This document shows positions 1 to 14,815 of a stretch of 14,815 nucleotides of DNA, piece by piece (the first letter of the stretch is position 1; the number at the start of each line of letters is the position of its first letter). The stretch covers positions 1 to 14,815 of the IMG/VR virus record IMGVR_UViG_2778261464_000012; one strand, 5' to 3'. Source of the DNA: a virus (Duplodnaviria > Heunggongvirae > Uroviricota > Caudoviricetes). The notes under the pieces are model-generated. The model saw only the letters and a program-made list of their open reading frames with translations. It made no database searches and was not told the origin of the DNA. The translations under genes were made by a program, and so were the position numbers.

Positions 1-216
1 TTACCCCATTGCTGCGGTTGCCGCAATACCTACACCACCTGCAAAAGTACCGAAAGCTGCACCAGTAGATGTTAGTAACTCATCTACGTTACCAAATGCA
101 CCACCAGCTTTATTATTGAATTCGGATAAACTATTACCCGCATTTTTCAATGATTGCTTCAAGCCAGATTCATTACCTGTGATTTCAAAAATCATTGATT
201 GTTTTTTATTTGCCAT
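1..216 (-). CDS. Tape measure protein, N-terminal fragment (gene continues beyond window start)
   Basis: ATG at 216..214 directly follows the G/GT chaperone reading frames, the conserved position of the tape measure gene. The translation MANKKQSMIFEITGNESGLKQSLK...AGGAFGN...GAAFGTFAGGVGIAATAAMG is a Gly/Ala-rich N-terminus typical of tape measure proteins. The ORF is open to the window edge. Confidence 0.6.
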   Translation of the reverse strand: MANKKQSMIFEITGNESGLKQSLKNAGNSLSEFNNKAGGAFGNVDELLTSTGAAFGTFAGGVGIAATAAMG

Positions 217-882
217 TTGGCTTTACTCCCATCCATGCGAGCATGTTTGCACGCTGTTGTTTTGCTTGTTCTTCTGCGATCTGCTTCTCCTTCTCTGCTC
301 TTTCTTCTGCCTGTTCTGCACGAGTTTTATTACTAAGCAATCCTAGTGAATCGAATTCTTTAGTACTGAACTTGTGCATATCTTCTTTTCTGATATTTCC
401 AGTACTCAACCATAGAGCTTGCATGATTTCACAATGACGCATTTGATCTACTTGTGCTGAGTTTGGGTCTATAACTGTGTCATAGACGTATATATAAAAG
501 AAAAGCAAAAGGGGCATGGTGTAGAGTTCATCCACACCACACCCCTTATTACGGATTAGTTTTAGAGTTAGTGCAAGAAACGGATCGCTTCTTACTTTTT
601 TTCAATATTATCAATATTTATTGATTCAGAGAAGATACGATCAATCTCTTGGCTTAGTTTCATCTGTACTGATAATTCTACGTTTTCTTCAATCTGTTCT
701 GGTGATTCGAATAGTGGTTTACCTTCGTCATCAACTACACAATGATAGATAATTTTGAATGGTGTAGTACATTGGGAATATTGAGCTAGTGAAGGCATAC
801 GAATTTTCACAACTACATTTGGTGCTAGTTCAAATTCGTGGGTTTTTACTCCAATCACGCTCATTAAATCATTTAGGTTCAT
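206..882 (-). CDS. Tail assembly chaperone G-T fusion product made by programmed -1 ribosomal frameshift
   Basis: The -1 frame is open from 601 down to the TAA at 208..206 and overlaps the last codons of the 96-aa G ORF. A slippery heptamer A_AAA_AAG lies exactly in the overlap. The 109-aa ORF in the track (206..535) is the downstream part of this frame. Position immediately upstream of the tape measure gene matches the conserved G/GT arrangement of tailed phages. Confidence 0.6.
592..882 (-). CDS. Tail assembly chaperone (gpG-like), 96 aa
   Basis: ATG at 882..880 is preceded by AAGGAAG with about a 6-nt spacer. The ORF lies between the major tail protein gene and the tape measure gene and ends inside a slippery site. 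Confidence 0.65.
   Translation of the reverse strand: MNLNDLMSVIGVKTHEFELAPNVVVKIRMPSLAQYSQCTTPFKIIYHCVVDDEGKPLFESPEQIEENVELSVQMKLSQEIDRIFSESINIDNIEKK
595..601 (-). other. -1 frameshift slippery heptamer A_AAA_AAG
   Basis: Plus-strand 595..601 is CTTTTTT, so the minus strand reads AAAAAAG. The zero-frame codons are GAA AAA AAG TAA; after a -1 slip the frame continues AAA AAA GTA AGA AGC... (KKVRSDPFLALTL...) with no stop until 206. Confidence 0.6.
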
Positions 883-919
883 TTGTATCTTCCTTGAATT
901 ATGGTTTTATTGATATTAT

Positions 920-1390
920 TTAGTCACCAGCAGTTTCACCGCTTGCAACTGGAGCACCAGTAACTACAAATGTATATTCACGTTGTGCTTGTGAATCAAA
1001 ATCACCAGCAGTAGTGTTAGTAGAGATATAACCGTTAACAACTTGGAAGTAAGAAGCACCATCAGTACCAGTAAGGTTCTCATAGTAAGTTACACGTAGT
1101 TGTACTTTGGTTAGGTTATCTGCATAAGTGTTAAGTAGTTCTTGACCAACTGCACCAGGAATCCAGTTGACAGTTAGAGAAATATCAGGAACGTTTTTAG
1201 AACCAGGTAGTTTCTCTGCATAAAGTTCACCGAAACTATTCACAGTAGCCATATTGGTTTCTGCCCCCGCGACGGCAGGGAAAGCTGCTACCTTCTCAAC
1301 TACAGTAAAGGTTGTTGCAACACCACTAACAGGAGCTAAAGCAATCTCAACTTTGACATTGTTAGCCATAAACATATTTTTAAATGCCAT
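920..1390 (-). CDS. Major tail (tube) protein, 156 aa
   Basis: It sits immediately upstream of the G/GT chaperone genes. ATG at 1390..1388 is preceded by AGGAAAAAAAG. The LTVNWIPG motif and overall pattern resemble lambda gpV-type tube proteins (by recall, not by search). Confidence 0.6.
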   Translation of the reverse strand: MAFKNMFMANNVKVEIALAPVSGVATTFTVVEKVAAFPAVAGAETNMATVNSFGELYAEKLPGSKNVPDISLTVNWIPGAVGQELLNTYADNLTKVQLRVTYYENLTGTDGASYFQVVNGYISTNTTAGDFDSQAQREYTFVVTGAPVASGETAGD

Positions 1391-1412
1391 TTCTTTTTTT
1401 CCTATTTAAAGT

Positions 1413-1433
1413 GGGTAACAGATCTTGTTACCC
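1413..1433 (-). other. Intergenic stem-loop between the 952-aa gene and the major tail protein gene
   Basis: Perfect inverted repeat GGGTAACA (1413..1420), 5-nt loop GATCT, TGTTACCC (1426..1433). It lies between the stop of the 952-aa ORF (1444) and the tube gene ATG (1390). No U-tract follows on the minus strand, so it is not a canonical intrinsic terminator. Confidence 0.4.
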
Positions 1434-1443
1434 TTCATTCATC

Positions 1444-4302
1444 TTATTTATGAAGATTGTAGTACTCTATATATAGTCCTAATCCTCTTAGTACTTCCCC
1501 GCTATAAAAGCCAAAGAACATACTATTGTTTTCTGCCGTAGTTGGAGTACCAGAACGTATAGCGGCTGCCCACGTACCATTCATTACATGATTTGACGTG
1601 ATTACCTCATAATAACTTTGTACTTCATCAAACAACATTTGTATTAACTCATCATCTGGATAACCAGCAATTGCCATAGAACAAGCACCTGCTAACCATA
1701 GTCCTGACATATGAGGGGTAAATCCATCATAAATTACTTCACCATTGTTTTTGAAACGTGTTGGTGCATGACCATCATTATTTTTCATAAACCATTTCAA
1801 GTAATTCATCCAGTTTTTACAGTACTGAATTATATTAGAGGGGATTGCATAATCACCACGTGACCATAATTCATATACTACGTTACATCCTGCATAGAAT
1901 GCACGTGGTTCATAACCAGACCAAGCCTCTGAATACCAGTGATCCATAATGAATGTATCTACTTTCTCACCTGCTGGTAAGTACGCTAATGCGTCCTGAC
2001 GGTTCCATACAAACGCCTGAGCACATGGACCTGGTACAGTAGGATGAAATTTATTAGTAAACCCGTCCTGTGAATCACATAAGAACTTGATACTATTATT
2101 TAGTCTTACTGTATCAATAGTAGTTCCTTTAAAACACCATACTGTAGGTAATTGGTAGCCCGGATACGGAAGACCACGCCAGCCAGAATATAACTGTGCA
2201 TATGGATCTGTAATGTTACTGAACGGTATTAGACCGGGAGTATATGCAAGGCTATCTAACATATAGTCTCTGATAGTACAGTTACCAAGACGTGCCGTAT
2301 AACCACTATCAGTACTGTCATTGAATGTTAAATTAACTAGTACAGAATAGTCACCAGTACCGCCATCGTTATATAGTTCTGGTAGATCGTTTATACAGTA
2401 CCAATCTATACGCCCTGAAACGCCGTCTATCGGGTCATCATCTAATAGTAAGGTAAAGTCCTCTAGTTGTGTTAATGTCACTGCTGCGGGCTGCTCATCG
2501 CCTTCTACGTGGTTTGGTTGATAACTGTTTAGTTTAAAATCTAACTGCGTTAAATCTTTAGTTACCCATTCACCACCACTAGCAGGTAACATAGTCCACC
2601 ATCTCCAACCATCTGGATCGGTAACACGTAAGTTAAAGTCATCATTATATGTACGATAGGTGAATGATTTTAAATCTTGTCTCTCATCGTCATAGATATA
2701 GAATCCTACAACCATCCCGCCGTCACCATCCATAGTACTGGTGATTACGTTGTCATAGTACTTACCAGCTATTCCAGATACATACTCAAACCTAGTGACA
2801 GTATTAGAACCATAATCAGAGACATTACGCATATCTGCGGTTAGGTATTCACCACCATCAGGACGTTTAACACGGGTAAAGTGATTCATTGGTACATCCA
2901 TTACCGTAATAGAACCATTTGGGTTAGTATTTGGAATACCGCAACGGTATAGTGTTGAACCCTCTTCTACTTTCGTCTTATTCACTGTCATTTTAACAGC
3001 GAGTCCTAGAGCTACACCAGTAGTATCAACACCGCCACATTCAATATGGAATTTTGAGTTATTATTAAACTTAAACCAAATTGATTGTTGTTCTAGGGTA
3101 GTCTGTGCTGATGCACTTTGATTAATTACAATATAACCTTCGGCATCACGTGAATAAGTTGCAATTCGATCACTTGGGTAGAAATAATCATATGAAATAC
3201 CATCAGTGAATGGCGTTGTTGCAATTGTACTCTTACGGAAGAACATATCAAATCTATCAATATCTGAATAACCATAACAAGTAAGTAGTGAACACTGCCA
3301 CGCTAGATAGTGTTTACGTTCCCCTGTAATATCCCATAGCATTTTAGATGCAAGACAGAACCACAATTCAGCATCTGATGCATTATCAGCGAAATCAAGA
3401 CTACCGTAATTATCAATTGGTACGTTTACCGGGCGGTTGTGCCAACGTTCATTACGTTTAAACATATAACCGCCATGTTCTACGGGGTTACGTGTTGCAT
3501 AGTTGAAACGGTAATTACCATTAATAGAAGTATCTTTAAGCTGTACTGTACCGATCTGGCTTGTTATTCCCTGTTCCAGTACATCACCGTTACTGTCAAC
3601 CTTGCGGCCTGTACGGTCGATAATCCAATCTACATCATAAGTTGGTGCTTTGGTCTTCCAATCAGTTGTACCGTCTTCTAACCACATATATGCAGTTGCG
3701 TTAACTTGGTTCCAACCTAGTGATGCACGTTCTGGAAAGGCGAACCATACAGCGTCCAAGTACTCACCATAGTTTGGAGCACCAGAAGGTATCTTAGTTT
3801 GTCCATTTACCCAATTGAATAACACCCCTTTAAAGCCGCCATGTGTCGGATATTCGGGATCTAGTGGGTAGTTTGCCAGTACTGGAGCCTTACCATTACA
3901 AATCCAATTACAACGTAATGCCGTACTTGGTGGATCTGGAAATGGTACACCACGATAGAATGCTAAATGATATGCATCAAAATATTCTTTTGCTTTCTCT
4001 AGATAGTATGGTTCTTTAGTTGCTTGGTAGCAGTGAATAGCACCTAGTATTTGTAGGGATTGTCCTTCGGTAGTTGCATCACCATCTGGTTGTGCTTCCC
4101 ACTGAGTTTGTGCGATAAAGTGTCTATTGTTTGCAAGTACATTATCTGGATTTAAAACATAGTGCTGAGTTTTATTATCGGTTGTTAGTCCGGTGTTTCT
4201 GGCGAGGAACTTAAATTGCCCCTCTACCATTTGATACGCGTTATCTAAATTGTGTTTTCTAATCATTAGTGTAGATCTGCCATTAGTAAGGAGCCGAACC
4301 AC
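1444..4302 (-). CDS. Large (about 940-952 aa) Trp/Tyr/Cys-rich protein of unknown function; possibly a virion-associated carbohydrate-active enzyme
   Basis: Long uninterrupted ORF in the operon strand. Start is ambiguous: GTG at 4302, or ATG at 4266..4264 overlapping the upstream TAA (TAATG coupling). Composition and motifs (GQSLQILGAIHCYQAT, WYSEAWSGYEPRAFYAGCNVVYELW, GLWLAGACSMAIAGY) look like a globular enzyme rather than a fibre or sheath; this is inference only. Confidence 0.8.
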   Translation of the reverse strand: MVRLLTNGRSTLMIRKHNLDNAYQMVEGQFKFLARNTGLTTDNKTQHYVLNPDNVLANNRHFIAQTQWEAQPDGDATTEGQSLQILGAIHCYQATKEPYYLEKAKEYFDAYHLAFYRGVPFPDPPSTALRCNWICNGKAPVLANYPLDPEYPTHGGFKGVLFNWVNGQTKIPSGAPNYGEYLDAVWFAFPERASLGWNQVNATAYMWLEDGTTDWKTKAPTYDVDWIIDRTGRKVDSNGDVLEQGITSQIGTVQLKDTSINGNYRFNYATRNPVEHGGYMFKRNERWHNRPVNVPIDNYGSLDFADNASDAELWFCLASKMLWDITGERKHYLAWQCSLLTCYGYSDIDRFDMFFRKSTIATTPFTDGISYDYFYPSDRIATYSRDAEGYIVINQSASAQTTLEQQSIWFKFNNNSKFHIECGGVDTTGVALGLAVKMTVNKTKVEEGSTLYRCGIPNTNPNGSITVMDVPMNHFTRVKRPDGGEYLTADMRNVSDYGSNTVTRFEYVSGIAGKYYDNVITSTMDGDGGMVVGFYIYDDERQDLKSFTYRTYNDDFNLRVTDPDGWRWWTMLPASGGEWVTKDLTQLDFKLNSYQPNHVEGDEQPAAVTLTQLEDFTLLLDDDPIDGVSGRIDWYCINDLPELYNDGGTGDYSVLVNLTFNDSTDSGYTARLGNCTIRDYMLDSLAYTPGLIPFSNITDPYAQLYSGWRGLPYPGYQLPTVWCFKGTTIDTVRLNNSIKFLCDSQDGFTNKFHPTVPGPCAQAFVWNRQDALAYLPAGEKVDTFIMDHWYSEAWSGYEPRAFYAGCNVVYELWSRGDYAIPSNIIQYCKNWMNYLKWFMKNNDGHAPTRFKNNGEVIYDGFTPHMSGLWLAGACSMAIAGYPDDELIQMLFDEVQSYYEVITSNHVMNGTWAAAIRSGTPTTAENNSMFFGFYSGEVLRGLGLYIEYYNLHK

Positions 4303-5948
4303 GTACTACCACCATCATAAGAAACAAACTGGAATACATCTGTTGAATCTTTCGTAAATGTCAGTACTGGTACACGCCCATAAGACCATAAAATTGAATC
4401 AGGCCATGATATTTTATTTGCCCCTGTGCCTTGTTTCATAGCTACAGTGAAAGATTGAGTATTCTTACTATTACCACTTGCGTTAACAATGGTAAAATTA
4501 GTTGTTCCTGCTGATAGTGTAACAGTGAATGCAGTCTTACTATCTGATAAATCAATCTCTAGGCTAGTGCCTGTGAGTGTATTTAGTGCTAATAGATCAT
4601 CTACAATTGTTACTTTTGTATCAATATTGGCTTGTAATACCTTGTCTTTATCATCAATTTGTTTCTTTGAATATGTTCCAACATCATCATAGTTCAAAGT
4701 AATATCACTGTTTAGGGCATAGCCATTAATACGGGTGATACGTAGTGCAAATAGATCATTTGATTGGGTACGTGAGTACACATCTGAAATATCTGCGGCT
4801 ACAAGTTGAATGTTAGTACCAGTAAGTGCCTTGTTATTCACTAAGAATGTTTTAGGTACAAAAGTACTGTTACTATAGCTTAGACTTGCCATATCGGTTA
4901 GTTGTGCTGCACCTAGTGTAATATTCCCACTTAATGCCACGCCGTTAATCGTCTGAGTCTTTGCAACAAAGTTAGTATTAGTTTGTGTCTGTGAGTACAC
5001 ATCTAAAATATCTGCCGCAACCAAGTTTAATGAAGTACCAGATAGTGCATGACCATTTAACTGAAATACTTTTGGAACAAATGTATTAGTGATATAAGTT
5101 TGTGAGTACACATCAGAGATATCTGCGGCTACAAGGGTAATATTCCCCGTTAGCTGTTTACCGTTTATTGTCTGTGTTTTTAGTACATAGTTATCTAGGC
5201 TTGCACTGGAGGCTGCACCAAGTTCTGTTAGTGTTGGTTTATCTGCACTTGTATAGACTTTGTACCATGCACCCATAGATGTTCCGTAGTTACGGACGTT
5301 TATAATTGGTGTACCAGTTTTACTAATTACTAATTGAGTACCAAAGTTTGTATCAAGATTATTAATACCTAGAACATCAGTACCAGTTGGTGAAGTAGTA
5401 GATGGAATCTTAATAAATCCGTTACCGTCGCGTTCTTGCCAGCTTGGGAAAGTAGTTCCATTAGAGCCAACGCCATAATCACCACGGTTTAGCGGTACTG
5501 TAGTTTCATCAAGTATACCAGCACTTACTAATGCAGTTGGTGCAAAGGTATATGTTTTAGTTACTACATTATCATAACTACCAGCAGTTGATGTAGATGT
5601 AAGAACACCGTTATACATTGCATATGGAACGGTAGTATCATCTGCACCTTCATCTGGCATTTCAATTTTCATCTGAACTTCTTCACCAGAAGATACTAAA
5701 TCATCTAGAAATTGGTGTACGGATGGAACCCAATTAACGGTGATCGTTACGTCATTATGAGACATATCACCAACTTCTTTAGCCATAAATGTAGAATTAT
5801 ATGGTTCAATTGAAGTAACTTGTGTGGTAGCACCTACTACTGGAAATGAAGCCAGCTTTTCAACTTGTTCAAATGCTTTTGAATTTGGATCGGTATTAAG
5901 TGTGTTAGTATTAATCCACACTGTTGTGTAGTTAGTTAAGAATGACAT
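4266..5948 (-). CDS. Tail protein (560 aa) with tail-tube-like N-terminal domain and tandem fibre-like repeats
   Basis: Residues about 25-145 align with the 156-aa tube protein (EKLASFPVVG / EKVAAFPAVAG; ITVNWVPS / LTVNWIPG; TKTYTFAPTALVS / REYTFVVTGAPVAS). Residues about 255-423 contain four to five repeats of about 36 aa (KTQTINGKQLTGNITLVAADISDVYSQTYITNTFVP and variants). Confidence 0.8.
   Translation of the reverse strand: MSFLTNYTTVWINTNTLNTDPNSKAFEQVEKLASFPVVGATTQVTSIEPYNSTFMAKEVGDMSHNDVTITVNWVPSVHQFLDDLVSSGEEVQMKIEMPDEGADDTTVPYAMYNGVLTSTSTAGSYDNVVTKTYTFAPTALVSAGILDETTVPLNRGDYGVGSNGTTFPSWQERDGNGFIKIPSTTSPTGTDVLGINNLDTNFGTQLVISKTGTPIINVRNYGTSMGAWYKVYTSADKPTLTELGAASSASLDNYVLKTQTINGKQLTGNITLVAADISDVYSQTYITNTFVPKVFQLNGHALSGTSLNLVAADILDVYSQTQTNTNFVAKTQTINGVALSGNITLGAAQLTDMASLSYSNSTFVPKTFLVNNKALTGTNIQLVAADISDVYSRTQSNDLFALRITRINGYALNSDITLNYDDVGTYSKKQIDDKDKVLQANIDTKVTIVDDLLALNTLTGTSLEIDLSDSKTAFTVTLSAGTTNFTIVNASGNSKNTQSFTVAMKQGTGANKISWPDSILWSYGRVPVLTFTKDSTDVFQFVSYDGGSTWFGSLLMADLH
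4680..5186 (-). repeat. Tandem in-frame coding repeats of about 105-110 bp (4-5 copies) inside the 560-aa gene
   Basis: Near-identical DNA blocks are visible, for example GTGAGTACACATCTGAAATATCTGCGGCTACAAG near 4770, GTGAGTACACATCTAAAATATCTGCCGCAACCAAG near 4995, and GTGAGTACACATCAGAGATATCTGCGGCTACAAG near 5105. They correspond to the protein repeats ...LVAADISDVYSQT.... Confidence 0.7.
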
Positions 5949-5950
5949 TA

Positions 5951-6388
5951 TTATTCCCCGTAGCTAAATGTAATTGATTGCGTATGTACATACATTGTTT
6001 TTTGTGCTTCGGCTTGAGTTGTCATTAAACTATCACCAACTAGTACATTATAAATTGGCATCCTTAGTAGTTTGTTTAAATCATCTAAGAATCCCTTAGC
6101 AAAAATTGCCTCTAGAATCTTTTCAATTTCTTCTGAGGCATTTTTAAAGTCTTCGGCAACTGATACGAAATCAATACGAAATTCACAAAGGTTTTGTACT
6201 TCTTGCGGTACTATTTGTGCCGCGATTACTGGCATATTTTGAGGAATCTTATTTCTCATTACTGAACTTTCCCCAATATAAACCATAGCTTTTTTATCTA
6301 CTGATGCTTTCGATGGAAAATGAAGATTCGCTTTAGTACTTAATCTGTTGGTTAGGTACTTTCTGATTGTATAGTCTGCCGTGTACAT
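5951..6388 (-). CDS. Putative head-tail connector / tail completion protein, 145 aa
   Basis: Small ORF packed between the capsid gene and the tail genes, separated from its neighbours by 1-2 nt. Assignment is by position and size only. Confidence 0.45.
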   Translation of the reverse strand: MYTADYTIRKYLTNRLSTKANLHFPSKASVDKKAMVYIGESSVMRNKIPQNMPVIAAQIVPQEVQNLCEFRIDFVSVAEDFKNASEEIEKILEAIFAKGFLDDLNKLLRMPIYNVLVGDSLMTTQAEAQKTMYVHTQSITFSYGE

Positions 6389-6389
6389 A

Positions 6390-6683
6390 TTAGATATCCT
6401 CTAAATTAATCTGTTGAATATAGTGATAATCTGAGATTCCACTCAAATCATCATCTATTCTATTTACTATGTAGGTAGTGCCATTATGTTCAAAAGTAAT
6501 ACCCACTGGTAAACCAGTTTCAGAAGTGAAATAGTTCACGGTAGATTCTGCATCTTCAAAAAAAATCTCGTCTTGCTCGAATATCACTGTAACAGTACTT
6601 GTTACTCCATCCTGAACAATGACGAGATCTTCACCGAAAGAATCTAGTAGTGATCTTTTTTGAGCTTTACTAAATCCTCTCAT
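6390..6683 (-). CDS. Putative head completion / head-tail joining protein, 97 aa
   Basis: Small ORF starting 6 nt after the capsid gene stop, at the typical position of head-tail adaptor genes. Assignment is by position only. Confidence 0.45.
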   Translation of the reverse strand: MRGFSKAQKRSLLDSFGEDLVIVQDGVTSTVTVIFEQDEIFFEDAESTVNYFTSETGLPVGITFEHNGTTYIVNRIDDDLSGISDYHYIQQINLEDI

Positions 6684-6688
6684 ATATA

Positions 6689-13094
<6,406 letters not shown>

Positions 13095-13099
13095 ATGTT

Positions 13100-13303
13100 T
13101 TGTGTACATCTAAAATGTCACATACAATTGAAAGCAATCGGTGCCGAAAACTCGCGTTGATAATCAGGCTGGAGGAGTACCTAAATTATTAGTTTCACTT
13201 AATTAGGTTGATTAAAAGCACTTACATTTCATTTTACTTGATCATTATTACAATGTAACATTGCAAGCACATACACATTGCCGTTCAAGAAGGAATATCC
13301 AAA
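13100..13303. promoter_or_regulatory. Divergent intergenic control region; candidate location of cos and of the DUF3800-gene promoter
   Basis: About 200 bp non-coding stretch between divergently arranged terS and the DUF3800-like gene. It contains three TTGAT(A/T/C)A motifs and a direct repeat ACATTGC...ACATTGC just upstream of the plus-strand RBS. Exact promoter and cos positions cannot be fixed from sequence alone. Confidence 0.3.
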
Positions 13304-14425
13304 TTGGTAAAAAATGTCTACTTCGACGAATCAGGGTTTACAGGTAATAACTTACTTTCAAAAGATCAGCCTTTTTTTAGTTACGCTGCAGTCGTGACTG
13401 ATGAAGAGGAAAGTAAACAGTTTGTAGATTACATAATACAAAAGTACTCGATCGCAGCCGAAGAGCTAAAAGGTAGCACTCTCGTTAATAGCAAGAGATT
13501 ACAACCAGCCGTAGATGAGATACTTAATCATTTCCGTGGACGTATGCGTGTGGTTGTTAACGAAAAGAAATATGCCCTTTCAGGAAAATTCTTTGAATAT
13601 ATTTTCGAGCCAGTATTAGCAGCTAAAAGCTCAATATTTTACAACCTTAAATTCCACCTATTCATATCCAATATAATGTATTTTTCTTTAATAGCTAAGG
13701 ATGAGTATTCTGAACTATTGCATTCTCGATTTGAAGATTTTTCACGAGGTAAAATATTAGTTAATAGTTTTATCGAACCAGTTATTGGTACTAAAAACTC
13801 TGAAATTATGATGGACATTCATGATTTCGCCAAGCATAACATTTCAATAATTGAAGAGGAATATGAAGGTCTCGAGGGCACTGGGGTTGATAAATGGTTG
13901 TTAGATTTGACAACGACTTCTCTTTATAATCTCTTATGCGATATGAGTAGTAAGTTTGGTACATTGAGAGCTATATGTGATAGTTCAAAACCATTAATTA
14001 CCCAACAAGACGCATTCAATGAGATGATAGGTAATGATGAAATTGTGTTCGAGACCTTTAATAATAAAAAAATCCCGATCACATTCAAACTATCTGAGCC
14101 CATAATCCTTTCTGATTCTAAAGTCACGCATGGTATACAAATTGCTGATGTGATAGCTGCAGCCAGCATTTATGTGCTTAATAAGAAAAAATCGAAAGAA
14201 AGATATCACTCCAAATGGCTAACTCATTTCGAAGATGAGATTTTTTATTGGCAATGTTGTGTTGTTCCCACACCTGAAAATCTTGATCCTAAAAATGTAA
14301 ACAATTATTTGAACAGATATATATTGCAAGAAATTGCTGAACGAAGCAGAAAATCACTACCTGTTTTAGATGATATTGAAAAAGAAATCATGCGAATTTC
14401 CAGAACATTAGCCATGGTGCGTTGA
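13304..14425 (+). CDS. DUF3800-like protein (373 aa), function unknown; candidate phage moron / accessory gene
   Basis: The only long plus-strand ORF not antisense to a structural gene. TTG start at 13304 is preceded by AAGAAGGAA at about 9 nt. The N-terminus VKNVYFDESG and the C-terminal SKVTHGIQIADVIAAA match, by recall, the DESG and GxQxAD signature of DUF3800. It looks AT-richer than the structural genes by eye. Confidence 0.75.
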   Translation: MVKNVYFDESGFTGNNLLSKDQPFFSYAAVVTDEEESKQFVDYIIQKYSIAAEELKGSTLVNSKRLQPAVDEILNHFRGRMRVVVNEKKYALSGKFFEYIFEPVLAAKSSIFYNLKFHLFISNIMYFSLIAKDEYSELLHSRFEDFSRGKILVNSFIEPVIGTKNSEIMMDIHDFAKHNISIIEEEYEGLEGTGVDKWLLDLTTTSLYNLLCDMSSKFGTLRAICDSSKPLITQQDAFNEMIGNDEIVFETFNNKKIPITFKLSEPIILSDSKVTHGIQIADVIAAASIYVLNKKKSKERYHSKWLTHFEDEIFYWQCCVVPTPENLDPKNVNNYLNRYILQEIAERSRKSLPVLDDIEKEIMRISRTLAMVR

Positions 14426-14430
14426 AGTAT

Positions 14431-14473
14431 ATATCCTCATGCTATGTTATTAGCACCAGTAGCATGAGGATAT
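14431..14473 (+). terminator. Inverted repeat downstream of the DUF3800-like gene (possible terminator or protein-binding dyad)
   Basis: ATATCCTCATGCT (14431..14443) and AGCATGAGGATAT (14461..14473) form a perfect 13-bp stem with a 17-nt loop, starting 6 nt after the stop codon. A T-run (TTATTTTT) lies about 14 nt downstream, so it is not a textbook intrinsic terminator. Confidence 0.3.
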
Positions 14474-14815
14474 CATATGTAATTCAATTATTTTTACCAT
14501 GACCAATATATTTAATCAATTAATGATTTGACCTCAATAATTGTTTAGCTATATTAATACATTCTTGAATCCTTTCCTCGCGTATTAGACACGTAGTACT
14601 GCCATTGTCCATCTGGTAGATTGGATTATAGATGCGACCGCAATCACTCTGGAACTGAGGCCGGTAATACTTCACTCCGTTACGTGTAGTTGCCACTTCA
14701 GTACATCCCCAGCAATGAGCCGACAGCCGTGTATTTCTATCTGCGGCTGGATTTCCACTCCGAGCAACTGCCCATTAAGAGTCGTAATCGGTACAGCCCA
14801 GTACTGGATGTTCAT

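Follow-up and report, generated by a model that had tools for sequence, protein, structure and literature searches.

What role does a large, enzyme-like gene play in an interval of the late operon that in phage lambda has only small genes? The question is raised by a window of 14,815 nucleotides (positions 1 to 14,815 of IMG/VR record IMGVR_UViG_2778261464_000012), which belongs to a lambda-like siphoviral prophage of E. coli of roughly 35 kb. Between the connector genes and the gene of the tail tube protein, it encodes a 560-aa protein and a second, larger protein related to gp141 of phage phi92 (Table 1). The larger protein probably forms the distal head of an accessory side fibre of this phage, facing the host surface.

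Gene call and neighbourhood

An earlier note, made from the letters of the DNA, had placed an ORF of 952 aa with a GTG start at 1444..4302 of the minus strand, between connector genes and the tube gene. The ORF is there, with the genes of the 97-, 145- and 560-aa proteins on one side and that of the 156-aa tube protein on the other, and with hundreds of homologues of 42-100% identity it is coding beyond doubt. Translation, however, likely starts at the ATG at position 4266, which shortens the protein to 940 aa; the GTG at 4302 probably overextends the reading. In the sequence TAATG this ATG shares a base with the TAA that stops the 560-aa gene upstream, the length of 940 aa matches database proteins at 100% identity, and the alignment with gp17 of Salmonella phage S144 opens at residue 9 in both proteins. 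The TAATG overlap suggests that the 560-aa fibre gene and the gp141-like gene are translationally coupled. The protein had also been described as rich in Trp, Tyr and Cys. Trp (3.0%) and Tyr (6.7%) are clearly above the other proteins of the window (0-1.7% and 2-4.8%, respectively), but Cys (1.7%, 16 residues) is merely at the top of their range.

The two small connector-type genes (5951..6683) give weak matches to PF05354 Phage_attach (E = 0.0011) and to phrog_82 head closure, and their order is kept in relatives. The match of the 156-aa tube protein to PF16461 is weak and sub-threshold (19.2 bits, E = 0.0012; gathering score 26.1 bits). In the full prophage, chaperone-like genes and the tape measure gene come after the tube gene, and further downstream lie distal-tail candidates and a J-like tip protein of 1176 aa, encoded outside the window; there is no sheath gene, and no further fibre gene comes after the gp141-like gene. 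The stem-loop in the gap before the tube gene has a predicted RNA fold of -11.6 kcal/mol (z = -3.09 against shuffles); it has no T-run and is not called by the terminator scan. A megablast search of phage genomes with the whole window as query gave no match, and parts of the window occur in only 8 complete E. coli genomes, each of which covers at most 28% of it.

Table 1. Features of the fibre slot and its borders; positions refer to the window, all features on the minus strand.
Feature	Position	Strand	Basis or remark
Connector-type gene, 97 aa, lambda FII-like	6390-6683	-	bounds fibre slot, head side
Connector-type gene, 145 aa	5951-6388	-	bounds fibre slot, head side
Putative proximal fibre subunit, 560 aa	4266..5948	-	PF16461, phrog_158, phrog_9017
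560-aa protein: tube-protein-like domain, aa 1-145	5514-5948	-	
560-aa protein: conserved middle domain, aa 146-240	5229-5513	-	
560-aa protein: five repeats of about 37 aa, aa 256-446	4611-5183	-	
560-aa protein: gp140-like C-terminal domain, aa 450-557	4278-4601	-	
gp141-like tail protein gene, 940 aa	1444..4266	-	ORF list, TAATG overlap, phrog_2871
Predicted barrel segment 1, aa 1-118	3913..4266	-	helices 2-23, 66-83, 86-103
Barrel segment 1: invariant D63, E67 in ATTEGQS	E67 codon 4066-4068	-	
Predicted beta insert 1, aa 119-288	3403..3912	-	AF2 strands 122-276
Predicted barrel segment 2, aa 289-346	3229..3402	-	AF2 helices 297-314, 317-334
Barrel segment 2: invariant N295, A296, D298, W302 in NASDAELW	D298 codon 3373-3375	-	
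Predicted beta insert 2, aa 347-689	2200..3228	-	AF2; least conserved part
Predicted barrel segment 3, aa 690-940	1447..2199	-	helices 716-740, 785-803, 810-828, 851-866, 872-884, 920-939
Barrel segment 3: invariant W754, R756, D758, Y762, W782, Y785, R788, E924			
Stem-loop GGGUAACA-AGAUC-UGUUACCC	1413..1433	-	in 53-nt gap, gp141-like gene to tube gene
Major tail tube protein gene, 156 aa, immediately downstream of gp141-like gene	920-1390	-	phrog_158, E = 6.5e-16

A conserved fibre slot in related phages

Studying the connector-to-tube interval in 64 assessable related viral contigs reveals a fibre gene anchored by a tube domain in every one of them. A second large gene is found in the slot of 61 contigs, and 30 of the 64 possess a gp141-like partner, while sampled other contigs carry T4 gp34/36/37-type distal fibre subunits with Peptidase_S74. 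In this slot, the gp140/141 pair serves as one exchangeable distal cassette among others. Since a fibre gene occupies the slot in all 64 contigs, the position is normal for this phage lineage, and the suggestion of the earlier note that it is atypical or an insertion finds no support.

The same note had considered a non-structural cargo gene embedded in the operon; as a moron, such an enzyme would benefit the lysogen. A large, enzyme-like gene in such an interval would suit this reading, but we give it almost no credence. The gene lies on the same strand as its neighbours and its start overlaps the stop of the fibre gene; a scan of 800-6800 for promoters and terminators yielded counts at chance level; the GC content is similar to that of the neighbouring genes; both annotation and detection mark the family as a tail component; and the slot itself is a fibre locus conserved throughout the relatives. 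Taken together, these points effectively refute the cargo reading.

The 560-aa partner

Judged by its sequence, the 560-aa protein is a fusion of three parts: a paralogue of the tube protein, a fibre shaft and, at the C-terminus, a gp140-like domain. It matches PF16461 (E = 5.7e-6, 26.7 bits; cut-off 26.1) and phrog_158 (E = 1.8e-16), and shares 30% identity with the phage's own tube protein (E = 6e-14). The AF2 monomer is poor (pLDDT 43) and usable only for the N-terminal domain; with this model, which is of low confidence outside aa 7-147, lambda gpV tops the Foldseek matches (probability 1.0). The N-terminal domain thus resembles tube proteins in sequence as well as in predicted fold. The C-terminus is 45% identical to a homologue of phi92 gp140 (E = 2e-30) and matches phrog_9017.

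A gp140-like domain ends the gene directly upstream of the gp141-like gene in five virion backgrounds (E = 1e-10 to 4e-34): phi92-like, S144/Rosemount-like, P2/HP1-like from Pseudomonas, P22-portal from Shewanella, and the siphoviral context described here. This recurrence in five virion types points to a portable cassette consisting of an adaptor and a head.

Membership in the phi92 gp141 family

Sequence comparison shows the 940-aa protein to be a full-length member of the phi92 gp141 / PHROG 2871 tail-protein family. The profile phrog_2871, named 'tail protein', matches residues 12-950 of the 952-aa reading with 1229 bits (E = 0). In total 531 phage records match the 940-aa protein, 521 of them with at least 80% of the query covered; the best among the matches listed come from phi92-like phages (54-55% identity), whose homologues reach 55% identity over 100% of the length. 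A search of 1.84 billion proteins gave 388 gp141-like cluster representatives. S144 gp17, whose record is annotated as a phi92 gp141 homologue, is 42% identical over the full length. Conservation is unusually high for a family found in phages of such different hosts as E. coli, Vibrio, Pseudomonas and Shewanella. An alignment of 44 sequences (42-92% identity) contains 108 invariant columns, including D63, E67, D298, D340, D758 and E924. One database name for the protein is 'tail formation protein' (P0052).

Mass spectrometry of S144 virions (ESI-MS/MS) detected gp17 with 25 peptides and 33% coverage, and likewise gp16, whereas the S144 fibre chaperones were not detected (PMC7432712). This bears on the idea that the protein is a morphogenetic factor, for example an assembly enzyme or chaperone that would be needed for building the tail or fibre but would have no function in the particle that infects. 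The location among assembly genes, the apparent translational coupling to the fibre gene and the database name just mentioned would all agree with such a factor. Nevertheless we regard it as very improbable, because the homologue in S144 is present in purified virions in which the chaperones went undetected, because in its length of 940 aa and its CBM-like domains the protein differs from known fibre chaperones, and because the gp141-like body is found fused into J-like and fibre proteins.

These fusions take two forms. In a J-like Phage-tail_3 protein (P0326) the body stands at the C-terminal end, and in long homologues it is followed by a fibre shaft (INGxxL repeats) and a Gly-rich tip (Gly_rich_2). 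The phi92-like phages, in addition, have more fibre genes after the gp141-like gene. In those long homologues and phages the gp141-like part may therefore be a scaffold and not the tip. For phi92 itself, a review table with reference to Schwarzer 2012 has gp141 among the tail fibre or spike proteins, as a 'glycosidase' (PMC5380687), and a 2026 cryo-EM study of phi92 does not mention gp141 and leaves one fibre without an assigned protein.

Predicted fold and candidate catalytic residues

The earlier note had guessed at a carbohydrate-active enzyme, possibly an alpha/alpha-toroid. The AF2 model agrees with the toroid: the 940-aa protein is predicted to fold as an (alpha/alpha)6 barrel of the glycoside-hydrolase type, a trait of GH8 and clan GH-M, split by two beta-sandwich inserts. 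Beta insert 1, with 28 of 170 residues invariant (16%), is among the two best-conserved segments, next to barrel segment 2 (19%). One of the beta-sandwich inserts of the model resembles a carbohydrate-binding module; Foldseek finds CBM11 structures (1v0a/6r31; probability 1.00, TM 0.56-0.58 relative to the target), and the excised segments give a weak Pfam match to CBM_35_2 (E = 0.034). On the predicted fold, sheath, tape measure, distal tail protein and tail terminator are out as identities of this ORF. These roles are also rejected on gene content: a tape measure, distal-tail candidates and a J-like tip are encoded downstream in the full prophage, which has no sheath.

As to the enzyme, the remote-homology searches gave no significant link to a glycoside hydrolase family. 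Apart from CBM_35_2, Pfam searches up to E = 10 with the full protein and the excised barrel and beta segments found no match, and likewise no similarity to the GH8 signature (PF01270) on the whole protein or the excised barrel. PDB sequence searches with the protein and the 44-sequence profile returned noise or weak GH76 helix-hairpin repeats. With hhalign the family profile, whole or restricted to the barrel, reached a non-significant probability of 0.3-0.5% against E. coli BcsZ, and both of these alignments pair E67 with E55 of BcsZ, the residue mutated in structure 3qxq (E55Q). The GH8 set derived from the PDB is not diverse, as five of five among the matches listed are near-identical BcsZ-type enzymes.

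Two invariant residues are nevertheless suggestive of catalysis, though not statistically secure. E67 lies in ATTEGQS, comparable to the GH8 proton-donor motif (S/T)EGQ, and D298 in NASDAELW, comparable to the GH8 motif A(S/T)D(A/G)D; each is conserved in 44 of 44 sequences and located at the N-terminus of a predicted barrel helix. Their order is that of BcsZ E55 and D116, and so is their spacing once the insert is subtracted. In shuffle tests the acid motif was not significant (435 of 2000 shuffles as good), and NASDAELW, the protein's best BLOSUM match to the Asp116 motif of BcsZ, was borderline (70 of 2000). For the catalytic base (BcsZ D243, YDAIR) no matching motif was found (1946 of 2000 shuffles as good), and the candidate, invariant D758 in NRQDALAY, was picked by eye only. 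Because only the Asp116-type motif is borderline in this test, we do not file the protein in GH8.

These data also bear on a non-catalytic structural module, a rigid adaptor, branching hub or lectin-like adhesin that would bind glycans or fibre proteins without cutting them, the conserved residues serving folding and protein-protein contacts. (alpha/alpha)6 barrels are also known from epimerases, cyclases, thioester proteins and other proteins that are not hydrolases, which together with the lack of a significant sequence link to any GH family speaks for such a module. The same is true for the tail modules fused behind the body, INGxxL repeats and Gly_rich_2 among them, for the additional fibre genes of phi92-like phages, and for an identity of 42-55% across phages of very different hosts, unlike typical depolymerases. 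Broad conservation of this kind would be atypical of serotype-specific depolymerases, and a structural role would fit it too. Against the module stand the invariant E67 and D298 with their BcsZ-like placement on the barrel, and the fact that in this prophage there is no later fibre gene to scaffold. We consider it unlikely, although it deserves more weight than the readings discussed above.

A proposed side fibre built on a tube paralogue

The side-fibre head that we favour would work as follows. The tube-like N-terminal domain would fix the 560-aa protein to the tail, where it would itself form a tube ring, presumably hexameric, or be part of one; the repeat shaft would extend outward, and the gp140-like domain would offer the docking platform for the 940-aa protein. 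The latter would bind, and probably cleave, surface polysaccharide, with E67 as putative proton donor and D298 as putative second active-site Asp of a GH8-like pair. Such glycan contact could concentrate the virion on the cell and ease its way to the outer membrane; there, the terminal receptor would be engaged by a different protein, the J-like tip. We infer the docking site (the gp140-like domain) as well as the oligomeric state and where on the tail the fibre sits.

Known systems resemble this arrangement in part. The phi92 pair gp140/gp141 (Stephanstirmvirinae/Vequintavirinae; PHROG 9017 and PHROG 2871) has the same two-gene order, with the gp140-like gene directly upstream. It belongs, however, to the baseplate cluster of a 145-kb myovirus, and phi92 gp140 is a free protein of 157 aa, whereas here the gp140-like part is the C-terminus of a protein headed by a tube domain. 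In S144 (Loughboroughvirus) and Rosemountvirus-like phages gp16 ends in a gp140-like domain like the 560-aa protein, and the gp16/gp17 pair of S144 likewise lies between connector genes and sheath/tube genes; yet the S144 tail is contractile, the N-terminus of gp16 is of coiled-coil type, and two Big_2 proteins follow the pair, unlike here. GH8 enzymes (E. coli BcsZ, C. perfringens CPF_2247 / 3ren) show no significant sequence or profile similarity to the 940-aa protein, whose predicted barrel is interrupted twice, by about 170 aa and by about 340 aa, and in which no counterpart of the catalytic base can be assigned.

Ur-lambda Stf and T5 pb1 on its p132 collar are likewise accessory fibres of siphoviruses with a separate central J-type tip, and a likely role of side tail fibres is fast, reversible first contact (PMC12617516). 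Stf and p132 are anchored via a dodecameric collar around the junction of tube and distal tail and their genes lie downstream of J, whereas here the anchor domain is a tube-protein paralogue encoded upstream of the tube gene. Lactococcal 936-group phages bear carbohydrate-binding modules on a tube extension or a neck collar as auxiliary host-binding devices (PMC6669499). Their TpeX and neck passage structure thus also decorate the virion for host binding, but TpeX is a frameshift product of the tube gene, while here a separate paralogous gene with a long shaft recruits, as we propose, the 940-aa protein.

The gp141-like tail-protein family is known already, and the protein is not a new kind of thing. 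That a portable gp140/gp141 plug-in cassette, an anchor made from a tube-wall paralogue and a GH8-related glycanase head all apply together is doubtful. If so, the cassette would move among sipho-, myo- and podo-type virions by swapping the N-terminal anchor of its adaptor, a third way of mounting siphovirus side fibres would exist besides the collars of lambda Stf and T5 p132, and the head would represent a family of phage glycanases, related to GH8, that has so far gone uncharacterised. Its target would then be a glycan of the envelope or matrix that is broadly conserved, and this would account for the unusual conservation across hosts.

The family is common, as the 531 phage records indicate, and includes the therapeutically popular rV5/phi92-like coliphages, but is without a solved structure. 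The confident fold model, the candidate catalytic residues E67, D298 and D758 and the obligate gp140-like partner provide handles for biochemistry and for reading density maps, and the portable cassette, in a slot with swappable distal parts, could be useful for host-range engineering. For annotation, the pair can help in prophages of Enterobacter, Klebsiella, Cronobacter and E. coli, in many of which both genes are still called 'hypothetical'.

Late operon and nature of the element

The ORF list of the window and domain searches reveal a late operon in lambda order, with every long ORF except one on the minus strand. A longer contig continues it with genes for an 819-aa tape measure, three small proteins of the tip (DUF2163 and DUF6950 among them) and a J-like tip protein of 1176 aa, and with lysis genes. 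Because a tape measure and a J-like tip protein are present, the operon as continued on this contig holds no sheath gene, a relative with 75% identity sits as a prophage in ybhA, and E. coli assemblies encode identical proteins (protein database search), the element is an Enterobacteriaceae siphoviral prophage.

Features of the window, in operon order where they belong to the late operon
Feature	Position	Strand
DUF3800 protein, 373 aa	13304-14425	+
Small terminase	12478-13059	-
gpA-type large terminase	10650-12563	-
192-aa ORF	between large terminase and portal	-
Portal	8571-10112	-
Prohead-protease/major-capsid fusion	6689-8668	-
97-aa FII-like protein	6390-6683	-
145-aa protein	5951-6388	-
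560-aa protein	4266-5948	-
Target ORF	1444-4302	-
Stem-loop	1413-1433	-
Tube protein, 156 aa	920-1390	-
Two small chaperone-position ORFs, 96 aa and 109 aa	206-882	-

A single ORF of 646-659 aa combines prohead protease (Peptidase_S78, aa 76-170) with HK97-type major capsid protein (aa 396-656), a fusion kept in every relative examined. The longest ORFs of portal and capsid fusion overlap by 98 nt (8571-8668), those of the two terminase subunits by 86 nt (12478-12563). Since gene callers let the capsid fusion begin later in both other loci, L003 and L004 (646 aa), and the large terminase in L004 only (601 aa; 637 aa in L003), the true starts probably lie downstream of the first start codon. 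The chaperone-position ORFs are separated by a 56-nt gap, whereas they overlap in the usual G/GT frameshift arrangement.

A conserved fibre locus ahead of the tube gene

A large ORF between the small connector genes and the tube gene had been regarded in the earlier note as atypical for this position, and possibly as inserted cargo. In comparison with lambda it is indeed unusual, but within its own lineage it is the usual case. The same 560/940-type pair is retained in close relatives. Furthermore, 73 IMG/VR loci were fetched via the tube protein, 64 of which had enough upstream DNA to be assessed; chosen by tube homology, they sample one lineage and not siphoviruses generally. All 64 carry a tube-domain-anchored protein of 277-1007 aa ahead of the tube gene, 61 another ORF that is 400 aa or longer, and 30 a gp141-like gene (named after gp141 of phage phi92, the partner of gp140). 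In other clades the sampled second genes encode distal subunits of T4 gp34/36/37-type long tail fibres with Peptidase_S74. These counts and the T4-type alternatives mark the interval as a conserved two-part fibre locus with the gp140/141 pair as one alternative distal cassette, and remove the readings as cargo and as atypical insertion for this lineage.

In L009, a degraded E. coli prophage, and L010, a lambda-like module, the same interval is occupied by proteins with the tube-like and middle domains of the 560-aa protein (32% and 27% identity), and ordinary fibre genes follow there (pyocin-knob protein, phrog_6578 with Peptidase_S74, gp37-like N-terminus). Decay of the L009 prophage (NZ_AP024130.1, 1823562-1853252) shows in the genes for terminase, portal, capsid and fibre, each of which is annotated as several pieces. 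L010 (PQ671644.1, 1-18536) opens the 141-kb record of Escherichia phage DCP80, classed as a T4-like Gaprivervirus. It is a complete lambda-like siphoviral module for packaging, head and tail and contains a tube-anchored fibre pair; the DCP80 record may be a chimeric assembly or include prophage DNA.

The 560-aa partner protein

Between its N- and C-terminal domains the 560-aa protein has a middle domain, which is conserved, and five repeats, each some 37 aa long. Its N-terminal domain is a paralogue of the tube protein: it shares 30% identity with the phage's own tube protein (E = 6e-14), matches phrog_158 and, just over threshold, PF16461, and has lambda gpV as best Foldseek matches. In phi92-like phages the gene immediately before the gp141 homologue encodes a 157-aa protein, with which the C-terminal domain shares 45% identity (E = 2e-30). 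In four further settings, too, a gene ending in this gp140-like domain directly precedes a gp141-like gene: Salmonella phage S144, a Salmonella contig of Rosemount-like type, a Pseudomonas prophage of P2/HP1-like type, and a Shewanella contig whose portal is P22-type. The N-terminal portions of the proteins so encoded are mutually unrelated. A constant domain behind unrelated N-termini is the pattern expected if the former serves as a dock for the gp141-like protein and the latter adapt the pair to each virion.

The gp141-like protein: gene, family and fold

The target ORF is a real gene, as noted earlier, although ATG 4266 (940 aa) is favoured over GTG 4302 as its start, because in TAATG the A of this ATG is also the last base of the stop codon TAA of the 560-aa gene, proteins in the database have a length of 940 aa, and the alignment with S144 gp17 begins at residue 9 in both proteins. 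The reported richness in Trp (3.0%) and Tyr (6.7%) is well over that of other window proteins, while Cys (1.7%) is unremarkable.

The 53-nt gap between this gene and the tube gene contains a GC-rich stem-loop of 8 bp (GGGUAACA/UGUUACCC, -11.6 kcal/mol, z = -3.09). Lacking a T-run, it does not qualify as a canonical terminator; it might act in RNA stability or processing and so set the fibre:tube expression ratio.

Pfam searches found no domain in the protein and sequence searches no relative in the PDB, but it matches PHROG 2871 'tail protein' (E = 0). A translated search returned 531 phage records, 521 with query coverage of at least 80%, mainly rV5/phi92-like coliphages and Salmonella, Vibrio and Erwinia phages; the best among the matches listed are 54-55% identical. 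A profile search of 1.84 billion representatives gave only 388 clusters, all of them large tail-type proteins or fragments thereof. The JohannJBalmer homologue, bas62_0025, is annotated as 'lateral tail fiber protein with several glycosidase domains', and its phi92 counterpart is gp141, which appears as a glycosidase in a review table citing Schwarzer 2012 (PMC5380687). In the 2026 phi92 cryo-EM paper, which gives 'fiber II' no assignment, gp141 goes unmentioned. The target is thus a further member of a known, structurally uncharacterised phage tail-protein family.

AlphaFold2, run on a 44-sequence alignment, gave a model (pLDDT 88.2, pTM 0.84) with eleven long helices, grouped into three stretches (aa 2-103, 297-334 and 716-939), and beta-rich inserts at aa 119-288 and 347-689. 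In Foldseek the barrel resembles GH48 and a beta-sandwich is CBM11-like (probability 1.0), so that the alpha/alpha-toroid proposed from the sequence was correct at the level of the fold. The barrel segments and insert 1 are the best conserved, aa 400-520 and 600-640 of insert 2 the least.

Virion association and possible catalysis

S144 gp17, 42% identical to the target, was detected in purified virions (25 peptides, 33% coverage) together with gp16, whereas the S144 fibre chaperones were not (PMC7432712). Fusions also tie the gp141-like body to tail structures: it forms the C-terminus of a 2033-aa J-like protein (P0326, Phage-tail_3); in P0075 INGxxL fibre repeats plus a Gly_rich_2 tip come after it, and in P0265 non-contractile tail sheath N-terminal and TIM-barrel domains.

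Invariant acidic residues of the alignment include D63, E67, D298, D340, D758 and E924, and predicted barrel helices begin with E67 and D298. Their motifs ATTEGQS and NASDAELW resemble TTSEGQS (E55) and SASDGDVW (D116) of the E. coli GH8 enzyme BcsZ, whose residues inactivated by crystallographers were confirmed from PDB entries (E55Q and Asp-to-Ala variants). The spacing of 231 residues fits the 61 of BcsZ plus an insert of about 170 aa. However, hhalign paired the motifs with a probability of just 0.3-0.5%, shuffled sequences equalled the acid motif in 435 and the Asp motif in 70 of 2000 cases, and motif matching found no counterpart of the BcsZ base motif in the target. Therefore we do not file the protein in GH8 and keep GH8-like catalysis as a lead. 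The earlier suggestion of a virion-associated enzyme is plausible. The unusual conservation across hosts and the fibres appended to long homologues speak for its main rival, a non-catalytic scaffold or adhesin, which we consider less likely.

A putative tube-anchored fibre

We propose that the 560-aa protein would be fixed to the tail through its tube-like domain, possibly at the head-proximal end of the tube, which is only a guess from gene order. The repeats would form a shaft, and the gp140-like domain would hold the 940-aa head, which may bind and possibly hydrolyse surface polysaccharide and so help the J-like tip to reach its receptor. Ur-lambda Stf and T5 pb1 would be similar in role but differ in anchoring, theirs being via dodecameric collars (PMC12617516); lactococcal tube and neck decorations are alike in logic (PMC6669499). 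What the analysis offers for further use is a fold, a set of candidate active-site residues, an adaptor-head cassette and the hypothesis of a tube-paralogue anchor.

The terminase-proximal end

E. coli G3/10 (NZ_CP060075.1) matches 11021-14815 at 99.9% identity, a stretch that begins midway in the large terminase gene and takes in the small terminase and DUF3800 genes, and shares none of the structural genes of the window. The limits of this match imply a putative recombination breakpoint inside the terminase gene near 11021. The DUF3800 gene, just upstream of the packaging genes on the opposite strand, is possibly a moron or defence-type gene; a DUF3800 gene also flanks the unrelated P2-like Pseudomonas prophage (L086) carrying a gp141-like gene.

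What the first reader, a model, noticed from the sequence alone, without database searches (positions are those of the whole stretch)
4266..5948. Tail-tube paralogue fused to fibre-like repeats, in addition to a canonical 156-aa tube gene at 920..1390
The first about 145 residues of the 560-aa protein align with the 156-aa major tail protein encoded about 3 kb downstream, sharing EK(L/V)A(S/A)FP, TVNW(V/I)P and YTF...VS motifs. That indicates an intra-genome duplication of the tube domain. The paralogue then carries four to five 36-aa repeats and a C-terminal domain. It could form a decorated ring on the tail or neck, or fibre-bearing tube subunits. Two tube-domain genes of such different size separated by a 952-aa gene is an unusual architecture.
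Basis: seen in the sequence. Interest (0 to 1): 0.55.

Follow-up and report, generated by a model that had tools for sequence, protein, structure and literature searches.

The report
Side fibre anchored by tube-protein copy
A prophage tail-fibre protein starts with a diverged copy of the phage's own tail-tube protein, which suggests a so far undescribed way of fixing fibres to a non-contractile tail; this layout is conserved across a whole lineage of prophages of enteric bacteria.

Summary
Residues 26-144 of the 560-aa protein align with the 156-aa tube protein at 30% identity (E=6e-14, z=19.6 against shuffles). Pfam's lambda tube model hits it above threshold. An AlphaFold model of residues 10-148 matches lambda gpV best.

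The duplication is old, not recent. About 90 protein clusters (50% identity) of 600-1560 aa carry this domain at the N-terminus and form a clade apart from the short tubes. Of 47 scanned, 32 end in the Peptidase_S74 trimeric-fibre chaperone.

In about 80 related loci the fusion gene sits between the tail-terminator gene and a canonical ~150-aa tube gene, usually directly next to the tube gene.

In this window the usual distal part is replaced. The protein ends in a phi92 gp140-like domain (45% identity). An overlapping 940/952-aa gene follows, a gp141-like "glycosidase" fibre protein (55% identity) that is a conserved gene pair in phi92/rV5-like myophages.

My reading, which is inferred: this is the proximal subunit of a side fibre whose anchor co-assembles as a ring in the tube stack. 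No cultured or structurally solved member was found. Ring position and copy number are untested.

The parts
5505..5948 (-). Tube-like N-terminal domain of the 560-aa protein (aa 1-148), a paralogue of the 156-aa tube protein
   Evidence: BLASTP E=6e-14. Shuffle z=19.6. Pfam PF16461 at 26.7 bits, above the 26.1 cut-off. PHROG 158. AlphaFold2 plus Foldseek: lambda gpV, TMt 0.68-0.69.
5187..5504 (-). Conserved segment after the tube domain (aa 149-254). It contains the family motif GDYGVGSNG (aa 156-164, nt 5457-5483). Together with the tube domain it forms the conserved anchor module.
   Evidence: Alignments A1 and A3: G156, G159 and G161 are invariant or nearly so, and G175, N176 and G212 are invariant. 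Mean pairwise identity across 67 family members is 0.50 for aa 149-254, peaks at 0.60 for aa 161-180, and falls beyond about aa 240. AlphaFold2 confidence is low here.
4620..5186 (-). Fibre shaft: five 36-37-aa repeats (aa 255-443) with the motif xT(I/V)NGxxL(T/S)GN(I/L)xLxAAD(I/L)
   Evidence: PHROG 23008 'tail fiber protein' covers aa 250-434. tblastn hits annotated tail-fibre proteins of Vibrio phages pTD1, VP4B and phiKT1028 over aa 250-454.
4269..4619 (-). C-terminal domain (aa 444-560), homologous to the small phi92 gp140-type protein; proposed docking domain for the next protein
   Evidence: 45% identity over 108 aa to JohannJBalmer bas62_0024, E=2e-30. PHROG 9017 at 1e-29 and PHROG 7760. 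More than 500 myophage records carry the homologue.
1444..4266 (-). 940-aa protein (952 aa if the GTG at 4302 is used), a homologue of phi92 gp141 / bas62_0025 'lateral tail fiber protein with several glycosidase domains'. Its start overlaps the 560-aa stop (TAATG).
   Evidence: tblastn: 55% identity over 100% of the length in 521 records. PHROG 2871 at 1229 bits. Same gene order and overlap in the myophages. Overlap sequence shown. The E. coli homologue is annotated as 940 aa. gp141 is listed as a glycosidase in PMC5380687.
920..1390 (-). Canonical tail-tube protein (156 aa), followed by the G and T chaperone ORFs
   Evidence: PHROG 158 at 6.5e-16. Falls in the short-tube clade. A ~150-aa orthologue is present downstream of the fusion in nearly every related locus.
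5951..6388 (-). Tail terminator (145 aa, gpU-like). Its stop lies 2 nt before the 560-aa start.
   Evidence: AlphaFold2 pLDDT 84.9. Foldseek PDB matches: T5 p142 terminator, lambda gpU, R4C and T1 terminators, and the SaPI1 neck. Junction sequence.
1413..1433 (-). Stem-loop between the fibre module and the tube gene (GGGTAACA-AGATC-TGTTACCC). It lies upstream of the tube Shine-Dalgarno site.
   Evidence: A stem-loop at the same place in 87% of 60 distinct family loci (z below -2), with differing stem sequences.
592..882 (-). Tail assembly chaperone G-like ORF (96 aa), with the T-like ORF at 206..535. These mark the 156-aa gene as the canonical tube gene.
   Evidence: Pfam Phage_TAC_13 at 4.8e-4, below the curated cut-off. 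Both ORFs are conserved downstream of the tube gene in all related loci.

Best explanation
The 560-aa protein is the virion-proximal subunit of a side tail fibre, and its attachment domain is a diverged copy of the phage's own tail-tube protein.

Shown here:
- Residues 1-148 have tube sequence and predicted tube fold.
- Residues 1 to about 235 form a conserved N-terminal module shared by a large family of long proteins. The variable C-terminal parts of those proteins carry hallmarks of trimeric receptor-binding fibres.
- The gene always lies between the tail-terminator gene and the canonical tube gene of lambda-like prophages of Enterobacterales.

Inferred:
- Six copies of the tube-like domain form a ring that stacks in register with the ordinary tube rings. 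Most likely this is a single specialised ring at one end of the tube, possibly recruited by the same G/GT-tape-measure pathway as the ordinary tube protein.
- The chain leaves the ring on the outer surface, as the Ig domain of lambda gpV does.
- Chains associate three by three into fibres, giving two fibres per ring.

In this window the ancestral distal part (shaft, tip and S74 chaperone) has been replaced. The protein has five 36-aa shaft repeats and a phi92 gp140-like end domain. I infer that this end domain holds the gp141-like 940-aa glycan-binding or glycan-degrading protein, whose start overlaps the 560-aa stop (an arrangement that suggests translational coupling). On this reading the module extends or changes host recognition in addition to the central gpJ-like tip fibre seen in a related complete prophage (L003).

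My estimates for position, given co-assembly into the tube: next to the distal tail protein about 45%, next to the terminator about 30%, interspersed along the tube about 25%.
For: Paralogy and fold.

Family-wide N-terminal module: a search with aa 1-160 found 128 hits, of which 93 are 600-1563 aa with the domain at residues about 1-160.

Separate clade from short tubes.

Fibre hallmarks in relatives: Peptidase_S74 in 32 of 47, Collar domain in 7, Phage_tail_C_2 in 6, and Gp34_trimer, gp37_trimer and BppL_N in single cases.

Conserved anchor and variable remainder: mean pairwise identity is 0.42 for the tube domain, 0.50 for aa 149-254 and 0.29 beyond.

Synteny TerL - W - portal - protease/MCP - FII-like - terminator - fusion - tube - G - T holds in about 80 loci and in complete E. 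coli prophages that also have a full tip complex (tape measure, DUF2163, DUF6950, 1178-aa tip fibre).

The upstream 145-aa protein is a gpU-type terminator.

Divergence of the tube-like domain tracks divergence of the tube protein across loci (Spearman 0.79).

Distal module: C-domain 45% identical to the gp140 homologue. The 940/952-aa protein is 55% identical to the gp141 homologue. The two show the same adjacency and stop/start overlap in myophages and here. The organism breakdowns of matching records are nearly the same (516 and 531 records).

Topology: in lambda gpV the C-terminal Ig domain lies on the outer tube surface (PMC12617516).
Against: - No virion data exist for any member.
- The only 'phage' record with the gene (DCP80) looks like a chimeric assembly.
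- No PDB sequence relative was found.
- AlphaFold2 gave low confidence beyond residue 150, so the oligomeric state is unknown.
- A six-fold ring carrying obligate trimers needs a 6-to-2x3 arrangement that has not been demonstrated.
- The 560-aa protein itself has no S74 domain, so its trimeric state is inferred from relatives and from its repeats.
- Ribosome-binding sites of the fusion and tube genes are equally good, so expression signals do not argue for low copy number.
- Gene position next to the tube gene may simply record a tandem duplication, so it says little about position in the virion.
Confidence: 0.62

Rival explanations
1. Interspersed decoration. The fusion co-polymerises at random with the 156-aa protein along the whole tube, giving fibres along the tail. 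This would resemble SPP1 gp17.1* or the lactococcal 936-type tube extension, with dosage set by a second gene instead of by a frameshift.
For: Same fold as the tube protein, and alignment over the whole tube core. Shine-Dalgarno quality is as good as for the tube gene. Decorated tube subunits are known (PMC6669499 and PMC12617516, seen).
Against: The domain is only 30% identical to its own tube protein, and family-wide it forms a separate clade that evolves faster (0.42 against 0.58 mean identity). Known interspersed decorations keep an identical tube domain because they come from the same gene. Long S74-type trimeric fibres of 700-1500 aa on many rings would be bulky, and the chains would have to find trimer partners at random positions.
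Confidence: 0.15
2. Not part of the tube stack. The tube-like domain is an adaptor or assembly tag that binds another tail part from outside, or acts like an extra distal-tail-protein ring. Possible partners are the distal tail protein, the terminator or neck, or the G/GT chaperone.
For: Tube-like folds are reused as adaptors: distal tail proteins (lambda gpM has the gpV-N fold, PMC12617516; the JBD30 distal tail protein has two such domains and wraps the fibres, PMC11445458), terminators and hub proteins. The conserved extra segment aa 149-235 could be the true binding element.
Against: The best structural matches are tube proteins proper, not distal tail proteins or terminators. The gene does not sit among the tip genes. 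The relatives' prophages already encode a complete tip set and a terminator.
Confidence: 0.15
3. Chance similarity, a pseudogene, or a decaying prophage remnant with no function.
For: Some relatives lie in degraded prophages with split genes.
Against: z=19.6 against shuffles. Intact full-length ORFs in hundreds of genomes across Enterobacter, Klebsiella, Cronobacter, Escherichia, Pantoea and others. Conserved synteny in about 80 loci.
Confidence: 0.02
4. The roles are reversed. The 560-aa protein family is the main tube subunit and the ~150-aa protein is a minor or specialised one.
For: Both have the tube fold. The 156-aa protein scores below Pfam's cut-off, whereas the 560-aa protein passes.
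Against: The ~150-aa gene directly precedes the G/T chaperone and tape-measure genes, clusters with the short tubes, and is the more conserved of the two. The variable C-termini and S74 chaperones of the long proteins are typical of receptor-binding fibres, not of a structural polymer.
Confidence: 0.03

Closest known systems
Lambda gpV and other decorated tube proteins (T5 pb6, SPP1 gp17.1*, lactococcal 936-type tube extensions)
   Same: A tube-fold N-domain with an appendage that leaves from its C-terminus onto the outer tail surface. Lambda gpV is the best structural match.
   Different: In those phages the appendage is a small Ig, FN3 or carbohydrate-binding domain on the one and only tube gene (or its frameshift product), present on all or many rings. 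Here a separate, diverged paralogue carries a whole receptor-binding fibre, and an undecorated tube gene is kept next to it.
Ur-lambda side tail fibre Stf, and the T5 p132/pb1 and DT57C LtfC collars
   Same: Trimeric side fibres added to a lambda-like or siphophage tail alongside a central tip fibre, with a conserved N-terminal anchor and an exchangeable distal part.
   Different: The Stf N-termini (12 copies) form a collar around the outside of the gpV/gpM junction using a six-stranded sheet plus a helix (PMC12617516). Here the anchor is itself a tube-fold domain, and the gene lies between the terminator and tube genes, not after the tip genes.
Distal tail proteins (Dit, lambda gpM, 'evolved' Dits, JBD30 gp49)
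   Same: Tube-fold rings at a unique axial position that serve as a platform for receptor-binding proteins. This is the closest functional analogy to a single specialised ring.
   Different: Dit genes follow the tape-measure gene, and a separate candidate (184 aa) occupies that position in the related complete prophage L003. The best fold matches here are tube proteins, not Dits.
phi92 gp140-gp141 (rV5 / phi92 / Justusliebigvirus lateral fibre pair)
   Same: The C-terminal 108 aa are 45% identical to the gp140 homologue, and the next protein is 55% identical to the gp141 homologue. Gene order and stop/start overlap are the same.
   Different: In the myophages gp140 is a free 158-aa protein in the baseplate gene cluster. 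Here the domain is fused to the end of a fibre shaft on a siphophage. The positions of gp140 and gp141 in the phi92 virion are themselves unresolved (PMC13450770).
Extended Hcp proteins of type VI secretion (Hcp with C-terminal effector domains); comparison from my own knowledge, not tested here
   Same: A paralogue of the tube subunit carries a C-terminal functional extension, alongside a canonical tube subunit.
   Different: That system is a secretion system, and the extension is a toxin cargo, not a receptor-binding fibre.

Membership tests
Siphophage tail tube protein, lambda gpV type (Pfam PF16461 Phage_TTP_12) | Sequence match to the family model at or above the curated cut-off | tested here: met
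   The 560-aa protein scores 26.7 bits against a cut-off of 26.1, over aa 47-136. PHROG 158 at 1.8e-16. The 156-aa protein scores 19.2 bits (below cut-off), with PHROG 158 at 6.5e-16.
Siphophage tail tube protein, lambda gpV type | Tube fold (beta-sandwich with long hairpin and flanking helix) | tested here: met
   AlphaFold2 residues 10-148: block-mean pLDDT 52-92, mostly 75-92. Foldseek PDB: lambda gpV and YDC107 tube, TMt 0.68-0.69, rmsd 3.6 A over about 150 columns.
Siphophage tail tube protein, lambda gpV type | Gene lies directly upstream of the G/GT chaperone and tape-measure genes and is the sole tube gene | tested here: not met
   That position is held by the 156-aa gene. The 560-aa gene lies upstream of it, after the terminator gene.
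Siphophage tail tube protein, lambda gpV type | Polymerises as stacked hexamers that form the tail tube | not testable with these tools
   Only monomer prediction was available. This needs cryo-EM or multimer modelling.
Trimeric receptor-binding tail fibre | Conserved N-terminal virion anchor with an exchangeable distal part among relatives | tested here: met
   Identity is 0.42-0.50 over aa 1-254 and falls beyond about aa 240. Relatives' lengths range from 600 to 1563 aa.
Trimeric receptor-binding tail fibre | Fibre shaft repeats or known fibre domains | tested here: met
   Five 36-aa repeats. PHROG 23008 and Vibrio phage tail-fibre hits over aa 250-454. Relatives carry Collar, Gp34_trimer, gp37_trimer and Phage_tail_C_2 domains.
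Trimeric receptor-binding tail fibre | C-terminal intramolecular chaperone (Peptidase_S74) or a separate fibre chaperone | tested here: not met
   Absent from the 560-aa protein, but present in 32 of 47 relatives. In this window the distal end is a gp140-like domain instead.
Trimeric receptor-binding tail fibre | Trimeric assembly | not testable with these tools
   The monomer AlphaFold2 model has low confidence beyond residue 150.
Distal tail protein (Dit / gpM) | Gene directly after the tape-measure gene, with closest fold match to Dit N-domains | tested here: not met
   The gene lies upstream of the tube gene. In the relative L003 a separate 184-aa gene follows the tape-measure gene. The top fold matches are tube proteins.
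phi92 gp140-gp141 lateral fibre pair | gp140-like domain directly followed by a gp141 homologue with overlapping stop and start | tested here: met
   The organism breakdowns of records matching the two proteins are nearly the same.
Recoding-extended tube protein (SPP1 gp17.1* type) | The extension is made from the tube gene itself by a frameshift or readthrough | tested here: not met
   Two separate genes about 3 kb apart with only 30% identity. By eye I saw no slippery X XXY YYZ heptamer in the 560/952 overlap sequence.

The most novel reading that the evidence does not exclude
A tail-tube paralogue forms one dedicated, fibre-bearing layer of the non-contractile tail tube itself. This would be an in-line anchoring ring that needs no collar or baseplate. 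It would convert six-fold tube symmetry into two trimeric fibres per ring. It would also act as a plug-in socket into which whole receptor-binding modules are swapped, including modules taken from myophage baseplates (phi92 gp140/gp141). That would be a previously undescribed principle of fibre attachment in siphophages, present in many Klebsiella, Enterobacter, Cronobacter and E. coli prophages.
Probability: 0.4. Interest if true: 0.7.

Novelty: new variant of a known kind. Interest (0 to 1): 0.55.

Why it matters
How side fibres are fixed to flexible tails is known for only a few phages: the lambda Stf collar, the T5 collar, and Dit-based baseplates. A fibre whose anchor is a copy of the tube subunit would add a new attachment solution. 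It would also be a clear case of a structural polymer subunit duplicated and repurposed as a docking module.

The family is common in prophages of clinically important Enterobacterales. Its variable distal parts are likely host-range determinants. The window also shows a myophage baseplate fibre pair transplanted onto a siphophage anchor, which is useful knowledge for engineering receptor-binding modules.

The question can be tested directly by inducing one of the many lysogens and imaging the tails.

Tried and rejected
- PDB sequence searches with the 560-aa, 952-aa and 156-aa proteins, and with the family profile, found no meaningful hit.
- NCBIfam gave nothing for six window proteins.
- Megablast of the window against phages and plasmids gave no match.
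- tblastn of a typical family N-domain against 50,697 phage records found only the DCP80 record and a weak Vibrio phage tube hit.
- AlphaFold2 of the full 560-aa protein gave low confidence beyond residue 150, so nothing could be concluded about the shaft or the end domain.
I redid it with database homologues.
The second found only four loci.
- Comparing ribosome-binding sites and gene spacing as a proxy for stoichiometry was uninformative: both genes have good Shine-Dalgarno sites.
- I looked for a frameshift that would fuse the 560-aa and 952-aa ORFs and saw no slippery site in the overlap sequence.
- Literature searches for a described tube-fibre fusion or second tube paralogue found nothing relevant. 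One search was swamped by the medical term 'TTP'. Schwarzer et al. 2012 on phi92 was not held.
- Rfam found nothing in the window.
- I considered and dropped using correlated divergence with the terminator versus the distal tail protein to place the ring, because genetic linkage confounds it.
Full report
**Context.** All structural genes of the window lie on the minus strand, in lambda-like order:
- small terminase (12478..13059)
- gpA-type large terminase (10650..12563)
- a W-like head-tail joining protein (10097..10675)
- lambda-family portal (8571..10112)
- a fused S78 protease / HK97-fold capsid protein (6689..8668)
- an FII-like 97-aa protein (6390..6683)
- a 145-aa protein (5951..6388)
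- the 560-aa protein of the finding (4266..5948)
- a 952-aa ORF (1444..4302)
- the 156-aa tube protein (920..1390)
- G- and T-like chaperone ORFs (592..882 and 206..535)

The 145-aa protein gives a confident AlphaFold2 model (pLDDT 84.9). Its best PDB matches are tail terminators: T5 p142, lambda gpU, and the R4C and T1 terminators. The 560-aa gene therefore sits between the terminator gene and the tube gene.

**Checking the observation.** A Smith-Waterman score of 154 compares with 34 +/- 6 for 1000 shuffles, z=19.6. Pfam's lambda tube family PF16461 hits the 560-aa protein just above its curated cut-off and the 156-aa protein below it. PHROG 158 ('major tail protein') hits both at about 1e-16. 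An AlphaFold2 model built on 33 sequences is mostly confident for residues 10-148 (block-mean pLDDT 52-92, mostly 75-92). Its top PDB matches are the tube proteins of YDC107 and lambda (TMt 0.68-0.69), followed by other siphophage tubes, Hcp proteins and related folds. There are five 36-37-aa repeats (aa 255-443) with a 73-aa super-period, followed by a C-terminal domain.

**The fusion is a conserved family, not a local oddity.** An exhaustive HMMER search with residues 1-160 found 128 proteins. Of these, 93 are 600-1563 aa long and carry the domain at their extreme N-terminus. Only about 15 are short tubes of 145-165 aa. In a neighbour-joining tree the long proteins form one large clade. The window's 156-aa protein falls in a separate clade with the other short tubes. 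The duplication therefore predates the diversification of this lineage.

Among 47 long members scanned with Pfam (one search covers a smaller overlapping set):
- 32 end in the Peptidase_S74 intramolecular chaperone typical of trimeric fibres and spikes
- 7 have the phage tail Collar domain
- 6 have Phage_tail_C_2
- single members have Gp34_trimer, gp37_trimer or BppL_N

The conserved part extends beyond the tube domain. A motif GDYGVGSNG..PQY follows it, and residues 161-200 are the most conserved segment of all. Conservation collapses after about residue 240. This pattern, a conserved N-terminal module with an exchangeable distal part, is the usual signature of a receptor-binding fibre with a virion anchor.

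**Synteny.** In 80 IMG/VR loci and 4 genome loci fetched with the family alignment, my ORF and HMM analysis finds the same gene order: TerL - W - portal - protease/capsid - FII-like - ~130-aa gene - fusion - ~150-aa tube - G - T.
- Nearly every locus with enough flank has both tube-domain genes.
- The median gap from fusion to tube is 58 nt.
- The median gap from the upstream ~130-aa gene to the fusion is 10 nt.

Only the window's near relatives (L004-L006) have the 952-aa gene in between. A few other sub-lineages have a 415-aa or 472-aa fusion followed by other fibre-type genes.

A complete ~36-kb prophage in E. coli ybhA (L003) shows that the element also encodes a full lambda/GTA-like tip: tape measure, a 184-aa protein, DUF2163, DUF6950 and a 1178-aa tip fibre. 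The fusion is therefore additional to the central tip fibre. Named hosts are all Enterobacterales: Enterobacter, Klebsiella, Cronobacter, Escherichia, Raoultella, Pantoea, Duffyella, Serratia, Buttiauxella and Pluralibacter.

**The distal half in this window.** Residues 450-557 are 45% identical (E=2e-30) to bas62_0024 of phage JohannJBalmer. That is a 157-aa protein in the baseplate gene cluster of phi92-like phages. From gene order and the phi92 literature I take it to be the phi92 gp140 homologue and the next gene, bas62_0025, to be the gp141 homologue.

The 952-aa ORF is 55% identical over its full length to bas62_0025, annotated as a 'lateral tail fiber protein with several glycosidase domains'. 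gp141 is listed as a glycosidase in a review table citing Schwarzer et al. 2012 (PMC5380687).

The two homologues occur in records with nearly the same organism breakdown (516 and 531 records). In the myophage and here, the second gene starts at the stop of the first: TAATG at 4266, giving a 940-aa product, as annotated in E. coli. I conclude that a two-part fibre module was exchanged between myophage baseplates and this siphophage anchor, and I infer that the C-terminal domain docks the 940-aa protein. The recent phi92 cryo-EM study lists gp140 among putative fibre proteins but could not place it in the map (PMC13450770).

**How it most likely works.**

Shown:
- a tube-fold domain
- a conserved anchor module
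- fibre-type distal parts
- a fixed gene position
- a complete set of other tail parts in relatives

Inferred:
- The tube-like domain assembles as a hexameric ring in register with the tube.
- The chain leaves on the outside, as the gpV Ig domain does in lambda (PMC12617516).
- Chains bundle into trimers, two per ring.

Two points favour a specialised ring over random co-polymerisation. First, the domain is only 30% identical to its own tube protein and evolves faster than it does. Second, known interspersed decorations keep an identical tube domain.

Which end of the tube carries the ring cannot be decided from sequence. The position next to the distal tail protein fits both assembly logic (tube paralogues act as initiators at the tip end in other tails) and function (fibres near the cell surface, as with the Ur-lambda Stf collar at the gpV/gpM junction). 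The gene's position next to the terminator gene hints at the neck end, but it may only record a tandem duplication. I estimate 45% for the distal end, 30% for the neck end and 25% for interspersed, given co-assembly.

**Comparison with known systems and novelty.** The closest analogues are:
- decorated tube proteins (lambda gpV, SPP1 gp17.1*, T5 pb6)
- fibre collars (Ur-lambda Stf, T5 p132/pb1)
- distal tail proteins as tube-fold platforms
- the phi92 gp140-gp141 pair

None of these combines a separate tube paralogue with a complete receptor-binding fibre.

I found no solved structure and no bona fide cultured phage. The one GenBank record, DCP80, joins this module to T4-like genes including two inverted rIIA copies, and looks chimeric. 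I also found no paper describing the arrangement in the searchable library. That library is incomplete, so prior description cannot be excluded.

I rate the finding a new variant of a known kind, with interest 0.55.

**Side observation.** A stem-loop lies between the fibre module and the tube gene (1413-1433 in the window). It recurs in 87% of 60 distinct family loci. The stems differ widely in sequence while staying paired, and the loop usually contains GGA. The tube Shine-Dalgarno site is AAGGA in most family loci and AGGA in the window. This looks like a regulatory RNA element, for example a CsrA-type site, a standby ribosome site or a stabiliser. I did not pursue it further.

Noticed in passing
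window 1413-1433 (minus strand), and the same position upstream of the tube gene in loci L004-L087: A conserved stem-loop lies between the fibre module and the tube gene. In 60 distinct loci the -60..-11 region folds with median z=-3.7, and 87% have z below -2. Stem sequences differ widely but stay paired, which suggests compensatory change. The loop nearly always contains GGA (AGGAC, TGGAT, AGGAA), and the tube Shine-Dalgarno site is usually AAGGA (AGGA in the window). This resembles a CsrA/RsmA-type two-site arrangement, a standby ribosome site or an mRNA stabiliser. In the window itself the loop is AGATC, without GGA. There is no Rfam match.
   Followed up: partly
window 509-547 (minus strand): A 17-bp G+C-rich hairpin followed by a T-run lies between the G-like (592..882) and T-like (206..535) chaperone ORFs. 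It is either a terminator-like signal inside the tail operon or a structure linked to the expected G/GT frameshift.
   Followed up: no
L001 / L089 (GenBank PQ671644.1, Escherichia phage DCP80, 1-46 kb): The record is classified as Straboviridae (Gaprivervirus). Its first ~26 kb is a lambda-like siphophage structural module of this family, with a 699-aa tube-fibre fusion and a 164-aa tube protein. T4-like genes follow (motA, ndd, and two rIIA copies in opposite orientation). It is probably a chimeric assembly.
   Followed up: partly
window 11021-14815: Only this part (3' part of the terminase gene, small terminase, DUF3800 gene) is 99.9% identical to the E. coli G3/10 chromosome. The rest of the window has no near match there. 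This implies a recombination breakpoint inside the large terminase gene, that is, mosaicism between related prophages.
   Followed up: no
window 13304-14425 (+): A DUF3800 gene on the opposite strand lies next to the small terminase gene. In the related E. coli prophages L003 and L088 the same slot holds an 'ATP-dependent nuclease'. The slot looks like a variable accessory or defence-gene position.
   Followed up: no
whole window: G+C is 33-40%, which is lower than I would expect for the Enterobacteriaceae in which the element is found (the host figure is from my own knowledge; hosts). Many Logan and IMG/VR contigs carrying the gene are 30-37 kb, about the size of the whole element.
   Followed up: no
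window 6689-8668 (minus strand): The prohead protease (Peptidase_S78, aa 76-170) and the HK97-fold capsid protein (aa 396-656) are encoded as one 659-aa ORF with an acidic linker. The ORF overlaps the 3' end of the portal gene by about 100 nt.
   Followed up: no
L088 (E. coli SI-NP020 prophage) and L011-L014, L040: In other sub-lineages the tube-domain protein is short (415-472 aa). Separate genes annotated 'pyocin knob domain' and 'tail fiber domain' follow it before the tube gene. The split, multi-subunit version of the fibre has therefore arisen more than once.
   Followed up: no

Follow-up and report, generated by a model that had tools for sequence, protein, structure and literature searches.

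Genes at the locus and relatives of the prophage

The window, by which we mean the whole stretch of 14,815 nt that was analyzed, contains a minus-strand operon that corresponds to a lambda-like head module: terS, a GpA-type terL, a lambda-family portal gene and a gene for a protease-capsid fusion. The interval flagged in an initial annotation is the divergent gap (13060-13303) between the start of terS at 13059 on the minus strand and the start of a DUF3800 ORF at 13304 on the plus strand (Table 1). The annotation had regarded the terminase as belonging to the Nu1/GpA type, and the protein comparisons agree. TerL matches the Pfam families GpA_ATPase (7e-50) and GpA_nuclease (3e-44). TerS matches phrog_57 (2e-17), and an hhalign alignment of its family to lambda Nu1 covers 107 columns (probability 90%, E 1.7e-6). 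The six top matches of TerS in the PDB are all Nu1-type domains, from small terminases or RppC, and the TerS of one relative (L007) matches Pfam Phage_Nu1 (6e-6). The DUF3800 protein matches Pfam DUF3800 (2e-10) and phrog_12991 (6e-117). PADLOC gave no match for this protein, nor for an ORF that is inserted in the gap of some relatives (see below).

Table 1 Features in and around the gap between terS and the DUF3800 gene, numbered by position in the window
Feature	Position	Strand	Remarks
terL	10650..12563	-	GpA-type large terminase with ATPase and endonuclease domains
terS	12478..13059	-	Distant Nu1-type small terminase with an N-terminal winged helix-turn-helix domain
Hairpin	13065..13094	-	12-bp G+C-rich stem, then UUUUUU, then the terS AUG
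A+T-rich segment	13097..13138	-	Candidate I2/cosB equivalent; TATGTGA at 13118-13124, distal ACACAAAAC at 13097-13105
Predicted cosN	13139..13155	-	GCG^AGTTTTCGGCAC^CG; predicted 12-nt 5′ cohesive end at 13141-13152
Hypervariable spacer	13156..13173	-	18 nt, fixed length, between the cosQ-like motif and predicted cosN; contains TTGATAA
cosQ-like motif	13174..13183	-	TAGGTACTCC; family consensus [T/A]A-GGT-W-C-Y-C-C; left edge of conservation
DUF3800-linked flank	13184..13303	+	Present only in loci carrying the DUF3800 gene
Candidate promoter	13233-13262	+	TTTACT-18-TGTAACATT; -35 TTTACT at 13233-13238, TGT and AACATT at 13254-13262
Shine-Dalgarno sequence	13290-13294	+	AAGGA, precedes the TTG start
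DUF3800 gene	13304..14425	+	TTG start; cargo gene adjoining the predicted cos

A degraded prophage in E. coli G3/10, inserted in ybhA and interrupted by an IS3 element, shares 99.9% identity with positions 11021-14815. A segment of 176 nt (13170-13345) is identical in the gut-metagenome contig ERZ773150 NODE-687 (34.3 kb), which also encodes the same TerS, TerL and DUF3800 proteins. The relatives are prophages of Rahnella, Buttiauxella, Enterobacter, Pluralibacter, Kluyvera and others. The two annotated relatives in E. coli share a layout in which the gap separates a serine recombinase and cargo genes from terS, terL and the remaining structural and lysis genes. When the GenBank phage collection was searched with the DNA of the region and with TerS, no match was found; a search with TerL gave a best identity of 33% and no cultured relative with mapped ends. 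The phage with the best TerL match, DCP80, has a 141-kb record that is classed as T4-like, and was uninformative as a comparison. The window represents a widespread, low-G+C family of prophages in Enterobacterales that is without a cultured representative.

A conserved element upstream of terS

We aligned the regions upstream of terS in 52 IMG/VR relatives, whose TerS proteins range in identity from 94% down to 52%. The alignment exposed a non-coding element of roughly 87-90 nt, which occupies positions 13097-13183 of the window on the terS (minus) strand. An HMM of the element, used with nhmmer, found one copy per locus, on the terS strand and upstream of terS (E 3e-19 to 1e-4), not only in the window but also in each of the 51 IMG/VR loci for which upstream sequence exists. 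The same arrangement of a single copy was seen in each of 10 loci that came from an independent scan of bacterial genomes, as well as on 17 metagenome contigs, the true ones among 67 matches of a pattern scan. Approximately 20 loci have an ORF of about 560 nt in the opposite orientation between the element and terS. The element persists upstream of this insertion, as would be expected of a DNA site that tolerates a change in position. A search of Rfam gave only sub-threshold chance matches.

Homology among the loci ends abruptly at the left edge of the element. One left flank can be joined to different elements, and one element can be joined to different flanks. By these comparisons, the element is the left boundary of what we take to be a packaging module, and it adjoins a mosaic cargo zone. 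Using contig ends as a proxy for virion ends, we found none inside the element among the IMG/VR loci, 25 pattern matches in viral contigs and the 17 metagenome contigs. Two contigs end at the same base, 5 nt past the element; both come from one sample, and the coincidence looks like an assembly bubble.

Column statistics were calculated from 40 non-redundant copies of the element, read on the terS strand. In this direction, the cosQ-like motif is followed by the 18-nt spacer, GCG, a conserved 12-mer, CG and an A+T-rich stretch that ends in TRTGTGA. About 12 variable nucleotides then lead to a distal motif. In the 40 copies, the G, G, T and C columns of the cosQ-like motif are invariant or nearly so, and the spacer has only about 0-0.4 bits per column. 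The first 7 positions of the spacer have a G+C content of 0.53-0.68, versus about 0.2-0.3 in the flank. In a comparison of the window with one close relative (L001), the spacer is entirely different, although the DNA to the right of it is nearly identical.

The window has the pattern GCG-N12-CG, as do 27-30 of 41 non-redundant elements, whereas other offsets (8-16) give counts of 0-6. The distance from GGT to the end of GCG is likewise constrained, being 29 nt in 28 of the 41 elements, with a range of 27-30. TRTGTGA is kept across the family. The distal motif is CCCGAAACG or ACCCGCACCGCA where TerS begins with LAKQYGYDESTVR, and is different in the TerS class to which the window belongs. Such variation with the N-terminal class of TerS, which was judged by eye, would be the behavior expected of a TerS-binding site. 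We infer that 13097-13138 is a candidate binding region for TerS or for a DNA-bending protein.

Two further candidate features were rejected. Arm pairs after TRTGTGA (GGAT/ATCC, GGCAT/ATGCC and others like them) seemed to form a covarying hairpin, but RNAalifold gave no consensus structure and the arms occur in differing registers. The sequence GCGAGTTATC inside terS (13004-13013) resembles the left part of the predicted cosN. As it is not conserved in the relative L004, we treat this resemblance as chance.

Comparison with cos sites of other phages

The cos site of phage lambda consists of cosQ, cosN and cosB, with an I2 segment between cosN and cosB (PMC4669245). The 7-bp cosQ is highly conserved, as are CG pairs that flank both nicks, and selection acts on the left half of the overhang (PMC4669245). 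At the junction, the lambda sequence is GGGTCCTTTCCGGTGATCCGACAGGTTACG^GGGCGGCGACCT^CGCGGGTTTTCGC, or, reduced to its landmarks, GGTCC...ACG^GGGCGGCGACCT^CG. The two nicks are separated by 12 nt, and the distance between the GGT of cosQ and the nick in the top strand is 29 nt.

The element described here resembles lambda cos in several respects. Both are situated directly upstream of a Nu1-type terS and a GpA-type terL. Both have a GGT motif 29 nt before the position of the top-strand nick, CG on each side of a 12-nt segment and, after cosN, an A+T-rich segment with a TATG..AAAA flavor. In both cases, homology among relatives stops at the cosQ side. However, the overhangs are unrelated (AGTTTTCGGCAC here, GGGCGGCGACCT in lambda), the cosQ-like motif is GGTWCYC rather than GGGTCCT, and the spacer between cosQ and cosN is hypervariable in the new family. 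The distance from the predicted cosN to terS is also shorter, at 81 nt compared with 178 nt in lambda. Neither R3/R2/R1 repeats nor an IHF site is recognizable here; inspection by eye of the sequence between cosN and terS revealed no convincing R-type repeat or IHF consensus. Any cosB in this family must be compact, perhaps like the simple cosB of N15. With a weight matrix of the left motif, lambda cosQ ranks only 551st of 97,072. Moreover, the HMM of the whole element gave no nhmmer match to the cos regions of lambda, KA2-1 or Bas97, or to the first 3.7 kb of DCP80.

A similar geometry is seen in Serratia phage vB_SspM_BZS1, whose record is annotated with a 12-nt 5′ end, GCATTGCGCGCC. PhageTerm predicted this end, and the sequence of a PCR product spanning the cos junction confirmed it (PMC7556043). 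The BZS1 junction is GGGTCCTTCCctgcacttttgtaaagcacgg^GCATTGCGCGCC^GCG, in which GGGTCCT places GGT 30 nt from the nick. This phage thus shares with the window's family a terminase of the GpA/Nu1 type, a sequence upstream of the nick (GGGTCCTTCC) with GGT at nearly the same distance, and a 12-nt overhang; its terS starts about 75 nt past the end, which is a further likeness. On the other hand, the sequences of its overhang and flanks are different, and its TerL is only about 26% identical. BZS1 is also a cultured myovirus with measured ends, while the ends proposed here are predicted.

Escherichia phage HeidiAbel_Bas97 and Klebsiella phage KA2-1 offer another comparison, in which the ends are inferred from the start of the GenBank record. 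In Bas97, a GpA phage of 41 kb, the best match to the matrix of the left motif ranks 1st of 82,082, with a score of 13.6 versus 9.1 for the next. This match falls in the intergenic region of 164 nt that separates Rz from terS, and 28-29 nt further on comes the sequence that opens the record of the related KA2-1. Both phages have AAGGTACTTCCGG at 28-29 nt before the putative end, and this left motif is nearly identical to the AAGGTACTCCGG of the window's family. The putative ends are GGGGCATTGGTCC in Bas97 and GGGGCAGTGCCAC in KA2-1, and are followed by CGCG or CGCA. The right-hand block of these phages differs, however; the matrix from the window's family ranks only 268th there.

A predicted cos site

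From the conservation, geometry and protein homology observed, we consider it likely that the element at 13097-13183 is the cos packaging site of a lambda-style prophage of Enterobacterales. The cleavage of this site and its exact positions are predictions, as is the pairing of each protein with its site. The initial annotation had expected a cos site in the gap upstream of terS, although it could not pinpoint cosN. Its expectation of the location is supported by a conserved, cos-like element that lies within the interval, about 40-125 nt upstream of terS; the repeated motifs to which it drew attention are not markers of this element (see below). By comparative inference, a specific cosN can now be proposed.

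In the mechanism that we propose, TerS would use its Nu1-like winged-helix domain to bind the A+T-rich region around TATGTGA, between cosN and terS, and this binding would position the GpA-type TerL. TerL would then introduce staggered nicks, between 13140 and 13141 and between 13152 and 13153, at the two points marked in the predicted cosN (Table 1), leaving a 12-nt 5′ overhang. The virion chromosome would start with 5′-AGTTTTCGGCACCGATTGC..., in the direction of terS, and would end with ...ATCAACGCG; written further, the predicted right end is ...CCTGATTATCAACGCG. At 29 nt before the nick in the top strand, the motif TAGGTACTCC would act like lambda cosQ in terminating packaging at the next cos. 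The 18 nt between this motif and cosN would be a spacer whose length is fixed and whose sequence is free. The hairpin on one side of the element and the DUF3800-linked flank on the other are separate from cos.

The biology itself would be ordinary lambda-style packaging, and the site a further example of a well-known type. What the assignment would add is a concrete and testable cos, including a predicted 12-nt overhang, for a prophage family that lacks a cultured member. Knowledge of cos would also give the true ends of the genome and explain the mosaic cargo zone to its left. Finally, the arrangement of a GGT motif, 29-30 nt, a nick, 12 nt and CG might be a useful rule for finding cos in other phages with GpA-type terminases.

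A hairpin immediately before terS

The hairpin between the element and terS is restricted to the window's clade. Its stem, which has 6 G-C pairs, was flagged as terminator-like by a scan, and the Shine-Dalgarno sequence of terS, AGGAGG (13068-13073), lies within its 3′ arm. The calculated fold has an energy of -20.9 kcal/mol (z -6.3). In L004, the one divergent copy, the stem is kept by means of one G-C to A-U change and two G-U pairs, and the energy is -16.1 in the terS sense versus -10.2 in antisense. Given that the stem is kept in this copy and that the two strands differ in energy, a function in the terS-sense RNA is indicated.

The arrangement suggests that the hairpin probably hides the ribosome-binding site of terS, and keeps the terminase off unless late transcription reads through. 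It would be a terminator and a translational lock that leaves the terminase silent in the lysogen and is overcome by late transcription. If this regulatory role is correct, the lock would protect the lysogen from harmful cleavage of its chromosome at the prophage cos.

Like lambda tR′, which is read through by Q, and like leaders that sequester a Shine-Dalgarno sequence, the hairpin combines a G+C-rich 12-bp stem with six U residues before the first late gene. It further resembles such leader hairpins in that a variant preserves the stem by means of G-U pairs, which work only in the sense RNA. It differs from these known examples in that no gap separates the U tract from the AUG and the stem itself includes the Shine-Dalgarno sequence. 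Also in contrast to them, it is a candidate without a recognized antiterminator gene or promoter, and is confined to one clade.

Alternative interpretations of the element

The cohesive end might instead lie inside the 18-nt hypervariable stretch, at about 13156-13167 and abutting CGCG, with the conserved CGCGAGTTTTCGG equivalent to the start of lambda I2. In this register, the terminase would cut at a set distance from the flanking motifs, regardless of the sequence there, and each lineage would have its own sticky end. It was our first choice, owing to the agreement of CGCGAGTTTTCGG with lambda bp 13-25 (CGCGGGTTTTCGC) at 11 of 13 positions, and was demoted once the geometry of 29 nt and N12 emerged. 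A matrix of CGCGAGTTTTCGG ranks the lambda site adjoining cosN 6th of 97,072, KA2-1 and Bas97 also have CGC(G/A)TAATTCGCG directly after the putative overhang, and the first part of the spacer is G+C-rich within an A+T-rich region, all of which fit such a register. However, the cosQ-like motif would then be only about 13-14 nt from the left nick, compared with 29-30 nt in lambda and BZS1, there is no conserved CG at the left nick, and the GCG-N12-CG periodicity is left unexplained. In addition, phages whose TerS proteins are 94% identical would have unrelated overhangs, which implies a nuclease with no preference for its cut site, unlike that of lambda (PMC4669245). The 14-nt distance, the unexplained periodicity and cutting without sequence preference lead us to rank this register second and to regard it as unlikely. 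If it were true, the lineages would have private, incompatible sticky ends, a kind of barcode that could limit cos-mediated mixing or hijacking by satellites.

A rather different possibility is that the element is mainly a control region of the late operon, acting as a late promoter or being bound by an activator or antiterminator, with the hairpin as a terminator that is overridden, comparable to pR′-qut-tR′ in lambda. Since terS is first in the structural operon and its upstream neighbor is divergent, either a late promoter is nearby or transcription reads in through the cargo genes. A terminator-like hairpin directly before terS would suit late control, as would matches to the promoter consensus on the minus strand at 13259-13231 and 13121-13092. 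Yet the number of promoter-like matches, 9, is close to the 8.1 in shuffled sequence, and the hairpin is confined to the window's clade, whereas the element is found in the whole family. The roughly 20 loci with an oppositely oriented ORF between the element and terS also argue against late control, and a variable spacer of fixed length, in a geometry shared with lambda and BZS1, has no rationale in a promoter. We therefore see only a slim chance that transcription is the main role, although late control is compatible with cos and the region could serve both. Headful (pac) packaging, in which there are no fixed ends and the element has another identity (a recombination site, for instance), would agree with the lack of contig termini at the element. 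But one would not expect bulk assemblies of metagenomes and prophages to end at cos. Large terminases of the GpA type that have Nu1-type partners form the cos-cutting class that produces 5′ overhangs, and the position, orientation and geometry of the element fit cos, such that headful packaging is extremely improbable. A cos site with cosN at 13139-13155 is the interpretation that we prefer.

The DUF3800-linked flank and its repeated motifs

On the far side of the predicted cos, the most conserved part of the DUF3800-linked flank is the core CAATGT[T/A]A[T/C]ATT, which is kept in six loci. In the relative L091, the corresponding sequence is TTTACA-18-TGTTATATT, with (TGT)TATATT, which makes a good extended -10 promoter. 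The version in the window, TTTACT-18-(TGT)AACATT, is weaker and falls below the threshold of the promoter scan. It is plausible that the DUF3800 gene has its own promoter in 13184-13303, and this conserved candidate is in line with the earlier prediction that the interval holds a promoter for the gene.

The initial annotation also noted three TTGATHA elements and a direct repeat of ACATTGC in the gap, and suggested that they might bind the small terminase or a repressor. The motifs do occur: TTGATAA at 13157-13163, TTGATTA at 13208-13214 and TTGATCA at 13238-13244, all on the plus strand, and ACATTGC at 13258-13264 and 13275-13281. The two ACATTGC copies start 17 nt apart, with 10 nt between them, and the second ends 22 nt before the TTG start of the DUF3800 ORF. 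The three TTGATHA copies are within 88 nt and so form a local cluster, in a motif that was picked after inspecting the sequence, and ACATTGC belongs to a 9-nt near-palindrome, TTACAATGT/ACATTGCAA; both observations would be compatible with binding sites. However, the counts are at chance level over the whole window, where TTGATHA occurs 14 times versus 11.9 +/- 3.6 expected, and ACATTGC 5 times versus 2.55 +/- 1.5 expected.

The motifs are also not kept in the closest relatives, where TTGATCA is replaced by ATTATCA or ATTAGCA. In L002 and L003, whose TerS proteins are 91-92% identical to that of the window, TTGATCA is lost and the first ACATTGC is changed to AATATCG. TTGATTA is TTGCTTA in the lineage of L034 and L091. 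TTGATAA falls in the spacer, which is wholly different even between near-identical phages such as the window and L001. The other two TTGATHA copies and both copies of ACATTGC, i.e., four of the five, are in the flank, whose inheritance follows the DUF3800 gene rather than the terminase module; this DNA is missing in L001 and L004, two relatives with the same TerS. We conclude that the motifs, though present, have no meaning as a set, and a role for the triplet and the direct repeat in binding TerS or a repressor is very unlikely. Some copies coincide with the candidate promoter of the DUF3800 gene: the first ACATTGC overlaps its -10 sequence, and TTGATCA overlaps its -35 sequence and spacer.

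Promoter-like sites and hairpins around the cos-like element

On the plus strand, the candidate promoter for the DUF3800 gene coincides nearly base for base with a promoter-like site on the minus strand, such that the -35 element of each is the -10 element of the other. Both candidates are retained in two close relatives (L002 and L003) and in the E. coli AREA_C483 copy. The minus-strand site would produce a transcript of about 165 nt that crosses the predicted cos and extends as far as the hairpin preceding terS. The 3′ arm of this hairpin holds the terS Shine-Dalgarno sequence AGGAGG (13068-13073). The hairpin is found only in the window's clade, where a divergent carrier (L004) retains it through altered pairs, G-U among them.

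The inverted repeat that follows DUF3800 may be a terminator or insulator of this cargo gene. It was not flagged in our terminator scan of the window, because its loop exceeds 8 nt and it lacks a T tract.

Hairpins and promoter-like sites in the window
Feature	Position	Strand	Description
Terminator-like strong hairpin	13065-13094	minus	abuts the terS start codon, just outside the interval flagged in the initial annotation (13100-13303)
Candidate DUF3800 promoter	13233-13262	plus	TTTACT-18-AACATT
Promoter-like site	13259-13231	minus	GTTACA-17-TAAAAT; sequence match
Perfect 14-bp inverted repeat	14431-14473		ATATCCTCATGCTA / TAGCATGAGGATAT, 15-nt loop; 6 nt past the DUF3800 stop codon

Genes flanking the predicted cos

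The side of cos away from terS is a variable cargo zone (window 13304-14815; related locus L132:1-4614; E. coli G3/10 copy L090:21005-26401). Here it contains genes for DUF3800, a RipA-like membrane protein, Hcp, DUF1493 and STM2901, the last three being related to type VI secretion. A DUF3800 homologue adjoins cos in several lineages (L032, L153, L034-37), and unrelated genes occupy the same junction in other relatives. PADLOC gave no match for the DUF3800 protein.

In about 20 relatives, an inserted ORF of roughly 187 aa, pointing away from terS, separates that gene from the cos-like element (L008-L012, L018, L026, L028-29, L034-37, L039-40, L046-50 and L052; also L091:20739-21302, in AREA_C483). 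Given the predicted cos, the virion chromosome would have this ORF as its leftmost gene. It had no match in Pfam or PADLOC.

The E. coli copies in G3/10 (NZ_CP060075, 3.42-3.44 Mb) and AREA_C483 are decayed: insertions of IS3, IS5 or ISSen4 interrupt terL, and G3/10 has lost the head genes by deletion. Despite this decay, the terS-cos-DUF3800 segment is still intact and matches the window at 99.9% identity. The G3/10 copy is integrated in ybhA and the AREA_C483 copy beside yeaG, and a serine recombinase lies at the far end of these copies.

Comparison phages and other window genes

The GenBank records of Klebsiella phage KA2-1 (PQ571296) and phage MQ-4 (ON853583) begin with the putative cohesive-end sequences GGGGCAGTGCCAC and GGGGCATTGACTC, respectively. 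In both records most of this sequence is repeated about 60-70 nt before the end and is followed by unrelated bases, which suggests that the deposited contig ends are untrimmed or chimeric.

If terL starts at its first ATG (12563), it overlaps terS by 86 nt (12478-12563), far exceeding the 26 nt shared by Nu1 and A in lambda. Therefore, the real terL start may lie further downstream. Elsewhere in the window, the 156-aa and 560-aa products (920-1390 and 4266-5948) have N-terminal regions that are alike by eye; shared motifs include ...FPxVxG... and ...TVNWIPg/s. The two products resemble a pair of tail-tube-like paralogues, with a 952-aa protein encoded between them.

Follow-up and report, generated by a model that had tools for sequence, protein, structure and literature searches.

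What is a single gene, read against the late operon, doing beside the packaging genes of a tailed phage? The question is raised by a 14,815-nt sequence, positions 1..14,815 of IMG/VR record IMGVR_UViG_2778261464_000012 (Caudoviricetes), called here the window. An earlier note on this DNA had proposed that the gene belongs to the DUF3800 family and sits in a single-gene cassette next to terS, with superinfection exclusion, anti-phage defense or another lysogenic-conversion function as its suggested role. The features of the region, with strand and basis, are these.

12478..13059, minus strand: terS, small terminase, with which the late/packaging operon opens (PHROG 57 terminase small subunit, E 2.7e-17)
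13065..13094, minus strand: 12-bp hairpin with T6 directly before the terS ATG (terminator scan, inverted repeat I1, MFE fold of the leader)
13108..13182, no strand assigned: conserved non-coding backbone motif TCACATAnAA...GCCGAAAACTCGC-N18-20-GGAGTACCT, found upstream of terS with and without DUF3800 (11-element alignment)
13183..13303, plus strand: 5' region of the cassette, with a weak candidate promoter and a ribosome-binding site, conserved only among cassette copies
13304..14425, plus strand: DUF3800 gene, 373 aa, TTG start; stand-alone protein of predicted RNase H fold with a helical insert and a C-terminal helical domain
14431..14473, plus strand: perfect inverted repeat, arms 14431-14444 and 14460-14473 (14 nt, 100% complementary), 15-nt loop, beginning 5 nt past the stop codon
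14520..14815, minus strand: what a deletion has left of two backbone genes, which converge on the DUF3800 gene (tblastn and blastn against the intact genes of a related element, L003)

Results

Gene model and selection

The 373-aa ORF with a TTG start that had been described from the sequence was recovered at 13304..14425 on the plus strand. The TTG is the earliest start codon available after the upstream in-frame stop, and a protein begun at the next in-frame Met loses the DESG motif. A ribosome-binding site, AAGGA(A) at 13290-13295, lies 8-9 nt 5' of the start codon. The position of the start is kept in relatives, as TTG in seven enterobacterial copies and as ATG in Erwinia. The orientation is also as had been stated, with the gene divergent from terS, terL, portal and capsid genes and separated from terS by a gap of 244 bp. 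Compared with five distinct relatives, it has a dN/dS of 0.05-0.10; it is a functional gene under purifying selection.

Family membership and predicted fold

DUF3800 (PF12686) is the sole domain found by Pfam search of the protein (E 2.2e-10; 41.9 bits against a gathering cutoff of 21), with the match running from residue 4 to 287 and covering profile positions 1-145 of 149. PHROG 12991 matches over the full protein length (E 6e-117). The assignment had been made originally from two motifs, YFDESG (residues 6-11) and GIQIADVIAAA (residues 277-287), and both hold up: in an alignment of 67 homologs, 38-96% identical, residues D8, E9, G277, Q279 and D282 are invariant, so that the N-terminal D-E and C-terminal Q-x-x-D of the family are present. 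D226, K56, K88 and K95 are likewise invariant. NCBIfam has no match for the protein, and RefSeq already labels the 99.7% identical E. coli sequence WP_052119642.1 a "DUF3800 domain-containing protein."

The Pfam model, at 149 positions, describes a split core only, whereas the subfamily to which this protein belongs has, in addition, a helical insertion some 130 residues long and a C-terminal helical domain of about 75. At E<=1e-30 the subfamily comprises 334 clusters (50% identity clusters), nearly all of 360-400 aa and unfused, and their length is steady at about 375 aa. A literature search found no experimental work on this stand-alone subfamily.

The nuclease-like fold that the earlier note had thought worth looking for is present in the AlphaFold2 model (pLDDT 89.6, pTM 0.87), which shows an RNase H fold closest to the type 2 enzymes RNase HII and HIII. 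The helical insert occupies approximately residues 88-218. In the model strand 1 ends in D8 and E9, a later strand ends in D226, and the C-terminal helix contains Q279 and D282; the invariant D8, E9, D226 and D282 stand at the secondary-structure positions expected for RNase H carboxylates. D8, E9, D226 and Q279/D282 are the candidate catalytic residues that the model suggests.

As modeled, the relation to RNase H2 is one of fold only, without sequence similarity. When the family profile was compared by hhalign with E. coli RnhB (RNase HII), the probability was 0.1, with no similarity. Searches of PDB sequences returned a chance ThiJ match alone by phmmer (E 0.48) and nothing at E<=10 by hmmsearch with the family profile. 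Foldseek against PDB gave nothing significant, with RNase HII entries only at E 0.1-0.3, and BFVD returned only another DUF3800 protein (E 0.013). The large helical additions further distinguish the protein from type 2 RNases H (RNase HII, HIII, H2A).

An RNase H fold has been predicted for DUF3800 independently in the literature, where members of the family are tied to immune systems, namely type VII retrons and Cas12a2/a3 (PMC7736814, PMC10910872, PMC12669027). Our protein shares its Pfam domain and its predicted fold with the DUF3800 proteins of type VII retrons and the CRISPR-associated TPR-DUF3800 proteins, and differs in its surroundings. The retron has a reverse transcriptase and a ncRNA; here neither the window nor related loci contain a reverse transcriptase, and there is no ncRNA. 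Retron-linked DUF3800 lacks the Q of QxxD (PMC7736814), while our protein keeps Q279. The CRISPR-associated form has a TPR domain and neighboring cas12a2/a3, and here there are neither TPR domain nor cas genes nearby. The gene belongs to an already known kind and does not represent a new type of system.

Swappable cargo beside terS

The host element is prophage-like and comes from a family of uncultured enterobacterial elements that employ a large serine recombinase. Neither the window nor the cassette has a megablast match among INPHARED phages, and its terL is at most 33% identical to that of any INPHARED phage. In E. coli G3/10, terS is 100% identical, and this strain has a copy that is 99.9% identical.

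The site had been called an accessory hotspot where related phages might carry other cargo, and comparative genomics agrees. In an IMG/VR survey of elements with terL 63-96% identical, the DUF3800 gene was carried by 5 out of about 26 informative relatives; the same slot in the others holds different genes (unrelated, 135-423 aa) or none. The alternatives include clusters c58, c10/c13 and c34, DuOB (PADLOC candidate PDC-M45A), and others. The structurally closest element, L018 (terL 96%), is without the DUF3800 gene. Identities are discordant, with DUF3800 at 94-96% where terL is at 64-77% and the capsid protein at 43%. In Serratia (icd site), Enterobacter and Rahnella, decayed remnants that lack structural genes still carry an intact DUF3800 gene. 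The gene is swappable cargo, autonomous as a single gene. An initial idea that DUF3800 is a core gene, suggested by terS-adjacent copies in four diverged elements, was rejected by the survey. Also rejected was 8xMP/RipA as an obligatory partner: it lies near DUF3800 in four loci, is absent from others, and is outside the window, and a literature search on RipA and 8xMP found nothing relevant.

Placement next to terS and a possible cos site, which the intact carriers share, raises the alternative that the element uses the nuclease for itself, in replication, in cos or packaging processing, or in counter-defense (against RNA:DNA hybrids or retron msDNA), with no protection of the host. An RNase H-type fold would suit primer or hybrid processing. 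Between the window and L003, terS is 91% and DUF3800 96% identical while terL is not highly similar, which suggests joint transfer. However, about 21 of the 26 relatives lack the gene, the structurally closest ones among them, and the remnants keep it without any packaging genes. Another gene stands between DUF3800 and terS in L002 and L031, where terS is only 69% identical. The gene runs against the late operon, and its homologs are found in type I restriction-modification operons as well as in a chromosomal integron (see below). We consider such a use by the element very unlikely.

Edges of the cassette

The hairpin at 13065..13094 includes the terS Shine-Dalgarno sequence AGGAGG, is terminator-like on both strands, and is part of the backbone rather than the cassette. 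Beyond it, the conserved motif at 13108..13182 may serve as a cos or regulatory site, with GGAGTACCT...GCGAGTTTTCGGC as a possible cos site. In the 11-element alignment, similarity between elements with different cargo stops at GGAGTACCT, position 13182; since the break comes directly after the motif, the motif forms the slot's left boundary. Two other readings of the motif were discarded. The stretch 13143-13182 is not a part of the cassette, such as an associated RNA, as it is also found in elements without DUF3800. Homology of the motif to lambda cos was not supported either, as the full alignment is not significant and the resemblance is confined to short motifs at the cosN flanks.

Within the cassette 5' region, the candidate promoter consists of TTTACT (13233-13238), a 17-nt spacer and TAACAT (13256-13261) with TG just 5', an 8/12 match. 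Relatives have TGTTATATT at this position, an extended -10 that is stronger than the site here. A consensus scan of 13183..13303 found no plus-strand promoter at >=9/12, and the cassette promoter is therefore one that we infer.

The strong inverted repeat reported after the ORF is real: a perfect 14-bp stem with a dG of -25.8 kcal/mol and a z of -5.2, matched in stability by 0 of 200 shuffles. Its U-tail is poor, and it is probably a terminator or an RNA-stabilizing hairpin between convergent genes. Relatives have a hairpin of other sequence at the same place; the Erwinia and Rahnella copies are canonical T-tailed terminators.

The right edge of the cargo slot is the remnant at 14520..14815, made up of the first approximately 50 codons of c1 and the last approximately 48 codons of c5, with about 540 bp missing relative to L003. 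The c5 product is a small lipoprotein-like protein, and c1 occupies the position of an EAL-domain gene in the Erwinia element, where the gene matches Pfam EAL. Both families recur in related elements.

The comparison that had been drawn with lambda bor is apt in that bor, too, is one gene on its own, oriented against the late operon and close to a cos end. It lies about 1.75 kb from the right cos end, after the lysis genes, whereas the slot here abuts a conserved motif beside terS. Bor is a lipoprotein unrelated to the DUF3800 protein, and the host element here is of a different, uncultured family. The P2 and P4 hotspots are prophage hotspots for morons and defense genes, and the cassette resembles such cases in having its own probable terminator and in its variable presence among relatives.

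Base composition

The earlier note had read AT-richness as consistent with acquisition, and only part of this stands. The ORF is indeed lower in GC, at 34.1% against 38.2% for 1..13059; the lowest 1122-bp window in the structural region has 34.4%, and none comes down to the level of the ORF. Its codon-usage distance, 1.02, is slightly above the 0.54-0.89 found among structural genes. GC3, however, is not lower: 0.297 lies within or above the structural range (0.21-0.30), and the deficit sits in GC1 and GC2, reflecting amino-acid composition. Because the AT-richness is in codon positions 1 and 2 and not in 3, it is no proof of foreign origin, and composition was dropped as evidence on that point. 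The whole element is AT-rich already.

Homologs in other genomic contexts

A role in defense or exclusion may be read from the genomic contexts of homologs. One homolog, 44% identical, makes up exactly one Vibrio cholerae integron cassette, a single ORF bounded by VCR repeats. About 18% of tested V. cholerae cassettes of no assigned function had anti-phage activity (10.1101/2024.07.02.601686). Distant full-length homologs, at 31% identity, occur in hsdM-hsdS-DUF3800-AAA_13 operons of spirochaete and Clostridia genomes. Such a place inside a type I restriction-modification operon is where latent abortive-infection nucleases (prrC, rloC) are classically located. The distant homologs share this position, between hsdS and AAA_13 and downstream of hsdM; the copy in the window, in contrast, has no linked restriction-modification genes, and its product is not related in sequence to PrrC or RloC. 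Other homologs neighbor members of the Mrr_cat, AbiH, NA-iREase1, HicB and integrase families, a Rhodoferax homolog has SMEK_N, a KAP NTPase and a NmeDI-like gene nearby, and in one metagenome-assembled genome a CRISPR array lies 1.1 kb away. The neighborhood evidence is qualitative, and a control set 6.5-10 kb away also has some mobile and defense genes. The sole tblastn "phage" match, Pseudomonas OQ658364, proved uninformative: it is an unannotated ORF in a chromosomal flank beside integrases.

Some neighbors of homologs are ordinary metabolic genes, and the protein has the fold of a general nucleic-acid enzyme, as would be expected of a lysogenic-conversion or housekeeping-type nuclease, active in RNA turnover or stress repair and outside genetic conflict. 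Defense-system HMM sets, to which the earlier note had pointed, lent its proposal no support: PADLOC-DB 2.0 (v2), retron VII DUF3800 models included, yielded 0 families at E<=1. Against a housekeeping role, the phyletic distribution is patchy across many phyla and looks horizontal, the gene is very rare among complete E. coli genomes (2 of 5426), and locations in an integron cassette, prophages and restriction-modification operons form a pattern typical of conflict genes. We hold a role of this sort to be improbable.

A further possibility is addiction, in which DUF3800 would be half of a toxin-antitoxin-like pair with a hidden small RNA or peptide, stabilizing its element selfishly and playing no anti-phage part. 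A DUF3800 gene scored as essential, alongside antitoxins and antitoxin-like itself, in a variable region in Legionella Tn-seq (10.1101/2020.10.01.323287), a result that fits addiction as well as defense. The V. cholerae integron array with the DUF3800 homolog also holds ccdAB modules, and decayed remnants keep the gene intact. Elsewhere, DUF3800 genes are accompanied by dedicated structured RNAs, eleven classes by genomic association; Rfam 15 includes at least RF02969 and RF02968 from the series DUF3800-I to -XI. Yet neither Rfam search found a DUF3800 RNA. That of 12900..14815 at E<=10 returned no credible RNA of any kind, its weak matches being the terS-leader hairpin, and that of 14 homolog loci, at the gathering score, was likewise negative for DUF3800 RNA motifs. 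Among the contexts compared, no conserved partner ORF turned up, the 121-bp upstream region is conserved among close copies only, and the integron cassette is a single ORF. Addiction therefore appears unlikely, if somewhat less so than the two alternatives above.

Discussion

The reading we prefer is that of a single-gene moron whose nuclease protects the host through superinfection exclusion or anti-phage defense, and we regard it as about evenly poised between right and wrong. The earlier note had offered the function as inference, and its interpretation therefore stands as written.

In this proposal 13183..14519 would be a self-contained accessory cassette in a variable slot beside terS and a possible cos site. 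It would have its own weak, putative promoter and its own terminal hairpin, and the TTG start should hold expression low. Because the gene is transcribed against the late operon, expression in a lysogen is predicted to be possible. The helical insert and the C-terminal helical domain, as modeled, probably give recognition of a substrate or trigger. The protein, as a metal-dependent nuclease, would then cleave either nucleic acid from the invading phage or, as an abortive response, RNA of the host; its target might be a replication intermediate, a structured RNA or an RNA:DNA hybrid. The outcome for the host would be superinfection exclusion or anti-phage defense.

A bolder version, which we advance tentatively and think rather less likely to be right, is that the subfamily of about 375 aa is a previously unrecognized single-gene anti-phage system, an RNase H2-like nuclease gated by its insert and C-terminal domain that senses and cuts an RNA:DNA hybrid or replication intermediate of the phage, and that the slot is a defense hotspot. 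If so, other occupants of the slot would also be candidates: a 186-aa c2 protein, 8xMP, DuOB, DUF2971 and a second DUF3800 paralog. Should the gene give no phenotype, it would merely be one more annotated DUF carried by a prophage.

DUF3800 is widespread and is linked by association to retrons, to Cas12a2/a3 and to eleven structured RNAs, while its activity is a matter of prediction only. The copy described here is compact and stand-alone, in an E. coli-compatible element, with defined boundaries, candidate residues and no partner, and for these reasons offers a practical entry point to DUF3800 function. The cargo slot beside the packaging genes of this uncultured enterobacterial prophage family could also be mined for accessory and defense genes.

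The gene and its surroundings

The large genes to which the analysis refers are as follows.

13304..14425 (+), DUF3800 gene, 373 aa
12478..13059 (-), terS
10650..12563 (-), terL, gpA-like
Left of the DUF3800 gene (-), head-tail joining protein, portal protein and protease-capsid fusion
Left of the DUF3800 gene (-), tail-fibre-like proteins

The position, strand, length and TTG start reported in the earlier note all hold. The TTG is the first start codon past the previous in-frame stop, and starting at the next Met instead would lose the DESG motif; both motifs named for the protein, YFDESG and GIQIADVIAAA, were found. The corresponding codon is TTG in seven enterobacterial copies and ATG in that of Erwinia. 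A ribosome-binding site, AAGGA, lies 8-9 nt 5' of the start. Because every large ORF to the left lies on the minus strand, together forming a lambda-type head and packaging module, the gene is indeed divergent from the late operon, with a gap of 244 bp to terS. In the mechanical ORF listing, terS and terL share 86 nt (window 12478-12563), compared with 26 nt for lambda Nu1/A, and portal and capsid share 98 nt (window 8571-8668); the true starts of the downstream genes are probably later than listed.

A consensus scan of the region 5' of the gene found no promoter at 9/12 or better. The weak candidate is TTTACT, 17 nt, TAACAT at 13233-13261, where relatives show an extended -10, TGTTATATT. The strong inverted repeat said to follow the gene is present, with perfect 14-bp arms at 14431-14444 and 14460-14473, a loop of 15 nt, a folding energy of -25.8 kcal/mol (z -5.2) and a poor U-tail. 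A terminal hairpin recurs at this place among relatives, its sequence differing. On the other side of the gap, a 12-bp GC-rich hairpin followed by T6 (13065-13094, minus strand) abuts the terS ATG and holds the terS Shine-Dalgarno sequence, AGGAGG, within its 3' arm. On either strand it resembles an intrinsic terminator, and it would mask the terS ribosome-binding site as well, which suggests that the late/packaging operon is under antitermination or translational unmasking.

A conserved non-coding motif, TCACATAnAA..GCCGAAAACTCGC-N18-20-GGAGTACCT, at window 13108-13182, is found upstream of terS in related elements whether or not they carry DUF3800. Read towards terS, it runs AGGTAC-N21-GCGAGTTTTCGGC and recalls lambda AGGTTACG/GGGCGGCGACCT/CGCGGGTTTTCGC; overall alignment of the motif with lambda cos was not significant. 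We regard it as a candidate for the cos site or for a site that controls the late promoter.

The gene was described as AT-rich, and its GC content is in fact lower, 34.1% against 38.2% for window 1..13059; no window of equal size in the structural region is as GC-poor. As a sign of foreign origin, however, the argument is weak. GC3 is 0.297, equal to or above that of the structural genes (0.21-0.30), and the deficit sits in codon positions 1 and 2 of a gene whose product is high in Lys, Asn, Ile, Phe and Tyr, so composition is no evidence of a separate origin.

A stand-alone DUF3800 subfamily with a predicted RNase H fold

The protein is a genuine member of Pfam DUF3800 (E 2.2e-10; 41.9 bits, with the cutoff at 21) and of PHROG 12991, a family of unknown function matched over its full length (E 5.6e-117), which bears out the proposed family assignment; RefSeq already labels it DUF3800. 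Neither the PADLOC defence models nor NCBIfam gave a match. A word-indexed search returned 413 homologues. Those of E. coli are 94-96% identical, those of Enterobacter 88%, those of Serratia and Lonsdalea about 80%, that of Erwinia 70% and that of Rahnella 59%; an outer shell at about 40% takes in Vibrio, Psychrobacter, Aeromonas, Rhodoferax and others. In an exhaustive profile search, with clusters formed at 50% identity, 334 clusters scored E<=1e-30 and 1038 scored E<=1e-10. Clusters of the subfamily are almost all 360-400 aa long with a single full-length match; the stand-alone group is a discrete, unfused subfamily of constant length. Values of dN/dS against five distinct relatives are 0.05-0.10, and the gene is therefore functional and tightly constrained.

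Residues invariant across 67 aligned sequences include D8, E9, E54, K56, K88, K95, E98, E102, D201, D226, Q279, D282 and N337. Predicted secondary structure puts D8 and E9 at the end of strand 1, D226 at the end of strand 221-226, and Q279 and D282 on helix 276-292, with predicted helical additions to the core at about residues 88-218 and 300-373. In fold comparison, type 2 RNase H is followed by the wider RNase H-like superfamily: retroviral integrases, Piwi/Argonaute and the Cas9 RuvC domain. Foldseek gave no significant match, and neither a profile search over PDB sequences nor hhalign against E. coli RNase HII detected sequence similarity. The predicted kinship to type 2 RNase H is thus of fold alone; at the level of sequence the protein falls outside that family.

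Published work (PMC7736814, PMC10910872, PMC12669027, PMC5737381) independently predicts an RNase H fold for DUF3800, and ties other members to type VII retrons, Cas12a2/a3 loci and eleven structured RNA motifs. The window protein is neither retron- nor CRISPR-associated: a reverse transcriptase, a TPR domain and a cas gene were looked for as partners and none was found. Rfam 15, which includes at least two of the DUF3800 RNA families, gave no such RNA in the window at E<=10 and none at gathering score in 14 homologue loci.

Cargo in a variable slot

The gene adjoins terS in E. coli G3/10 (a 99.9% identical copy, IS-damaged, inserted in ybhA), E. coli AREA_C483, a Logan contig and Erwinia sp. 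STN24. These first four contexts suggested a core gene, a status ruled out by the IMG/VR survey of relatives. A terL-based scan found 30 related elements (terL 63-96% identical), and among the roughly 26 whose sequence extends far enough upstream, the gene is present in only 5. Its identity is also discordant with that of neighboring genes. Between window and Logan element, DUF3800 is 95.7% identical, terS 90.7%, terL 64-72%, portal 61% and capsid 43%; for AREA_C483 the values are 94.1% (DUF3800), 68.7% (terS) and 69-77% (terL), and for Erwinia 69.9% for DUF3800 and 38-43% for terS, terL, portal and capsid. The structurally closest elements, L018 (terL 96%, portal 94%) and L017, lack the gene, and their terS is only 58% identical. 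The window is a mosaic, since its structural genes resemble those of L018 and its terS-to-DUF3800 segment resembles the Logan element.

Clustering of upstream ORFs delimits a cargo slot, bounded at one edge by the conserved motif and at the other by the backbone genes c5 and c1. The check proposed in the earlier note, for different cargo at this site in related phages, came out in favour of a cassette, and the status of core gene that would have refuted it was not borne out.

Contents of the slot across related elements
DUF3800
230-aa protein
135-aa and 191-aa pair
423-aa protein
DuOB-domain protein, PADLOC candidate PDC-M45A
Other small genes, or empty

Among 11 aligned elements with different cargo, similarity ends directly past GGAGTACCT, at 13182; the cassette is therefore 13183..~14519. 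The wider accessory region of relatives encodes 8xMP membrane proteins and DUF2971 (PADLOC candidate PDC-S31), and L018 has a second, divergent DUF3800 paralogue (1037-2206, 389 aa, Pfam E 1.4e-9) next to DUF2971 and a membrane-protein gene. The locus follows the known moron or hotspot pattern, in which a single variable gene lies near cos and is read against the late genes. Lambda bor, offered earlier as the parallel, is anti-sense near the right cos end and makes a fair analogue, but a loose one, lying 1.75 kb from that end.

In 15 of 27 related loci, the direct neighbor of terS is a divergent gene for a 186-187-aa protein (cluster c2; e.g. L002 14420-14983; L031 2429-2992), which is absent from the window. 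The gene separates terS from the conserved motif in those loci, and its protein matched nothing in Pfam or PADLOC. At window 14520-14815 (minus strand), a deletion of about 540 bp has left two short ORFs in different frames, joining the first ~50 codons of c1 to the last ~48 of c5 (small, lipoprotein-like), and the ATG of this remnant is the exact end of the window. Both genes are intact in the Logan element, and an EAL-domain gene occupies the c1 position in the Erwinia element. A gene for an 8xMP or "RipA family octameric membrane protein" lies 0.2-1.5 kb downstream of DUF3800 at four loci (L001 22996-23685; L003 12637-13320; L004 11363-12343; L010 12188-12901), two of them decayed remnants. 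Erwinia, Serratia and the more remote contexts lack it, and it may be a passenger that often accompanies DUF3800, not a partner. The host element belongs to a family of prophage-like elements of roughly 25-36 kb, which combine a large serine recombinase with a lambda-type head module and a protease-capsid fusion. The family has no cultured relative in INPHARED, where megablast gave no match and the best terL is 33% identical. In E. coli G3/10 the element interrupts ybhA and brings a pyridoxal phosphatase gene of its own, along with Hcp, DUF1493 and STM2901-family genes.

Distribution and proposed role

The gene acts as a single unit retained by hosts. Small decayed remnants devoid of structural genes still have it intact: in Serratia marcescens these lie at the icd site, and in Enterobacter and Rahnella at msyB, with no more than a fragment of terS left at the latter. 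Such retention, together with absence from most relatives, speaks against a function for the element itself, which we consider very unlikely. Only 2 of 5426 complete E. coli genomes have the gene. A scan of one genome per species gave 68 homologue loci, spanning Gamma-, Beta- and Alphaproteobacteria, Campylobacterota, Bacteroidota, Cyanobacteria, Chloroflexi, Spirochaetes and Clostridia; the distribution is patchy and looks horizontally transferred. This distribution weakens the alternative of a nuclease working outside genetic conflict, to which we give an equally slim chance.

The families that recur among the 150 nearest neighbor ORFs are specificity and methylase subunits of type I R-M systems and phage integrases, with Mrr_cat, AAA_13, rve, HicB, NA-iREase1 and one AbiH besides; a control set 6.5-10 kb away, comparable only qualitatively, is mostly housekeeping with a few mobile or defence genes. 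Four spirochaete (including Treponema) or Clostridia genomes have a full-length homologue in a type I restriction operon of order hsdM-hsdS-DUF3800-AAA_13, with gaps of 0-22 bp (L087 5375-11675; also L088, L089 and L091). PrrC, RloC and other restriction-linked latent nucleases classically sit in this place. The Rhodoferax homologue lies with SMEK_N, a KAP NTPase and an NmeDI-like gene, and an Alteromonadaceae metagenome-assembled genome has a CRISPR array 1.1 kb from its homologue. In V. cholerae, a 44% identical homologue makes up precisely one cassette of the superintegron, flanked by VCR repeats of 125 nt; cassettes around it carry ccdAB and genes for SIR2, Mrr-like and DUF2971 proteins. 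About 18% of cassettes of unknown function in a V. cholerae integron were anti-phage in a screen (10.1101/2024.07.02.601686).

That the gene is autonomous cargo with an RNase H-type fold we consider highly probable. We propose a prophage-borne accessory gene, read against the late operon from a weak promoter, whose TTG start should hold expression low. Its product is most likely a metal-dependent nuclease of RNase H2-like type, in which the helical additions would choose substrate or trigger. The lysogen would be protected from other phages by cutting of phage nucleic acid or by an abortive response. A role in anti-phage defence or exclusion, as the earlier note suggested, has in our estimate nearly an even chance of being correct; confidence in any specific substrate is low. 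An addiction or stabilisation module would agree with Tn-seq results from Legionella, where one DUF3800 gene scored as essential (10.1101/2020.10.01.323287), and is weakened by our finding no partner; we judge it improbable.

The main use of the find is a tractable stand-alone DUF3800 for functional work. It also draws attention to an uncultured prophage family, with a terL <=33% identical to that of any INPHARED phage, and to the cargo slot in its elements.

Follow-up and report, generated by a model that had tools for sequence, protein, structure and literature searches.

What does a perfect palindrome do when it stands a few nucleotides beyond the stop codon of a phage gene? The question is raised by the stretch of DNA analyzed here (the window), 14,815 nucleotides of a tailed virus of the Caudoviricetes (IMG/VR record IMGVR_UViG_2778261464_000012), in which a strong inverted repeat at 14431-14473 immediately follows a gene of the DUF3800 type. 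A preliminary description of the window, made from its letters and open reading frames, had noticed the repeat, judged it to be atypical of an intrinsic terminator, and suggested instead that it might be a protein-binding dyad, or a recombination or boundary element marking the end of a cassette.

The window covers the packaging and head-to-tail part of a prophage. Its genes lie on the minus strand and encode a gpA-type large terminase, a lambda-type portal, a protease-capsid fusion, a tail tube-like protein, and a long tail protein. The DUF3800 gene is reversed relative to these late genes and sits just upstream of the small terminase gene, terS (Table 1). Its exact protein is recorded in 475 assembly blocks, labeled E. 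coli or "MULTISPECIES Enterobacteriaceae", and close variants are also found in Klebsiella. The TTG start codon is kept in all relatives, as is an AAAGG/AAGGA ribosome-binding motif (RBS) upstream of it. The promoter scan left the candidate -10 hexamer TACAAT (13249-13254) uncalled and found no strong promoter on the plus strand; in three other relatives (L250, L252, and L080), TGATATAAT is present further upstream. On the far side of the inverted repeat, remnants of two genes encoding a 90-residue lipoprotein (p90) and a 169-residue protein (p169) occupy 14520-14815, where they have been fused by a deletion. Both genes are intact in L074 (E. coli AREA_C483), L155, and L158, and the intact lipoprotein copies contain the lipobox LLTGC.

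In E. coli G3/10, the prophage sits in ybhA beside modABC, has a large serine recombinase, and is broken by insertion sequences, with the DUF3800 gene intact. The sequence beyond 14815, as seen in L066-L073, likewise places the prophage in ybhA beside modABC/acrZ, inserted by a large serine recombinase, and contains an orphan Hcp-DUF1493-STM2901 cluster and a RipA-like octameric membrane protein. IS1, IS3, and IS5 have fragmented the prophage in many genomes, the DUF3800 gene remaining identical. A PADLOC scan matched neither the DUF3800 gene nor its neighbor in the P2-like prophage L008 to a defense system. This neighbor (L008 4958-5965) is a function-unassigned gene of 335 residues that precedes DUF3800 in the same orientation, and the two together form an insert with tail genes on one side and tail-fiber genes on the other.

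Three other elements of the region are worth recording in their own right. A second perfect hairpin lies at window positions 13065-13094 (AGTCCTCCTGA...TCAGGAGGACT). Read on the minus strand, it precedes TTTTT and, after that, the terS ATG, and its 3' arm includes the terS Shine-Dalgarno AGGAGG; it resembles a terminator or an RBS-sequestering structure placed right before terS. This hairpin is present in the closest relatives, being identical in L155 and carrying wobble changes in L158, and is missing at more distant terS loci. The motif CGGTGCCGAAAACTCG, at window positions ~13140-13160 and with GGAGTACCT downstream of it, has been conserved ahead of terS in several relatives whose sequences to either side of it differ, and it may be part of the packaging (cos) region. 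Between the DUF3800 hairpin and the lipoprotein gene, ~60-130 nt past the DUF3800 stop, stands an 8-nt tandem repeat, TTAATAAT, whose copy number varies (1, 2, or ~8-10) among near-identical prophages (L004, L006, L074, and L078 versus L005 and L077 versus L003).

Table 1. Features of the window around the DUF3800 gene and the inverted repeat (window coordinates).
Feature	Position	Strand	Evidence and remarks
Small terminase (terS)	12478-13059	-	Start at 13059
Variable cargo region with DUF3800 unit and hairpin (approximate)	13183-14568		blastn homology to relatives with other cargo
Candidate -10 hexamer TACAAT	13249-13254	+	Predicted; aligns with TATAAT in L007 and TGCAAT in L249
Shine-Dalgarno-like AGAAGGA	13288-13294	+	Read from sequence; 9 nt before TTG start
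DUF3800 gene	13304-14425	+	373 residues; TTG start; TGA stop at 14423-14425; Pfam PF12686 at 2.2e-10
5' arm of hairpin	14431-14444	+	ATATCCTCATGCTA; paired in minimum-free-energy fold; columns covary with 3' arm in 10 relatives
Loop	14445-14459	+	TGTTATTAGCACCAG; U·G pair possible between outer T and G, with 13 nt then unpaired
3' arm of hairpin	14460-14473	+	TAGCATGAGGATAT; exact complement of 14431-14444
T5 run	14491-14495	+	Possible distal U-tract; sole T5 run, starts 17 nt past stem
p90 remnant (lipoprotein, C-terminal half)	14520-14696	-	Translation compared with intact L074 7478-7750
p169 remnant (N terminus)	14672-14815	-	Translation compared with intact L074 7761-8270

The repeat consists of two 14-nt arms that are 100% complementary and separated by 15 nt, and its stem starts 5 nt past the DUF3800 stop codon. 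It had previously been described as a 13-bp stem with a 17-nt loop; the outer coordinates and the perfection of the stem hold, but the count was one pair short. In RNA form, an extra U·G pair (14445/14459) extends the stem to 15 pairs and reduces the loop to 13 nt. Of the 14 perfect pairs, five are G-C. The inverted repeat is beyond chance. In 40 dinucleotide-preserving shuffles of the window with loops of 3-20 nt allowed, the longest perfect arm measured 8-12 nt (mostly 8-9), compared with 14 nt in the real sequence. The RNA fold, which had been put forward as a check, returns the same stem in the minimum-free-energy structure: the 86-nt region folds at -27.9 kcal/mol (z = -4.9), a stability reached by none of 200 shuffles, and the isolated hairpin at -20.8 kcal/mol.

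The DNA following the stop codon of DUF3800 genes was compared across IMG/VR contigs, metagenomes, two E. coli genomes, and homologues of 52-88% identity (exact look-up). In about five genomic contexts, DUF3800 genes whose proteins are 79-100% identical have a homologous hairpin after them, and every lineage down to ~79% identity has it except L008, L249, L255, and L257. The 10 distinct hairpin variants give an alignment of 140 stem cells, 90.7% of which hold standard pairs, compared with at most 52% when the partners are slid by 1-3 columns. Both sides of the pair have changed in 16 stem cells, a number reached in 0 of 500 shuffles, and the covariation score is 0.373 versus 0.238 (0 of 500 shuffles), figures that overstate independence and are not probabilities because the variants are related, with ~5-6 lineages carrying the informative changes. 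Three pairs switch wholesale between the two main variant groups (U-A/C-G, C-G/U-A, and G-C/A-U), and RNAalifold, run unguided, recovers the same helix with four covarying pairs. Comparison with related phages, also suggested at the outset, thus finds the hairpin conserved and covarying rather than absent. As judged from the compensatory switches and the slid controls, both of which are clear, the pairing of the stem is kept by selection.

Whole-region folding energy gave a mixed answer as to which strand carries the structure, with L080 and L001 folding better on the minus strand via flanking pairing, and per-pair wobble counts were therefore used instead. An A·C on the sense strand corresponds to a wobble on the other strand, so that an even split is expected if neither strand is favored. 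The stem cells without a Watson-Crick pair comprise 10 sense-strand G·U or U·G wobbles and a single A·C, a split that points to the hairpin acting as a structure in the sense-strand RNA. The loop varies freely in length, from ~4-5 nt in L007 and 8 nt in L003 to 15 nt in the window and 19-21 nt in L251, L250, L261, and L080, and no loop sequence is conserved across the 10 variants. A loop core (U-R-K-C-A-M) seen in the first six variants was dropped, as it is missing in L250, L251, and L261.

Two of the lineages without a complete hairpin, L008 (7122-7170) and L255 (3622-3660), retain the left arm together with the start of the loop before continuing into unrelated DNA, such that the break falls inside the palindrome. 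In L008, a canonical terminator is found 12 nt past the homology break. Wider searches with the hairpin itself were largely empty: a pattern scan of viral contigs for the exact window hairpin gave no matches, a 17-base core pattern in the same contigs gave 42 matches (mostly unrelated chance palindromes, plus four known contigs), megablast of the hairpin region against the phage collection gave nothing, and a scan of GTDB species representatives found only homologues of at most 50% identity.

The hairpin is linked to the gene and not to the site. Six relatives (L155, L158, L162, L177, L183, and L197) share the terS and p90 genes of the window but have different small cargo genes there and no such hairpin. 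Their homology to the window by blastn stops at 13157-13182 and resumes at 14569-14578, which places the hairpin ~100 nt inside the variable region, the right junction lying within the end of the neighboring ORF. Conversely, the gene and hairpin are found together before unrelated DNA in several other places: beside another terminase in L251, beside icd and an integrase in L250 and L252, between the portal and gpA genes of a P2-like phage in L261, and in a non-phage contig in L080. The nucleotide homology shared with L007 extends to 14473 of the window and no further. The earlier idea of a boundary element marking the cassette end is therefore correct in a descriptive sense, in that the conserved part of the DUF3800 module finishes, on its 3' side, with the hairpin, but the hairpin is not the junction itself. 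A packaging (cos) signal was also considered and rejected, since the hairpin also accompanies the gene at sites that have no terminase.

The DUF3800 gene as such has been captured repeatedly at phage cargo sites. It is found beside gpA-type terS/terL genes in L251, L257, and L259, in the P2-like L008 and L261, and at the icd and integrase site of L250 and L252. It lies divergent to, and upstream of, the small terminase gene in prophages of E. coli, Erwinia, and Pectobacterium.

A sense-strand stem-loop just past a gene is where an intrinsic terminator would be expected, yet the hairpin fails as a canonical one. Its loop of 15 nt, or 13 nt with the extra pair, is larger than the usual ~3-8 nt, and no U-tract lies within 0-2 nt of the stem. 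The terminator scan of the window left 14431-14473 uncalled. The usual tail cut-off under the d'Aubenton-Carafa/TransTermHP weighting is -2.5; the 15 nt after the stem score -2.04, weaker than this cut-off, which ~30% of background positions pass. The initial judgment that the loop and the distance to the T-run are atypical of an intrinsic terminator was thus sound.

The only T5 run begins 17 nt past the stem, and in the predicted window fold the stem is bridged to this U-run by weak helices (GUAU/AUAU and GUUGAA/UUCAAU). Similar lower helices can be drawn in L003 and in L007, where the helix reaches up to 22 bp. An extended compound terminator built from such helices was rejected, as its energy gain was equaled with shuffled flanks in 28-74% of trials over five variants. 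Two properties of the downstream DNA recur among the variants. A T5 run is found 4-17 nt past the hairpin in four independent downstream contexts, compared with 6-8% of background windows, and the ratio of C to G over the 80 nt past the hairpin is 1.83 (top 8% of windows) and exceeds 1 in eight of eight variants; both are weak statistics in AT-rich intergenic DNA, and the C excess is mild and confounded by the convergent coding sequence that partly constrains the downstream region.

There is another class of 3'-end hairpin to consider. In Rho-dependent E. coli transcripts, a stem-loop at the steady-state 3' end blocks PNPase and RNase II after termination has occurred further downstream (Dar & Sorek 2018, PMC6061677). 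Such protective stem-loops have neither an adjacent U-rich sequence nor an upstream A-tract (PMC6061677), and the window agrees in both respects, its upstream flank (GCGUUGAAGU) not being A-rich.

The elements found at the same position in more distant homologues bear on what the position is for. In L008 (74% identity, P2-like prophage) and L257 (70%, Erwinia), the stop codon is followed by a textbook GC-rich terminator with a U-tail. L258 (59%, Rahnella) has a large-loop hairpin with U7 directly after it, and L259 (54%, Pectobacterium) has a hairpin of 13 bp that lacks a U-run. Unrelated hairpins and canonical terminators thus swap at one position, which argues that the job performed there is the formation of a transcript end.

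With the structure of the hairpin, the selection on it, its strand, and its linkage to the gene established, we can consider its role. The hairpin is probably the 3'-end-forming or protecting stem-loop of a moron-like DUF3800 transcription unit, morons being defined by their own promoter and terminator (PMC3594210). The repeat would then be the DNA image of an RNA stem-loop in the DUF3800 sense transcript, located just past the stop codon. Promoter, RBS, ORF, and hairpin together look like a small, self-contained and portable unit, which stands backwards between phage late genes and has been copied into several other prophage and island sites. RNA polymerase would stop shortly downstream of the hairpin, either because Rho acts on the C>G stretch, which is untranslated, or with lower efficiency at the U-run 14491-14495, after which 3'->5' exonucleases would trim the transcript back to the base of the stem (~14474). 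The outcome would be a defined and stable mRNA end, and sense transcription would be kept from running antisense into the convergent phage genes.

This role could be filled in two ways. We give somewhat less than an even chance to the hairpin being the protective structure of a Rho-type end, and regard a genuine but non-canonical intrinsic terminator as a more tentative possibility. We lean slightly towards the protective version because the C>G bias downstream and the stable hairpin without an adjacent U-tract match the transcripts described by Dar & Sorek (PMC6061677).

Two alternatives also place the structure in RNA. In the first, the hairpin would do more than end the transcript, serving as a substrate, regulator, or partner of the DUF3800 protein. 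The idea draws on the protein family itself, which has an RNase H-like fold and has been linked to retrons and to Cas12a2 (PMC7736814, PMC10910872), and on the 11 dissimilar RNA motifs (DUF3800-I to -XI) that occur beside DUF3800 genes, several of them followed by terminators and all of unknown function (Weinberg et al. 2017, PMC5737381). The hairpin likewise travels with its gene through about five contexts, and it is a conserved structured RNA beside a DUF3800 gene, a property that does not alone distinguish such a motif from a terminator. However, there is no relevant Rfam match to a known RNA family: no DUF3800 family is found in 12900-14815 at E<=5, and across the window and 14 homologous loci no DUF3800 model attains its gathering score. 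Moreover, the structure is a plain helix without conserved unpaired nucleotides, and L008, L255, L249, and L257 have intact DUF3800 genes with no hairpin or with one arm only. A function specific to the DUF3800 protein is therefore improbable, and it is similarly improbable that the hairpin represents a twelfth, very simple DUF3800-associated RNA, in which the protein would use the 3' stem-loop of its own mRNA as a bound partner, self-regulatory target, or trigger. If this were the case, gene and hairpin would form a two-part protein-RNA system whose job might be anti-phage.

In the second, the hairpin would be a site of RNase III-type processing or of retroregulation similar to lambda sib; its cleavage would be restricted to longer read-through transcripts and would thereby control the stability of the DUF3800 mRNA. 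A long, perfect sense RNA helix right past the ORF (14-15 bp, and up to 22 bp in L007) with no adjacent U-tract would be compatible with such a site. RNase III prefers about two helical turns, though, and the conserved helix is just 11-14 bp in most variants, which is short for this enzyme. In addition, the extra flanking pairing is at chance level and nothing specific favors cleavage, making this another improbable reading.

The remaining alternatives act at the level of DNA. The first is a recombination element, that is, a decayed integron attC or another single-strand hairpin site that mobilizes a DUF3800 cassette. In its favor, DUF3800 homologues of 40-45% identity do have attC-like sites (TAAC...GCGTTA) straight past the stop codon, and one of them, L015, lies in a Vibrio cassette array in which GCCTAAC repeats every ~475 nt. 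The conserved module here also consists of RBS, ORF, and hairpin; in L080, L250, and L252 the stem begins with AAC and ends with GTT; and in L008 and L255 homology breaks inside the loop.

Compared feature by feature, however, the hairpin does not behave as an attC relic, and the true attC sites behind the 40%-identical homologues have a quite different appearance. The R''/R' boxes (RYYYAAC ... GTTRRRY) are absent from the window, which has TAT...ATA in place of AAC...GTT, and the possible lower stem GTTGAA...TTCAAT has the wrong order for R''/R'. The 14-bp stem is perfect, without extrahelical bases or an unpaired central spacer. attC sites fold as the bottom strand, whereas the wobbles of the hairpin are on the top strand (10 cells versus 1). 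There is no intI, attI, or cassette array alongside; the neighbors are phage terminase, lipoprotein, and Hcp genes, and the recombinase of the prophage is a large serine recombinase. The cargo boundaries lie ~100 nt away, and the break in L008 and L255, with the left arm and part of the loop kept, is curious but is not evidence for site-specific recombination. The recombination element of the preliminary description, lacking R boxes, extrahelical bases, spacer, and integron integrase and wobbling on the top strand, is thus very unlikely.

The integron sites of the distant homologues are an observation of their own. L014, L015, L019, L023, L034, L092, L094, and others have near-identical attC-like sites, TAACAA.GCGCTGC...GCAGAGCGCGGCGTTA, directly past the DUF3800 stop. 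These homologues come mostly from marine Gammaproteobacteria, L015 being Vibrio ruber. The sites imply that this subfamily of DUF3800 is also an integron cassette gene.

The protein-binding dyad suggested initially would be a double-stranded DNA site bound by a dimeric regulator or a phage protein, for which the perfect symmetry in the window could be taken as support. A dimeric operator has conserved half-sites at fixed spacing; here, the half-sites change in a compensatory way and their spacing ranges from ~4 to 21 nt. Where one side alone has changed, the outcome is nearly always a G·U on one strand, and the element follows its gene into unrelated genomes. These properties are incompatible with a fixed dimeric site, and we consider the dyad highly improbable. 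A dispersed palindromic repeat of the REP or MITE-like type, or a chance palindrome without function, is just as hard to credit even in an AT-rich intergenic region where palindromes are common, since 14 perfect pairs were never reached in shuffles, the covariation shows selected pairing, and the hairpin, rather than having many copies per genome, is single-copy in E. coli G3/10, where its offset puts it at 3432312-3432354 of NZ_CP060075; this was 1 genome out of 5426 from E. coli with such similarity, and the others had no copy at E<=1.

In summary, the hairpin is most likely a feature of an ordinary kind whose role is unremarkable, which leaves a small chance of an RNA function specific to the gene. 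It would mark where the transcript of one cargo gene ends in a decaying prophage of E. coli/Enterobacteriaceae, which matters little by itself. It does, though, illustrate cleanly how a 3' hairpin that is conserved and covaries can escape standard terminator scans, and it helps to define the putative portable unit (promoter, RBS, DUF3800, and hairpin) of a gene repeatedly captured at phage cargo hotspots and, among distant relatives, in integrons. It also provides a simple, testable case of whether the association of DUF3800 with RNA is functional or mere transcript architecture.

Among known systems, the likeness to integron attC sites is one of placement: the window hairpin lies directly past a cassette ORF, and true attC sites follow 40-45% homologues of the same protein, but it differs in having no R/L boxes, extrahelical bases, spacer, integrase, or array, and in its strand preference. 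With the DUF3800-I to -XI motifs (Weinberg et al. 2017; Rfam RF02969, RF02968, and others), it shares being a conserved RNA structure beside a DUF3800 gene, whereas it matches none of their models and amounts to a simple helix whose loops vary freely, and several intact homologues do without it. Similar to intrinsic terminators, it is a sense hairpin right past the stop with a U-run downstream, and canonical terminators occupy the same place in L008 and L257; unlike them, its loop is too large, its U-run is 17 nt off, just 5 of its 14 pairs are G-C, it goes uncalled in the scan, and its extension is at chance level.

The hairpin resembles the stem-loops at Rho-dependent 3' ends (PMC6061677) in being a stable sense hairpin just past the gene, with no adjacent U-rich tail or upstream A-tract, a mild C>G bias downstream, and E. 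coli or other Enterobacteriaceae as host. It differs in its loop of 13-15 nt, which is longer than usual, and in the T5 run that recurs 4-17 nt downstream, which that class does not require; the part played by Rho here is presumed. The DUF3800 unit, in turn, differs from phage morons (PMC3594210) in opposing the flanking late genes, in a GC content only slightly below that of its neighbors, and in the putative nature of its promoter and terminator. Similar to morons, it is an extra unit between conserved phage genes, at a place filled otherwise in the six related phages named above and missing from these close relatives, with a candidate -10 (TACAAT, corresponding to TATAAT in L007 and to TGATATAAT in L250, L252, and L080) and a 3' hairpin. 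Also in keeping with morons, it stays intact while the prophage around it decays, and it recurs in other phages.
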